Assembly (NCBI GenBank): GCA_963762145.1 | Contig: CAVXJS010000019.1 | Location: 256,001-320,000 of the forward strand | Origin: an uncultured Candidatus Rokubacteria bacterium | GTDB lineage: Bacteria; Methylomirabilota; Methylomirabilia; Rokubacteriales; CSP1-6 | DNA: 64,000 nt | Reading direction: 5' to 3' | Shown: positions 1-64,000 of the stretch, piece after piece | Numbering within the stretch: the first letter of the stretch is position 1 | Layout: every line of letters starts with the position of its first letter | Translations under genes and position numbers: made by a program | Notes under the pieces: generated by a model | Databases searched by the model: none | What the model saw: the letters and a program-made list of their open reading frames with translations, nothing else | Told to the model about the DNA's origin: nothing

Positions 1-17
1 GAGCCGGGCTCGCGCTG

Positions 18-401
18 GTGATGCTGGTCGGGCTCGGCGGCTGCTCCCTTATCAGCTCCGACGATGAGTTCCCGCCCGCCCAGCCGCCCGCGGCCGCGAC
101 GCGCTTCAAGGTCACCGCGCCCGGCGGGTTTCCGGAGGACGTCTACCTGTCGGCGTGGGGGGAGGGCTACGTGATCCACGCCGCCGGCCAGGCTCCCATG
201 TACCTGATCTCCGACAAGAAGGGCGGCTTCATCATCCAGCGCCCCGGGGAGACGGCTACCTGGGTGTCCCCGCGGCCGGACGGCAGCGGCTGGACCATCC
301 TCTCCCCCAGCGCGCCGGCCACCCTCCTGCTCAAGCAGAAGGAAGGCACCTGGATCCTGCAGCCGCCCGGCGAGCTACCAACCCTGATCGTTCCGCAATA
401 G
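18..401 (+). CDS. Hypothetical lipoprotein with about four short internal repeats; the true start may lie before the window
   Basis: Hydrophobic N-terminus with lipobox LGGC; repeated G-(F/W/Y)-x-I/L...P/A-T units in the C-terminal half. Confidence 0.6.
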   Translation: MMLVGLGGCSLISSDDEFPPAQPPAAATRFKVTAPGGFPEDVYLSAWGEGYVIHAAGQAPMYLISDKKGGFIIQRPGETATWVSPRPDGSGWTILSPSAPATLLLKQKEGTWILQPPGELPTLIVPQ

Positions 402-428
402 ACGCCCCCTCCCGGGGCCTCTGCATAG

Positions 429-444
429 TGTCAGCTCCCTGACA
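429..444. promoter_or_regulatory. Palindrome TGTCAG-N4-CTGACA, candidate upstream activator site of the sigma54 promoter at 541
   Basis: TGTCAGCTCCCTGACA about 100 bp upstream of the -24 element; identical arms recur at 50987-51002. Confidence 0.6.
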
Positions 445-511
445 GTGGCCCTGTCATGGAGCGTCCACCAGCTGCCCTTCGTTGTCGGCTGACTGGCTGT
501 TCACCTAGATA

Positions 512-524
512 AATCAAGTTGTTA
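512..524 (+). promoter_or_regulatory. IHF binding site
   Basis: AATCAAGTTGTTA matches WATCAANNNNTTR, in an AT-rich patch between the palindrome and the promoter. Confidence 0.6.
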
Positions 525-540
525 TCTGTCCTCTGCCTCC

Positions 541-555
541 TGGCAGGGACGTTGC
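541..555 (+). promoter_or_regulatory. Sigma54 (-24/-12) promoter for the bactofilin-M23 operon
   Basis: TGGCAGG-GACG-TTGC fits TGGCACG-N4-TTGC with correct GG/GC spacing. Confidence 0.7.
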
Positions 556-668
556 GTACCCGTAGTTGATTCCCACGCGGCGACCCTGTCGAGGAGGCAA
601 CACACGATGCACGGATGTGCCGGCGCCAAGCTGGCCCTGGTCGGGCGGCAGTAGCGGCCACCCCTGCC

Positions 669-1082
669 ATGTGGCCCTGGAAAGCCCGCGTCTCTCCCGC
701 GACCCGAAAGAAGCTCACCGCCTTCCTCGATGAAGGCTCGGAGATCGAGGGCAAGTACACGTTCACCGGCACGGTCCTCCTCAACGGCAAATTCCAGGGT
801 GAGATCGCCTCGCCGGATACCCTCATCATCGGCGAGCGCGCGGTGGTCAATGCCACCGTTCGCACGGGCACGCTCGTGGTGAACGGGGAGCTCGTGGGCA
901 ACGTACACGCGAGCGAGCGGGTGGAGCTCACCGGCAAGGCCCGGGTCTTCGGGGACCTCGAGTCGCCGGTCGTGGTGCTGGACGAGGGCGTGCTGTTCGA
1001 GGGCCACTGCCGCATGCCCAGGTCCGGAGCGTCCGATCCGATGCGGGAGGCCGCGGCGGTGGTCTCCCTCAAGCGGTCATGA
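669..1082 (+). CDS. Bactofilin (polymer-forming cytoskeletal protein, CcmA family)
   Basis: AFLDEGSEIEG...LNGKFQGEI...IGERAVVNATV...VFGDLESPVVVLDEGVLFEGHCRM beta-helix pattern; start taken at ATG 669. Confidence 0.9.
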   Translation: MWPWKARVSPATRKKLTAFLDEGSEIEGKYTFTGTVLLNGKFQGEIASPDTLIIGERAVVNATVRTGTLVVNGELVGNVHASERVELTGKARVFGDLESPVVVLDEGVLFEGHCRMPRSGASDPMREAAAVVSLKRS

Positions 1083-1972
1083 GCGACCGGCACGGCGGCG
1101 GCTTCACCCTGGTCCTGGTCCACAGCCGCGGCACGCGCATGCTTCACGTGGGCTGCCCCAGGTGGCTTCTCTGGGTTGGCCTGACCCTCCTGCTGATGAG
1201 CGGCGCGCTGCTCACCGGGACCTGGATGGACTACTTCGCGCTCAAGCGGGCACAGCTCCAGGCCGCCGCGCTCGAGCGCCGGGTCGAGGAGCAGCGGGCC
1301 GAGATCGAGGTCTTCGAGCTGCGGGTGGCGGAGGTCAACCGCGAGGTGGCCGGCTGGCAGACGATGCACGTGCGCCTCTGGAGCGCGTTCGGCCCCGCCC
1401 CCGGGCACGGGGGCAAGGGCACGGGCATGGGTGGCGCGGTGGCCGTCCTGCCGCTGGTCTTCGCGACCGAAGGGCCTGCTCTGCCACAGCAGCTCGCCTT
1501 CCTGGCCAGCACCGTGAGCGAGAGTGGCGAGAGCCTGCGGGCGCTGGGTCGCTTCGTGGACCGCACGCGCTCGGTGTTCCTCGCGATGCCCTTCCGCTGG
1601 CCGGTCCGCGGGCCGCTGAACTCGCGCTTCGGGCACCGCCCGTCGCCCTGGACGGGCGAGCCCGAGTTCCATCGCGGCCTCGACATCAGCGCCGGCCGCG
1701 GCACTCCGGTGTACGCGCCGGCCACCGGCACCGTGCACTACGCGGGCGCGGGCGGCGAGTACGGCAACATCGTGATCCTCGATCACGGGAACGAGCTGCG
1801 CTCCCTGTACGGGCACCTGCAGGAGGCCCGCGTGAAGCACGGCCAGCGCGTGGAGCGCGGCCAGCTCATCGCTCTCACCGGCAACACCGGCCGCACCTCC
1901 GGCCCCCACCTGCACTACGAGATCCAGGTGCGTGGCCAGGCGGTGGACCCCCGCCAGTACATCTCGGAGTAG
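1079..1972 (+). CDS. M23 family metallopeptidase with N-terminal TM helix and coiled coil
   Basis: HRGLD, YGHL and GRTSGPHLHYE motifs; ATGA overlap with the bactofilin gene. Confidence 0.92.
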   Translation: MSDRHGGGFTLVLVHSRGTRMLHVGCPRWLLWVGLTLLLMSGALLTGTWMDYFALKRAQLQAAALERRVEEQRAEIEVFELRVAEVNREVAGWQTMHVRLWSAFGPAPGHGGKGTGMGGAVAVLPLVFATEGPALPQQLAFLASTVSESGESLRALGRFVDRTRSVFLAMPFRWPVRGPLNSRFGHRPSPWTGEPEFHRGLDISAGRGTPVYAPATGTVHYAGAGGEYGNIVILDHGNELRSLYGHLQEARVKHGQRVERGQLIALTGNTGRTSGPHLHYEIQVRGQAVDPRQYISE

Positions 1973-2044
1973 CCGCGACGTAGGCCCCGCAGTTGTGGTT
2001 TGATCTCCTCACGGTCGACCAATTCCGACGAGGAGGATCCCGCC

Positions 2045-2854
2045 ATGCCCATCGTCTCCGTCAAGGACCTCACCACCGACCTGCTGATCCGCTACGGCTT
2101 CCAGATCCTGGGCGCCCTCGTCATCCTGGGTGTCGGCTTGCTCCTGGCGCGCTGGGTGGGCAATCTCATGGCGCAGTGGCTCGAGCGCCGCAACCTCGAG
2201 CCGCCGGTCCGCAGCCTCATGGTGAAAGCGGTACGGGTCGTGGTGCTGATGTTCACCCTGGTCGTCGCGCTCGACAAGTTCGGCTTCCAGGTGGCGCCGC
2301 TGGTGGCCGGCATCGGGGTGGCCGGCATCGGCATCGGCATCGCGCTTCAGGGCGTGCTGGGCAACGTGGTGGCCGGCCTCAGCATCATCATGACCAAGCC
2401 GTTCCGGGTGGGGGAGTGGATCTCGATCGTCGGAGTCTACGGGCAGGTGAGCACGATCGAGCTGTTTTCCACCACGCTGCTCCATCCCGACCAGTCCCGG
2501 GTCGTGATTCCCAACCGCAAGATCGTCGGCGAGATCCTGCACAATCACGGGATCACCAGACAGCTTGATCTGAAGGTGGGAGTCGCCTACGGGACCGACC
2601 TGTCCAAGGCGCAGGCCACCGCGCTGGAGACGCTGCTCGCCAACCCGCGTGTGCTCAAGATCCCGGCGCCGGAGGTGGGCATCGCGAGCCTGGGTGACTC
2701 GGCGATCATTCTCGCGCTGGGCCCATGGGTGGCGTTGCCCGACTACGCGCCGGCTCAGGGCGAGCTCTACCAGGCGGTGGTGGAGCGCTTCCGGGCCAGC
2801 GGCATCGAGATGCCTGCGCCCCAGCGGGAGGTGCGACTGCACGCGGCGGCCTGA
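2045..2854 (+). CDS. mscS: Small-conductance mechanosensitive channel (MscS family)
   Basis: Three TM helices, GIALQGVLGNVVAG, KPFRVGEWI, VVIPN; SD GAGGAGG upstream of ATG 2045. Confidence 0.9.
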   Translation: MPIVSVKDLTTDLLIRYGFQILGALVILGVGLLLARWVGNLMAQWLERRNLEPPVRSLMVKAVRVVVLMFTLVVALDKFGFQVAPLVAGIGVAGIGIGIALQGVLGNVVAGLSIIMTKPFRVGEWISIVGVYGQVSTIELFSTTLLHPDQSRVVIPNRKIVGEILHNHGITRQLDLKVGVAYGTDLSKAQATALETLLANPRVLKIPAPEVGIASLGDSAIILALGPWVALPDYAPAQGELYQAVVERFRASGIEMPAPQREVRLHAAA

Positions 2855-2897
2855 GCGCCGCGCGCTCTGCTACGCGGTGCCGGTCGGCGTAGTCGCG

Positions 2898-4055
2898 CTA
2901 CTCGCCGAATGAGGGAGGCCGAGCGACTTCCTGGAGGAGCAGCAAGAGCACCGCGGTGGTGACCAGGCACGGTCCGATCACCTCGAGCCCGGCACGCGTC
3001 GCGAGCAGGCCGGTGAGGCCGGGAATGGCGGCAACTCCAAGACAGGCGCCCGCGACCTGGAAGCCAATTGCGGACGTGGCATGCGCGGACCCGAGGCGAG
3101 CCGGCGTTTCCGCGATCAGCGTCGGGAAGATCGGGGCCAGGGCGAAGCCGAGCGCGGCCAGTCCAACCGGCCCGGCGCCCATGCCTGGATCCCACCAGAT
3201 CAGCACCGCACCGGCCAGCGCCCCAATCGTGCCGATGCGGAGAAGGGCATTCGCGGTGAGTCGGCTCGCGAGCGCTCCTGACACGACGCGGCCGACGGTG
3301 AGTGCCCCCCAGTAGATCGCGATCCAGATGCCCGCGGCGCCCGTCGCGATCCCACGCGCCTCCGTGAAGAGGCTGTAGGTCCACTGGCCGGCCGTCACTT
3401 CGAGGCCCGCATAGACGAAGAAGAGGGCGACGTGGAGCCAGACTCTCGGCCGCCCCACCGTGTCGAAGAGTCCGGCCGCACGTTCGGGCGCAGTGGCCGG
3501 CGAGTCCGGGTCCGAGCGCGCCATCGTCCACAGGGAGATCGTGACCAGGAAGCTCACCGCCATCGCGGCCAGCAGGACGCCGATCCCCGCGTAGCCCCAG
3601 CGCCATCCGAGGCCCGAGGTGAGGACCGCGGTCATCAGGAGCGGACCGAGCATCGCGCCGACGCCGTAGCAGGCGTGAAGCCAGCTCACGAGGCGCGGCG
3701 AGAACCGCGCCGCCGCGAAGGCGTTGATCCCCGCGTCGATGGCACCGGCGCCGAGCCCGGCGAGCAGGCCGGCCGCCACCATCACGCTCCAGGCCGGAGC
3801 CAGCGCGCAGGTGAGGGCATTCACGGCCATCAGCACGCTGCTCCACAGCAGCACGCGCCCGACGCCCAGGCGCGCCACCAGCGCACCGCTGCTGAAGCTC
3901 GAGACGAGATAGCCGATCATGGCCGAGGCGAGCAGCGAGCCGAGCTGCCCCGGAGGCAGGCCGAACGAGCGGCGGATCGACGGCCAGGCCACGCCGAGGA
4001 TCCCGTCCGGGAGTCCCAGGCTGACGAAGGCCAGGAGCGCGATGGCGAGGAGCAC
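2898..4055 (-). CDS. MFS transporter
   Basis: About 12 hydrophobic segments; SLGLPDGILGVAWP, GAGAIDAGIN, LHACYGVGA motifs. Confidence 0.88.
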   Translation of the reverse strand: MLLAIALLAFVSLGLPDGILGVAWPSIRRSFGLPPGQLGSLLASAMIGYLVSSFSSGALVARLGVGRVLLWSSVLMAVNALTCALAPAWSVMVAAGLLAGLGAGAIDAGINAFAAARFSPRLVSWLHACYGVGAMLGPLLMTAVLTSGLGWRWGYAGIGVLLAAMAVSFLVTISLWTMARSDPDSPATAPERAAGLFDTVGRPRVWLHVALFFVYAGLEVTAGQWTYSLFTEARGIATGAAGIWIAIYWGALTVGRVVSGALASRLTANALLRIGTIGALAGAVLIWWDPGMGAGPVGLAALGFALAPIFPTLIAETPARLGSAHATSAIGFQVAGACLGVAAIPGLTGLLATRAGLEVIGPCLVTTAVLLLLLQEVARPPSFGE

Positions 4056-4078
4056 GAAGCGGCGCGCTCCGAGACTGA

Positions 4079-5143
4079 CTAGGCGGTCGCCGCCACCGAG
4101 TAGATCGGAACGGCCTCGCGCCGGGTCTTGATCTGGGTGGGCCCGAGGGCCTCGACGTCGAATCCGTTGCCGAGGCCGCTCCGGGTGTTCTCGTCGATGA
4201 GGATGGGCCGGCCGAGCACCTTGGTGTGAGCCTCCAGATGCGCGGCGAGGTTCACCGCGTCTCCCACGCCGGTGTAGGTCATGCGCTGCTGGGTTCCGGT
4301 GAAGCCGGCGATCAGAGGCCCGGAGGCGATGCCGATGCCGATTCGAACCTCGACCGCGCCGCGGCGCGCGCGATCCTGGTTGAAGGCGTCCATCATCTCG
4401 AGCATCTCGAGGGCGGCGCGTACCGCGCGGGTGCGGTGGTCCGTCAGCGGAAGCGGCGCGCCGAAGATCGCCATGAGGCCGTCTCCGAGCATCTGGTTGA
4501 CGATCCCGCCGTGCCCCGCGATCGCGTCGAAGGTGAGGGTGTAGTAGCTGTTGAGGAGCTCGATGGTCTCGGCGGGCGGCAGGGTCTCGGTGAGGCTCGT
4601 GTACGAGCGGATGTCCGAGAACATGACGCTGGCCTCGACCTGCTTGTATCGGCCGTCGAGAGAGCCGCCCGCGGTCAGCACCTCGTCGGCCACCTCGGCG
4701 GTGGCGAACTTCCGGAACAGCTCGCGCTGGAGGTCCCGCAGCCGCTTCTTCTCCAAGCTCGCCGCCACGCGGGCTCGGAGCAGCACCGGATTGACCGGCT
4801 TGAAGAGGTAGTCCTCGGCGCCCATCTCGATGCAGCGCGCGACGCTGTCGACCTCCTCGACCGAGGACATCATGACGACCGGGACGTCCCGCAGGCGCGG
4901 GTCGGCGGCGAGCGCGGCCAGGGTCTGGTAGCCGTCCATCTCGGGCATCTCGATATCGAGCAGGATCAGGTCCGCGCGCCGCTGGCCGAGCGCCTCCAGC
5001 GCCTGGCGCCCGTTCTCGGCGAACGCGACGGTGTGTCCGAGCTGCTCGAGGGCGCGTCCCAGCAGGAGCCGGTTGACCCGGTTGTCGTCGACGACCAGGA
5101 GGCTGCCCGCCGCGGTGCTAGTCGGTGTACTCACGTCGGACAT
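4079..5143 (-). CDS. Receiver domain fused to class III adenylate/guanylate cyclase
   Basis: LVVDD...LLDIEMP receiver; MFSDIRSYT, LGDGLMA, GDAVNLAAHLE cyclase motifs. Confidence 0.9.
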   Translation of the reverse strand: MSDVSTPTSTAAGSLLVVDDNRVNRLLLGRALEQLGHTVAFAENGRQALEALGQRRADLILLDIEMPEMDGYQTLAALAADPRLRDVPVVMMSSVEEVDSVARCIEMGAEDYLFKPVNPVLLRARVAASLEKKRLRDLQRELFRKFATAEVADEVLTAGGSLDGRYKQVEASVMFSDIRSYTSLTETLPPAETIELLNSYYTLTFDAIAGHGGIVNQMLGDGLMAIFGAPLPLTDHRTRAVRAALEMLEMMDAFNQDRARRGAVEVRIGIGIASGPLIAGFTGTQQRMTYTGVGDAVNLAAHLEAHTKVLGRPILIDENTRSGLGNGFDVEALGPTQIKTRREAVPIYSVAATA

Positions 5144-8100
5144 CTCCCAGCGCGTGTGCCACGCGCTCGTTCAAGTTCGCGAGCTGCTCGACCCGGTCGC
5201 CGGCCTCGTGCAGGTCTCCGGCCTGACCCAGGAGCTCGAGCTCGCGGGCGAGCGCGGCGAGCCCGCCGGCGCCCAGGCTCTCGCTGGTGGACTTCAGCGA
5301 GTGGGCGGCCCGGCGGAAGCCGTCCCGGTCCGTCCGCCCGAGGGCGGCGCGGAGTGCGGTCACCAGGTCCCGGGCGTCGGCGATGAAGGTGTCGATCAGC
5401 TCGACGACGAACGCGCGATCCATGGTGCCCCCGAGCCGCTCGATCACCGCACGGTCCACCACGCTCGCGGCCGGCGTGGCCGCCCCGCGCCGCGGGCTGC
5501 GGCCCAGGGCGGCCACCAGCTCCTCGACACGGATCGGCTTCGCGACGTAGTCGTCCATGCCCGCCGCGGTGCACAGCTCGCGGTCGCCCGGCATGGCGTT
5601 GGCGGTCATGGCCACCAGGCGCGGCCGGCGCTCCCCGGGCCAGCGCCGGTTGATCTCGCGGGAGGCCTCGAAGCCGTCGAGCTCCGGCATCTGCACGTCC
5701 ATGAGGACCACGTCGTAGGTCTGCCGGCCGACCGCGTCGATGGCCTCGAGGCCGTTGGCGGCCAGATCGGCCCGGTAACCCATCTGGCCCAGGATGCGAA
5801 GGGCGACCTTCTGGTTGACCACGTTGTCCTCGGCCACGAGGATGCGCAGCGGGTGCCGGCGGGCCATGTCGGGGTCGAGGTCGGTCTGCCCCATCCGCCG
5901 CTGCGGCACGTGGACCGGCTGCTCGGCAAGGACGGAGACGATGGCGTCGAAGAGCTGGGAGGGCTTGATGGGCTTGTTGAGATACGCGGCGAAGCCGGCC
6001 TCCTCCGCGCGCGCCTCGCGGCGGCCCAGCGAGGTGAAGAGGATCAGCGGCAAGGCCGTCCCGGCCGGTTGCTCGCGGATGGCCCGCGCCAGCGCCACGC
6101 CGTCCATCTCCGGCATGTGCATGTCCAGGACGCCGGCGTCGAAGCGCTCGCCGTCCCGGATCCAGCCGAGCGCCTCGGCCGGCGATTCGGTGGCGCGCGC
6201 CCGCATCCCCCAGGTGTCGAGGTGCGAGACGAGGATGCGCCGGTTGGTGGCGTTGTCGTCCACCACCAGGATGCGCTTGTCGTGTAGCGACGGCTGCACG
6301 CCGCTCAGGTCGCGCCGGACGGGGACCGGCGACTCGGCGGCGGGAACTTGGATGGTGAAGCGGAAGTCACTGCCCCCGCCGACCTCGCTGGTGACGCTGA
6401 TCCGACCGCCCATCAGCTCGGTCAGGCGCTGGCTGATCGCCAGCCCGAGCCCGGTGCCGCCGTAGCGGCGGGTGGTGGAGGCGTCGACCTGGCTGAAGGA
6501 CTGGAACAGGCGGCCGAGGCGGTCGGACGGGATGCCGATGCCGGTGTCGCGGACCGAGAAGGTCAGCTCCCACAGGCCGGCGTCGCGATGCGCGGTCACC
6601 GAGAGCACGATCTCGCCGCGCTCGGTGAACTTGACCGCGTTGGAGAGCAGGTTGAGCAGGATCTGGCGCAGGCGCGTGACGTCGCCGACGACCGCGCCGG
6701 GGGTCCCGTCGCCGAAGAGATACGCGAGGTCGAGGTTCTTCTCGGCGGCCCGGCTCGCCACCAGGTCCAGCGCGGACTCGACGCACTCGCGGAGGTCGAA
6801 CGGCTGGGCCTCGAGCTCGAGCCGGCCCGCCTCGATCTTGGAGAAGTCGAGGATGTCGTTGATCACGGTGAGGAGCGCGTCGCCGCTCTGCCGCACGATC
6901 TCCGCGTACTCGCGCTGCTCGTCGGTCAGCGCGGTGTTGAGGAGCAGCCCGCTCATGCCGATCACCGCGTTCATCGGGGTGCGGATCTCGTGGCTCATGG
7001 TGGCCAGGAAGGCGCTCTTGGCCTCGTTGGCCGCCTCCGCCTCCCGCCGGGCCAGGAGGAGCTCGGTGATGTCGTGGTAGATCCCGATCATGCCCATCCG
7101 GGTGCCGTCCACGACCACCGGCATGGACGAGATCTCGACGTCCACGATGCTGCCGTCCTTGCGGGCGCGCCGGCCGATCGCGCGGATCCATTCCCCGTCG
7201 AGGGTCTGGCGGATGTTGGCGCGCACCTCTTCCCGCTTTCCCGGGGCGGCCACCAGGTCCTCCATGCGGCGCCCGAGCGCCTCCGCCGGGGTATGACCGA
7301 AGAGGCGCTCGGCGCCGGGATTCCAGCCCGCCACGGTGCCCTGCAGATCCATCGTGACGATGGCCACCGGGCTGGTCTCGACGAGAGCCTCGGAGTACTG
7401 CTTCTGTCGGTGGATCTCGCGGAACAGCTCCGCGTTGTGGATGGCCAGTCCCGACTGGGTCGCGAAGGTCTGGAGCATGGCCACGACCTCGGGCGAGAAC
7501 GCGCCGCGCTCGCGCCGCAGGATGACGAGGCCGCCCAGCAGGCGGTCTTCCCGCACCAGCGGCACCGCGAGGAGCGAGCGCAGCCCCTGCTGGATGAGGA
7601 GGCGCTGGACCTGGGGGGCGACGAGGCGGGCCGCGGCCTCGACGTCCGCGACCTCCACGGGGGCCCGCTCGACCCCCGCCCGCCCGATTGCGCCCTCGCC
7701 GAGCCGGATCGGCGCGGCGCGCACCGCCTCCAGGAACGCGGACGGGATCTGGTGGGCGACGCGGGCGTGGAAGCTCTGGCTCGATTCGTCGAACTCGTAG
7801 ACGATACCGCCGGCGCTGCCGGAGAGCTCGACCGCGCGGCTGACGATGGTGGCCAGCACGGTCTCGAGGTCCAGCGTGGAGCTGACCGCGCGGCTCACCT
7901 CGCCGAGCGCCTGGAGCTCGCTGACCGAGTGGGTGAGCTGGCCCGTCCGGGCTTCCAGCTCCTTGAAGAGGCGGACGTTCTCGATCGCGATCACCGCCTG
8001 GTCGGCGAAGGTCTGCATCAGGCTGATCTGCCGGTCGCCGAAGCCGCGTGCCTCGGCGCGCCAGCACGCGATGACCCCGACCACGGTGTCGTCCCGCAGC

Positions 8101-10171
8101 ATCGGGACGGCGAGGAACGAGCGGTACCCGCCCGCCCGCTGGGTCGCCGCGCGGAGCGGATTGGCCGGCAGCGAGAGCACGTCGTCCACGTGGATGACCC
8201 GGCGCTCGAGGACCGCCTGGCCGATGGCCACCTCGGGCCCCGGCCGATAGGGGAAGAAGTCCACCCAGGCCTGGAGGATCTGCTCGCGGCCGGGGCCGTG
8301 GACCGACCCCTGGTGGAGCATCTCGCCGTCGAAGCGCAGCAGCGCGCCCGCGAACGCCTCGCACAGGCGGACCGCGCTCTCCACGATGGCGTCGAAAACC
8401 GGCTCCACGTCGGTGGGCGAGCTCGAGATCACGCGGAGGATCTCGCCGGTCGCGGTCTGCTGCTCCAGCGTCTCGGTCAGGTCGCGGTTGCGGCCGTCGA
8501 GCTCGGTGAAGAGGCGCACGTTCTCGATCGCGATGACGGCCTGGTCCGCGAAGGTCTTGAGGAGCTCGATCTGGCGGTCGGAGAAGTGCCCCACCTGCGA
8601 CCGTCCGACTGCGATCGCCCCGATCGGGCGGCCCTCCCGGATCATCGGGACCGCGACGATGCTGCGAAAGGTGACGACGCGCGCGACCGGGCCGAGGGTG
8701 AAGTCGGGATCTGCGTCGATGTCGGGGATGTGGGCGACGATGCCGTCGAGGATCGACCGCCCCGCGGCGCTACCGCGATTCGGCGGAGCGGAGAAGGCGC
8801 GGCGTACGGCCTCCGTCGCTTCGGTGGTGTGACCATGGCCGGCCACGAAGTGGAGCAGCTCGCCGTCGAACCGAAAGACCTGGCAGACGGTCCCCTCGCA
8901 CAGGCGGGCCGCGCTCTGAGCGATCGTGTCGAACACGGGCTGAGCGTCGGTGGGCGAGCTGGAGATGACCCGCAGGATCTCGCCGGTGGCGGTCTGCTGC
9001 TCGAGGGTCTCGGTCAGCTCGCGGTTGCGGGCCTGGACCTCGGTGAACAGGCGCACGTTCTGGATCGCGATGACCGCCTGCGCCGCGAAGGTCTTGAGCA
9101 GCTCGATCTGGGTCTCGGTGAAAGGACGCGGGGTGGTCCATCGGTGGACGACGATGGCCCCGACCGGAGCGCCCTCGTGGAGGATCGGAACACACAGGAC
9201 ACTCCGGAGTCCGACCCGGCGCAGCGAGTCGAGATCGAAGGTGGGGTCGTCGAGCACATCGGGGACGTGGGCGGCATTGCCGGTCAGGATCGCGCGGCCG
9301 GCCACACTGCCCAGCGTCGCCTCCATCGGGTAGATCTGGCGAAGGACCGCGCCGCCTTCCGAGCTCGTGTTGTCCAGGGACCGGAGGTTGATCAGCCGGC
9401 CGTCGTAGGTGAACACCGCGCCGGAGTCGGCGTTGCACAGACGCCGCGCGTTGCCGGCGATCGTGTCGAAGACGGGCTGGACGTCGGTGGGCGAGCTCGA
9501 GATGACGCCCAGGATCTCGCCGGTCGCGGTCCGCTGCTCGAGAGTCTCGGTCAGCTCGCGGTTGCGGGACTCGAGCTCGGTGAAGAGGCGGACGTTCTCG
9601 ATCGCGATGACCGCCTGGTCGGCGAAGGTCTGCACGAGCGCGATCTGGGCTGCGGTGAAGGGGCGGACCTGGCGACGGCCACAGCCGATCACGCCGATCG
9701 GCACCCGGTTGCGGAGGATCGGGATGGCCAGGAACGTCCGGTAGGGCGCCGCACGCTGGAGCACCTGCAGGGTGTGCGGATCGTAGGCGGGATCCTCCAG
9801 CACGTCCTCGCAATGGACCGCCCGGCCCTCCACGAACGCGCGGCCCATGATGAACCCGCGGTGCGCCGGTCGGGGAAGAGGCTCTGGTAGGCTCGGGTCT
9901 CCGCGGGGGACATGTTGTTGATCGCGGTCAGGTGAAGCAGGCCGTCATCATCGAGCCGCGCCACCGCGCTGAATCCGGCCTCGCACAGCCGCGCCGCGCT
10001 GGTCACGATCGCGTCGAACACGGGCTGGACGTCGTCCGGCGAGCTGGAGATGACCCGCAGGATCTCGGCGGTCGCCGCCTGCTGCTCGAGCGCCTCGGCC
10101 AGGCGCCCGGCCGAGCCGCCGGTCGAGGGGGCTCGACGGGTGGAGGAGGCACCGCGCCGGGCGGGCTTCAC
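5118..10171 (-). CDS. Hybrid sensor kinase 5xGAF-PAS-HisKA-HATPase-REC-REC-HPt, with one frameshift near 9872-9875
   Basis: [33 protein letters not shown], two receivers, AHSLKS HPt; ORFs 9689-10171 and 5118-9848 join if the G4 run at 9872-9875 is G5. The start may be the in-frame ATC at 10213 behind SD GGAGAG. Confidence 0.88.
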
Positions 10172-10319
10172 CGCGGCGGCCTTGATCTTCCTTGATTTCG
10201 CCTTCCGGGGGATAGCCCTCTCCTTGCGCGAGTGGCCGGCGCCCTGGAGCGGGCCGGGGACCGGACGACAGGCTAAGCGAAGGGGCCCCGCAGAGCAAGC
10301 CCGGTCGAGGCGCTGCCGG

Positions 10320-10832
10320 TCAGGCCTCCGCGCCGGTCTGGGTGTGGCTCCGGAAGGTCACGGTCTCGTCCCCGATCCGCACCCGGGCGTCCCAGGTGAT
10401 GTCGATGGCCCCCTGCACGCTCTGGTGGGCCGGGCAGCCTTGCGGGTGCAGCGCCAGCGCCCGCTCGGTCGCGTCCCGGCTCTCGGCGGGCACCGCGAGC
10501 TCGTAATGGACGTGGATGGACCTGATGCGGATGGTCTTGCCGACCCCGACGATGCGGCCTTCCACGGTGGCGACATAGCCGTCACGGTCGAACGCGATCT
10601 TGCGCCCTGCCAGGGCGCCGCGCAGCGTGCCGTACATTCAGCCGGCGACGGCCGCGACGATGTGGTCGAGGGTGGAGGCGACCGGCGGCCCTTCCGCGAC
10701 GCCGTAGTACTCGCGGAGCTTGCCCTGCACGCCGTAGACCACCGGAGCGGGGACCTCGCCCAGGTAGGCGTGGCGGTAGCCGTGCCGGTTCTCGAGACGG
10801 GCCTGAGAGATGTATTCGAAGTCGTCGGGCAT
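10320..10832 (-). CDS. OsmC/Ohr-family protein, probable selenoprotein (in-frame TGA at 10638-10640 read as Sec)
   Basis: Two in-frame ORFs abut at one TGA: DHIVAAVAG-[TGA]-MYGTL, the site of the first OsmC Cys; second Cys in GCPAHQSV; hairpin downstream. Confidence 0.8.
10593..10622 (-). promoter_or_regulatory. Candidate bacterial SECIS element
   Basis: mRNA after UGA: CGCG-GCGCCCU-GGC-AGGGCGC-AAGAU-CGCG; 7-bp upper stem with a G-starting loop 27 nt after UGA. Confidence 0.65.
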
Positions 10833-10947
10833 GAAAGCCTCCTCGGGTTGTTTGGACGTGGCCGGGGGCGGCCGCGGTCAAACTCTAGCATCCGGCCGCC
10901 TTGAGCTGCGCGCGGAACGTGGTTAGCATGCGTCGCGGAGGGGCGCG

Positions 10948-11373
10948 ATGTCGGCAGAAGACAACAAGGCACTGGTGCGTCGGATCCTGGCGGAAGTGCG
11001 CGACGGGTGGACCCAGGCGGTCATCGACCAGTTCTTCGCGCCGGACTACCGCCGCCATCTCACGCCGACCGGCCCACACCTCACTCGCGAAGAGCAGCGG
11101 GAACGGGCCTCGAGACTGCGGGTTGCGTTTCCGGACGCCGAGGCCACGCTGGACGACATGCTCGCCGAGAGGGACCGCGTGGCATATCGGCTCACCATTC
11201 GCGGAACCCATCAGGGCTCCTTCCTCGGCGTGGCCCCAACCGGCCGTCGCGTGACGGTCTCGTTTTTCGCGATCGTCCGCGTCGAGAATGGCAGGCTCGC
11301 CGAGGAGTGGGGCGGCCTCGACCAGGTGGACCTGCTCCGGCAACTCCGAGAGCCGAGCGAGCCGTCCCGCTGA
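10948..11373 (+). CDS. SnoaL-like ester cyclase (NTF2 fold)
   Basis: MSAEDNKALVRR...AFPD...GTHQGSFLGVAPTGRRV...GRLAEEW. Confidence 0.88.
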   Translation: MSAEDNKALVRRILAEVRDGWTQAVIDQFFAPDYRRHLTPTGPHLTREEQRERASRLRVAFPDAEATLDDMLAERDRVAYRLTIRGTHQGSFLGVAPTGRRVTVSFFAIVRVENGRLAEEWGGLDQVDLLRQLREPSEPSR

Positions 11374-11419
11374 GACGCATCCTCGCCCCGCCTCTCGCGA
11401 CGTGTGGCATGATGGCGCC

Positions 11420-12148
11420 ATGGCGGAGGCGGAGCGCGCGGTCGGGCTGGCGATCATGGCCAAGGCGCCGCGGGTAGGGGCCGTGAAGACGCGCCTCTGC
11501 CCGCCTCTTCGCGCTCCCGAGGCGGCCGAGCTGGCGCGGTGCTTCCTGCTGGACACCGTCGACCGGGTGCGGATGGTGGCCGGGGCCCGCCCGATCATCG
11601 GCTACGCGCCGATCGAGGCACAGGGTCTGTTCGAGGAGGCCGCGCCGGGCTTCGCGTTGATTCCGCAGCGCGGCGGCGACCTGGGTGAGCGTCAGCTCCA
11701 CCTGATCGATGACGTCCTCGGGCTGGGCCTTCAGGCGGCGCTGCTGATCGGCACGGACTCGCCGACACTGCCCCGTGAATGTCTGGACGAGGCGGTCGGC
11801 CTGGTCATGGCGCGCGACGTGGACGTGGTGCTGGGCCCCACCGAGGACGGAGGCTATTACCTCGTGGGGATGCGCGCGCCTCATCCTGCCCTGTTCGAGC
11901 ACATGCCGTGGAGCACCCCCACGGTCCTCGCACGCACGCTCGACCGGGCTCAGCGCCAGGGTCTCCGGGTGGCCTGCCTGCCCACGTGGTTCGATGTGGA
12001 CACCGGGGCGGATCTGGAGCGCCTGCGCATCGACCTGGAGGCGTCGCCCGCCACCTGGCCACGCCTCACCCGCGCGTTTCTCGAGCGCCGAATCGTTCGG
12101 GCCGCCGCCGCAGACGGCGGAGGAACAGCGGCTTCACATCGCCGGTGA
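11420..12148 (+). CDS. DUF2064/TIGR04282-family glycosyl- or nucleotidyltransferase-like protein
   Basis: MAKAPRVGAVKTRL, QRGGDLGER, IGTDSPTL, LGPTEDGGYYLVG, WFDVDT. Confidence 0.85.
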   Translation: MAEAERAVGLAIMAKAPRVGAVKTRLCPPLRAPEAAELARCFLLDTVDRVRMVAGARPIIGYAPIEAQGLFEEAAPGFALIPQRGGDLGERQLHLIDDVLGLGLQAALLIGTDSPTLPRECLDEAVGLVMARDVDVVLGPTEDGGYYLVGMRAPHPALFEHMPWSTPTVLARTLDRAQRQGLRVACLPTWFDVDTGADLERLRIDLEASPATWPRLTRAFLERRIVRAAAADGGGTAASHRR

Positions 12149-12208
12149 TCGCCCGGCGCCCTGCTGGTCCGAGGCGTACACTGAAGCGACCTGGATGAGC
12201 GCCCAAGC

Positions 12209-12898
12209 GTGACGGATCAGGCGCAGCTCGAGGGGCTGGCCGCTCGGGCGCTGGAGCACGTCCGCGACGGGATGCTGGTGGGACTGGGCTCGGGCGCTGC
12301 CGCGACCGCCTTCGTCCGGGCGCTGGGGGTGCGAGTGGGCCGCGGGCTGCAAGTTCGGGGTGTGCCCACGTCGGAGGCGACGGCGCGACTCGCGCGAGAG
12401 GTCGGGGTACCGGTGGTGGGCCTCGATGAAGGGATTCTCGACGTCACGGTGGATGGGGCGGACGAGGTGGATCCAGACCTCGATCTGATCAAGGGCTATG
12501 GCGGCGCGCTGTTGAGGGAGCGGATCGTGGCGAAGGCTTCGCGCCGGCGGATCAACCTGGTGGGTCGCGAGAAGCTCGTACCGGTGCTGGGCAGCCACGG
12601 CCGTCTCCCGGTCGAGGTGATTCCCTTCGCGTGGCCGCTCGTCGTGCGCGAGCTCGCCGCGCTGGGTTGTCGCCCGACGCTGCGCACGACCGAAGGGCAG
12701 CCCTTCGTGACCGACAACGGGAACCGCATCGCCGACTGTGCGGTTCGCGCCATCGAGGCGCCGGCGGCTTTCGACCGCGATCTCCGGGCGATTCCGGGTG
12801 TCGTGGACACGGGACTCTTTCTGGGTATAACCGATCTGGTTCTGGTCGCCGAGCGTGGAGGCATTCGGGAGATGAAGCGAGGAGCGACGAGCCCGTGA
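12209..12898 (+). CDS. rpiA: Ribose-5-phosphate isomerase A
   Basis: GLGSG, DGADEVD, IKGYGGALLRE, TDNGN, GVVDTGLF. Confidence 0.95.
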   Translation: MTDQAQLEGLAARALEHVRDGMLVGLGSGAAATAFVRALGVRVGRGLQVRGVPTSEATARLAREVGVPVVGLDEGILDVTVDGADEVDPDLDLIKGYGGALLRERIVAKASRRRINLVGREKLVPVLGSHGRLPVEVIPFAWPLVVRELAALGCRPTLRTTEGQPFVTDNGNRIADCAVRAIEAPAAFDRDLRAIPGVVDTGLFLGITDLVLVAERGGIREMKRGATSP

Positions 12899-12914
12899 CG
12901 CGGTTGCGGTCCTG

Positions 12915-13670
<756 letters not shown>

Positions 13671-13723
13671 CCCAGATCGTGGAGCGGCACCGCCTACTGG
13701 CCCGTGGAGGCCGCCGCAGCGGG

Positions 13724-15208
13724 TCAGCCCAGATCGTGGAGCAGGCGCGCCGTAGTCAGCACACCCTGGTAGAGGTGGTCGAGACGCAGATGCTCGTTGG
13801 GGCTGTGCTGGCGATTGTTGGCGTTGGCGTAGGGCACCACGATGGTGGGCAGCTTCAGGATGTCGGTGAACGCCCAGAGCGGCACGCTGCCCCCCATGGT
13901 CGGCAGGACCACCGCGGGCTCCCCGCCGTGCGCGCGCTCCACGGCCTCGATGACCTCTCGCGAGATCGGCAGATCCGCGGCGGTCTTGGCCGGATCGTAG
14001 CCTCGCCGCTCCACGACCCGGACCGCGCGCCCGCGTAGCTCGTCCGGGATCGGCGCGTCTGCCGACTCGATCACGGTGAGGCCCTGCGCGCGGATGTGAT
14101 CGAGGATCCGCCGGTACACCACCTCCACGCGCTGGTTCTTCACGAGCCGGGCGTCGAACGCCACCGTGGCGTGGCTCGGGATGATGGTCTGCGCTTCCCG
14201 GCCGGTGAAGCCGCTCTTGAGCCCGCGGATGGTGAGCGAGGAGCGGAACATGAGCCGCTCGAGGTACTCGGAGGGCAGGGGCACGCCGAGCTCCCGCTCG
14301 ATCGCGCCGCGGTCGAGGGGGATGCGCCCCATCAGCTCGCGCTCGGCCGCGGTGGGCGGGACCACGCCCTCCTCGAGGCCTTCCACGAGCGGCGTGCCGT
14401 CCGGCGCGGCCATCGAGGCGAGCAGGCCGACCAGGCGCCAGGCCGGATTCGGGACGCTGAAGTTCCCGGAGTGCACGTCACGCCGGGCCGCCTCGAGGGT
14501 CAGCTCCAGCGACAGGATGCCGCGCGCGCCGAAGGCCACGGTGGGCCGACCGCTCGCGTCCTTCGGCCCGTCCATCACCAGCGCGACGTCGGCCGCGAGG
14601 AGGTCGCGGTGCCGCTCGGTGAACGAGCCAAAGTTGGTGCTGCCCATCTCCTCCTCGCCGTCGAAGATGAACTTGAGCGCCACCCGGGGGGCGATACCGT
14701 GCGCTCGCATGAGCTCGAGGGCCGTGAGATGGGCCCAGATGGGCCCCTTGTCGTCGGAGGCGCCCCGGGCGTAGAGCCGGTGCTGCGGCAGGAGGTCGTC
14801 CGCGACGTCCGCGAGGCCCAGGACGGGCGAGCCCTCCTCGGCCGTGCCTCGACGGAGCACCGGCTCGAAGGGTGACGGCTGGAGCCACCCGGCCGGAGGG
14901 GCGGGCTTGACGTCATAGTGGCAGTAGATCAGCACGGTTCGGCGGGCCCCCGGCAGGAGGAGAGATCCGTAAACAGTGGGATTTCCGCCCGTTTCCATGA
15001 CACGGGCCTCGAGGCCGCGAGCCGTCATTCCCTGGGCGAGCCATGCGCCGCCGGCTCGGACGCCCTCCGGGTTCTGGCTCACCGTATCGAGGCGCAGGAA
15101 TTGGGCCAGGCCTTCCATGATGGGCCGATGACGGGCGGTGATCGCCGCCCGAAGGTTGGCCCAGGCGACCTCATCCGCCACCTTGGGTATCACCTTGGGG
15201 GTGGTCAT
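13724..15208 (-). CDS. M20 family metallopeptidase/deacylase
   Basis: YCHYDV, YARGASDDKG, DGEEEMGS, HSGN, QHSPNE. Confidence 0.9.
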   Translation of the reverse strand: MTTPKVIPKVADEVAWANLRAAITARHRPIMEGLAQFLRLDTVSQNPEGVRAGGAWLAQGMTARGLEARVMETGGNPTVYGSLLLPGARRTVLIYCHYDVKPAPPAGWLQPSPFEPVLRRGTAEEGSPVLGLADVADDLLPQHRLYARGASDDKGPIWAHLTALELMRAHGIAPRVALKFIFDGEEEMGSTNFGSFTERHRDLLAADVALVMDGPKDASGRPTVAFGARGILSLELTLEAARRDVHSGNFSVPNPAWRLVGLLASMAAPDGTPLVEGLEEGVVPPTAAERELMGRIPLDRGAIERELGVPLPSEYLERLMFRSSLTIRGLKSGFTGREAQTIIPSHATVAFDARLVKNQRVEVVYRRILDHIRAQGLTVIESADAPIPDELRGRAVRVVERRGYDPAKTAADLPISREVIEAVERAHGGEPAVVLPTMGGSVPLWAFTDILKLPTIVVPYANANNRQHSPNEHLRLDHLYQGVLTTARLLHDLG

Positions 15209-15322
15209 GGCCTACCTTACCTGCCGGGACTGCCCGGTACCAGGCCTTTGGGGCCCTGTCCGGGAAATTGGACTATTCGGACCCCTTCTCGGTAGAGTCG
15301 ATGCTCACGTGACCGCCCGGCC

Positions 15323-16987
15323 ATGTCTCCCACTCGAGATCGCTCCGTGAAGAAGCGCCGCGCCTTCCTGGCGGTGGTCATGATCCTCGACCTCTGCCTG
15401 GCCAATGCCTGCCTCCTCGCCGGCCCCGTGGTCGCGCCGGCGGTGGCCCAGCAGTCCGAGGCCGACGTGTTCGTCGCGCAGGCCATCCTGGCCTATGACG
15501 GCCGGAAGTACGACGAGGCGCTGGCCTTCCTGAAAGAGGCGCTGGCGCTGGACCCCAGGAACGTCGAGGCCCTCTATTACTCGGGCCTGGTCCTGATGGC
15601 CCAGCAGAAGACCGAGCAGGCGGTGGAGGTGCTGGAGAAGGCCCGGGCGCTCGCGCCGCGCGACCTGTCGATCCTGTTCCTCCTGGGCGTGGCCTATTTC
15701 GCCCTCGAGCGCTACGACCAGGCCGAGGGCCCGCTGACCCAGGTGTTCAACGAGCGGCCCCAGACCGAAGGCGTCGGCTACTACGTCGGCCTGATCCGCT
15801 ACCGGAAGAAGGACTACCAGGGCGCCCTCAAGGCCTTCCGGGCCGAGACCTCGAAGAACCCGAATATCCAGCAGCTCGTCAAGTTCTACTCCGGGCTCAC
15901 CCTCGCCATCCTGGGGCTGCCCGAGCAGGCCGTCGCGGAGGTCGACGCGGCGCTGAGATTCCAGACCGGCTCTGCGCTCACCGGCCCGGCGGAGCGAATC
16001 CGGGACTCCCTGGTCGCCGCGAAGGACACCGAGCGGCGGTTGCGCGCCGAGGTCCGCGTGGGCTTCCTGTACGACAGCAACGTGAGGGTCGAGCCGCAGC
16101 CCAGCCACGACCCCACCGCGGAGTCGTTCCGGCACAACAAGACGGCCACCCCCGGCGAGATCTTCGGGGCCCGGCTCGAGTACACCTGGCTGCGGACCGG
16201 CCCGTGGGAATCGTCGGTCGCGTACTCGTTCTTCCAGACGGTCAACAACCGGGAGGGGCTGTCGACCTTCGACGTGCAGAACCATCTGGTGTCGGCGGCC
16301 CTTTCCTATAAGGGGGCCCTCGCCGGGATGCCCTACCAGGTGGGTACCCAATACTCGTGGGACTACATTTCGCTCGGCGGCGACTCGTTCCTGCAGCGGC
16401 AGAACGTCACGCTCTTCGGAACGCTGGTGGAGAATCAGGCGAATCTGACCACGCTGCTGGCGCGCTTCCAGGGCAAGGATTTCTACGGCATTGTGCAGCA
16501 GCCGCTTGACGAGGATCGCGACGCGCGGAACTTCATGGTGGGGTTCACCCACGTCTTCCGCTTCGCCCAGGACCGGCACTTTATCCGGCTCGGCTACCAG
16601 TACGACTACGAGAATTCGGACGGGCGGAACTACAGCTATGCCGGCAATCGCTTTCTGGCCGGGGGGCAGTACACGCTGCCCTGGGGATCCACGCGGCTCA
16701 AGTACGACTTCGATCTCCACCAGCGCGGATACTTCTACGCGAACACGATCCTGCCCGCGATCAATCCGAACACGCGGCAGCGACAGGACCTCGAGCAGAA
16801 CCACATCTTCCGCGTCGAGCAGGTCCTGGCCACGAACATCGGACCGGTCTCGATCGGCTGTGCGCCGACCGCCCCCTGTCCGCTGACGCTGGCTGCGGAG
16901 TACCAGCGGACGAACGCGGACTCCAACCTGCCGGTCTACGACTACGTCCGGAACGTCTGGTCGCTCACGCTGTCCTGGCAGTACTGA
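15323..16987 (+). CDS. TPR-repeat plus C-terminal outer-membrane beta-barrel protein (Slam/DUF560-like)
   Basis: Signal-peptide-like N-terminus, several TPRs (EALALDPRNVEALYYSG), YDSNV at barrel start, amphipathic strands ending LTLSWQY. Confidence 0.75.
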   Translation: MSPTRDRSVKKRRAFLAVVMILDLCLANACLLAGPVVAPAVAQQSEADVFVAQAILAYDGRKYDEALAFLKEALALDPRNVEALYYSGLVLMAQQKTEQAVEVLEKARALAPRDLSILFLLGVAYFALERYDQAEGPLTQVFNERPQTEGVGYYVGLIRYRKKDYQGALKAFRAETSKNPNIQQLVKFYSGLTLAILGLPEQAVAEVDAALRFQTGSALTGPAERIRDSLVAAKDTERRLRAEVRVGFLYDSNVRVEPQPSHDPTAESFRHNKTATPGEIFGARLEYTWLRTGPWESSVAYSFFQTVNNREGLSTFDVQNHLVSAALSYKGALAGMPYQVGTQYSWDYISLGGDSFLQRQNVTLFGTLVENQANLTTLLARFQGKDFYGIVQQPLDEDRDARNFMVGFTHVFRFAQDRHFIRLGYQYDYENSDGRNYSYAGNRFLAGGQYTLPWGSTRLKYDFDLHQRGYFYANTILPAINPNTRQRQDLEQNHIFRVEQVLATNIGPVSIGCAPTAPCPLTLAAEYQRTNADSNLPVYDYVRNVWSLTLSWQY

Positions 16988-16999
16988 GGAACGACGCGG

Positions 17000-18862
17000 C
17001 TACTGGCCCTGCTTGACCTGCGCGCCGCCCGTGACGGTGATCACGGCGGATCCCGGCGCGATCGAGAGGGTATTGCCGGCCAGGTTCAGGATCGGGTTGC
17101 TCAGGCTGATCGATCCGCCGCCCGTCACGAGGACCGGCAAGTTCCCGATCATCGTGCAGCCGTTGGCGCAGAGGGTGTTCGAGATCGAGAGCGTGTTCCC
17201 GGTGCCGATGAAGTTGACGAGGGCGCCCGTCACATTGAGAGTCGAGCCGCCGCCGAGGCTCAGCAGCGCACCGTTGGTGAAGGTGAGCGTGCTGCCGTTG
17301 GCGATGCGGAAGAGGTCGCCCGCCACGGTGAGGCTCGCCCCCCCGGTGAGGCTCACCCCGTGCCCGGCGACGGCCAGGGCGCTGGTGTTCAGCGCGGTGA
17401 TCTGGCTCAGCCTCACCGCCGCGCCGCCCGAGATATCGACGAGGCCGCGCCCCGTGGTCAGTGCGGCGTGCTGGGTCAGGTTCAGGAGCGGCGCGCTGGC
17501 GCGCACCAGGTCCAGCACCGCCCCGCCGCTCACCGACAGGAGCGCCCCCGCGGCGCTGGCGCTCGAGCCCACGAGATCCACCAGGGCGGACGCGCCGCTG
17601 CCGACCATGGCCGCGCCGCCCGAGACCCGGATCACGTCCGACCCGAGGGCGAGGCCGCCGTTCTGGTCGTGGAACAGCGTGCCCGTGAGGCTGAAGGTCG
17701 CGCCCCCGCTCAGGGTGAGCACGCTGGCCGCGCCGAGCTTCGCGGGATCCAGGTAGAGCAGCGGCGCCGCGCTGCTGCTGGCGAAGACGGCCCCGCCCGA
17801 CACGTCCATCAGGCTCTGGCCGACGCTCAGCGAGCTGCCCAGGGCCTCGAGGATCGGCACGGCCGGCGAGTCTGTCTGCCCCCGGGTCAGCGAGTAGAGA
17901 CTGGCGGGCGCGGTCACGGTCTGGCCGTTGAAGGAGAAGCGCGCCTGGCCTGTGGGGCCCGTGACCGGCCCGGGCGCCGGGCTGCCGGCCGCCGGCGCCG
18001 CCACCAGGGCGGTGACGGGCGCATCCGTGATGCCCGGCGTTTCGCTGGTCTCGGCGCCCGGCGGCGCGGCCGACGCACCATCCCCGCCCGCACCCGCACC
18101 GGCCATCTCCGGGGCGAGGAACTCGGCCACCGCGAGCGCCTTCGCCTGCTCGCGCGTGGTGACGCCGGCCATGAACTCCACCGGCCCCTCGGTGATCTGG
18201 GGCGCGGAGCGGAGGTCGGCGAAGACGCGCTCGGCGGCGGCGGGTGACAGCGGCGCCTGCGAGAAGGGCTCGCTCCCGGTGCGGCTCCAGCTCTGCAGCG
18301 TGCCGACCTGGGCCGCGGGGGCGCCCGGGTTATTGGGGTCGGACACCTCCACGAGGCCGTGCAGAACGTGGACCTTGGTCGTGTAGCGGGGCTGGCCCGG
18401 AGAGCCGCCCGATGCCGGGATCAGCTCGACGACCAGGACCGTCCCGCGGATCGCCGCGATCGCGTTCGGGGTGCGGATCTCGATGACCTCGCCGGGCCGC
18501 ATGCGCTGGCGGACGACGCCCATCGCGATCTTGCCGGCCGTGAGGTCGACGGTGGAGCGCCCCGTCTCCTCCTTGATCGTGAGGGACGAGAGCTCGCGCA
18601 CCGTCACGAGCGCCTTGCCGCCCAGCAGGACGCGGACCACCGACTTCTCGGCCGTCTCGATGTAGTCGCGGACGAAGACGTCGTCCTTGAACTGGAGCGG
18701 CCGGGGAGCGGGCAGGGCGGCGCGCGCCACCGTCACGGTACCGGTCAGCGTCGTGACGACGCCGACGCCGCGGCCGCCGTCGCCGGCGGTCTGGGCGGGG
18801 GCGGCCGCCGTCCAGGCGGCGAGCAGCAGGGCCACCGAGGTCACACGCGCCAGCCATCTCAT
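17000..18862 (-). CDS. Secreted FecR-domain protein with Gly/Ser/Leu-rich beta-solenoid-like C-terminus (paralog 1)
   Basis: Signal peptide; FecR-like LQFKDDVFVRDYIET...EIRTPNAIAAIRGT; SD GGAGGAG before ATG 18862. Confidence 0.8.
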   Translation of the reverse strand: MRWLARVTSVALLLAAWTAAAPAQTAGDGGRGVGVVTTLTGTVTVARAALPAPRPLQFKDDVFVRDYIETAEKSVVRVLLGGKALVTVRELSSLTIKEETGRSTVDLTAGKIAMGVVRQRMRPGEVIEIRTPNAIAAIRGTVLVVELIPASGGSPGQPRYTTKVHVLHGLVEVSDPNNPGAPAAQVGTLQSWSRTGSEPFSQAPLSPAAAERVFADLRSAPQITEGPVEFMAGVTTREQAKALAVAEFLAPEMAGAGAGGDGASAAPPGAETSETPGITDAPVTALVAAPAAGSPAPGPVTGPTGQARFSFNGQTVTAPASLYSLTRGQTDSPAVPILEALGSSLSVGQSLMDVSGGAVFASSSAAPLLYLDPAKLGAASVLTLSGGATFSLTGTLFHDQNGGLALGSDVIRVSGGAAMVGSGASALVDLVGSSASAAGALLSVSGGAVLDLVRASAPLLNLTQHAALTTGRGLVDISGGAAVRLSQITALNTSALAVAGHGVSLTGGASLTVAGDLFRIANGSTLTFTNGALLSLGGGSTLNVTGALVNFIGTGNTLSISNTLCANGCTMIGNLPVLVTGGGSISLSNPILNLAGNTLSIAPGSAVITVTGGAQVKQGQ

Positions 18863-18925
18863 CACGATCACTCCTCCGTGCAGGGGTTGCGCGGTGACGC
18901 CTGCGCGCCCGCGGGGCATGACATA

Positions 18926-18940
18926 GCAAGCGGGTTGCCA
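18926..18940 (-). promoter_or_regulatory. Sigma54 promoter for FecR paralog 1
   Basis: Minus strand TGGCAAC-CCGC-TTGC about 65 bp upstream of the start. Confidence 0.65.
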
Positions 18941-19076
18941 CGGGCGGAGCGTTCGGAAGTCAGTGGAAGATCAGGCGAGGCGGGAACGCGCGGACGCGCT
19001 GCGACCCTCAAAACATGACGGGCTCCCGACGTTTTGCGTCGGAAGCCCGCTGTTCCGCCCCCGGAGGGGCGGGAGC

Positions 19077-21539
19077 CTACAGCCCGTTGATCGTGACCTT
19101 GGTCGTGGCGCCGTCCACGCGGATGAGCGCCGCGTTCGGAGCGAGGTTGACGGTCCCGAGGCCACCGTTCTTGATTGCGCCGGTGATGCTCACGTTGCTC
19201 GCCAGCGCGCCGCCGGTCAGGCTGACCGGGATGCCGCCGATGGTGGTGCAGGGGCAGAAGCTGTTGGTCACCGAGACCAGGTTGCCGCCGCTGCCGCCGA
19301 AGCCGATCAGCGCGCCGGTCACGTTCAGCATCGAGCCGCCACTGAGGCTGACGAGGGGCCCGCTCAGCAGATTGAGCGAGCTGCCGTTGGTGAGACTGAA
19401 GAGGTTGCCCGTGACCCGGAGCACGCTGCCGCCCGCGAGGCTCAGCGCGGCGCCCCGGCCGACCGTGAGAGCACTGCGATCGAGCGCCACCACCGAGCCA
19501 AGGCTCGTGACCTTGGCCTGGTAGGAGAGGTTCACGGTGTCGGCCGCGGTGGTCAGCTTGCTGCCGTTCCGGAGCACGAGGAGGGGCGCGCTCGCCTCGA
19601 GCAGGGCGTTGTCCACACGCACGGCCTGGGTGGCCGTCACGGTGGCATTGGAGGCATCGAGGAGCGAGCCCGCATGCAGGAGCGGGCGGTGCGTGCCGAG
19701 CGTGAGGCCGGTCTCCGCATCCGGCGCCGCGGTCGTGCCGTAGAGGTCGAACATCGGGACGCCCGCGCCGCCGAAGGTGTAGACGCCCCCGTCGAAGCGG
19801 GCGAGCGGATCGGTCGAGGACGTGGTCAGGACTCCGCCCTGCATCACGGCCAGCAGGCTCCACGGCACGGTCAGGTTGCTATCGGTCGCGTGCAGCAGCG
19901 GGCCGGCCAGCGTGGCCCGCCCGTCGCAGCAGACCACCATGAGGGAGTCGAAGGTCTGGGTCGCGTTCTGGAGCTGCAGCAGCGGGTCGGTGCCGTTGCG
20001 GACCAGGCTGTCGCCGCGGCGGAGGAAGTAGAGCGGGGGATCCTGTCCGACCGCCGCCGCGTCAACCAGGGCGGCCGAGTCGATGATGGTGTCGCTCCGG
20101 TCGAAGACGTCGAAGCTCAGCGTGGCAGCCCCGGAAGTCTCCGGCACCCACTGTGTGTTCACCGTCTTGAAGCCGGTGCGCCCGTGGGAGCCCGAGGTCG
20201 AGAACCCGAGCGCCGTGGTCACCTCATTCGAGGTGACGAAGGTGGACGCTAGGCGGGTCTCCTGCGCGAGCTGGGTGATGGTGCCGGAGGGGCTGGTCAC
20301 GAGCGCCCGGAAGATGTCGTCGACCTGCTGCGTCGGGAACTCGTTGGTGATGAAGTTGTAGTTGACCTGGACCGTGTAGAGGCTGCCACCCGTGACGTTG
20401 AATGCCTGGGATACGCGGCCACCCTGGGTTACGCCCTGGGGCGGGGACGGGAACAGGGGGTTGTTGAGCGCCGGCAGCGCGCCCGTGCCCGTGTGGATCA
20501 GGGCCATGCTCTGGCCCTCGGGTGGCGTGATGGAGCCGAGGCTCGAGACAACGCCGCCGCCGCCGCTCAGCGTCCAGCCCGTCAGACCGGACTCGAACCC
20601 GGGATTGACCAGCACGTTGCTCTTCGGTCCACCACCGGGAGGGGGATTGTTCGTGCCATCGCCCGGAGGAGGATTGTTCGGGGTAGGAGTTGTGCTGGTC
20701 GTCGTGGGCGTTCCCGGGATCTGGCCCGTCTTGAAGGGGTCTTCCGTGTCCGGGTTGACCGGGGCCACGTTGCCGGAGGTCGGGGGCTGAACCGTCGGAT
20801 TGGCGATCTGGAACGCGGAGACGGTCCCGGTCGTGACGAACTGGGCGACCTGCGTGGCTTGGCTCGCCTGCCCCTGCATCACCGCGTTCGTGACGTTCTC
20901 CGGCGCGGTGGCCGCGCGGGCGCTGGTCTGCACGTTCACGAAGCCGTTGGCCTCGGCCGCGGTAGCCGGCCGCTGCTGCCCGTTGGTGGAGAGCTGCCCG
21001 ACCGGGAGGGGAACCGTCGGTCCGGTCCCCTGCTGGTAGGTGCAATCGCCCGAGGCGCAGAAGGCGGTGGTGGTGCCGCTGCCCGGGGTGCCGGCGGCGG
21101 CCCCGCGGAACTCGACGGCGAGGATGCTGCCGCGCACCGCGGCCACCGCGTTCGGGGTGCGGATCTCGATGGACTCGCCCGGGCGCATCCGCTGCTTGGC
21201 GACGGCGAGGACCACCTTGCCGTCGGGCAGCGTGACGATGGCGCGCCCCGGCTCCTCGCTGATCGTGACCTGGGAGAGCTCGCGCACCGTGAGAATGGCC
21301 TTGCCGCCCAGCAGCACGCGCACGAGGGAATTCTCCTGCGTGCTGATGCGGTCGCGTCCGAACACGTCGTCCTTGAACTTGAGCGCGAGCGGGCTCGGAA
21401 GCGCCGGACGAGCCACGGTGGCGCGGCCGTCGATCGTCGTGACGATGCCGACGGACTCCGAGGTCTGCGCCGCGACGGGAGGCGGAAGGAATGATGCTGC
21501 CATCGCTGCCGCCGCCGCCATCCACGTCCACCGTCTCAT
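19077..21539 (-). CDS. Secreted FecR-domain protein with Pro/Thr linker, carbohydrate-binding-like domain and beta-solenoid-like C-terminus (paralog 2)
   Basis: Start MRRWTW at 21539 with SD GGAGG; LKFKDDVFGRDRIST...EIRTPNAVAAVRGS; NVLVNPGFESGLTGW domain. Confidence 0.8.
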   Translation of the reverse strand: MRRWTWMAAAAAMAASFLPPPVAAQTSESVGIVTTIDGRATVARPALPSPLALKFKDDVFGRDRISTQENSLVRVLLGGKAILTVRELSQVTISEEPGRAIVTLPDGKVVLAVAKQRMRPGESIEIRTPNAVAAVRGSILAVEFRGAAAGTPGSGTTTAFCASGDCTYQQGTGPTVPLPVGQLSTNGQQRPATAAEANGFVNVQTSARAATAPENVTNAVMQGQASQATQVAQFVTTGTVSAFQIANPTVQPPTSGNVAPVNPDTEDPFKTGQIPGTPTTTSTTPTPNNPPPGDGTNNPPPGGGPKSNVLVNPGFESGLTGWTLSGGGGVVSSLGSITPPEGQSMALIHTGTGALPALNNPLFPSPPQGVTQGGRVSQAFNVTGGSLYTVQVNYNFITNEFPTQQVDDIFRALVTSPSGTITQLAQETRLASTFVTSNEVTTALGFSTSGSHGRTGFKTVNTQWVPETSGAATLSFDVFDRSDTIIDSAALVDAAAVGQDPPLYFLRRGDSLVRNGTDPLLQLQNATQTFDSLMVVCCDGRATLAGPLLHATDSNLTVPWSLLAVMQGGVLTTSSTDPLARFDGGVYTFGGAGVPMFDLYGTTAAPDAETGLTLGTHRPLLHAGSLLDASNATVTATQAVRVDNALLEASAPLLVLRNGSKLTTAADTVNLSYQAKVTSLGSVVALDRSALTVGRGAALSLAGGSVLRVTGNLFSLTNGSSLNLLSGPLVSLSGGSMLNVTGALIGFGGSGGNLVSVTNSFCPCTTIGGIPVSLTGGALASNVSITGAIKNGGLGTVNLAPNAALIRVDGATTKVTINGL

Positions 21540-21750
21540 CGTGTGAGCCTCCGTGTTTTTGCTCGTGAGCGAGTGCCTGATTATGCGTTCAGCGGGGACC
21601 CGGTGCAAGAGGGAGCGACGCGAAAATCGCTTTCCGCACGAGGGCTCCGTCAACGCGTGGACATCGCGCACATGTTGCGCTCCGCTCGTGGCTCGCGCGG
21701 GCAGTTGTGACTCGCGCGGTGGTATAGTCGGAGGCTGAGCGCGACCATCC

Positions 21751-22230
21751 ATGTTCGACATCGGCCTCCAGGAGCTGGCTCTCATCTTCGTGATCGCCCT
21801 GCTCGTGTTCGGCCCCAAGAACCTTCCCCAGCTCGGCCGCTCGCTCGGCCGGGCCATGCGTGAGTTCCGGCGGGCCAGCGACGAGTTCCGGTCCACGATC
21901 GAGACCAATCTCAAGATCAACGAGCTGGACCCCCTGCCGGATCCCACGCCCGCCGCCTCCACCTCTGCCGATCTCGTGACCGAGCCGGCGGCGACGACGG
22001 AGGCTCTGCCGGAGTCGGTCCTGAACCCTCACGAGCCGACGGCCGTCGTCGTCCCGGAAGGGGAGAACTACCTGGCCCAGCGCAGCGCCAAGCTCTTCCA
22101 CGGGCGTGACTGCAGCTGGGCCCGGCGGATCGCCGAGCCCGAGCGCGTCTACTTCAAGCGGGTGAGCGAGGCCCGCGAGGCCGGCTACGCGGCCTGCCCA
22201 GTCTGTGAGCCCTGGGAGCCGGCCGGCTGA
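21751..22230 (+). CDS. TatA/TatB-family translocase subunit with C-terminal Ada-like Zn-binding domain
   Basis: MFDIGLQELALIFVIALLVFGPKNLPQLGRSLGRAMREFRRA; C-terminal FHGRDC...EAREAGYAACPVCEP. Confidence 0.85.
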   Translation: MFDIGLQELALIFVIALLVFGPKNLPQLGRSLGRAMREFRRASDEFRSTIETNLKINELDPLPDPTPAASTSADLVTEPAATTEALPESVLNPHEPTAVVVPEGENYLAQRSAKLFHGRDCSWARRIAEPERVYFKRVSEAREAGYAACPVCEPWEPAG

Positions 22231-22255
22231 CCCCCCCTTTTTTTGCTTGTCCAAC

Positions 22256-22269
22256 TCAACGGGTGTTGA
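22256..22269. promoter_or_regulatory. Inverted repeat TCAAC-N4-GTTGA in the lexA promoter spacer (candidate SOS box)
   Basis: TCAACGGGTGTTGA between -35-like TTGTCC (22247-22252) and -10-like TATCAT (22271-22276). Confidence 0.6.
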
Positions 22270-22315
22270 CTATCATCTGTTGAGCCACAGCCAGAGGCCA
22301 GGGGAGGAGACCAGG

Positions 22316-22951
22316 GTGAAGGAGATGACGGATCGGCAGCGCGAGGTTCTGGAGTTCATCCGGATCTTCGGGGAGCGGCACGGCGTGCCGCCCACCGTCC
22401 GTGAGATCGGAGAGCGCTTCCACTTCACGGCGCGCGCGGCCTTCGACCACCTTCGGGCGCTGGAGCGCAAGGGCATGCTGGAGCGCCGGGTGACCGGCAA
22501 GCGCGCCTCCCGGACCCTCGTGCTCCCCGCGCACAAGGGGGCCCGCCGGGGGGACGCGACGGTCCCCGGCATTCCCGTGCTCGGCCGCATCGCGGCGGGC
22601 GCCCCGATCACCGCGGTGGAGAACCACGAGGACACGATCCCGCTGCGGGCGGACTGGCTCGGCGCGGGCGGTCTGGAGGTGTTCGCGCTCCGGGTGCGCG
22701 GAGACAGCATGATCCAGGCGCACATCGTGGACGGAGATCTGGTCCTCGTGCGCAAGCAGGAGACGGCGGGAAGCGGCGACATCGTCGCGGCCATGCTGGA
22801 CGGCGAGGCCACCGTGAAGCGCTTCGCCCGGGAGGACGGCGCGGTGGTGCTGCACCCGGAGCATCCGACGATGAAGCCGATTGTGGTGGAGGCCGGGCGC
22901 GGCGACTTCCGCATTCTCGGCAAGGTCGTCGGCATCATGCGGCAGATCTGA
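22316..22951 (+). CDS. lexA: SOS repressor LexA
   Basis: MTDRQREVLEFI...PPTVREIG; RIAAG cleavage site; GDSM Ser and ATVKR Lys; SD GAGGAG before GTG 22316. Confidence 0.95.
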   Translation: MKEMTDRQREVLEFIRIFGERHGVPPTVREIGERFHFTARAAFDHLRALERKGMLERRVTGKRASRTLVLPAHKGARRGDATVPGIPVLGRIAAGAPITAVENHEDTIPLRADWLGAGGLEVFALRVRGDSMIQAHIVDGDLVLVRKQETAGSGDIVAAMLDGEATVKRFAREDGAVVLHPEHPTMKPIVVEAGRGDFRILGKVVGIMRQI

Positions 22952-22978
22952 GCGGCAGATCCGAAAGGAGCAGGGACC

Positions 22979-23242
22979 ATGCGGCGGGTAGCGGTGATGG
23001 CGATACGGAGCAGGAAGCGGCGGCCGATCACGCGCCGGGACTGGAAGTCCGACTGGCGGCGCGACGTGCGGCGCCGGGTGTGGATCGGTTCGCGCGCGCG
23101 GGCCAGCGCGACGCGGCCCCTTTTTTTCGCCTTGAAGACTCAACAGGTGGCGACGCTTCGTCCGGTCGATCTCCTGGGCGCGGCGGCCATGCTGCTGGGC
23201 GTGGCGTCGTGGGGCGTGCTGGCTGCGCTGCTGGGAAGCTGA
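22979..23242 (+). CDS. Small basic protein with C-terminal TM helix, downstream of lexA
   Basis: SD AAGGAG; Arg-rich N-terminus and hydrophobic C-terminus. Confidence 0.55.
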   Translation: MRRVAVMAIRSRKRRPITRRDWKSDWRRDVRRRVWIGSRARASATRPLFFALKTQQVATLRPVDLLGAAAMLLGVASWGVLAALLGS

Positions 23243-23255
23243 CGCGGAGCCGGAT

Positions 23256-25184
23256 TCAGGCGCGATCCGGCCGGTCCCAGGGCCGGACCGCGATGAAGAT
23301 CTGGAGCAGATCGCCGTCGAGCGCGCCTGCCTTGCGCTCCTGGCCCAGGATGTCGAGCGCGCGCTCTACCGGGACCGCGGGCTTGTAGGGCCGGTCGCGT
23401 GAGGTGAGCGCGTCGAAGATGTCGGAGATGGTCATCATGCGCGTCTGCACCGAGATGTCCGGGGCGCGCCAGCCATCCGGGTAGCCGCCACCGTTCAGCT
23501 TCTCGTGATGCGAGCGCGCGATCTCCGGTACGCGCCGGAGCTCCTTGGTCCACGGGATCTGCCTCAGGAACTGATAGGTGTGCACGACGTGGGACTGGAT
23601 CTGCTCGTACTCCTCGGCAGTCAGGCTCCCCCGGGGGATGGCCAGGATGCGGGCCTCTTCCGGCGTGATCAGCGTCAGCGAGTCGCCCAGATGATCCGGA
23701 TAGGCGTGCACGGCCAGGTCACGGATCGAGGCGGAGACGTCGTCGGGCATCACGGTGGGCTCGTTGGCCGCCGCGACCGCCTTGAGATGCTGGTCGATGT
23801 CGGCGAGCGCGGCGGCCAGCTCGGCGTCCCACTCCGCGGAGCGATTGGCGAAGCCCTCGCGGCCGTGCAGGAGCAGCCAGTCCATCTTGCGGCGCGCGTG
23901 GAGCAGCTCGATACCGCGCCGGATGATCTCGCCGCGCTGCCGGATGATGTCGAGCTGGCCCACCGGCAGCTTCTTGGCCTTGACCAGCACTTCCTCGCGC
24001 ACGCCGACCTTGCCGAAGTCGTGGAGCAGCGAAGCGTAGCGGATCTCCTTCATCTCGTCGGCCGAGAAGCGGACGTCGCGGAAGGGACCGCCGTCCCGGT
24101 CCACCGCGGTGGCCAGCGCCACCGTGAAGTCGGCGACCCGGAAGGAGTGACCCGAGGTGGTCGGGTCGCGCGACTCGATCGCGGTGACCGAAGCCTGCAC
24201 GAACCCCTCGAACAGGGCCTGGATGGACTGGTAGAGGCGACTGTTCTCGAGGGCCACCGCGGCCTGCGAGGCGAGCGAGGTGGCGAGATCGCGGAAGCGC
24301 CGCGAGTAGGGCATCACCTGGGCCAGCGCGTCGGCGGGCGTCGCGAAGACCGCGCCGGAATCTCGCTTGCAGTTGATGAGCTGCAGCGCGCCGATGACCT
24401 TGCCCTGCGGCGTCGTCATCGGCACGACCAGCATGGACTTGGTGCGATAGCCGGACCGCTCGTCGAAGTCGCGGTTGACGCGGAACGGCGAGCCGGGCGG
24501 CAGGACGTAGGCGTCGTCGAGCTGCAGCACCACGCCGGTCAGCGCCACGTAGCCGGCCACGCTGGCGTCGTCGATCGGCAGGGTGAACTCGGTGAACGGC
24601 ACCCGGACCGAGTCGTTCTGGGCCAGCTTGAAGCGCAGGCGCGCGGTGCCGTCGGCTGCGTCCTCCACCACGTAGAGCGACCCGGCATCGCTATGGGTGA
24701 TCGCGCGGGCCTTGGTCAGGATCAGGCTGAGGAGGGCGTCGGTGTCGCGCTCGGCGGAGAGCCCGACGCCGATCTCGTTGAGCTCCTGCAGCTCGCGGCG
24801 ACCCGCGGCGGCCTCCCGCCGGGCCGCCGCGTGGTCGCACGCGTTGCGGAGGGCGGCGGCGAGCACCGCGGGGGCGGCCGGCTTGCCGAGGTAGGCGTAG
24901 CACGAGACGGCCGGCGTGGCGTCGGAGGCGACCAGGGCGACCACCGGTAGGTCGGGCGCCTCGGCGGCCAGGCGCGCCGCGACCGGCGCGTCCGCGGTCA
25001 GGTCCACGAGCGCCACCGCGGACTCCTCCGGCGCGGCCGGCGGGGCGCCCGTCGAGGGCAGGGGCAGCGCCTCGAGATCGCCGGGGAGTGCGGAGAGCAG
25101 GGTAGCTGCCGGGGAACCCGCCGGGTACCAGACCACTCGGCGTGGCATGTATCGAGGGTAGGACCCCCCTCGGCGGCGTGTCAA
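23256..25184 (-). CDS. GAF plus HD-GYP phosphodiesterase with a degenerate receiver-like N-terminus (start may be 25148)
   Basis: NxFD-type GAF (NRDFDERSGYRTKSML); TSGHSFRV, LHDFGK, HHEKLNGGGYP, FDALTSRDRPYK. Confidence 0.9.
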   Translation of the reverse strand: MTRRRGGSYPRYMPRRVVWYPAGSPAATLLSALPGDLEALPLPSTGAPPAAPEESAVALVDLTADAPVAARLAAEAPDLPVVALVASDATPAVSCYAYLGKPAAPAVLAAALRNACDHAAARREAAAGRRELQELNEIGVGLSAERDTDALLSLILTKARAITHSDAGSLYVVEDAADGTARLRFKLAQNDSVRVPFTEFTLPIDDASVAGYVALTGVVLQLDDAYVLPPGSPFRVNRDFDERSGYRTKSMLVVPMTTPQGKVIGALQLINCKRDSGAVFATPADALAQVMPYSRRFRDLATSLASQAAVALENSRLYQSIQALFEGFVQASVTAIESRDPTTSGHSFRVADFTVALATAVDRDGGPFRDVRFSADEMKEIRYASLLHDFGKVGVREEVLVKAKKLPVGQLDIIRQRGEIIRRGIELLHARRKMDWLLLHGREGFANRSAEWDAELAAALADIDQHLKAVAAANEPTVMPDDVSASIRDLAVHAYPDHLGDSLTLITPEEARILAIPRGSLTAEEYEQIQSHVVHTYQFLRQIPWTKELRRVPEIARSHHEKLNGGGYPDGWRAPDISVQTRMMTISDIFDALTSRDRPYKPAVPVERALDILGQERKAGALDGDLLQIFIAVRPWDRPDRA

Positions 25185-25236
25185 GCAACCCGACGGCTTG
25201 ACCGTCTCCCGCCCGGGTCGGTAAGATCACCCGGCC

Positions 25237-26121
25237 ATGACCACGCGCGTATCCACGGGTAATTCCAGGCTGGACGAGATGCTGGGCGGCGGGCTGCTCC
25301 CGGGCACCCTGATGGTCGTGTACGGGGCCACCGGCATCGGCAAGACCCACCTGGGCCTGGGTTTCTGCGATCACGGCGCCCGGGCGGATGGGGCCCGCGG
25401 CATCGTCTTCGACATGAACGTCCGCGGCGACTCCCAGCAGCACCACGCCTACGCCGCCCGGCTGCACGACTGGGATCTCAAGCGCTGGACCCACTCGGTG
25501 CTGCCCATGGCGGAGCCGTTTCCTTCCGCCGAGCAGATGCAGGCCTTCTACTGCGACGCGCTGCCGTGGGTCGGCAAGCTGCGCGACTATCAGGTCGCCA
25601 GCGGGGACGGGGTCGAATTCGACTGGAACTGGAAGGCCCAGTACAACCAGGCCCTCTACACCGTGCGGCCCTTCGTGTACTTCCATCTCGGGGCGGGAAG
25701 CCGGCGCATCGTGGTGGACGGCGTCGAGCCGATGGACGTGCCGGGCGACTACATCCAGCCCTACATCTTCGACGACCTGTACCGGAAGACCATCCACCGC
25801 GACAGCGAGACGCTCGGGATGGAGATCTGCATGCCGGTGTGGAAGCACCGCGCCTTCATCGACGCGCACCGCTACGACCACGCCGCGGTGACCACGATGC
25901 TCCTGGTGACCACCGAGGAGACCCAGCTCGAGCACCTCATCGCCCGCAAGGTCGCGGCGGGCGATATCGGCGCGGTGGCCAATACCATCCTGGTGATGGG
26001 CAGCGAGCGCGTCGGCAACCGCCTCGCGCGGATGCTCTGCGTGGTCAAGCACCGGGGGAGCGCCAAGAGCGACGAGATCACCGAGTACCGCGTCACCGAG
26101 CGGGGCTTCGAGCTGGGCTGA
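25237..26121 (+). CDS. Single-domain KaiC/RAD55-like RecA-superfamily ATPase
   Basis: STGNSRLDEMLGGGL, Walker A GATGIGKT, Walker B IVVDG, C-terminal VVKHRGS. Confidence 0.85.
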   Translation: MTTRVSTGNSRLDEMLGGGLLPGTLMVVYGATGIGKTHLGLGFCDHGARADGARGIVFDMNVRGDSQQHHAYAARLHDWDLKRWTHSVLPMAEPFPSAEQMQAFYCDALPWVGKLRDYQVASGDGVEFDWNWKAQYNQALYTVRPFVYFHLGAGSRRIVVDGVEPMDVPGDYIQPYIFDDLYRKTIHRDSETLGMEICMPVWKHRAFIDAHRYDHAAVTTMLLVTTEETQLEHLIARKVAAGDIGAVANTILVMGSERVGNRLARMLCVVKHRGSAKSDEITEYRVTERGFELG

Positions 26122-26126
26122 GCCGC

Positions 26127-26972
26127 ATGGACCAGGCCGCGCTGCTCCGGCGTCGGCGCCTCAACTTTCGCCAGCTGCCATCTCGCCGCGTGCGCTCCGC
26201 GCGGAGCGCCCTTGCCTTCGTGGAGACGGTGGGCCTCTGCTCGACGTTCCATCGCTTCCCGGAGGGCCTGGGCTGCCTCTGGGAGGCGGTGGTGGGGCGG
26301 GCCGCGCCGCGCTGGCCGCGCCGCTCGCATCACGACGACGGCATCGGCCTGACCTGGGAGCTGAAGGACGTGCTGCCCGCGCGGCGGCAGGTGTACTACG
26401 GCAAGCTCGTGAAGGGCCGGCCGCTGCTGGTGGCGCTCGATCTGTTCCCGGCCTTCTACGCCCTCGTGCGCGGCGCGCAACGGGCGAGCGCCTACCGCAA
26501 AGAATACGAGGCGGGCCGCCTCTCGCTCAACGCCAAGCGCATCATGGACAGCCTGGTGCGCGAGTCGCCGCAGTACACGCGAGGCATCCGCGCGGAGTGC
26601 TTCATGCTCGAGCCGGGCAAGACGCGCGAGTTCGAGCGGGCCATGGGCGAGCTCCAGCAGGGGCTCTGGATCGTGAAGACGGAGGAGCGCTACGAGCCGA
26701 CCTTCTCGTACCGATGGGACCTGCTCGAGCGGTGGCTGCCCGAGGTGGTCGCGGAGGGCCGGCGCCTGCGCCGCCCGGCCGCGCTCGAGCGGCTGCTCTC
26801 GCGTTATCTCGCCGGCGCGGTGTACTCGACGCCGGCGCTGCTCGCGCGCCTCTTCGGGGTCCCGCGTCGCGAGGTGGAGACGGCCCTGGCGGCCCTCGTG
26901 CGGGCGGGCCGCGTGAGCGCGCCCCGCGAGGTGACGGGCTGGTCCGGCCGGTGGGTGGTGAGCCTCGTCTGA
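26127..26972 (+). CDS. AlkZ/YcaQ-related winged-helix protein (putative DNA crosslink repair family)
   Basis: ALAFVETVGLC, LWEAV, WELKD, VYYGKLVKGRP pattern; ATG 6 nt after the ATPase stop. Confidence 0.6.
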   Translation: MDQAALLRRRRLNFRQLPSRRVRSARSALAFVETVGLCSTFHRFPEGLGCLWEAVVGRAAPRWPRRSHHDDGIGLTWELKDVLPARRQVYYGKLVKGRPLLVALDLFPAFYALVRGAQRASAYRKEYEAGRLSLNAKRIMDSLVRESPQYTRGIRAECFMLEPGKTREFERAMGELQQGLWIVKTEERYEPTFSYRWDLLERWLPEVVAEGRRLRRPAALERLLSRYLAGAVYSTPALLARLFGVPRREVETALAALVRAGRVSAPREVTGWSGRWVVSLV

Positions 26973-27823
26973 TGGCGTCGCCGCCGCCCGGCTTCCGGTA
27001 CATCGACGTCCACACCCACCTGCATCCCGAGTGGCTCTCGGCCGCGATCCGCCGCTGGTTCGTGGGCCGGCCGGGCTGGGACTTCCAGTACGGGACCGAG
27101 CCGGAGTGGGTCGCGCGCTTCCTCGCCGAGCAGGGCGTGGAGCGCTTCGTCTACTTCTCCTACGCCCACAAGCCCGGCCTCGCCCGCGAGCTCAACGCGT
27201 GGCTCCAGGAGACGGCCCGGCGGCTGCCCACCGGCCTGCCGCTGGGCACGGTGCACCCGGGCGATCCCGACGTGGTCGACGTGGCCCGGGAGGCGCTCGA
27301 CGACCACGGCTTCAAGGGCTTCAAGTTCCACATCAACGTGCAGCGCTTCCATCCGGACGATCCGCGCATCCTGCCGGTCTACGAGCTCCTGCTGGCGCGG
27401 GGGGCGGTGCTCCTGATCCACGTGGGCAGCGCGCCCTGGCCCAACGAGTACGACGGATTTCCGCGCTTCGAGCGGGTGATGAACATGTTCCCGGAGCTCA
27501 AGGTGATCGTGGCCCACATGGGCCAGTTCGAGACGCGCCGGCATCTCGAGCTGATGGAGCGGTGCCCCAACATGTATCTCGACACGACCGCCGCGATGGC
27601 CCCCCACAGCGCGATCTACCGGGAGGGGCACGGCGCGAGCGCCGCCGACGTCACCGACGCCGATCTCGTGCGCTGGCAGGATCGCATCCTGTTCGGGAGC
27701 GACTTCCCCAACACGCCCCACAGCTACGAGGACGAGCGCCGGCCGATCTGGGAGCGGGCGGTGCCCGAGACGGTTCACCGCAAGATCTTCCACGACAACG
27801 CCCAGCGGCTGCTCGGGCTCTAG
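26972..27823 (+). CDS. Amidohydrolase_2 family metal-dependent hydrolase
   Basis: IDVHTH, GFKFH, IHVG, VAHMG, LFGSDFP; TGATG overlap. Confidence 0.9.
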   Translation: MASPPPGFRYIDVHTHLHPEWLSAAIRRWFVGRPGWDFQYGTEPEWVARFLAEQGVERFVYFSYAHKPGLARELNAWLQETARRLPTGLPLGTVHPGDPDVVDVAREALDDHGFKGFKFHINVQRFHPDDPRILPVYELLLARGAVLLIHVGSAPWPNEYDGFPRFERVMNMFPELKVIVAHMGQFETRRHLELMERCPNMYLDTTAAMAPHSAIYREGHGASAADVTDADLVRWQDRILFGSDFPNTPHSYEDERRPIWERAVPETVHRKIFHDNAQRLLGL

Positions 27824-29271
27824 TGCGCGTCCGGCTGGATCAGTTGCCGGAGGAGGGGCGTCGCGCGCTGGCCGCGCTCGCCGAGCTGGCGGGCCCCGCC
27901 GGCCCGGCGTGGGTCGTCGGCGGCACCCTGCGCGAGGTCCTGGCGGGCGGCACCGCCGCGGATCTCGACGTGGCGGTGTCCGGGGGCGCGCTCGAGCTCG
28001 GCCGCCGCCTCGCCGACCGGCTCGAGTCGTCCTTCGTGGTCCTGGACGAGCTCCGCGGTGCCGGGCGCATCGTGCCGCGGTCGGCCGGTCCGGTCGTGGA
28101 TCTGGTGAACCTCCGGGCGCCGACCATCGAGGGCGACCTGCGGGCCCGCGACTTCACGGTGAACGCGCTCGCCGTGCCGGTGGCGGAGATGCTGCGCGAG
28201 GGCGGCGCCACCGTCCTGGACGTCACGGGAGGGCTCGACGACCTGCGCGATCGGGTCGTGCGCCCCTGCGGACCGGCTGCGATCACCGACGATGCGGTCC
28301 GCGCGCTGCGCGGGGTCCGGCTCGCGATGCGTCCCGGGTGGCGACTCCATCCGGACGCCGAGGAGGCCATCGAGGCGGCGGCGCCCCTGGTCACGCGCGT
28401 GGCCGCGGAGCGGATCCGCGACGAGCTGGTCGGCATCCTCGGCGAGCCGGCGGCCGCCGCGGGGCTGCGCACGCTGGACCGGCTGGGCGTCCTGGCGCCG
28501 CTGCTGCCGGAGAGCCTCCCGATGCGCGCCACCGCCCAGCCGCTCCCGCATCATTTCGACGTCTGGGAGCACTCGCTGCGGGCGGTCGAGGGGATCGACC
28601 GCGTGCTCGCCGGCCTCGACACCCTCACCCCGTGGGGTCCCGCGCTGCGCGAGCATTTGCGGCAGGACCTGGGGGGCGGGCTCACCCGGCGCGAAGCGCT
28701 GAAGCTGGCCGCGCTGCTCCACGACGTGGCCAAGCCCGAGACGCGGACCGAGGTCGGCGGGCGCGTACGCTTCATCGGCCACGACACGGCGGGCGCGCGC
28801 CGCACCGGCGAGATCGCCCAACGCCTCCGCCTCTCGCGGCATGCCGCGCAGGTGCTCGAGCGGCTCGTGGCCGAGCACCTGCGGCCGATGCATCTGTCGC
28901 AGGCGGGTCTGATCACCCGGCGCGCGCGCTTCCGGTTCTTCCGGGCGCTGGGTGACGAGGCGCGCGATCTGTTGCTGCTGGCCCTGGCCGACGCGGCCGC
29001 GCTCGACGGCGCTTCTCCGCTGACGGTCTGGGCGGGCGCGGGAGGCGAGGTGGTGCGCACCCTCATGGCGGGCGCCGACGAGGAGGCGGCCGCGGCCGGC
29101 GCGCCCGCGCTGCTACGCGGTGAGGACGTCATGGCCGCCTTCGGCGTGGCGCCGGGGCCGGAGGTGGGCCGCCTGCTTGCCCTGGCCCGCGAGGCGCAGG
29201 CCCTCGGGCTGGTGCGCACGCGTGACGAGGCGCTCGCGCACCTGCGACGCGAGACGGCGGGGGGAACTTGA
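27823..29271 (+). CDS. tRNA nucleotidyltransferase/poly(A) polymerase family protein with HD domain
   Basis: VVGGTLRE, DLDVAV, DLRARDFTVNA, ERIRDEL, LLHDVAK, FIGH; GTG overlaps the upstream TAG. Confidence 0.88.
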   Translation: MRVRLDQLPEEGRRALAALAELAGPAGPAWVVGGTLREVLAGGTAADLDVAVSGGALELGRRLADRLESSFVVLDELRGAGRIVPRSAGPVVDLVNLRAPTIEGDLRARDFTVNALAVPVAEMLREGGATVLDVTGGLDDLRDRVVRPCGPAAITDDAVRALRGVRLAMRPGWRLHPDAEEAIEAAAPLVTRVAAERIRDELVGILGEPAAAAGLRTLDRLGVLAPLLPESLPMRATAQPLPHHFDVWEHSLRAVEGIDRVLAGLDTLTPWGPALREHLRQDLGGGLTRREALKLAALLHDVAKPETRTEVGGRVRFIGHDTAGARRTGEIAQRLRLSRHAAQVLERLVAEHLRPMHLSQAGLITRRARFRFFRALGDEARDLLLLALADAAALDGASPLTVWAGAGGEVVRTLMAGADEEAAAAGAPALLRGEDVMAAFGVAPGPEVGRLLALAREAQALGLVRTRDEALAHLRRETAGGT

Positions 29272-29342
29272 CACCCGGCCGGACGGTTGCCTACAGTGAG
29301 GCCACTTTCCCGCCAACTTCACCGCTTCCAAGGAGGCTCCAG

Positions 29343-30878
29343 ATGGTCGTGAGACGTCTCTGTTCGCTCGTACTGGCCCTGCTCGTGGCGCCGGGCCTGG
29401 CCTGGGCCGCTCCGGAAGGCAAGGTCGTCATCGCCCAGGGCGTGGACCCCACGACGCTCGACACCCAGAACCAGCAGGAGACGCCCGCGTCGGTGGTGGC
29501 GAGCCATCTGTTCGACACGCTGGTGGAGCGCGATCAGAACCTCAAGATCGTTCCCGCCCTGGCCGCGGAGCTGCCGAAGCTGGTGGCCCCGACGACGTGG
29601 GAAGTGAAGCTGCGCCGCGGCGTCAAGTTCCACAACGGCGAGGAGTTCAACGCCGAGTCGGTGAAGTTCAGCCTCGAGCGGGTCAAGACGGGGCTCCGGG
29701 CCAGCTCCAACTTCCGGCCCATCGAGAAGGTCGACATCGTGGACGCCTACACGGTGCGCGTGCAGACGAGCAAGCCGTGGCCGATCTTCCCCACGATCAT
29801 GACCTCCCGCCAGGCGTCCATGTACCCGCCCAAGGCCTACGCGGGCAAGGACTCGGCCTTCATCTCCAAGAACCCGATCGGCACCGGGCCCTACAAGCTG
29901 GTTCGCTGGAGCAAGGACGAGGAGATCGTGCTCGACGCCAACGACCAGTACTGGCGCGGCGCGCCCAAGATCAAGACGGTCGTGTTCCGGCCCATCCCCG
30001 ACGACGCGGTGCGCGTCGCCGCGCTCCAGAACGGGGAAGTGGACGTGGCGGTGAACATCCCGCCGCACCTGGCCAACATCATCAACAATCATCCGAAGAT
30101 CTTCCTCTCCACCGCGCCGTCCATCCGCACGCTGCAGCTCATGTTCGTGACCCACGAGTACGACGCGCAGCACAAGCCGGTCGGGCCCTACAAGGGCGTG
30201 ACCGCCGACAAGCGGGTGCGGCAGGCCATCGCCTCCGCGCTCGACGTGGACGAGATCATCAAGGGAGTGCTGGACGGCAAGGCGATGCGCACCGCCACCC
30301 TGCTGACGCCGCTGCACTTCGGGTACGACCCCGCGCTCAAGCCCATCAAGCAGGACCTGGGCAAGGTCAAGCAGCTCCTGACCGAGGCCGGCTTCCCCGG
30401 CGGGCTCGACCTCACGCTGAATAGCCCGCAGGGCCGCTACGTACGGGACAAGGAAGTGGCGGAGGCGGTGACCGGCCAGCTCACCAAGGCCGGGATCAAG
30501 ACCCAGCTCAAGACCTTCGAGTTCGTCAACTACCTGAACACCCTCGTCTACGTGCACAAGCCCGGCCCGGTGTGGCTGATCGGCTGGGGCACGGCCACGG
30601 TGGACGCCGAGACGGTGTACGGGCCGCTCTTCCGGAGCGGCAGCAACCTGGGCAACTACCACAACGCCGACTTCGACGGCATGGTCGACCTGGCCCAGAC
30701 GCAGATGGACGAGAAGCAGCGGCTCGCCACGTACCACCGGATCAACAAGCTGTGGATCGACGACATGCCCGCGGTTCCGCTCTACCAGCAGCTCGACCTC
30801 TACGGGGCCAACAAGCGGCTCAACTGGAAGGCCCGCAGCGACGAGCTGATCAAGGCCTACGACATGTCATTAAAATAG
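29343..30878 (+). CDS. ABC transporter substrate-binding protein, family 5 (peptide/nickel)
   Basis: Signal peptide, LRRGVKFHNGEEFNAESVKFS, PIGTGPY; SD AGGAGG. Confidence 0.92.
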   Translation: MVVRRLCSLVLALLVAPGLAWAAPEGKVVIAQGVDPTTLDTQNQQETPASVVASHLFDTLVERDQNLKIVPALAAELPKLVAPTTWEVKLRRGVKFHNGEEFNAESVKFSLERVKTGLRASSNFRPIEKVDIVDAYTVRVQTSKPWPIFPTIMTSRQASMYPPKAYAGKDSAFISKNPIGTGPYKLVRWSKDEEIVLDANDQYWRGAPKIKTVVFRPIPDDAVRVAALQNGEVDVAVNIPPHLANIINNHPKIFLSTAPSIRTLQLMFVTHEYDAQHKPVGPYKGVTADKRVRQAIASALDVDEIIKGVLDGKAMRTATLLTPLHFGYDPALKPIKQDLGKVKQLLTEAGFPGGLDLTLNSPQGRYVRDKEVAEAVTGQLTKAGIKTQLKTFEFVNYLNTLVYVHKPGPVWLIGWGTATVDAETVYGPLFRSGSNLGNYHNADFDGMVDLAQTQMDEKQRLATYHRINKLWIDDMPAVPLYQQLDLYGANKRLNWKARSDELIKAYDMSLK

Positions 30879-30930
30879 GTCCGGGTTGACTGCCCACCAT
30901 CGAAGACTAGAATAGGACGGCACCGGTAGC

Positions 30931-31005
30931 GCGGGCGTGGCGCAATGGTAGCGCACGAGCTTCCCAAGCTCGGGGTTGCGAGTTCAAATCTCGTCGCCCG
31001 CTCCA
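30931..31005 (+). tRNA. tRNA-Gly (anticodon CCC)
   Basis: Acceptor stem GCGGGCG/CGCCCGC, anticodon arm GAGC-TTCCCAA-GCTC, T-loop TTCAAAT, encoded CCA; TTGACT and TAGAAT promoter boxes upstream. Confidence 0.95.
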
Positions 31006-31010
31006 GTTTC

Positions 31011-31046
31011 GCGAAGGGGGTCACGGAGAACCGTGGCCCCCTTCGC
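31011..31046. terminator. Hairpin between convergent tRNA-Gly and acyl-CoA dehydrogenase genes
   Basis: GCGAAGGGGGTCACGG-AGAA-CCGTGGCCCCCTTCGC. Confidence 0.7.
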
Positions 31047-31049
31047 ACG

Positions 31050-32273
31050 TCACCCGGCTTCCAGGCCGAGCGCGGCTTCCCACGCCTGCTGGGTGGCGAT
31101 CTCCTGCGTCCACGGACGCATCAAGGCGCCGGCCCGGGCGTCGCGCGCGTAGCGCTCCAGCGGATAGCGCTTGAGGAGGCCGCGCCCGCCGCAGACCCGG
31201 ATCGCCTCCTGGGTCACGGTGACCGCGGAGCGCTGCACGGTCACGTGCGCGGCCCGCGCGCGCTGCACCACGTCGGGTGGGCAGTCCACCCGCGCCTCCG
31301 AGATGGCCCGATAGTAGAGGGCGCGCGTGCCCTCCAGCGTGAACAGCATCTCGGCCACCGCGTGGCCCTTCACGGCCGCTTCGGTGTGGAGGCCGGGTGA
31401 GCCCGCCATCTGGCCGGTCAGGTAGGCGAGGGCGCCGTCGTAGGCGGCCTGCATGAGGCCCAGGAAGGTCGCGCAGAACGTCAGCGGGGAGAGCTGGGGG
31501 AAGGCGTTGTACATCGCGCCGAAGAGGCCCGGCGGCAGCACCTCGCCGTCGTCGGGCACGAAGACGTCCTGCAGCACCATGTCGCGGCTGACCGTGCCGC
31601 GCATCCCCATGGGGTCCCAGTCGCCCGGGAAGGAGACCCCTGGCGCGTCTTTCGGAACCTGGAGGTAGAGCGTGCGCTCGATCCAGGGCTCGTCGCCCAG
31701 ACGGATGGCGGGCGTCGCGAAGTAGGGCGCGGATCCGGCGAGCGACACGAAGAACTTCCGCCCGTTCACCACGTAGCCTCCGTCGACCTTCCGCGCGGTG
31801 GTGCCGAACCGGCGGCCGCCCATGCGCAGCGCGGTGTCCGTCTCGCCCTGCTCCACCGGCTCGCTGTGCGGCTGGCCGTAGAAGGCGCCGGCCTCGATGA
31901 CCTCGCGGAACTTGGCCGCGCGGAGGCGCTCGTGCCGCGCGCGCGCCGTGGACGACATCGGCATGTCGTCGGCGAGCACGCCCATCATGAGCATGGTGAG
32001 GCAGTGCATGTTGAACGTGAGCGCGGTCGAGGCATTGCCCTGCGCGAGTTGCTCGGCGACCAGGCAGTAGGTCTCGTACTCGGCGCCCAGCCCGCCGTGG
32101 CGGGCGGGGACGCAGAGGCCGAGGAGGCCGCTGGCCCGGAGATCGGCATAGTCGTCGAACGGGAAGGACGCCTCGCGATCGTGGCGCTCCGCGCGGGGCG
32201 CGAAGCGCTCGCGGGCGAGGCGGCGGGCCGTGGCGATCAGCTCGCTCTGGCGGGCGGAGGGCTGGAGGTCCAT
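31050..32273 (-). CDS. Acyl-CoA dehydrogenase family protein
   Basis: VVNGRKFFVS, WDPMGMRGTVS, RVCGGRG, PLERYARDAR. Confidence 0.9.
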   Translation of the reverse strand: MDLQPSARQSELIATARRLARERFAPRAERHDREASFPFDDYADLRASGLLGLCVPARHGGLGAEYETYCLVAEQLAQGNASTALTFNMHCLTMLMMGVLADDMPMSSTARARHERLRAAKFREVIEAGAFYGQPHSEPVEQGETDTALRMGGRRFGTTARKVDGGYVVNGRKFFVSLAGSAPYFATPAIRLGDEPWIERTLYLQVPKDAPGVSFPGDWDPMGMRGTVSRDMVLQDVFVPDDGEVLPPGLFGAMYNAFPQLSPLTFCATFLGLMQAAYDGALAYLTGQMAGSPGLHTEAAVKGHAVAEMLFTLEGTRALYYRAISEARVDCPPDVVQRARAAHVTVQRSAVTVTQEAIRVCGGRGLLKRYPLERYARDARAGALMRPWTQEIATQQAWEAALGLEAG

Positions 32274-32338
32274 GGCCGCCCGCTACTGTACCGCCTTCCG
32301 TGCGTTCTCAATGGATTCTTGCGCTTATACTCTGGCCC

Positions 32339-33058
32339 ATGACTCGATACTTCTGCCACGAGCATCCCGACGTACTGATCCTCGAGGCCCGTGTCCTGGA
32401 CGCCCGGCCGGGCGGGGTCGTCCTCGACCAGTCACCCTTTCATCCCGGCGGAGGCGGCCAGCTCGCGGATCGCGGGACGCTGCGCTGGCACGGCGGCGAG
32501 GTCTCGGTGACCGGCATCGAGGCGGCCGGCAATGGACGCTACTGGCATCTCCTGGCGGATGGGGCCGAGCTGAACGGGACGGTGGAAGCCAGGGTCGATG
32601 CGGCGTTCCGCTCGATGATGGCCCAGCTCCACACCGACACCCACATCCTGAACGCGCTCGTCTTCCGGCAGTTCCAGGGCGCGCTGGTGACGGGCGCGCA
32701 GCTCAACGAGGACGGCACCGCGCGGATGGATTTCGACCTGCCGGAGGCCGACAACGATCGCCTTCGCGCGCTCGAGCCCGAGATCAACGACGTCATCCGC
32801 CAGGACCTGCCGGTGCGCTACGCCTACGTCTCCGAGGCGGACGCCCTCGCCGAGCGCGGCCTCGTCCGGAACCGATCGGTGGCGCCGCCGCCCACCGAGG
32901 ACGGCACGATCCGGGTGGTCGAGATCGTGGGGCTCGATCGCCAGGCCTGCGGCGGGACCCACCTGGCCTCGACGGCAGGCTCGCGTCCGCTGCGGATCCT
33001 CAAGATCGACAACAAGGGCCGACACAACCGGCGGATCAAGATCGGGCTCGCGGGCTAG
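32339..33058 (+). CDS. Alanyl-tRNA editing protein (AlaX)
   Basis: FHPGGGGQLADRG; Zn ligands HTDTH and CGGTH. Confidence 0.9.
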   Translation: MTRYFCHEHPDVLILEARVLDARPGGVVLDQSPFHPGGGGQLADRGTLRWHGGEVSVTGIEAAGNGRYWHLLADGAELNGTVEARVDAAFRSMMAQLHTDTHILNALVFRQFQGALVTGAQLNEDGTARMDFDLPEADNDRLRALEPEINDVIRQDLPVRYAYVSEADALAERGLVRNRSVAPPPTEDGTIRVVEIVGLDRQACGGTHLASTAGSRPLRILKIDNKGRHNRRIKIGLAG

Positions 33059-33076
33059 GCCCCGCGGTGAAGCCGG

Positions 33077-33457
33077 TCAGGCGGGGCCGAAGCCGATGAC
33101 GGTCTGGCTGTCGATCTGCACGGGACGGAAGCGCACGGGCAGGCCGGCCTTGAGCGTCTCGAGGGGGATGTCCACGATGCGGCCCAGCAGGGACAGGCCC
33201 TCGTCCAGCTTCACCACCGCGACCGCGTAGGGCACCTCGCCCCCCCGGCCCCGCGGGGCGACGCGGATCACGGTGTGGGACACGATGGTGCCGGCTCCCC
33301 CGAGCGGCACCGGCTGCCAGTCGCGCTGCTGGCAGCTCGCGCAGAACTCCTTCGGGGGGATGGCCAGCTCCCCGCAACGACCGCAGCGGATGCCGGTGAG
33401 CCGGCCCGCGCGTGCTTCTTCGAAGAAGATCTTCAGGTTGATCACACGCTCAGTCAC
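33077..33457 (-). CDS. Zn-ribbon/OB-fold protein (DUF35/ChsH2 family)
   Basis: CGRC...CASC, VPYAVAVVKLDEG; overlaps the thiolase gene. Confidence 0.9.
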   Translation of the reverse strand: MTERVINLKIFFEEARAGRLTGIRCGRCGELAIPPKEFCASCQQRDWQPVPLGGAGTIVSHTVIRVAPRGRGGEVPYAVAVVKLDEGLSLLGRIVDIPLETLKAGLPVRFRPVQIDSQTVIGFGPA

Positions 33458-34604
33458 GGCCGAACAGGCTCACGACGACCGTCGCGGTGTTGCCCCCGAG
33501 CGTATGGGTCAGGCCGGTGCGGGCGCCGTCCACCTGACGCCGGTCCGCCTCACCGCGGAGCTGGGTGACGATCTCCGCGATCTGGGCCGCCCCGGTGGCA
33601 CCGATCGGGTGGCCCTTGGCCTTGAGCCCGCCGGATGGATTCACCGGGAGCTTGCCCCCGAGGCTCGTCCAGCCCTTCTCCGCGGCGAGGCCGCCGGTGC
33701 CGGGCTCGAAGAACCCCAGCCCCTCGGTGGCCACGATCTCGGCGATCGTGAAGCAGTCGTGCAGCTCGACCACGTCCACGTCGGTGGGCGTCTTGCCGGC
33801 CTGGCGATAGGCGCCCTGGGCCGCCCGCTCGGTGGCGGTCACGCGGGAGAGATCGCGCTTCTCGTGGACGAACATGGTGTCGGTGGCCGCGTGCGAGCCC
33901 AGCACCCAGATCGGGCGCCGGTGCCGACGGGCCACGTCCTCGGACGCGAGCACGAGGGCGGCGCCGCCGTCCGTGAACGGGCAGCAGTCGTAGAGCTTGA
34001 GCGGATCGGCCACGTACGCGCTCTTGAGCACCGTCTCCAGCGTGATCTCCTTCTGGAACTGCGCCTTCGGATTCAGCACGCCGTGGCGGTGGTTCTTGAC
34101 CGCCACGTGGGCCATCTGCTCCTCGGTGGTGCCGTACTTGTCCATGTGCGCCCGCGCGATCAGCGCGAAGACGCCGGGGAAGGTGAGCCCGGCGGGCTGC
34201 TCGAGGGAGGCGTCCGAGCAGTAGGCGAAGAACTCGGTGGCCGATTCGGTCGGCACGTTCAGCACGCGCTCGGCGCCGCCCACCAGGATCACGTCCGAGG
34301 CGCCGCTCGCGATCGCCATGACCGCGTGCCGGAAGGCCACGTGGCTGGTCGCGCAGGCGTTCTCGAACCGGGTCGTGGGGACGGTGGGGAGGCCGAGCAA
34401 GGTGGCGGCCAGCGGGCCCATGTGGAGCTGACGCTCGGTTTCGCCTCCGGTCACGTTGCCGAAGTACATGGCCTGCACGGCGCTCGGGGCGATCCCGGCG
34501 TCGGTGATGGCGTCGGCGGCGGCGGCCGCGAACAGCTCGGCGCTGGTCCGATCGTGCTTGCCAAACTTGGTGACACCCACCCCGATCACGGCGACGCGAC
34601 GCAT
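33450..34604 (-). CDS. Thiolase (SCP2/archaeal-type acetyl-CoA acetyltransferase)
   Basis: MRRVAVIGVGVTKFG, ENACATS, ELHDCFT, NPSGGLKAKGHPIGATG. Confidence 0.92.
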   Translation of the reverse strand: MRRVAVIGVGVTKFGKHDRTSAELFAAAAADAITDAGIAPSAVQAMYFGNVTGGETERQLHMGPLAATLLGLPTVPTTRFENACATSHVAFRHAVMAIASGASDVILVGGAERVLNVPTESATEFFAYCSDASLEQPAGLTFPGVFALIARAHMDKYGTTEEQMAHVAVKNHRHGVLNPKAQFQKEITLETVLKSAYVADPLKLYDCCPFTDGGAALVLASEDVARRHRRPIWVLGSHAATDTMFVHEKRDLSRVTATERAAQGAYRQAGKTPTDVDVVELHDCFTIAEIVATEGLGFFEPGTGGLAAEKGWTSLGGKLPVNPSGGLKAKGHPIGATGAAQIAEIVTQLRGEADRRQVDGARTGLTHTLGGNTATVVVSLFGRD

Positions 34605-34713
34605 GAGGTCTCCTGAGCCCGCTGAAAGTATTGACGTTCCTGTACTCGGCATCATACCGCGCCGCTTCGCCAAATGATCGTGAAAGCCGGGGTCGCGTGG
34701 TACGGTGAGCCGC

Positions 34714-35673
34714 ATGACCGTCGAAGAAGCCCTGCTCGCGGTGGTGGGGGCGGTCGCGCTGGTGCTGCTCTTTCTCGGCCTCGCGGACGCCCTCGAAGGA
34801 GATCCGCGCGTGTGGCTCCGCGGGCGCCGCCGGCGCCTCTCGCGGCCCGGGTCGTCCCAGCCCGGCCACCGGTCCGCTGCCCGGGCACCGCTGGCTCGCC
34901 GGGCCACCCCGGTCGCTGCCGCGTCGTCGGACCCGGCGCCGAGGGCCGCCAACCGGCGGGCGGGGACGGCACCGCCTGCCGAGCCCGCCGCGGCGGAGCC
35001 GGAGCCGGCCCGGGCCATGGTGAGCGCGGAGTGGCGAGACCGCGTGGCCGCGCTGATCCGCGGACGCGAGTGCGGCGAGGCGCGCCAGCTCCTCGAGCCG
35101 GCGCTCGAGGGCGGCCTCGTGGATCGGGACACCGCGGAGTTCCTCCTGGACGTCTGCTCCACGGCGGTGGCCCGCGACCTCTGGCGCCTCCGCCGCGCGG
35201 TTCGCCGCGCCGGCGGCGACGAAGCGCCGCTCGCGGGCTCGCTGGAGGTGGCCCGGGTCGTCCTGGAGGCGCCCGTGGCGCAGAGCCTCCCGCGGGAGCA
35301 GCGGCGGCGCGTGACCGGTCGCCTCTGGCGCGGCCACACGCGGCTGGGCCTGCGGCGGTGGCGCGCGGGGACGTTCGAGTCGGCGGTCGAGGCCCTGTTC
35401 CAGGCGCTCGGCGTGCGCGGGATCGACGAGCGCCGGCGCCGGCTCGCCCGCGAGCTGCTGGTCCGCACGCTCGAGGACATGGCGGGCGAGAATCTCGAGC
35501 TGATCCCGCAGCTCCTGGAGGGTGACCGCGCCGCCGCGCTCGGCCAGGCCCAGCGGCTCCTCGAGCACATCCGCCGCACCCGGGAGGAAGGCGTGTCGGC
35601 GGAGGACCTGGCGGTGGCGGCCTCGCGCGCGCGCCAGCTCATGGAGCACATCGAGCACACCCCGGTGCGATGA
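34714..35673 (+). CDS. Hypothetical membrane-anchored helical protein
   Basis: N-terminal TM, Pro/Ala linker, helical C-terminus; ATGA overlap with the next gene. Confidence 0.55.
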   Translation: MTVEEALLAVVGAVALVLLFLGLADALEGDPRVWLRGRRRRLSRPGSSQPGHRSAARAPLARRATPVAAASSDPAPRAANRRAGTAPPAEPAAAEPEPARAMVSAEWRDRVAALIRGRECGEARQLLEPALEGGLVDRDTAEFLLDVCSTAVARDLWRLRRAVRRAGGDEAPLAGSLEVARVVLEAPVAQSLPREQRRRVTGRLWRGHTRLGLRRWRAGTFESAVEALFQALGVRGIDERRRRLARELLVRTLEDMAGENLELIPQLLEGDRAAALGQAQRLLEHIRRTREEGVSAEDLAVAASRARQLMEHIEHTPVR

Positions 35674-37280
35674 CCGATCTCGGCCCCGCCCTGACCCTCG
35701 GCCAGATGGTGGACCGGGCGGCCGCGCGGTTCCCCGACCGGATCGCGGTGGTGTTCAAGCAGGAGCGGATCAGCTACGCGGAGCTCAAGCGCCGCGCCGA
35801 CGATTTCGCCCGCGGGCTCCTCGCGCTGGGGCTCCGGCCCGGAGATCACGTCGTGCTCTGGATGCCCAATCGCGTGGAGTGGAACGTCGCGAACCTCGGC
35901 ATCGCCAAGATCGGCGCGGTGACCGTCACGTGCAACAGCCGCTACAAGGCCTTCGAGCTCGAGTACGTGCTGCGGCAGTCGGACGCGAAGGCTCTGATCA
36001 TGGTGGACCGCTTCGCGGCGGCGTCGGTGGACTACCTGGAGATCCTGCGCGAGCTCGGCCCGCGCGAGCGGTTCCCCGCGCTGCGCCACGTGATCGTGCT
36101 GGGCGCCCAGCGGCCCCCCGAAGCCCTCGGGTTCGACGACGTCGAGCGGTCGGGGCGCGCGGGCGGGGGCGATCTCGACGCGGTCCGGGTGCGCCCCGAG
36201 GATCCGGTGGAGATGCTGTACACCTCCGGCACCACCGGCGAGCCGAAGGGCTGCCTGCTCTCGCACGGGAACATGTTCTACAAGTGCCGGGTCTACACCG
36301 ACCTGCACGCCTGGACGTCGGAGGACCGGTGCCTGGTGCCGGTGCCGTACTTCCACATCTTCGGCTCGATGGGCGGCGTCGCCGCGAACTGCCTCGTGGG
36401 CTCGACCCAGGTGCTGATGGACGTGTTCGATCCGCTGGAAGCCATGCGCCTGATCGAGGCCGAGCGGGTGACGATCTTTTCCGGGGTGCCCACGATGTTC
36501 ATCACGATCCTGGGTCACCCCGCGTTCGGCACGCGCGATCTCCGCTCGCTGCGGACCGGGTCGATCGGGGCCGCGCCGGTCCCGGTGGAGATCATGCGGC
36601 GGATCCTGGACCGCGAGCGCGGGCTCGGCATGGACGCCCTGGTCGTCTACGGGCTCACCGAGGCGACCGGGGGCACGCACTGGACGCGGCCGGGCGATCC
36701 GATCGAGCGCCGGGTGTCCACCGTCGGGGTGCGCACCGCCGAGATCCTGGACCGCGTGCTGGACCCCGCGACCGGAGACGAGCTGCCGCCGGGCGCGGAG
36801 GGCGAGCTGTGCATCAAGGGTCCCACCCTCATGCTCGGCTACTACAACAAGCCCGAGGCCACCGCGGAGAAGATCCGCGACGGCTGGCTGCACACCGGCG
36901 ACATGGCGGTCCGGGACGCGGACGGGTACGTGCGGATCACCGGGCGGCTCACCGACATGATCATCGTCGGCGGCTTCAACACCTACCCGGCGGAGATCGA
37001 GGACTTCCTCCTGCGCCACCCCAAGGTGCTCGACGTCTCCATCGTGGGCGTACCCGACCCGGTGATGGGGGAGGCGGTCATGGCCTTCGTGATCCCGAAG
37101 GATGGGGCCACGCTCGCGCCGGAGGAGATCGTCGCCTTCGCGCGGGGGAAGATCGCCAACTTCAAGGTGCCGAAGTACGTCGAGATCGTGGACCGGTTCC
37201 CGCTCACCGGCTCGGGCAAGGTGCAGAAATTCAAGCAGAAGGCCTACGCGGTCGAGAAGTACTCCCTGCGGGGGGCCTAG
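35670..37280 (+). CDS. AMP-binding acyl-CoA synthetase
   Basis: YTSGTTGEPKG, YGLTE, GWLHTGD, LTGSGKVQK. Confidence 0.93.
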   Translation: MTDLGPALTLGQMVDRAAARFPDRIAVVFKQERISYAELKRRADDFARGLLALGLRPGDHVVLWMPNRVEWNVANLGIAKIGAVTVTCNSRYKAFELEYVLRQSDAKALIMVDRFAAASVDYLEILRELGPRERFPALRHVIVLGAQRPPEALGFDDVERSGRAGGGDLDAVRVRPEDPVEMLYTSGTTGEPKGCLLSHGNMFYKCRVYTDLHAWTSEDRCLVPVPYFHIFGSMGGVAANCLVGSTQVLMDVFDPLEAMRLIEAERVTIFSGVPTMFITILGHPAFGTRDLRSLRTGSIGAAPVPVEIMRRILDRERGLGMDALVVYGLTEATGGTHWTRPGDPIERRVSTVGVRTAEILDRVLDPATGDELPPGAEGELCIKGPTLMLGYYNKPEATAEKIRDGWLHTGDMAVRDADGYVRITGRLTDMIIVGGFNTYPAEIEDFLLRHPKVLDVSIVGVPDPVMGEAVMAFVIPKDGATLAPEEIVAFARGKIANFKVPKYVEIVDRFPLTGSGKVQKFKQKAYAVEKYSLRGA

Positions 37281-38354
37281 CGGGCCGGGTCGGTCGCGCG
37301 GGCGCGCGCTTCCGAGAAGATCTCGAGCGGCATCCCCAGGAACGTGGCGACCACGTCCGGATCGAAGTGGGTGCCCGCCGAGTCGCCGGATCCGATCGCG
37401 CGCCGCCTCGAGCGAGATGGCCTTCGAGTAGGGCCGGTCGAAGGTCATCGCGTCGAAGGCGTCGGCGATCGCGAAGATGCGCGCGCCGAGGGGGATGCTC
37501 GCGCCCCGCGAGCCCGAGCGGATAGCCGGTGCCGTCCCAGCGCTCGTGGTGGTGGTGCACCACCGGGATCGCGTCGCGCAGGAACGGGATGCTTCTCCAG
37601 GATCTGCCGGCCGATCTCGGGGTGCGCTGCGCATGATCGCCCACTCCGCCGGCGTGAGCGGGCCGGGCTTGAGGAGGATCGCGTCGGGGATGCCGATCTT
37701 GCCGATGTCGTGCAGCAGGACGCCGCGGCCCAGCGCGTCGAGCTCGGCGGCGGGCAGCCCGTGCGCGCGCGCGAGGGCCAGCGAGTAGGCGTGGACGCGG
37801 CGGGAGTGCAGCTCGGTGCCGACCTCGCGGGTGGCCAGGACGGAGCCGAGCGCCTCGAGCGTGGCCTGGTAGGTCTGCTGCAGCTCGCCGCAGCGCGGCG
37901 GCGAGATCGCGGGTGGCCTCGGCGACCCGCTGCTCGAGCAGCGCCTGGTGCTCGCGGCGCTCGATCAGGAGCTGGCGGCGCTCGAGCGCGCGCTCGGCCG
38001 AGAGCAGGAGCTGGTCCAGGTTGACCGGCTTCAGGATGAAGTCGCTGGCGCCCATGCTTCAGGCTCTCGACCGCGGTGCGCACGTCGCGCGGCGCCGGTC
38101 AGCACGATCACGGCCGCGTCGGCGTCGACGGGCCTTGAGCGTGCTGGAGGAGCTGGAGACCGTCCATGACCGGCATCTTGAGATCGGTGATCGTGAGCGG
38201 CGGCGCGCTCGGTCTCGAAGAGCTCGAGCCGCCTCCCGGCCGTTGCCCGCCATCCGGCACTCGTAGCCCGCGGAGCCGAACACCGCGCGCAGCGTGGTCG
38301 CGGATGTCGTCGCTCGTCGTCGACGATCAGGACCCGCCGGGCCGAGGCGGTCAC
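37277..38354 (-). CDS. Response regulator with HD-GYP domain, several apparent indels
   Basis: Pieces in different frames: VLIVDD, GASDFILKP, LHDIGKIG, HHERWDGTGYP, ADAFDAMTFDRPY. Confidence 0.75.
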
Positions 38355-38358
38355 GCGG

Positions 38359-39396
38359 TCACGCGCCCGGCCTCCGCGCCGGCGCCGGCCGGCCGCGACG
38401 TCCTCGTGCACCGACACGCGGTTCTTGCCCGCGCGCTTGGCCGCGTAGAGCGCCTCGTCGGCGGCCCGGATGAGCTCCTCGGCGGCGGGGGCCACGTCCT
38501 CGGGCAGGGAGGCGATGCCGAAGCTGGCGGTGACGCGGCGGCCGTGCGCGAAGGTCCAGGTGGAGAGCACGTAGCGGATGCGGTCGGCGTAGAGGCGCGC
38601 GCCGCTCTTGCTGGTCTCGACCAGGAGCACCGCGAACTCGTCGCCGCCGTACCGGCAGATGACGTTGATGCCGCGCGACTGCTTGAGCAGGATCTCGGCC
38701 ATCGCGCGGAGCGTCTCGTCGCCGGCCCCGTGGCCCAGGTCGTCGTTGACCGCCTTGAAGCCGTCGAGGTCGAGCAGCACCACCGAGACCGGGTGGTTGA
38801 AGCGGCGGTAGCGCGAGACCTCTTCCTCGAGCCGGATCGAGAAGAAGCGGCGGTTGTAGAGGCCGGTGACCTCGTCCTTGAACGAGAACTCCTTGAGCTG
38901 GGCGCTGGTGGACTCGAGCTCCTTGTAGGCGGTGTCGAGCCGGCGCGCGTACTCGTTCACGTCGGAGGCCTGCTGCTCGATGGTGACCAGCATGCGCGAG
39001 AAGGAGTGCATGAGCGTGTCCACCTCGTCGCTCTGCTGCACGTACTGCTGCACCGCGGTCGTCTCGAGGCTCGGCGACGGGCCGGGTCGGGCCCGTCGCC
39101 GGTGCGGGCCGCCGCGGCGCATCGAGCGCATCCGCGTGGCGCACCACCGAGGTGGCCAGGTCCCAGAGCATGAAGCTGCCCGCGGCCATGAGGAGCCCGG
39201 TGCCGCCGAGCATCACCAGCATCCACGGCAGGTTGCGCTCCTGGGCCTGGGGATCGAGCAGGGGGAGCGCGTAGGCGTAGACGAGGTAGGCGACCACCAG
39301 CATGGGCAGGAAGGCGGTCAGGCTCATCGCGATCAGAATCTTGCGCTTGATGCGGCGGGCCGCGGGGGTCTCGGCAGCTCTGGCGCGTCTGGCCAT
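38359..39396 (-). CDS. Membrane-anchored diguanylate cyclase (GGDEF), with frameshifts
   Basis: Two N-terminal TMs; DEVTGLYNRR, DLDGFKAVND, RYGGDEF, ADEALYAAKRAGKNR. Confidence 0.85.
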   Translation of the reverse strand: MARRARAAETPAARRIKRKILIAMSLTAFLPMLVVAYLVYAYALPLLDPQAQERNLPWMLVMLGGTGLLMAAGSFMLWDLATSVVRHADALDAPRRPAPATGPTRPVAEPRDDRGAAVRAAERRGGHAHALLLAHAGHHRAAGLRRERVRAPARHRLQGARVHQRPAQGVLVQGRGHRPLQPPLLLDPARGRGLALPPLQPPGLGGAARPRRLQGGQRRPGPRGRRRDAPRDGRDPAQAVARHQRHLPVRRRRVRGAPGRDQQERRAPLRRPHPLRALHLDLRARPPRHRQLRHRLPARGRGPRRRGAHPGRRRGALRGQARGQEPRVGARGRRGRPAPARRPGA

Positions 39397-39503
39397 GGCG
39401 TCAACCCCAAGGATAAGCGGCGACGGCCCTTCTATGCCGCGAGAATTTCAGCGCGCCGCCCTTCCTTGACGGGGCGCGGAAGGCTGGGGTACGGTAGCTT
39501 GCC

Positions 39504-39755
39504 ATGGCCCAGGAAGCAAAAGTCGTCAATCCTGACAGGCAGATTGACTGCACCGGGCTCTTCTGTCCGATGCCGATCGTGAAGACCCGCGAGGCGATGA
39601 CCCAGATGGCGGCGGGGCAAGTCCTCGCGATGCTCTCCGACGATCCCGCCTCCGACCCGGACATGCGCAGCTGGGCGCAGAACACCGGTCACGAGCTGCT
39701 CGAGGTCACCCGGAACGGGGCGGTCTACCGCTTCGTGATCAGGAAGTCGCGGTAG
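39504..39755 (+). CDS. tusA: Sulfur carrier protein, TusA family
   Basis: DCTGLFCPMP (CPxP) and DDPASDPD. Confidence 0.9.
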   Translation: MAQEAKVVNPDRQIDCTGLFCPMPIVKTREAMTQMAAGQVLAMLSDDPASDPDMRSWAQNTGHELLEVTRNGAVYRFVIRKSR

Positions 39756-40951
39756 ATGCCGGTGGAGCCCGCCGGGGTCGAGCCCGGCCGCGTCTATCTC
39801 GACTACGCCGGGTTCGCGCCCGTGGACCCGCGGGTCCTCGCGGTCATGCGCCCGTTCCTGGAAGCGGGGATCGGCAACCCGTCGGCCCGTCACTCGCTGG
39901 GCGCGGAGGCCCGGGAATCCCTCGACGCGGCCCGGGTGAAGGTCGCGCGCCTCTGCGGCGGCGCCTCGGGCGGGATCGTGTTCACCTCCGGCGCCACCGA
40001 GGCCAACAACCTGGCGATCAAGGGCGTGGTCGCCCGCGCCCGCGGGCGGCGGGGCGGTCCGCGTCCTGCTCTCGGCCATCGAGCACATCTCGGTGATCAA
40101 CGCCTGCCGCGACCTCGAGAAGGCCGGGGTGACCGTCGGCTACCTGCCGGTGGACGGCGAGGGTCGCGTCGATCCGGACACGGTGCGCGGCGGCGCTCAC
40201 CGCGGACACGGTGCTCGTCTCGATCGCGGCCGCGAATCCCGAGATCGGCACGGTGCAGCCGATCAAGGACATCGGGCGCGCGACGCACGCGGCGGGCGCC
40301 GTGCTGCACGTGGACGGCGTCGGCGCGCTCGGCCGGGTGCCGCTCAACGTGGAGGCGATGGGGATCGACCTCCTGACCGTTTCCGGGAACGATCTCTACG
40401 CTCCGCCCGGGTGCGGAGCGCTCTGGGTCCGGCCCGGCGTGCGGATCCACCCGCAGGTGCTGGGCGGCGGCCAGGAAGGCGGCTACCGCTCGGGGACCGA
40501 GAACGTGCCCGGCGTGGTCGGCCTCGGAGTCGCCGCCGAGCTGATGCGCGTCGAGGGCGCCCACCAGGAAGCGATCCGGCTGGCCGGCCTGCGCGACCGG
40601 CTCATGCATGGGCTGCTCGAGGCGATTCCGGACTGCCGGCTGACCGGCTCGGCGACCTCGCGACTGCCCCACCACCTGAGCCTCGTGGTGCGCGGGGTGA
40701 AGGCCGACGGCGTGCTCCTCGACCTCGATCTGGACGGCGTGGCCGCCTCTTCGGGATCGGCGTGCGCCTCGCTGACCCAGACGACGTCACACGTGCTGCG
40801 GGCCATCGGCTGCGCGCCCGAGGAGGCGGACGGCTCGCTCTGCTTCACGCTCGGCCGGTGGAGCACCGCCGCCGACGTGGACGCGGTGCTCGACCGGCTG
40901 CCGCCCATCGTGGCGCGCCTGCGCGCGCTGGCCGCCGCGCTCCACAGCTAG
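39756..40951 (+). CDS. IscS/NifS-like class I cysteine desulfurase homolog with atypical PLP site; indels near 40050 and 40190
   Basis: GNPSARH, FTSGATEANN, GGGQE, RSGTEN, SSGSAC; SGND in place of SxHK. Confidence 0.85.
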
Positions 40952-40968
40952 ACCGCCCGCCTCGCGCC

Positions 40969-41659
40969 GTGAAGCTGGTCCTGTTCGACATCGACGGCAC
41001 GCTGATCACGTCCCGCGGCGCGGGGCGGCGCGCGATGCGGGCCGCGCTCGAGCGGGTCTTCGGCACCGCCGGAGGGATCGACGAGTACAACCTGGCCGGG
41101 CGGACCGACACCCGCATCGTCCACGACGTGATGGGCGCCCTCGGCTGGGAATCCGCGCGGGTGAACGAGCGCCTCGACGACTTCTTCGAGGCCTACGCGA
41201 GCGGACTCGTCGGGCGAGATCGGGGACGGCCGCCACGTCGTCACGCTGCCGGGGGTGGCCGCGGTCGTGGAGGGCCTGGCCGCGTCCCCGGACGTGGTCC
41301 TGGGCCTGGTGACGGGCAACATCGAGGAGGGCGCCCGGATCAAGCTCCTGCCCACCGGGCTCTGGCCGCACTTCCGGGTCGGGGCCTACGGCTCCGATCA
41401 CATGGACCGCCGGCGCCTGCCGTCGCTCGCGACGCGCCGGGCCCACGCGCTGGTGGGTTACGCCTTCGCGCCGCCCGAGGTGGTCGTGATCGGCGACACC
41501 CCGCACGACATCGACTGCGCCCGCGCCTTCGGTGCGGTGGCGATCGCGGTCACCACCGGCCAGTACACGCGCGCCGAGCTCCTCGCCGACCGGCCGGACC
41601 ACTTGTTCGACGACCTGGGCGATGTCGCAAAGGTGCTCGAAGCTGTGCTGGGCCGGTGA
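40969..41659 (+). CDS. HAD-family hydrolase (phosphoglycolate phosphatase-like), one indel near 41210
   Basis: LFDIDGTL, LVTGN, IGDTPHD. Confidence 0.85.
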
Positions 41660-41690
41660 GAGCGTCGGAACGAAAGTACGCCGGACCCGA

Positions 41691-41744
41691 GCCGCGCGGA
41701 GCGCGGCAATGGGGGAGTGCGGGGGCCATTTCTGGGCCCCCGCA
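41691..41744. terminator. Twin GC-rich hairpins between convergent genes (terminator or REP-like element)
   Basis: GCCGCGC-GGA-GCGCGGC and TGCGGGGGCC-ATTTCTG-GGCCCCCGCA. Confidence 0.55.
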
Positions 41745-41823
41745 TTAGAAAAGTAAAGCGGGTTGCCCCACGCCAGAGCGTCGCAGCCCACCCGGTGTAC
41801 GGGTCTCAGCCAGGCGGGCCGTG

Positions 41824-42903
41824 CTAGGCCAGGGGCCTGACGCCCAGCTCGCCCGCGATCTCGTTGCACTGGCGAACGAGGGCGGGGGCGACCGGGATGC
41901 CCTGGGCGCGGCGCACGCGCTCGGTCTCGGCCTCGGGCTCGCCCGCAGTGTAGATGCGCTCCTGGCCGTCGGCGCGCGGCGTATCGTGGAGGGCCTGCAG
42001 CATGTCGTCCATGGCGGCGGTGAAGTCGTCGACGGGCCGGAAGCGCTTGATGTCGATCGCCGCGAAGCAATGGCCGGTGTTGGTCTCCTTGCGCTCGCGG
42101 CCGTTGGTGCGGTCGAGCACGTTGCCGTAGACGCCGCCCGAGAGCACCCCGGAGAGGATGTCCACCATCACACCCAGGCCGTAGCCCTTGTGGCTGCCGA
42201 GCTCGCGGCTGCCGCCCAGGGGGGAGAGCAGGCGCGAGGCGAGGATCTCCCGCGCATCGGAGGTCGGCCGGCCCTGCGCGTCGAGGCCCCAGCCCTCCGG
42301 GATCGGCTTGTTCCAGCGCGAGGCGATGGTGAGCTTGCCGACCGCGACGGTGGTCGTGGCCATGTCGAGCACGAACGGTGCGTGCCGCGCGGCGGGCGCG
42401 GCGAGGCTGAGCGGGTTGGTGCCCATCATCGGCTTCCGGGCGAAGGTCGGCACCATGGCCACGAAGGGCGAGTTGGTCACCGCGAAGCCGATCATTCCCC
42501 GCGCGAGGGCCATCATGGAATAGTTCGCGCAGGCGCCGAAGTGGTTCGAGTTGCGCACCGCGACGATGCCGATGCCGTAGGTCTCCGCCTTGGCGATGGC
42601 GAGCTCCATCGCCAGGACGGAGGCGGGATGCCCGAGGCCCTTCTGGCCATCCACCAGGGCGGTGGCCAGATCGTCGCGCGCCACGGTGGGCTCGGCCTCG
42701 GGCCGGATGAAGCCGGCCCGCGTCCACTCGACGTACTTCGGCAGCATGCCGATGCCGTGGGAGTCCACTCCGCGCAGGTCGGTGCGGACCATGAGATCGG
42801 CGGAGAGGGCGGCGCTCCTCGGCGACATCTTGAGGGCCTCGAGCACCGAGACGATGTAGGCGGTGAGCGCAGGAGCGGAGACGGTGACGGCGGTATCGGC
42901 CAT
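41824..42903 (-). CDS. Ldh_2 family 2-hydroxyacid dehydrogenase (AllD/ComC-like)
   Basis: DLRGVDSHG, NSNHFG, GTNPLS, LDMATT, GSHKGYGL. Confidence 0.9.
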   Translation of the reverse strand: MADTAVTVSAPALTAYIVSVLEALKMSPRSAALSADLMVRTDLRGVDSHGIGMLPKYVEWTRAGFIRPEAEPTVARDDLATALVDGQKGLGHPASVLAMELAIAKAETYGIGIVAVRNSNHFGACANYSMMALARGMIGFAVTNSPFVAMVPTFARKPMMGTNPLSLAAPAARHAPFVLDMATTTVAVGKLTIASRWNKPIPEGWGLDAQGRPTSDAREILASRLLSPLGGSRELGSHKGYGLGVMVDILSGVLSGGVYGNVLDRTNGRERKETNTGHCFAAIDIKRFRPVDDFTAAMDDMLQALHDTPRADGQERIYTAGEPEAETERVRRAQGIPVAPALVRQCNEIAGELGVRPLA

Positions 42904-42920
42904 GGCGGTGGGATCCTCGC

Positions 42921-43572
42921 TCAGGGCAGCCCGGTGATCTTGATGCCCGAGTTCTTCAGCTTGTAGCGGCGGTTGATCGTGGCGAGGACGGCGGTGATGC
43001 CCTCGAGCGGTCCCGCGTTGGTGAGAGCGCCCACGTCCACCGCGCGCAGGCCCATGGACGCCCCCAGCTCGGTCGACGAGCTTCTTGGCCTCCGCGTCGC
43101 CGCCGCAGAGCAGCAGGTCGCACTCGATCGCGTGGTCGCCCGCCGCCAGCTCGTGGGCCGCGATGTGATGGAAGGAGGCCACCACCCGGGCCTCGGGGCC
43201 CAGGATCTCCTGCGCTTCCTCCGCGGCGGAGCCCTGCGCCGGCGGCGTGAAGAGGCGGCCGCCGCCGAAGGTGAGGGGCACCACCGTGCTCACCACGATC
43301 TTGCCGCGGCAGACGTCGCGCAGCTCGGGGAGCGTGGTCTGCAGGCCCGTCGCGGGCACGGTCAGCACGACCACATCCGCGGCGGCCGCGGCTTCCCGGT
43401 TCGACTTGCCGTCCACCCGACTGCCGGGAGTGGACGCGGCCAGCTCCGCGGCCTTCGCGCGGGCGCGCTCCGGATCGCGCGAGCCGATGATCACCTCGTG
43501 CCCGGCCTGCGCCCACCGCAGCCCGAGCCCCACGCCTTCCTTGCCGGTGCCGCCCACGATGCCGATCCGCAT
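42921..43572 (-). CDS. npdG: F420H2:NADP+ oxidoreductase (Fno/NpdG), one indel near 43070
   Basis: MRIGIVGGTGKEGVGLGLRW, IGSR, SAAEE; C-terminal INRRYK...GIKITG in another frame. Confidence 0.9.
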
Positions 43573-43591
43573 GCCGTCTCCTCGCTCTGGG

Positions 43592-44344
43592 TTATCGGAA
43601 CAGATCGCGGGCCGGATCGCGAAGCAGGGCGCGGCTCGAGCCGTCGCCCCGCTCCCAGTCGAGCCCGCGGATGATCGCCACCGGAATACGGTCGAGCTTG
43701 CCCATCACCGGCTCCGCCGCCCCGGCCAGCTCGTCGGCCAGCGCCAGGATGGTCGCCTGGAGCACGTAGCCCGCGGGGTCCAGCTCGCCGAGGTAGCTCC
43801 GGATCGGCTCGAAGCCGGCGAGGCCGACCGCCACGTTCACGAGGCCCTCCCGCCAGGGCCGACCGAAGGTGTCCGCGATGATCACGGCCAGCTCGAGGCC
43901 GGTGAGCGCCTGCAGCCGCTCGAGGAGCGCGGCCGCGGAGCGGTCCGAGTCCGCCGGCAGCAGGCACGCGGTGTCCGAGTCCACGTTGGACTGGTCCACC
44001 CCCGCGTTCGCGCAGACGAAGCCGTGATGCGTCTCCACGATGAGCACGCCCTTGGCCTGGCGCACGATGCGCCGGCTCTCGCGCAGGATGACCTCGACGA
44101 GGCGCGGATCGCGGCCGATGTCCTCCGCCACCGCCTGGGCCCGCGGGGAAGGCGTCACGTCCGACAGCCGCACGAGCCGTCCCTCGGCCTTGGAGACGAT
44201 CTTCTGGCTGATCACCAGGAGGTCCCGCGCCTCGATCGGCGTGCCCTGGCGGCGGGCCGCGTCCGCGATCAGGGCGGCCACGTCGTCCCCGGGCCGGAAC
44301 TCGGGGAGGCCCCCGACGCCGATGACCTCGTAGCGAGGCGGCAT
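43592..44344 (-). CDS. cofE: F420-0:gamma-glutamyl ligase, single-domain
   Basis: SQKIVSKAEGR, ANAGVDQSN, DTFGRPWREG, RDPARDLFR; no C-terminal nitroreductase domain. Confidence 0.93.
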   Translation of the reverse strand: MPPRYEVIGVGGLPEFRPGDDVAALIADAARRQGTPIEARDLLVISQKIVSKAEGRLVRLSDVTPSPRAQAVAEDIGRDPRLVEVILRESRRIVRQAKGVLIVETHHGFVCANAGVDQSNVDSDTACLLPADSDRSAAALLERLQALTGLELAVIIADTFGRPWREGLVNVAVGLAGFEPIRSYLGELDPAGYVLQATILALADELAGAAEPVMGKLDRIPVAIIRGLDWERGDGSSRALLRDPARDLFR

Positions 44345-44346
44345 GG

Positions 44347-45009
44347 TTATCGAGTCCCCGCCGCCCGGGCGCCCGCGGGGAAGCCGCGCAGGAGCCGGGC
44401 GCTCCGGGTGGCGGGCCCGCGCTCGAGGAGCACGGGCAGGTCGTCGGGGGCGTCCACGTCGAGACCGATCCCGGGCAGCTCGAGCACGCGCGGAGCCAGG
44501 CCGGCCGCCCGCGCGGCCTTCAAGTGATTCTCGAACGAGGGCTCGCCAAACGTGAGCGGCCATGGCGTCGGGCGGGGCCAGGAGGGCCGCGTTGGTGCCC
44601 AGGCCCGAGCGGGAAGGGACGAAGACCACGCCGGCGGCTTCGTCGAGGGCGTCGCGGAGCGCGGCGATCTCGAGGGCGGTGACGCAGGGCACGTCACCTG
44701 GCAGGGTGAGGAAGCGCGCCACGCCGCGGTCGACCGCCTCGCGCTGGGCGAAGGCCACCGCCGCGGTGTGGCCGCGGTTGTCGCTCTCGGCGAGGCACTC
44801 GACGCCCCGGGCGCCCGCGACGGCCCGTACCTCCGGATCGCGGGTGACCACGAGCACGGCGCCCGGCAGGGCGGCCGCCGCGGCGTCGAGCACGTCCTCG
44901 AGCATCGCGCGCGCCAGCGTCGCGGCGCTCGGACGGCGACAGCGCGGGAATGAGACGCTGCTTGGCGTTGACCAGGTCCTTGCACGGGAACGGCCAGGAG
45001 AAGGCTCAT
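44347..45009 (-). CDS. cofC: 2-phospho-L-lactate/PEP guanylyltransferase, with indels
   Basis: KDLVNAKQRL, MLEDVL, LPGDVP, GTNAALL, FGEPSFENH, LDVDAPDDL across frames. Confidence 0.85.
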   Translation of the reverse strand: MSLLLAVPVQGPGQRQAASHSRAVAVRAPRRWRARCSRTCSTPRRPPCRAPCSWSPAIRRYGPSRAPGASSASPRATTAATPRRWPSPSARRSTAAWRASSPCQVTCPASPPSRSPRSATPSTKPPAWSSSLPARAWAPTRPSWPRPTPWPLTFGEPSFENHLKAARAAGLAPRVLELPGIGLDVDAPDDLPVLLERGPATRSARLLRGFPAGARAAGTR

Positions 45010-45935
45010 GCGGCCGCGCTCAGGACAGAGCGGGCCAGCGTGATCTCGGCGTCGCGGCTCGACATCATCGTGGGCGCGGGCACCGGCCTGACGCCCGCCG
45101 CCCGGATCTCCTCGCGCCAGGGCTCGGTCCTGCTCGTCGAAGACGAGGCGATCGAGCCAGGGCGCCGTAGGCCCGGGCGACGCCGGCGGCCGAGACCGGC
45201 AAGCCCGCGGCGGCCATGAGCCGCCCAGCGGGCCCGAGACGGCGGCGCCACCCACGATGGGGCTGACGGCGACAACGTTCGCCGGCGTGGCGCCCAGAGC
45301 CTCCACGAGCCCGGGAACGGCCAGGATCGGGCCCACCGAGGTGATCGGGTTGGACGGGCACACCAGCACCGCATCCGCGCCGGCGATGGCGTCCAGCACG
45401 CCCGGCGCCGGTGCCGCCGCGGCCGCTCCGGCATAGTCCACCGCGCGCACCTCGACCTGCGCCTTCTCGCGCACGAAGTACTCCTGGAAGGTCGAGCCAG
45501 CCGTCCGGGCCGAGGATGCGGGTGCGCACCGGCTGATCGGACATCGGCAGCACGGTCGCCGTCACCCCGAGGGCCGCCGCGATCGAGCGCGTGACCTCGG
45601 TCAGGGTGCGGCCTTCGCGGAGCAGCCGCGTCCGGTGCAGGTGGGTGGCCAGGTCGCGGTCGCCGAGGTTGAACCAGACCGGCTCGCCGAAGCGCGCGAT
45701 CTGGTCGAGGGCATGGAACGTCTCGCCGGTGAGGCCCCAGCCCTTCTGCTCGTCGATGCACGCCGCCCAGCGTGTAGGAGACGGTATCGAGATCGGGTGA
45801 GACGTGCAGGCCCCAGATCTCGGCGTCGTCACCGGTGTTCACGATGACGGTGAGATCGCGCGGGTCCATGATCCGGCCGAGGCCGCGGAGCAGCTTGGCG
45901 GCGCCGGTGCCACCCGCGAGCGCGGTGAGCTTCAT
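45006..45935 (-). CDS. cofD: 2-phospho-L-lactate transferase, with indels
   Basis: LAGGTGAAKL, VNTGDD, SPDLD, WFNLGDRDLATH, PSNPITSVGPIL, VSPIVGG. Confidence 0.9.
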   Translation of the reverse strand: MKLTALAGGTGAAKLLRGLGRIMDPRDLTVIVNTGDDAEIWGLHVSPDLDTVSYTLGGVHRRAEGLGPHRRDVPCPRPDRALRRAGLVQPRRPRPGHPPAPDAAAPRRPHPDRGHALDRGGPRGDGDRAADVRSAGAHPHPRPGRLARPSRSTSCARRRRSRCARWTMPERPRRHRRRACWTPSPARMRCWCARPTRSPRWARSWPFPGSWRLWAPRRRTLSPSAPSWVAPPSRARWAAHGRRGLAGLGRRRRPGLRRPGSIASSSTSRTEPWREEIRAAGVRPVPAPTMMSSRDAEITLARSVLSAAA

Positions 45936-45953
45936 GGCGGCGGGAACGGCGGG

Positions 45954-46460
45954 TCAGTGCTCGCCGCGGGCGAGGGCGGAGCGGGAGCCGCCGCGACCCG
46001 CGGTGCTCCAGAGGGCGGTGCCGCCGCGCCAGCCGAACAATCCGAGTCCGGGGCGCCCCTGGAGCTCCCGGGGTAGCTCCGCCTCGGGAGTCGGAATGAA
46101 GCCGCTGCGCACCCAGATCCGGTCGAGGCCCTGGGGTCGCGTGAAGACGGTGGTGACGCCCTCGGTCGCGGTGTACGCGAGCGTTTGGCCCACGAGCTCG
46201 GCCGCCACGGCCAGCACGTCGTCGGCCGGTGTGTCGGGCGGGGCCACGACCACGGGACCGTGCAGCATCGCCGTGGCGCCCGCCCGCTCCATCAGGACCG
46301 CTCCCACCAGTCGCTCCCCGTCCCAGGCACCCCAGCCGGCGTGAACGTTGGCCGGTGGCGGGGTCCAGGCTCCCGTGAATCGGAACAGCTCGAGGGCCTG
46401 CTCCCAGGACGCGGGGAGCGGTCGGTATGCGAGAGCGCCGTGCGGGTTACTTCTTGCCAA
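45954..46460 (-). CDS. GNAT-fold-like hypothetical protein
   Basis: AWDGERLVGAV...AMLHGPVV...IWVRSGF resembles N-acetyltransferases; start uncertain. Confidence 0.5.
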   Translation of the reverse strand: MARSNPHGALAYRPLPASWEQALELFRFTGAWTPPPANVHAGWGAWDGERLVGAVLMERAGATAMLHGPVVVAPPDTPADDVLAVAAELVGQTLAYTATEGVTTVFTRPQGLDRIWVRSGFIPTPEAELPRELQGRPGLGLFGWRGGTALWSTAGRGGSRSALARGEH

Positions 46461-46734
46461 GCACCGAGTCCTTGAGGGACTTGGCGAGCCGGAACTTCAC
46501 CACGCGCTTGGCCGGGATCTTGATGGGCTCGCCGGTCTGCGGGTTGCGGCCCATCCGCGCCTTGCGGTTGGCGAGCACGAGCCGGCCAAAGTTCGGCAGC
46601 ACGAACACGTTCTTGGCTTCCTTGGTGGCAAGCGACAGCAGCTGGTCCATGACGTCCACGACCTGCTTCTTCGAGAGCTCCGTCTTCTGGGCCAGGTGAG
46701 CGATGATGGCGGACTTCGTCATCGTTTTTGCCAT
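46447..46734 (-). CDS. hup: HU family DNA-binding protein
   Basis: MTKSAIIAHLA...LPNFG...ARMGRNPQTGEPIKIPAKRVVKF; SD GGAGG. Confidence 0.93.
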   Translation of the reverse strand: MAKTMTKSAIIAHLAQKTELSKKQVVDVMDQLLSLATKEAKNVFVLPNFGRLVLANRKARMGRNPQTGEPIKIPAKRVVKFRLAKSLKDSVLGKK

Positions 46735-46873
46735 GTGCTTCCCTCCGGGTTTGAGTGTGAGAGTGAACGGTCGGGCCGTTGGGGATTCACACGTCGCGTG
46801 AAGCCAAGGGCCAATTCTACTCAAGCCGCCCCGCGCGCTCAACTGCGGAATACGCGGGCGTACGCGCGGCGCC

Positions 46874-48156
46874 TTAATCGGCCGGCGCGCGCGTGGGATG
46901 CAGGAAGCGGAACTGTCCGGATCCGGCGAGGGCGCGATAGGAGCCGAACCGCGCCTCCGCGTCGTGCACGTGATCGAGCGGAGAGTCGTCGGACGGATCC
47001 TCGACCTCGTAGACGCGGCAGCAGATCGTAGGTGGTCGAGCGCTGGGCCGGAACGCGTCCGGCATCGCGGATGAGGCGGCGCAGCTCGACCGGCGGCACG
47101 AGCTGGCCGTAGCGACGCTCCCGCGGAGGTGGAGATCGATTCATTGATCAGGGTGCCGCCCATGTCGTTGCAGCCCGCCGCGAGCAGGACCTGGGCGAGC
47201 TTCGGCCCCTCCTTGACCCAGGAGCACTGGATGTTGCGGAAGAGCGGGCCCAGGAACAGGCGCGCGAGCGCGTGCATCCGGACGACCTCGAGGCCGGTGG
47301 CGCCCTGGCGAACGCCGGGCACGAGGCCGCGGCGGTACATCGGCGCCTCCTGGTGGATCAGGGAGAGCGGGACGAACTCGGTGAAGCCGCCGGTCTCCTT
47401 CTGGATGGAGCGGAGCAGGTCCATGTGCCGCACCCAGTGCTCCGGCCGCTCCACGTGGCCGTACATGATGGTGGAGGTCGTGCGGATGCCCTGGGCGTGC
47501 GCCGAGGTGATCACCTCGATCCACTGGTCGACCGTAATGCGGCCGCGCGCGATGACGTCCCGGATCTCCTGGTCCAGCACCTCGGCCGAGGTTCCGGGCA
47601 GCGTGCCGAGGCCGACCTTCTTGAGCTCGGCCAGGTACTCGGGGATGGACAGGCCCGAGCGGGTGGAGCCGTACAGGATCTCCTCGGGCGAGAAGGCGTG
47701 CAGGTGCATCTCGGGCAGGGCCGTCTTGATCGCGCGGCAGAGATCGATGTAGTACCGCCCGTCGAGCTTGGGCGGCAGGCCCGCCTGGATGCAGACCTCG
47801 GTGGCGCCCATCTCCCACGCCTCGATGGCGCGGCGGACCACCTCGTCCATCGGAAGGAAGTAGCCTTCCTCCTCGCGGTGGTCGCGGCTGAACGCGCAGA
47901 ACGTGCAGTGCTTGATGCACACGTTCGTGAAGTTGATGTTGCGGTTGACGACGTAGGTGACCACGTCGCCCACCTGGCGCCGGCGCATCTCGTCGGCGAC
48001 CAGCGTCAGGGCCTGCAGGTCGCGCCCCTGGCTCTCGGTGAGGCGGATGCCGTCGGCGACGGACAGCTCGCCGCCGTCGAGCAGTGCGCCCAGGATGCGG
48101 CGGGTATCGGGCGAAGCCCAGTCGAGGGATATCGTCGTCGGCTTGTCGATCGGCAT
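46874..48156 (-). CDS. cofH: FO synthase subunit 2 (radical SAM), indels near the C-terminus
   Basis: NRNINFTNVCIKHCTFCAF, PGTSAEVL, TIMYGHVE, NIQCSWVK, DMGGTLINESIS. Confidence 0.92.
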
Positions 48157-49359
48157 CACCAATGTCTCCATATCTCCAGATCGGATCGGACATACCCGTC
48201 GGCGTCCACGAGGTCGGCCACGCGCGGGCGCAGGCGCTCGTCGAGGAACGCCTCGCGGGTAGTGTACTCGGGATAGATGGCGAGGCGCTCGCGCAGCTCG
48301 TGCCCGGCGGCCTCGGTGCGGCGCCGCAGCTCGGCCAGGCCGGGCCAGGGGCGCTCGGGATTGATGTGATCGGGAGTCAGCGGCGAGATGCCGCCCCAGT
48401 CGTTGAGGCCGGCGGCGGGGAGCTGGTCGTAGCCTTCCGCGGAGAGGTTGGGCGGGGCCTGGATGTTCATGGACGGGCCCAGGAGGAGGCGCGCCACTGC
48501 GACGGTCCGGAGGAGATCGAGCGCGCCGGGCTCCGGCCAGCCCCGCATCGGGATGGTCGCCTTGGCGCGGAAGTTCTGGACGATGACTTCCTGGATGTGG
48601 CCGTGACGCTCGTGCAGGTCGCGGATGGCGAGGAGCGACGTCCACCCGCTCGGCGTGGGTCTCGCCGATCCCGATGAGGATGCCGGTGGTGAACGGGATG
48701 CCGAGCGCGCCCGCGCGCGCGATGGTCCGGAGGCGCCGCTGCGGGACCTTGTCCGGCGCGCGATCGTGCGCGGCGCCGGGGGCGAGCAGCCGCTCGGACG
48801 TGCTCTCGAGCATGATCCCCATGCTCACGTTGACCTCCCGCAGCGAGGCCAGATCGCGCTCCGTCATCAGCCCCGGGTTGGCGTGGGGCAGGAGACCCGT
48901 CTCGTCCAGGACGCGGCCGCTGATCTCGCGCAGGTAGCCGAGCGTCGTCCGGTGGCCCACCGAGCGCAGGAAGGCGCGGTGCTCGGAGAAGAGCGCCTCG
49001 GGCTTGTCGCCCAGCGAGAACAGGGCTTCCTTGGCGCCGAGCCGCGCGCCCGCGCGGGCCAGGGCCAGCACCTGGTCGGGCGTCATCGTGAAGGCGCCCG
49101 GCTCGCCCGGATCCTTCCGGAACGTGCAATAGCCGCAGTAGTCGCGGCAGAGCGTGGTGAGCGGGATGAAGACCTTGGCCGAGAAGGTAATTCGCCGGCC
49201 CCGGCCCCGGTCGCGCAAGGCCGATGCGGCTCCGAGGAGCACGGACAGACGATCGGCCGGCGTCTCGAGAAGCGCGGTGGCTTCCGCCGCGTCGGGCGTC
49301 CGGCCCTCCGCGAGGCGGTCCAGCGCCCGCTCGACCGCGGTCAGCTCGAGTACTGCCAT
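48156..49359 (-). CDS. cofG: FO synthase subunit 1 (radical SAM), indel near 48640
   Basis: VFIPLTTLCRDYCGYCTF, LPHANPG, SMGIMLE, FTTGILIGIGET, QAPPNL, DWGGISP. Confidence 0.92.
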
Positions 49360-49790
49360 GAGGACACGCGGCTGGGGGTCACGCGGATCATGAGGCCCCG
49401 CTCGCGCGGCAGGCCGAGGGTGCGGTACTGCGCGTACTTGGCGACGAGCAGATCCACCCCGTGGGCGAACTGCGGCCCCTCGGTGAGCAGATCCGCCTGC
49501 CCCTGGATGATGACGTAGCGGAGACGCGTCCAGTCCTCGTCATACTGGTCGATCACGATTGAGACGCGCGGATTCTCCCGGAGGTTCCGGATTCGCTTGA
49601 GCCCCTCGGGCGGGGCCTGCTTCGGCTTGGCGTCCACCGCGGAGTACAGGGCCCGACCATCGAAGGCATAGCAGATCGGGACCACCATCGGCTGGCCCCC
49701 CGCGTCCGCGGTGGCGAGCCGACCCACCCGCGCGCTCGTGATGAAGCCGGCGACGGGCGGGGGAATGGGCGCGGTCGGACTCGACGGCAT
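49341..49790 (-). CDS. PPOX-class (split beta-barrel) probable F420-dependent oxidoreductase
   Basis: ARVGRLATAD, SAVDAKPK, RIRNLRENPRV, YDEDWTRL, LVAKYAQY. Confidence 0.85.
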   Translation of the reverse strand: MPSSPTAPIPPPVAGFITSARVGRLATADAGGQPMVVPICYAFDGRALYSAVDAKPKQAPPEGLKRIRNLRENPRVSIVIDQYDEDWTRLRYVIIQGQADLLTEGPQFAHGVDLLVAKYAQYRTLGLPRERGLMIRVTPSRVSSWQYSS

Positions 49791-49799
49791 CGACCGCCC

Positions 49800-50765
49800 C
49801 TAGCGGGGCGTCCGGAGGACCTTCGGTCGGACCTCCTGGGCGAAGCGATCGATCAGCGTGAGCTGCCCCTTGAGATCCTGCGGCGCCGGATCGAAGACGA
49901 AGTGCGAGACGCCGAGTGCCTGATAGCTCTTGATGTGGCGGATCACGTCCTGGGCGGCGCCCCGGAAGCCGGGCTGATCGCTCACCGCGGCACGGCCACG
50001 CCGGGGCGCCAGCTCGAGCGGCACCCGGACCGAGAGGGTGATGGCCTTCGGATCGCGCCCGGCCTTCCGAGCCCAGCCGTGGATCAGCTTCACCTTCTCG
50101 GCGTACTCGTCGGGCAGGAGCATGGCGGGCGGCCGCATCGCGATGGGATGCCAAGCGTCCGCCAGCTCGCCCGTGCGGCGCAGCGCCACGTCGGTATGGC
50201 CGCCGATCCAGATCGGGATGCCACCCTTCTGGCGCGGCTTGGGCATCGCGCTCACCGAGGGCAAGCGATAGTGCGGGCCGGTGGACTGGGCGGGCTCCTT
50301 CGTCCACATCTCCCGCATGAGGCGCAGGTACTCGTCGGTGACCTTGCCGCGCTCGGCAAACGGCGGCGCCTGGAGCGCCTCGAACTCCTCCTTCATCCAG
50401 CCCACCCCGGCCCCGAGGATGATGCGGCCCCCCGACATCACGTCCAGGGTGGCCAGCATCTTGGCGGTCACGACCGGATTGCGGTACGGCACGACCAGCA
50501 CGCTGGTGCCGATCATCACCCGAGAGGTGAGGCCGACGAGGACGCCCATCATCGCCATCGGCTCGAGGTAGCCGTTCGTCCAGTCACCGGTGAAGCGCCC
50601 GCTGGCCGCGTAGGGATAGGGCGAGCTGTAGGAGGTCGGGATGACCACGTGATCGGTCACGAAGACCGAGGCGTAGCGGAGGGCGTCGACCTTCTCGGCC
50701 AGCTTGGTGAGGGCCTCCGGCGTCGCGAGCGGACCACGGCCCGGCAGAGCGAAGCCGAATTGCAT
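49800..50765 (-). CDS. LLM-class probable F420-dependent oxidoreductase
   Basis: VTDHVVIP, GTSVLVVPYRNP, TLDVMSGGR, GVGWMKEEF, IWIGG. Confidence 0.88.
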   Translation of the reverse strand: MQFGFALPGRGPLATPEALTKLAEKVDALRYASVFVTDHVVIPTSYSSPYPYAASGRFTGDWTNGYLEPMAMMGVLVGLTSRVMIGTSVLVVPYRNPVVTAKMLATLDVMSGGRIILGAGVGWMKEEFEALQAPPFAERGKVTDEYLRLMREMWTKEPAQSTGPHYRLPSVSAMPKPRQKGGIPIWIGGHTDVALRRTGELADAWHPIAMRPPAMLLPDEYAEKVKLIHGWARKAGRDPKAITLSVRVPLELAPRRGRAAVSDQPGFRGAAQDVIRHIKSYQALGVSHFVFDPAPQDLKGQLTLIDRFAQEVRPKVLRTPR

Positions 50766-50986
50766 GAGCCGCATATTGCTCGCGGCGTTTGGGCCTGTCA
50801 AGGCGGGCGGTTTTGGCGGGGTTTCCGCGATCCATGGTCGGGCGACCCGCTTGGCGTGCATCGGTGAGCTTCTTTATTTATCCGCTCGGCTCGCCTTCGG
50901 CTGCGCCTCGCCAAGCCGCTGCCTGTTTGCGCCAACGGCGCGTCCATGGCCAATGCGCGTGGCCCCGCGCGACCATCGCGTGGCCG

Positions 50987-51002
50987 TGTCAGCGGGCTGA
51001 CA
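50987..51002. promoter_or_regulatory. Palindrome TGTCAG-N4-CTGACA upstream of the NtrC-family regulator gene
   Basis: TGTCAGCGGGCTGACA; arms identical to the site at 429-444. Confidence 0.6.
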
Positions 51003-51057
51003 CCAAAAAATCGGGCTATGCTAGGCTCGTAATTGCCATGTTGATCGGGAGAGCCTC

Positions 51058-52412
51058 GTGAAGTCGCGCATCCTGGTGGTGGACGACGAATCGGTGATCG
51101 CCGAGAACCTTCGTCTGACCCTCGAACGCGAGGGTTATGACGTGGAGACGGCCGGGAACACCGTCGGCGCCATGCTCCGGATGGAGACCCGGGAGTTCGC
51201 CCTGGGTGTCGTGGACCTGATCCTCCCGGACGGCGACGGCCTCCATCTGTTGCGCCTGCTGAAGGCCAAGGATCCCTCGATCGAAGTCATCATCATGACC
51301 GGGCACGGATCCATCTCGAAGGCGGTCGAGGCCACGAAGCAGGGCGCCTTCTACTTCGTCGCCAAGCCCTTCGACGCCGACGAGATGCTGATGCTCGTGG
51401 GCAAGGCTCTGGAGCGCCGCCGTCTGCTCGCCGAGACGTCGGACCTCCGGCGCAAGCTCGCGGAGCAGGCCGCCTACGGCGAGATGCTCGGATCCTCCCC
51501 GCGATCAAGCGAGTGTTCGAGATGCTGGAGTCGGTCGCGTCCTCGGACGCCAACGTGCTCATCGTCGGCGAGAGCGGGACCGGCAAGGAGCTGGCCGCGA
51601 ACGCGGTGCACGCGAAGAGCACGCGGGTCGATGGGCCGATGGTGAAGATCAACTGCGCGGCGCTGCCGAAGGATCTGATCGAGTCGGAGCTCTTCGGCCA
51701 CGTGAAGGGCGCGTTCACGGGAGCGTCCACCGACAAGTCGGGCTTGCTGGAGGAGGCGCACCGCGGCTCGCTCCTGCTCGACGAGATCACCGAGATGCCG
51801 CTCGACCTGCAGGCCAAGCTGCTCCGGGTGCTGGAGGACCGCACGGTCCGCCGGCTCGGCGGGGCCAAGACCGTGCCGGTGGACTTCCGGCTGATCTGCT
51901 CCACCAACCGGGAGCCGGAGGTGGCGCTGCGCGAAGGACGTCTGAGGCAGGATCTCTACTTCCGCATCAACACGGTGACCGTGGCGTTGCCGTCCCTGCG
52001 CGATCGGACCGGCGACATTCCCCTCCTGGCCAAGTCGTTTCTCGAGCGCTTCCGGGCCAAGCACGGGCGCGAGGTCGAGACCATCGACCCGGAGGCCTAC
52101 CGGCGCCTGCTGTCCTATGGTTGGCCGGGCAATATCCGCGAGCTCGAGCACGCGATCGAGCGGGCGGTCCTGGTGGCCCGCGGGCGGGAGATCAGCCTGG
52201 CGGACCTGCCCGAGCCGCTGCAGGTCGATCCGTCGCCGGGCGGCTCGGCCCCTCCGCCCGGCTCGCTGGAGGAGATCGAGCGTGTCTCCATCGTGCGGGC
52301 GCTCGAGTCCACCGGCTGGAACAAGCAGGCCGCGGCTCAGGTCCTGGGGCTCAGGCGCCCGACCTTGTACTCGAAGATGCGCCGGCACGGGATCCCCCAG
52401 CGCCGCGCCTGA
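51058..52412 (+). CDS. Sigma54-dependent response regulator (REC-AAA+-HTH), one indel near 51500
   Basis: [37 protein letters not shown], Fis-type HTH. Confidence 0.92.
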
Positions 52413-52512
52413 CGTTCGCCCGAAGACACGCTGTTCGGTTCGATCGTCAACCCCCTGCCGCTCCGTCCCAGGCTCGCCCAGTCAACTAGCTGAAAGATCA
52501 GGCGTCCAGTTT

Positions 52513-52527
52513 TGGCAATGCTCTTGC
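52513..52527 (+). promoter_or_regulatory. Sigma54 promoter for the single-domain response regulator
   Basis: TGGCAAT-GCTC-TTGC. Confidence 0.65.
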
Positions 52528-52555
52528 GTGCCCTCGGGCGCACGGAGGTAGCGCC

Positions 52556-52966
52556 GTGCCCCGCATATTGCTTGTCGACGACGATCCCGCCTGGCGGAAT
52601 CTCTATCGAATGACGCTCGAGAACCAGTTCGACCTCTTCGAGGCAACCGATGGGTACCAGGCCCTGTCCGTACTGGGCGCGGTGCGGCCCGACGTGATCG
52701 TCCTGGACCTCCGGATGCCCCGGATGGACGGGATGGACTTCATCCGGCGCCTGAGCCGTCGCAGCCCGCGACCCAAGGTCATCGTCTGCTCCGGGATGTT
52801 CACCGAGGTGGAGCGGCCCCAGATCCCAGGGGTGTGCCTGGCTACCAAGACGGCCGACCTGAAGGAGCTCTGGGCGGCCCTCCGGAGCACGATTCCCGGC
52901 GCGGCCGAGATTGCCGCGCCCGCCAAGCAGGCCGTGCCCGTCGAAGACGCCGTCTGGCGCGACTGA
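52556..52966 (+). CDS. Single-domain response regulator
   Basis: ILLVDDD, VLDLRMPRMDG; SD GGAGG. Confidence 0.85.
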   Translation: MPRILLVDDDPAWRNLYRMTLENQFDLFEATDGYQALSVLGAVRPDVIVLDLRMPRMDGMDFIRRLSRRSPRPKVIVCSGMFTEVERPQIPGVCLATKTADLKELWAALRSTIPGAAEIAAPAKQAVPVEDAVWRD

Positions 52967-52987
52967 GGACGGGACCCCCCGTTCGGC

Positions 52988-53487
<500 letters not shown>

Positions 53488-53510
53488 TGCGCCTTCAAGG
53501 AGGACACGCG

Positions 53511-54987
53511 GTGACGGCACGGATACGTTCGATTCTGGTCCTGTTGTGCGTCCTTGCTCTGACGCTCGCCCCGGCTGGCCTCGCCCTGGCCCAGACCCCC
53601 GCGCCGGCCCCCACGGCCCCGGCGTCCGGCGCGCCCGCGGCTCCCGCAGCCCCCGCGCCGCCCAAGATCGACAGCGGCGACACCGCCTGGGTCCTGGTGT
53701 CGAGCGCGCTGGTGCTGCTGATGACCGCGCCGGGCCTGGCCCTGTTCTACGGGGGCATGGTGCGGCAGAAGAACGCGCTGGGCACGCTGATGCAGAGCTT
53801 CATCATCCTCGCCCTGATCTCGGTGCAGTGGGTGCTCTGGGGCTACTCGCTCTGCCTTCGGCCCCGACAAGGGCGGCATCATCGGCGGGCTCGAGTGGGT
53901 CGGGCTCAGGGGCGTCGGGCCGGAGCCCAACGCGGACTACGCGGCGACCATCCCGCACACCGCCTTCATGCTGTTCCAGATGATGTTCGCGGTCATCACG
54001 CCGGCGCTGATCACGGGCGCCTTCGCCGAGCGGAAGAAGTTCTCGACCTTCCTCGTGTTCATCCTGCTCTGGGCCACCTTCGTCTACGACCCGCTGGCGC
54101 ACTGGGTCTGGGGCATCGGCGGGTGGCTGAAGAACCTGGGCGCGCTGGACTTCGCGGGCGGCACCGTCGTGCACATCTCGTCCGGCATCTCGGCCCTCGC
54201 CGCCGCGCTCGTGATCGGCAAGCGCAGGGGTTACGGCCACCAGCCCATGCCCCCGCACAACCTGCCGTTCACCGTGATGGGCGCGGCCTTGCTGTGGTTC
54301 GGCTGGTTCGGCTTCAACGCGGGCAGCGCGCTGGCCGCCAACGGCCTCGCCGCGCATGCGTTCATGACCACCAACACCGCGGCCGCCGCGGCCGCGCTCG
54401 GGTGGATGTTCACGGAGTGGATGTCGCGTGGCAAGCCGACCGTGCTCGGCGCGGCGTCCGGGGCGGTGGCCGGCCTCGTCGCCATCACCCCGGCGGCTGG
54501 GTTCGTGACCCCGATGGCCTCGATCGTCATCGGAGCGGTGGCGGGCTTCATCTGCTACAGCGCCTGCAACCTGAAGTCGAAGCTCGGCTACGACGACTCG
54601 CTCGACGTGGTGGGCGTGCACGGGGTCGGCGGCACGTGGGGGGCGCTCGCCACCGGAGTCTTCGCCACGAAGCTCGTCAACGACGCGGGTGGCGACGGGC
54701 TGCTCTACGGCAACCCGAAGCAGCTCTGGATCCAGTTCGTGGCCGTCGCGGTGACCTGGATCCTGGGCTTCGTGATGACGGTGGTCATCCTCAAGGTTCT
54801 CGACGCGGTCATGGGTCTGCGGGTCAGCCAGGAAGACGAGATGGCCGGCCTGGACCTGTCGCAGCACTCGGAGACGGCGTACATGCTCGGCGGCTCGGCC
54901 TCGTACGGCGAGTACTCGATGGGGGGAAGCGCATCCGCCTTCGAGGGCATGAAGCCGGCCGAGGCCAAGGCCCGTCCGAGTCACTAG
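53511..54987 (+). CDS. amtB: Ammonium transporter, one indel near 53855
   Basis: [53 protein letters not shown]. Confidence 0.95.
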
Positions 54988-55113
54988 GAGAGGCGGGGCC
55001 CGCTTGACGGGTCCCGGGCAAAACACTTATGGTTGGTGGCCGGTGGAGCCACGGAGGCTCCGCCGGCCCGCGGTTTTTCCCACCCAGCACTGAGGCCACA
55101 AGGAGGCAGGCGA

Positions 55114-56538
55114 ATGACCCCGAAGGACGTGTTGAAGATGGCGAAGGAGAAGGGCGTCAAGATCATCGATCTGCGGTTCATCGACATGCCCGGCCTCTGG
55201 CAGCATTTCTCCATCCCGGTATCCGAGCTGAGAGAGGACATCTTCGAGGACGGCCTGGGCTTCGACGGCTCCTCGATCCGCGGGTTCCAGACCATCGACG
55301 AGTCGGACATGCTGCTCATCCCCGACCCCTCGACGGCCCAGATGGACCCGTTCACCGCGGTGCCGACGCTGGTCCTGATCTGCAACGTCAAGGACCCGAT
55401 CACCGGCAAGGCCTACAGCCGTGACCCCCGCTACGTGGCCCAGAAGGCGGAGGCGTTCGTGAAGAAGAGCGGGGTGGGGGACACCATCTTCATCGGCCCC
55501 GAGCTCGAGTTCTTCTTCTTCGACTCGATCCGCTTCGACCAGAGCTACAACTACGGCTTCTACTTCATCGACTCGGAAGCGGGCGCGTGGAACACCGGCC
55601 GGGAGGGGACGCCCGACCGCCCGAACCTCGGCTACATCCCGCGCTACAAGCAGGGGTACTTCCCGGTCCCGCCGATGGACAAGTTCCAGGACATCCGGTC
55701 CGACATGGTGCTGGCGCTCGAGTCGGTCGGGGTGCGCGTCGAGGTCCACCATCACGAGGTGGCGAGCGGCGGGCAGACCGAGATCGACATGCGCTTCGAC
55801 ACGCTCACGAAGATGGCCGACAAGGTGTGCTGGTACAAGTACTGCGCGAAGCAGACTGCCAAAAAGTGGGGCAAAACAGCTACGTTCATGCCCAAGCCCC
55901 TCTTCCAGGACAACGGCTCCGGCATGCACACGCACCAGTCCATCTGGAAGAACGGCAAGAACCTCTTCTACGAGCGGGGCGGGTACGCCGACATCTCGAA
56001 GATGTGCCTCTACTACATCGGGGGCATCCTGAAGCACGCCCCCGCGCTGCTCGCGTTCATCGCGCCCTCGACCAACAGCTACAAGCGGCTGGTGCCGGGC
56101 TACGAGGCGCCGATCAACCTGGTGTACAGCCAGCGCAATCGCTCCGCCGCGATCCGGATCCCGATGTACTCGAAGGCCGAGGGCGCGAAGCGGATCGAGT
56201 TCCGGACGCCGGACCCGACCTGCAACCCGTACCTCTCGTTCGCGGCGTGCGTGATGGCGGGCCTCGACGGCATCGCCAACAAGATCGATCCCGGCAAGCC
56301 GGTGGACAAGGACCTCTACGAGCTGCCCGCCGCGGAGCAGAAGAAGATCAAGCAGCTTCCCGGAGCCCTCGACATCGTGCTGGACAACCTCGAGAAGGAT
56401 CACGACTTCCTGCTCAAGGGCGACGTGTTCACGCCGGACCTGATCGAGACCTGGATCGACTACAAGCGGAAGAACGAGGTGGACCCCGTCCGGCTGCGCC
56501 CGCACCCGTACGAGTTCGCCCTCTACTACGACATCTAG
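55114..56538 (+). CDS. glnA: Glutamine synthetase type I
   Basis: [39 protein letters not shown]; SD AAGGAGG. Confidence 0.97.
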
Positions 56539-56556
56539 TCACTGCGCGCTCGGCTT

Positions 56557-56598
56557 GGCCGGCCCCGGTTCGGCGCACCCGCCGGATCGGGGCCGGTT
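56557..56598 (+). terminator. Hairpin after glnA
   Basis: GGCCGGCCCCGGTTCGGCG-CACC-CGCCGGATCGGGGCCGGTT. Confidence 0.6.
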
Positions 56599-56625
56599 CC
56601 CTTCTCCGGTGACGCATCCCTCGCC

Positions 56626-56740
56626 TGACCGCCCCGTGGGCAGTGTGCCCGCCCGCTGGGCAGCCGCACGCCGACGGCGCGCTCGCGGCGTGGGGCAATC
56701 GCGGCCGTCGGGCGGCCCATTCGCCTGGCACTGAACTCGC
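56626..56740 (+). promoter_or_regulatory. Sigma54 promoter of the porin gene with tandem NtrC-like sites
   Basis: TGACCGCCCCGTGGGCA (56626-56642), TGCCCGCCCGCTGGGCA (56646-56662), TGGCACT-GAAC-TCGC (56726-56740). Confidence 0.65.
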
Positions 56741-56816
56741 ATCCGCTCGGACCACCCGGGACCCCGAGACGCGGGCTTCCAGTGCGACGCCTACTTTCTC
56801 CAAGGAGGTTGTCCCG

Positions 56817-58082
56817 ATGCGAATGACGCGAAGGTGGCTGGCCGCGGCCCTGATTGCGGTGCTCGGCAGCGCCGCGACCGTATGGGCCCAGACGCCGGCT
56901 CCGGCGGCCGAGGAGAAGAAGGAGGAGGAGAAGCCGAAGACGTTCTGGGAAGAGCACAAGCTGTTCGCGTACATCGAGAACAGCTTCACGGTCAACCTGA
57001 CCGGGGCGGGGCGCGGGGGGGTCAACGAGTTTCGGTTCTACGACAACACCGAGGGCTACACGTTCAACGCGGCGGAGTTCAGCATCAAGAAGGATCCCTC
57101 CGAGCGGTATCCCTTCGGCTACGGGGTGGCCATCACGGCGGGGATCGACTCGCAGAAGAACCACTCGTACGGCATTTTCCGGGGGGTGACCGACCAGTTC
57201 GCGTTCCGGAACACCGAGAAGTTCGATCTGCTGGAGGCCTACGGGTCGTACATGATCCCGGTCGGGAACGGGCTCACCCTCAAGGCGGGCAAGTTCGTGA
57301 CGCTGCTGGGCTACGAGGTGATCGAGTCGCCCAACAATCTGAACTTCTCGCGGGGCTACCTGTTCACCCTCGCGATCCCGCTGACCACGACCGGGGCCCT
57401 GTTGTCGTATCAGTTCACCGACTGGTTCAGCGCGACCGCGGGGGTGATCCTGGGCTGGGACGACTCGCAGAACGTGAACGACCCGATGAGCTACACGGGG
57501 CAGTTCGCCTTCACCCCGATGAAGGACCTCACCGCGAACCTGAACTGGATCGTGGGACCGGAGCAGGTGGATCCGCGCCGGTTCGGCAACGTCCCGCGGG
57601 ACCAGCGCACCTACGTGAACAGCCACCTGCGGTACGTGCTGGACTTCGTCTTCCAGTACACCGGGTTCAAGAACCTGACCCTGGCGCTGAACGTGGACTA
57701 CGGGCACGAGCAGGCCGACCCCTTCCTGCGGTCGCTCAACACCCGTCAGAACAACGACTCGACGTGGTGGGGCTGGGCGGTCTACGGCGCATACGATTGG
57801 ACCGAGAAGTTCCGGACGGCGGTCCGGCAGGAGTTCTTCCGGGACGCGCAGGGGGGGCGCACCGGACTCGGGGAGGCGACGGGCCTCTGGTCGACCACCG
57901 CGACGCTGCAGTACAAGATCTGGCGGGGGCTGTCGGGGCGGCTCGAGTATCGGCACGATCAGGCCGACGACAAGGTGTTCCGGGTGCGCTACTCGCGGCC
58001 CGACATCACGTCGCAGGGGCTGCTCGCGCGCGGCCAGAGCATGGACACGTTCTCGATCAGCCTCATCTACTCGTTCTTCTAG
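56817..58082 (+). CDS. Outer-membrane beta-barrel porin (BBP2/OmpL-like family)
   Basis: Signal peptide, GKFVTLLGYEVIES..N.NFSR, RLEYRHD, C-terminal YSFF; SD AAGGAGG. Confidence 0.85.
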   Translation: MRMTRRWLAAALIAVLGSAATVWAQTPAPAAEEKKEEEKPKTFWEEHKLFAYIENSFTVNLTGAGRGGVNEFRFYDNTEGYTFNAAEFSIKKDPSERYPFGYGVAITAGIDSQKNHSYGIFRGVTDQFAFRNTEKFDLLEAYGSYMIPVGNGLTLKAGKFVTLLGYEVIESPNNLNFSRGYLFTLAIPLTTTGALLSYQFTDWFSATAGVILGWDDSQNVNDPMSYTGQFAFTPMKDLTANLNWIVGPEQVDPRRFGNVPRDQRTYVNSHLRYVLDFVFQYTGFKNLTLALNVDYGHEQADPFLRSLNTRQNNDSTWWGWAVYGAYDWTEKFRTAVRQEFFRDAQGGRTGLGEATGLWSTTATLQYKIWRGLSGRLEYRHDQADDKVFRVRYSRPDITSQGLLARGQSMDTFSISLIYSFF

Positions 58083-58100
58083 CCGCCTCGCTCCGGCTCG

Positions 58101-58145
58101 CGGCTGCTCAGGCGATAGGCGACTTGATCGCCGCCTGAGCAGCCG
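58101..58145. terminator. Long hairpin after the porin gene
   Basis: CGGCTGCTCAGGCG ... CGCCTGAGCAGCCG, 14-bp arms. Confidence 0.55.
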
Positions 58146-58194
58146 GCCCCGGGGCGGCGTCGTCCAACCCCTCGGTTTCCCTCGACCCCGTCAG

Positions 58195-58209
58195 TGGCAC
58201 CTCGCTTGC
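58195..58209 (+). promoter_or_regulatory. Sigma54 promoter of the ANTAR regulator gene
   Basis: TGGCACC-TCGC-TTGC; implies the start is ATG 58224. Confidence 0.7.
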
Positions 58210-58223
58210 TAGTTCACGCACGC

Positions 58224-58823
58224 ATGAAACCACACTGGCGAGTGCTCATCATCGACGATCACGCTCCGTCCCGAGCCGCGGTGGCGGAAGCGGTCACGGC
58301 TCAGGGCGGGCAGGTGGTAGGGAACGGTAGTCGGGCCGAGGACGTCCTGCGCCTCGTGGACAAGCATCGACCCGACGTCACGGTGCTCGCGGTCGGGCTT
58401 CCCGACGGCGACGGAGTTCAGGCCGCGCGCGAGGTCATGACGGTGTCGCCGTGTCCGGTGGTGCTGGTGACGAGCCACACCGATGCCCCGGTGGTCGCGC
58501 GGGCGGTGGACGCGGGGGTGCTCGGCTTCCTGGCCAAGCCGGTCCGCGCCGAGGAGCTCGGGCCCACGCTCGACGTGGCGGTGCATCGCTTCCGCGAGAT
58601 CGAGGCCATGCGGAAGGAGAACGAGCAGCTCAAGCGCAAGCTCGAGTCGCGCAAGCTGGTGGAGCGCGCCAAGGGCATCCTCATGACCCGGCTCGGCCTC
58701 AGCGAGCCGGAGGCGTTCCGGCGGATCCAGAAGACCGCCATGGATACGCGCAAGCCGATGGCGGAGGTGGCTCAGGCGCTCCTCCTCACCGAGGAAATGG
58801 GCCACGCCCGGGCGAAGCTGTAG
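58224..58823 (+). CDS. Pseudo-receiver plus ANTAR RNA-binding regulator (AmiR/NasT-like)
   Basis: ANTAR motif RKLVERAKGILM...SEPEAFRRIQKTAMDTRKPMAEVA; receiver reads VLAVGLP, with Ala at the phospho-Asp position. Confidence 0.9.
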   Translation: MKPHWRVLIIDDHAPSRAAVAEAVTAQGGQVVGNGSRAEDVLRLVDKHRPDVTVLAVGLPDGDGVQAAREVMTVSPCPVVLVTSHTDAPVVARAVDAGVLGFLAKPVRAEELGPTLDVAVHRFREIEAMRKENEQLKRKLESRKLVERAKGILMTRLGLSEPEAFRRIQKTAMDTRKPMAEVAQALLLTEEMGHARAKL

Positions 58824-58830
58824 ACACATC

Positions 58831-58954
58831 TGCCGAAAACACGGGCACACCAAGAGGACTGCCTACCGAGTGGGCAGTCCTTTTGAGTTACGGAGGCCGC
58901 GCTTCGGCGCAACCCGTGGATATATCTCGGTATCGGTGGGGGCACGCGGATTGC
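58831..58954 (+). promoter_or_regulatory. Sigma54 promoter of the urt operon with tandem NtrC-like sites
   Basis: TGCCGAAAACACGGGCA (58831-58847), TGCCTACCGAGTGGGCA (58860-58876), GGGCACG-CGGA-TTGC (58940-58954). Confidence 0.72.
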
Positions 58955-58977
58955 TCAATGACCGGACGGCGCACCGA

Positions 58978-59076
58978 GACAGTGGGGTCGGAGAGCACGC
59001 GCCGGGAGAGTCCTAACTGACTGTGACCCAATGACGGGTCCGACCATTTCACCGATCGGAGCGAAAGGAGACCCGT
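58978..59076 (+). ncRNA. Candidate ANTAR-target dual-hairpin leader of urtA
   Basis: GAC-AGTGGG-GTC and GACCC-AATGAC-GGGTC, both hexaloops with A1 and G4. Confidence 0.6.
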
Positions 59077-60378
59077 ATGGCGACAGTTTCTCGGAGGGAC
59101 TTTCTCAAGACCGCCGGCGCGCTGGGAGCCGGCGCGGCGGCGGGCATCGGCTTCCCGGCCGTCCTGCGCGCGCAGGGCGGAGGGACGGTCAAGGTCGGCG
59201 TGCTGCACTCGCTGTCCGGCACCATGGCCATCAGCGAGGTATCGCTCCGGGACGTCTGCATAATGGCGTTCGAGGAGATCAACGCCAAGGGCGGGGTCAT
59301 GGGCAAGAAGATCGAGCCGGTGATCGTGGACCCCGCCTCGAACTGGGATCTGTTCGCGGAGAAGGCCAAGCAGCTCCTCCTCCAGGACAAGGTCGCGGTG
59401 ACCTTCGGCTGCTGGACCTCGGTCAGCCGCAAGTCGGTTCTGCCCGTGTTCGAGAACAACAACGGCCTGCTCTTCTATCCCGTCCAGTACGAGGGCGAGG
59501 AGTGCTCGAAGAACGTCTTCTACACCGGCGCCACCCCGAACCAGCAGCTCATCCCGGCTGCGGAGTACCTGATGTCGAAGGAGGGCGGCGGCTACAAGAA
59601 GTTCTACCTGCTGGGCACCGACTACGTCTTCCCGCGGACGGCCAACAAGATCCTGCGCGCGTTCCTGCTCGCCAAGGGGGTCCCGGAGGACTCCATCGCG
59701 GAGGAGTACACGCCCGTTCAACCATCAGGACTACCAGACCATCGTCGGCAAGATCAAGCGCTTCTCCACCGGCGGCAGCTCGGCGGTGCTCTCCACCATC
59801 AACGGCGACTCGAACGTGCCCTTCTACAAGGAGTTCGCCAACCAGGGGCTGCGCTCCGAGCAGTGCCCGATCATGGCGTTCAGCGTGGCGGAGGACGAGC
59901 TGCGCGGCATGGACACCTCCGCGCTGGTCGGCCACCTCGCGGCCTGGAACTACTACCAGTCGGTGGACACGCCGCAGAACAAGAAGTTCGTGTCCAGGCC
60001 TTCAAGGCCTACGCGAAGAAGGCCAACCTGCCCGGCGGCGACAAGCGCGTCACCGACGATCCGATGGAGGCGGCCTACTTCGGCGTCTACATCTGGAAGC
60101 AGGCGGCCGAGAAGGCCAAGTCGTTCGAGGTGGACGCGGTCCGGAAGGCGGTCTACGGCCAGGAGTTCCTGGCTCCGGGCGGCAAGATCAAGATGGACGA
60201 GGCCAACCAGCACACCTACAAGCCGGTGCTGATCGGCGAGATCCTGAAGGACGGCCAGTTCAAGGTCGTCTCGCGCTCCAAGGGCCTGGTGAAGGCCGAC
60301 CCGTGGAGCCAGTACACGAGCCCCGACAAGGGCTGTGACTGGATCAAGCACCAGGGCACGTACCAGAAGAAGGCGTAA
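59077..60378 (+). CDS. urtA: Urea ABC transporter substrate-binding protein, Tat-exported; compensating indels near 59715 and 59993
   Basis: SRRDFLK; VGVLHSLSGTMAISE, FGCWTSVSRKSVLP, FYPVQYEG, STINGDSNVPFY. Confidence 0.93.
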   Translation: MATVSRRDFLKTAGALGAGAAAGIGFPAVLRAQGGGTVKVGVLHSLSGTMAISEVSLRDVCIMAFEEINAKGGVMGKKIEPVIVDPASNWDLFAEKAKQLLLQDKVAVTFGCWTSVSRKSVLPVFENNNGLLFYPVQYEGEECSKNVFYTGATPNQQLIPAAEYLMSKEGGGYKKFYLLGTDYVFPRTANKILRAFLLAKGVPEDSIAEEYTPVQPSGLPDHRRQDQALLHRRQLGGALHHQRRLERALLQGVRQPGAALRAVPDHGVQRGGGRAARHGHLRAGRPPRGLELLPVGGHAAEQEVRVQAFKAYAKKANLPGGDKRVTDDPMEAAYFGVYIWKQAAEKAKSFEVDAVRKAVYGQEFLAPGGKIKMDEANQHTYKPVLIGEILKDGQFKVVSRSKGLVKADPWSQYTSPDKGCDWIKHQGTYQKKA

Positions 60379-60387
60379 GCCACGCTC

Positions 60388-62080
60388 GTGTGGAGATCGC
60401 TGCTCCTCGCGCTCGCGCTGCTGCCGGGGCTCGCCGCCCCGGCAGTGGCGCAGAGCGCGGGGCCCTCTCCCGAGATCGCCAGACACATCGCGGACGTGGC
60501 CTCGGCCGACTCGGCGGTCCAGGAGGCCGCCGCCGTCGCGCTGGGCAAGACGGGTGACCGCAAGATCCTGCCGCTGCTGGAGGCGCTGCGTGAGGGCAGC
60601 GTCTACGTGCGCTCCCTGCCCGGGGGCAAGAAGGAAACCGTCATCGTCGGCGACAAGGTCAGCGAGGGCGACAAGACCCTGGTCCCCCTCTTCGCCGCCT
60701 ACGGCCGCGAGCCGATCGCCGGCGCCGACGGCAAGCCCCTGCTGGCCGACCTGTCCACCCTCGGGGAGGTCGTCGACCGGGCGCAGCCTGCGCATCGCGA
60801 TCCGCCCGCTGATCGACGCGTTCTCGGGCCAGAACGACCTCGCCAACCCGGATCCGGCCGCCCGCCGCGCCGCCGCCACCAAGATGGCCTACACCGGCGA
60901 CGCGGCGACGCTGCAAGCTGCTCGAGGACGCCCTGCCCAAGGAGACCGATCGCTGGGTGCGCTTCGCGCTCGAGGAGGGCGCGGCCCTGATTCGGCCTGC
61001 GCACTCGGGGACCCGGCCGAGCGGGTGATCGCGGCCGAGACCCTCGGCGCGGCTGCGCAGCGCCAACGCGATCGGAGCCGCTCTACCAGATCGCGGGGGA
61101 TCCCCAGGCGCCCGCCCCGCTCGCGGCCGCGGCGCAGGTCGCGGTGAAGCGCATCGAGCGCTGGGGACTCTTCACCCAGGCCATCGAGATCGCCTTCCAG
61201 GGCCTGTCGCTCTCCTCGATCCTGCTGCTGATGGCCCTGGGCCTCGCGATCGTGTTCGGGCTCATGGGCGTCATCAACATGGCCCACGGCGAGCTGATGG
61301 CGCTCGGCGCCTACGCCACGTTCCTGATGCAGGGCTGGTTCGCGACGTACTTCCCGGGGGGCTTCGACTACTACTTCCTGGTCGCGCTGCCGTTCTCGTT
61401 CCTGGTGTCGGCAAGCGCGCGGGCTTCCTGCTCGAGCGCGGGGTGATCCGGTTTCTCTACGGACGGCCGCTCGAGACGCTGCTGCTGACCTGGGGCGTGA
61501 GCCTCATGATCCAGCAGGGCCTCCGCCTCTGGTTCGGCGCGGCCAACGTGGACGTGAGCTCGCCCCGCTGGCTGTCGGGCGGGATCCCGGTCATGATCGG
61601 CGTGCAGCTCCCCTACAACCGGCTCTTCATCATCGGCGCTCGCCGCGATCTGCGTCGGGGCGATGTACCTCCTGCTCTTCCGCACCGACGCGGGCCTGCG
61701 CATCCGCGCGGTGACCCAGAACCGCGGGATGGCCGCCTGCCTGGGCGTCCGGGCGCGGTGGGTGGATGCGGGCACATTCGCGCTCGGGCGCCGGGCTGGC
61801 CGGGCTGGCCGGCTGCGCCATCACCCAGATCGGCAACGTGGGCCCGGAGCTCGGCCAGAACTACATCGTGGACTCGTTCATGGTCGTGGTCACCGGCGGC
61901 GTCGGCAAGCTGGCCGGGAGCATCCTCGCCGCGATCGGCATCGGCGGGCTCAACAAGGTGATCGAACCAGGAATGGGCGCGGTGTTCGGGAAGGTGCTGA
62001 TCCTGGTCCTCGTGATCCTGTTCATCCAGCGGCGGCCGTCGGGGCTCTTCGCGACCAAGGGACGCTATGCGGAGTCTTGA
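60388..62080 (+). CDS. urtB: Urea ABC transporter permease with HEAT-like periplasmic N-terminus, several indels
   Basis: [52 protein letters not shown]. Confidence 0.88.
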
Positions 62081-63239
62081 GCGCTGGGGCCTCGTCGCGG
62101 GCGCGCTCGCGCTGGTGGTCGTGCTCCCGGTGCTCAACGCGCTGCCGCGCGGGGTCCCCGCTGCGCGTGTCCGACTTCACCCTGAATCTCTTCGGCAAGT
62201 TCCTGGCCTACGCGATCCTCGCGCTCGGTATCGATCTGATCTGGGGCTATACCGGAGTGCTCTCGCTGGGGCACGGCGTCTTCTTCGGGCTCGGAGCGTA
62301 CGCGATGGGTATGCACCTGATGCTGGAGATCGGGACCCGGAGCGTCTACGGCAACGTGCTGCCGGACTTCATGGTGTGGAACCAGGTGACCGAGCTGCCG
62401 CTGTTCTGGAAGCCGTTCTACAGCGGCGCGTTCACCCTCATCGCGGTGCTGGTGGTGCCCGCGCTCTTCGCCTACGTGTTCGGGTACCTCACCTTTCGCA
62501 GCCGCATCCGGGGCGTCTACTTCTCGATCATCACGCAGGCGCTCGCCCTCTCCACGTGGCTGCTCTTCAACCGCAACGCGATGAACCTGGGCGGCACCAA
62601 CGGCCTGAGCGGCTTCAAGAGCGTCTTCGGCTTCACGCTGAACAGCGCGGCCACCCAGCGCGGGCTCTACGTCGTCACCGCGGTGTGCCTCTGCGCCGCC
62701 TTCCTCCTGTGCCGGTGGATCACCCGCTCGCCGGCGGGGCGCGTGCTGATCGCCATCCGCGACAGCGAGAACCGCGTGCTCTTCTCCGGCTACTCGCCGG
62801 CCGCCTTCAAGGTCTTCGTGTTCGTGGTCTCGGCGGTGCTCGCCGGGGTGGCGGGCGCGCTCTACGTCCCGCAGGTCGGCATCATCACGCCGGCCAAGAT
62901 CGGCGTGCTGCCCGTCGATCGAGATGATCATCTGGGTGGCGGTGGGCGGGCGCGGAACGCTGCTCGGGGCCGGTGGTGGGCGCGCTCGGGGTGAACTGGC
63001 TGCAGAGCGTGCTGACGACGCACTATCCGGATCTCTGGCTGCTCGTGCTGGGGGGCCTGTTCGTGGCGGTGGTGCTGTTCTTCCCCGACGGCGTGGTCGG
63101 CACCGCGCAGAAGCTGATCGCCCGGATGTGCCCACCGACCAGGCAAGAAGCGGGCGTTCGGCCGAGCGGACGTCCCGATGAGGGCCAGAGGCCCGAAGAG
63201 GCCAAAGCGCAGGGCGAAGTACAGGTGCGAGCGCGCTGA
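62067..63239 (+). CDS. urtC: Urea ABC transporter permease, several indels
   Basis: [55 protein letters not shown]. Confidence 0.88.
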
Positions 63240-63242
63240 AAA

Positions 63243-64000
63243 ATGGCGTTCACCGCCGCGGCGCCCGAAGGCTCGATCATCTACCTCGAGAACGTCACCG
63301 TGGACTTCGACGGGTTCAAGGCGCTTCCACGACCTGAACTTCTTCATGGACTACCACGAGCTGCGGGTGGTGATCGGGCCCAACGGGGCGGGCAAGACGA
63401 CCCTCCTGGACGTGGTCTCGGGCAAGGTGCAGCCGGCGGCGGGCCGCGTGATCTTCGGCAAGCACACCGAGCTGGTCGGCCTCCGGGAGAACGAGATCGC
63501 CAGCCTCGGGATCGGACGGAAGTTCCAGACTCCGTCGATCTTCGCCAACCTGAGCGTGCGCGAGAACCTCGAGCTGTCGCTGGCCCGGCCGAGCAAGGGG
63601 GTGCTGGCCACCCTCAGGGCCCGCCTCGACGGGGATCAGCGTGGCCGGGTCGAGGAGACGCTCGTGACCATCGGCCTGGGCGGCCGTGGCGCGGAGCGGG
63701 CCGGCGGGCTCTCGCACGGCGAGAAGCAGTGGCTCGAGATCGGCATGGTCATCGTGCAGCAGGCCGCGCTCCTGCTCGTGGACGAGCCGGTGGCGGGGAT
63801 GACCGACGAGGAGACCGCACGCACCGCCGAGCTCTTGCTCTCGATCGCGCGGGATCGGGCCGTGCTCGTGATCGAGCACGACATGGAGTTCGTCCGGAGC
63901 CTGGCCCGGAAGGTGACCGTCCTGCACGAGGGCCGCGTGCTCTGCGAGGGCTCGGTGGACCAGGTGCAGCAGGACGAGCGGGTGCGCGAGGTGTACCTCG
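63243..64000 (+). CDS. urtD: Urea ABC transporter ATP-binding protein; partial, indel near 63325
   Basis: VDFDGFKA, IGPNGAGKTT, GRKFQTP, LSHGEKQWLEIGM, DEPVAGMTD, IEHDM. Confidence 0.9.
   Translation, partial: MAFTAAAPEGSIIYLENVTVDFDGFKALPRPELLHGLPRAAGGDRAQRGGQDDPPGRGLGQGAAGGGPRDLRQAHRAGRPPGERDRQPRDRTEVPDSVDLRQPERAREPRAVAGPAEQGGAGHPQGPPRRGSAWPGRGDARDHRPGRPWRGAGRRALARREAVARDRHGHRAAGRAPARGRAGGGDDRRGDRTHRRALALDRAGSGRARDRARHGVRPEPGPEGDRPARGPRALRGLGGPGAAGRAGARGVP

Follow-up and report, generated by a model that had tools for sequence, protein, structure and literature searches.

An OsmC/Ohr-fold gene with a conserved in-frame TGA from Candidatus Rokubacteria: a predicted selenoprotein outside the catalogued OsmC-like family

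Introduction

Two short open reading frames that share a frame and are separated by nothing but a TGA raise a simple question: does the triplet end one gene and precede a second, or does it specify selenocysteine (Sec) within a single protein? Such a pair is present in a 64,000-nucleotide stretch of DNA (the window; 70% GC) from an uncultured Candidatus Rokubacteria bacterium, where translation with table 11 splits a gene into a 64-aa ORF (10638-10832) and a 105-aa ORF (10320-10637) with one TGA (10640-10638) between them. An earlier inspection of the sequence (the original prediction) had taken the pair for a hidden selenoprotein of the OsmC family with a SECIS-like hairpin. Proteins of the Ohr/OsmC type reduce hydroperoxides in a lipoyl-dependent manner by means of a two-cysteine pair (PMC8945050). 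OsmC-like selenoproteins with the motif UxxT were found in Sargasso Sea data (PMC1088965), a table of 119 selenoprotein families holds one OsmC row, again UxxT (PMC13188914), and OsmC does not occur in the main text on BSepDB (PMC13326102). We found no description in the literature of the OsmC branch reported here; the supplements and lists of selenoprotein catalogues may already include members.

Results and Discussion

The OsmC domain extends across the TGA

The gene is located on the minus strand, a detail absent from the original prediction, which had given the lengths of both ORFs and the position of the TGA correctly. Translation through this triplet gives the anticipated 170 residues, with HIVAAVAG-U-MYGTL and, further downstream, GCPAH containing Cys133 (Table 1). 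The Pfam model for OsmC (PF02566, gathering score 27.5) matches residues 56-147 with 41.5 bits and spans the TGA; when the halves were searched separately, the 3' ORF alone scored 29.4 bits and the 5' ORF gave no match. In an AlphaFold model that was calculated from a 51-row alignment with Cys in place of Sec (mean pLDDT 95.6), residue 65 is situated within helix 54-76. The OsmC domain and this helix both run across the TGA, and the two halves are regarded as one protein. The top structural matches (Foldseek, VIA-align) are all Ohr/OsmC-like, the best of them being 2onf_A (Z 14.8, rmsd 2.0, 137 aligned residues), and in Ohr and OsmC chains of the PDB the two catalytic cysteines fall opposite residues 65 and 133. 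Pfam, fold and residue alignment therefore agree in supporting what had been proposed, i.e., a member of the OsmC family with predicted Sec at the first catalytic cysteine.

Cys133 is invariant and encoded by TGC in 44 and by TGT in 35 of the 79 rows compared, and Arg40 is conserved in addition to the invariant Arg20. In the register provided by an alignment with YhfA, Leu55 stands at the position of the Ohr/OsmC glutamate with Asp56 beside it. The sequence T-L-D-H of the window protein occupies the place of the catalytic-Glu motif of Ohr and OsmC.

Table 1. Positions of the gene and its predicted functional elements within the window
Feature	Position	Strand	Evidence or remark
OsmC/Ohr-fold gene, 170 codons, internal TGA	10320..10832	-	Pfam match across TGA and AlphaFold model; ATG at 10832, terminal stop TGA at 10322-10320
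Shine-Dalgarno-like GAGGAGG	10838..10844	-	5 bases ahead of the ATG at 10832
In-frame TGA, codon 65, predicted Sec at peroxidatic-cysteine position	10638..10640	-	TGA in 80/80 loci; Cys in 30/42 homologs
Predicted SECIS, 7-bp stem, 3-nt loop GGC (10611-10609)	10602..10618	-	Pairing in 560/560 cells; frozen silent sites
Gly68 codon GGC, another frozen silent site, located ahead of the hairpin and after the UGA	10629..10631	-	79/79 rows
Cys133 (GCPAH), predicted resolving cysteine	10434..10436	-	Cys in 79/79 rows; aligns with second Cys of Ohr/OsmC
Arg20, invariant, candidate active-site arginine	10773..10775	-	79/79 rows

Codon 65 in related genes and proteins

A protein search yielded 2116 matches of 93-298 aa. 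Among the best 120 of these, 116 start at Met66, and the position of the TGA is taken by Cys in one case, by Trp in two and by a deletion in one. A representative library was searched with no length limit, and the best 150 of its 409 matches comprise 24 proteins that end at residue 64, 43 that start at residue 66, 42 that span the column and 41 other fragments. Gene callers thus split this gene in the manner that had been foreseen. Among the 42 spanning representatives within these 150, 30 have Cys at codon 65, five have a gap and seven a single other residue; a Trp is found in one of the 150.

A scan of GTDB genomes confirmed 141 loci. Our comparisons use the best 80 of these 141 (labelled L001 etc.) and consequently lean towards close kin, mostly titled Rokubacteria/Methylomirabilota, Ktedonobacteria or other Chloroflexota. 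The codon-65 column reads TGA in every one of these 80 loci and never TAA, TAG or TGG, while the terminal stops of the same genes vary (TAG 43, TGA 19, TAA 18). Identity to the window protein is similar on either side of the TGA (80% and 76%), and in one gene, that of L005, the frame is closed early, 44 codons downstream. Homologs accordingly show mostly TGA or Cys at this position, as the original prediction implied, and the comparison shows, at the level of sequence, a UGA that is kept under selection where relatives carry Cys.

Two genomes each contain two copies of the TGA gene (L051 and L057, approximately 20 kb apart on AP024096.1, a complete genome from the Ktedonobacteria, and L010 and L011). 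Six contigs (L001, L005, L006, L009, L024 and L032) bear the titles Deferrimicrobiaceae, Acidoferrum, Nitrosotalea, Verrucomicrobiia, Actinomycetota or Acidobacteria. Their copies show 76-91% identity to that of the window, and in some cases the neighbouring genes are the same as well; the titles may reflect binning or labelling and not transfer.

A predicted SECIS element downstream of the UGA

The hairpin GCGCCCU-GGC-AGGGCGC (10618-10602) is separated from the UGA by 26 bases, such that its loop starts at the 27th base, exactly where it had been placed originally. We approximated the bSECIS model with a script of our own, not with bSECISearch, using published criteria (loop of 3-9 nt, stem of 4-16 bp, an early loop G, spacing of 16-37 nt and an energy of at most -7.5; PMC13188914), and the hairpin lies within all of them (loop GGC, 7 bp, 26 nt, -12.0 kcal/mol). 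Of all 1372 TGA triplets that the window contains, 191 are followed by a hit of the same approximation, a number that falls to 89 when the G[G/U] loop rule is imposed (6.5-14%), and the stability of the hairpin is not unusual, with z values against shuffles of +0.29 to -0.27 in four folds of this one sequence. Folding energy was therefore rejected as proof of a SECIS element. Covariation was likewise dropped, because compensatory double changes in the stem are absent from the 80 distinct rows and the shuffle control proved uninformative (500/500); in its place we turned to the conservation of silent sites.

All 560 stem cells of the 80 distinct rows are paired, and each of its 21 changes is one-sided and leads to G-U. 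The loops of the 80 loci (GGC 55, GUC 23, GGU 2) all match G[G/U]N, a pattern that forms part of the bSECIS model (PMC13188914). Silent changes were counted by parsimony on a 78-row DNA tree from which L005, L074 and L079 were left out. The third positions of codons 73-77 have undergone 1, 0, 0, 0 and 1 such changes, compared with 21.1 on average (sd 4.8, minimum 7) for the 65 remaining four-fold sites. The hairpin contains the alanine codon GCA, which accounts for only 2.1% of the codons for this residue across 12 window genes; under the codon use of the window, coding for the peptide would by itself produce the stem with a probability of 0.011. A single sequence is insufficient to place the hairpin beyond chance; this follows from the agreement of the TGA column and the frozen silent sites across relatives. 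By comparison, it is shown to behave as a constrained, putative SECIS-type element, and the location of such an element immediately 3' of the UGA, part of the original prediction, is borne out by the unbroken pairing, the fitting loop pattern and the frozen silent sites.

Outside the hairpin, the Gly68 codon is GGC in all 79 rows with no change on the tree. A search for a pairing partner of this codon returned no single dominating candidate. A second helix that encloses the UGA was suggested by RNAalifold; it is not claimed here, since 11 of 81 rows cannot form one of its pairs and other structures prevail over it in ensembles.

Relationship to known OsmC-like families

The catalogued selenoprotein family of this fold, NF041052 (OsmC_like_Se), has several properties in common with the window protein, namely membership in PF02566, Sec at the first cysteine position after the AAxAx helix turn, a downstream resolving cysteine, and a UGA with a SECIS. 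The window protein, however, reaches only 17.2 bits with the NF041052 model and two relatives reach 21.2 and 24.8 (range 17-25), far below the cut-off of 95, and it contains G-U-M-Y-G-T instead of UxxT. The best E value for NF041052 among the 51 members of the alignment is 9.8e-07. A second OsmC gene in L038 with the motif U-L-M-T served as a positive control and scored 162.3 bits. It lies side by side with the OsmC-fold TGA gene of that locus in convergent orientation, and the two products align over 65 residues with 26% identity. The proposed tie to the reported OsmC-like selenoproteins thus holds for the Pfam family and the position of Sec and fails for the NF041052 model and the UxxT motif. 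As both the cut-off and the motif are failed, we assign the window protein to a separate branch; judged from sequence, the family behaves as an OsmC-type selenoprotein and yet stands outside NF041052.

Ohr (TIGR03561) and OsmC (TIGR03562) share the fold (Z approximately 11-13) and both catalytic positions with the window protein at 11-19% identity. They use a peroxidatic cysteine where Sec is predicted for the window gene; the score with TIGR03562 is 14.4 (cut-off 85.8) and TIGR03561 gives no match. Structurally closest are YhfA-type and uncharacterized OsmC-like proteins, i.e., 2onf (Thermoplasma Ta0195) and 1ml8 (Z 12.8, rmsd 2.2), in which the P-M-E of YhfA aligns with T-L-D of the window protein. 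Both use Cys and are 11-16% identical to the window protein, whose family keeps the invariant Arg20. According to PMC8945050, YhfA-type proteins are without demonstrated activity. The nearest relatives in sequence (33-76% identity) are unnamed OsmC-like proteins of the representative library with the pattern 'TLD..C..GT..GAL..R', which have Cys and not TGA in 30 rows.

In a quick tree, the 30 Sec rows group among the Cys relatives with an SH-aLRT value of 89 and enclose two Cys rows, which suggests that the latter are putative reversions. The Sec group does not take in several of the fragments that begin with Met66, and the NF041052 row sits on a very long branch. Although this quick tree does not demonstrate an independent origin of Sec relative to NF041052, Sec was likely gained independently of that family.

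Gene neighbourhood

In the window, a SnoaL-like and a TIGR04282/DUF2064 gene are oriented divergently from the OsmC-fold gene, which lies upstream of a hybrid kinase. Near the start of this 1576-aa GAF/PAS hybrid histidine kinase (minus strand), a frameshift at about 9850-9870 places the N-terminal GAF part in another frame, which may be either an assembly error or real. An ABC permease-like gene (about 61144-62080) seems to be broken across several frames and represents another possible indel.

No neighbour within 6 kb is universal to the 81 regions compared (window included). Neighbour counts over these regions come from a crude caller and are lower bounds, as it recovered the 3' half of the OsmC gene in only 67 of the 81. 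The TIGR04282/DUF2064 gene recurs in at least 14 regions and clusters of DUF692, DUF2063, DUF2282 and DoxX genes in at least about 13-14. Such genes, with DUF692 belonging to the MbnB/TglH/ChrH type, stand beside the gene in L003, L004, L010, L023, L026, L030, L031, L036, L038, L040, L043 and L056. The gene for a peroxiredoxin-like UxxC selenoprotein adjoins the OsmC-fold gene on the same strand in 17 of the 80 loci, with gaps of -17 to +28 bases in 15 of them, of +71 in one and of -195 in one, the last probably due to a frameshift. The window itself has no such neighbour.

Selenocysteine machinery

E. coli SelA, SelB and SelD found no match in the 64-kb window (tblastn), and a tRNA-Sec is absent from it; Rfam reports a tRNA-Gly(CCC) at 30931-31005 (+) as the only RNA gene in the window. 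The same three proteins gave one match across the 80 loci (1.07 Mb), a SelA in L046. In this locus, titled as a Rokubacteria MAG, the beginning of selA and a tRNA-Sec that scores 69.7 bits are located 8.5-10 kb from the gene. Sec machinery is thus found in 1 of the 80 flanking regions and in none of those from Ktedonobacteria. For the selA/B/C/D set that the original prediction expects in this organism, the sequence covered offers evidence from this one relative only. Methylomirabilota are reported users of Sec, and 63 selenoproteins are predicted for one of their MAGs (PMC13188914).

Interpretation and alternative readings

We conclude that the window gene very probably encodes a single OsmC/Ohr-fold selenoprotein of 170 residues. 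By analogy with the known bacterial pathway, SelB would in all likelihood bind the hairpin loop and deliver Sec-tRNA to the UGA. That the TGA instead separates two translationally coupled small genes, or marks a pseudogene, is exceedingly improbable. An ATG does follow the TGA directly and databases store the halves separately, but a Shine-Dalgarno-like motif precedes Met66 in 1 of 79 related loci as opposed to 75 of 79 for Met1 (L074 left out), Met follows the Cys in unsplit homologs as well, a genuine stop codon should vary between TAA, TAG and TGA in the way seen at the end of the gene, and the break would fall in the middle of a helix and remove the catalytic residue. Hardly more credible is a genome-wide reading of UGA as Trp (code 4) or an error in sequencing or assembly. 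The Trp residues at the column in 2 of the 120 listed homologs and 1 of the 150 listed representatives, which probably stem from gene callers using code 4, and the frameshift in the neighbouring kinase speak for it. Code 4 is excluded because TGG never occurs at the column in the 80 loci and because TGA ends window genes: it terminates five of the seven others checked, which have complete or almost complete Pfam domains, contain no TGA within the frame and encode Trp by TGG. An assembly error is excluded by the TGA in 80 of 80 loci, as it cannot recur in 80 independent assemblies. It is also very unlikely that the UGA is recoded as Cys through the SECIS by tRNA-ReC (SelC*), or that the gene is silent for want of Sec machinery. 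SECIS-dependent recoding of UGA by tRNA-ReC, present in 13-17% of some genome sets, has been reported (PMC13582414), and the window lacks Sec machinery; on the other hand, the sole recoding tRNA in the 80 flanks is the canonical tRNA-Sec beside selA in L046, Methylomirabilota are Sec users (PMC13188914), and hairpin and reading frame are intact in the window.

For the selenoprotein itself, the chemistry of Ohr and OsmC points to a peroxide reductase operating with Sec65 and Cys133, an activity we consider rather probable. The selenolate of Sec65 would attack the hydroperoxide and the oxidized selenium would then condense with Cys133, after which a dithiol donor would reset the enzyme. A lipoylated protein, the donor of Ohr/OsmC, could fill this role, or else the UxxC thioredoxin-fold selenoprotein encoded next to the gene in many relatives; gene order prompts the guess that the co-encoded UxxC protein acts as reductant, a proposal that we regard with considerable doubt. 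A YhfA-like redox protein devoid of peroxidase activity, which might for instance exchange thiols and disulfides or handle sulfur, metal or arsenic, is also compatible with Sec and represents a possible, if less probable, alternative. The glutamate of Ohr/OsmC is missing in the register used, the scores lie far below TIGR03561 and TIGR03562, the top structural matches 2onf and 1ml8 are uncharacterized, and TIGR04282/DUF2064 and DUF692/DUF2063/DUF2282/DoxX genes recur nearby. Against it stand the retention of both catalytic positions and of Arg20, the peroxiredoxin-like nature of the tightest neighbour and the lack of any universal one. A further-reaching extension of the peroxide reductase proposal seems unlikely to us: an undescribed OsmC-fold family, widespread in soil Rokubacteria and Ktedonobacteria, would have gained Sec independently and would be recycled by the UxxC partner in a selenium-to-selenium peroxide relay and not by a lipoylated enzyme, with an RNA determinant at codon 68 aiding recoding.

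Known recoding rules remain unchanged by these data, and no new mechanism is invoked. The locus represents a second, sequence-distinct branch of OsmC selenoproteins, whereas the catalogues checked list one OsmC-like family (UxxT), and its extent is given by the 141 GTDB loci and the 2116 protein matches described above. NCBI-named records are 100-105 aa 'OsmC family protein' entries without the catalytic residue; because of this omission, current annotation hides the chemistry. The branch adds evidence that abundant soil lineages spend selenium on redox defence, offers a compact and strongly constrained predicted SECIS with a three-base loop, and provides a natural Sec/Cys pair for probing the role of selenium in the Ohr fold.

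Other UGA-containing genes

A second convincing Sec gene was not found in the window, where six TGAs passed a coding filter and five of these looked antisense by eye. A screen of the 80 loci for further genes with TGA plus hairpin gave 54 candidates. In 25 loci, none of them titled Ktedonobacteria, another TGA gene is of a classic redox type according to motifs read by eye; peroxiredoxin-like UxxC proteins occur in 19 of the 25, in addition to TlpA-, thioredoxin-, AhpD- and PrdB-like ones, and example family matches for these genes lie mostly below curated cut-offs.

Three predicted selenoprotein genes are packed into 1.7 kb of L038 (10001-11695), namely the OsmC-fold TGA gene, the NF041052 member that faces this gene and one of the peroxiredoxin-like UxxC type. 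Three Rokubacteria loci (L023:5213-5581 +, L035:2273-2644 +, L043 about 4919-5311 +) encode a small membrane protein of roughly 124 aa in which an in-frame TGA follows G-S or G-T and is accompanied by a hairpin with a G in the loop. No NCBIfam selenoprotein model matched it in the two of these loci that were scanned, and it is possibly an uncatalogued selenoprotein. Finally, a Gemmatimonadales contig (L079; 1559-4553 - and 13002-14051 +) contains AhpD-like, PrdB-like and unclassified U-G-T-C genes, each with an in-frame TGA, as well as a TPR-like ORF carrying C-P-I-TGA.
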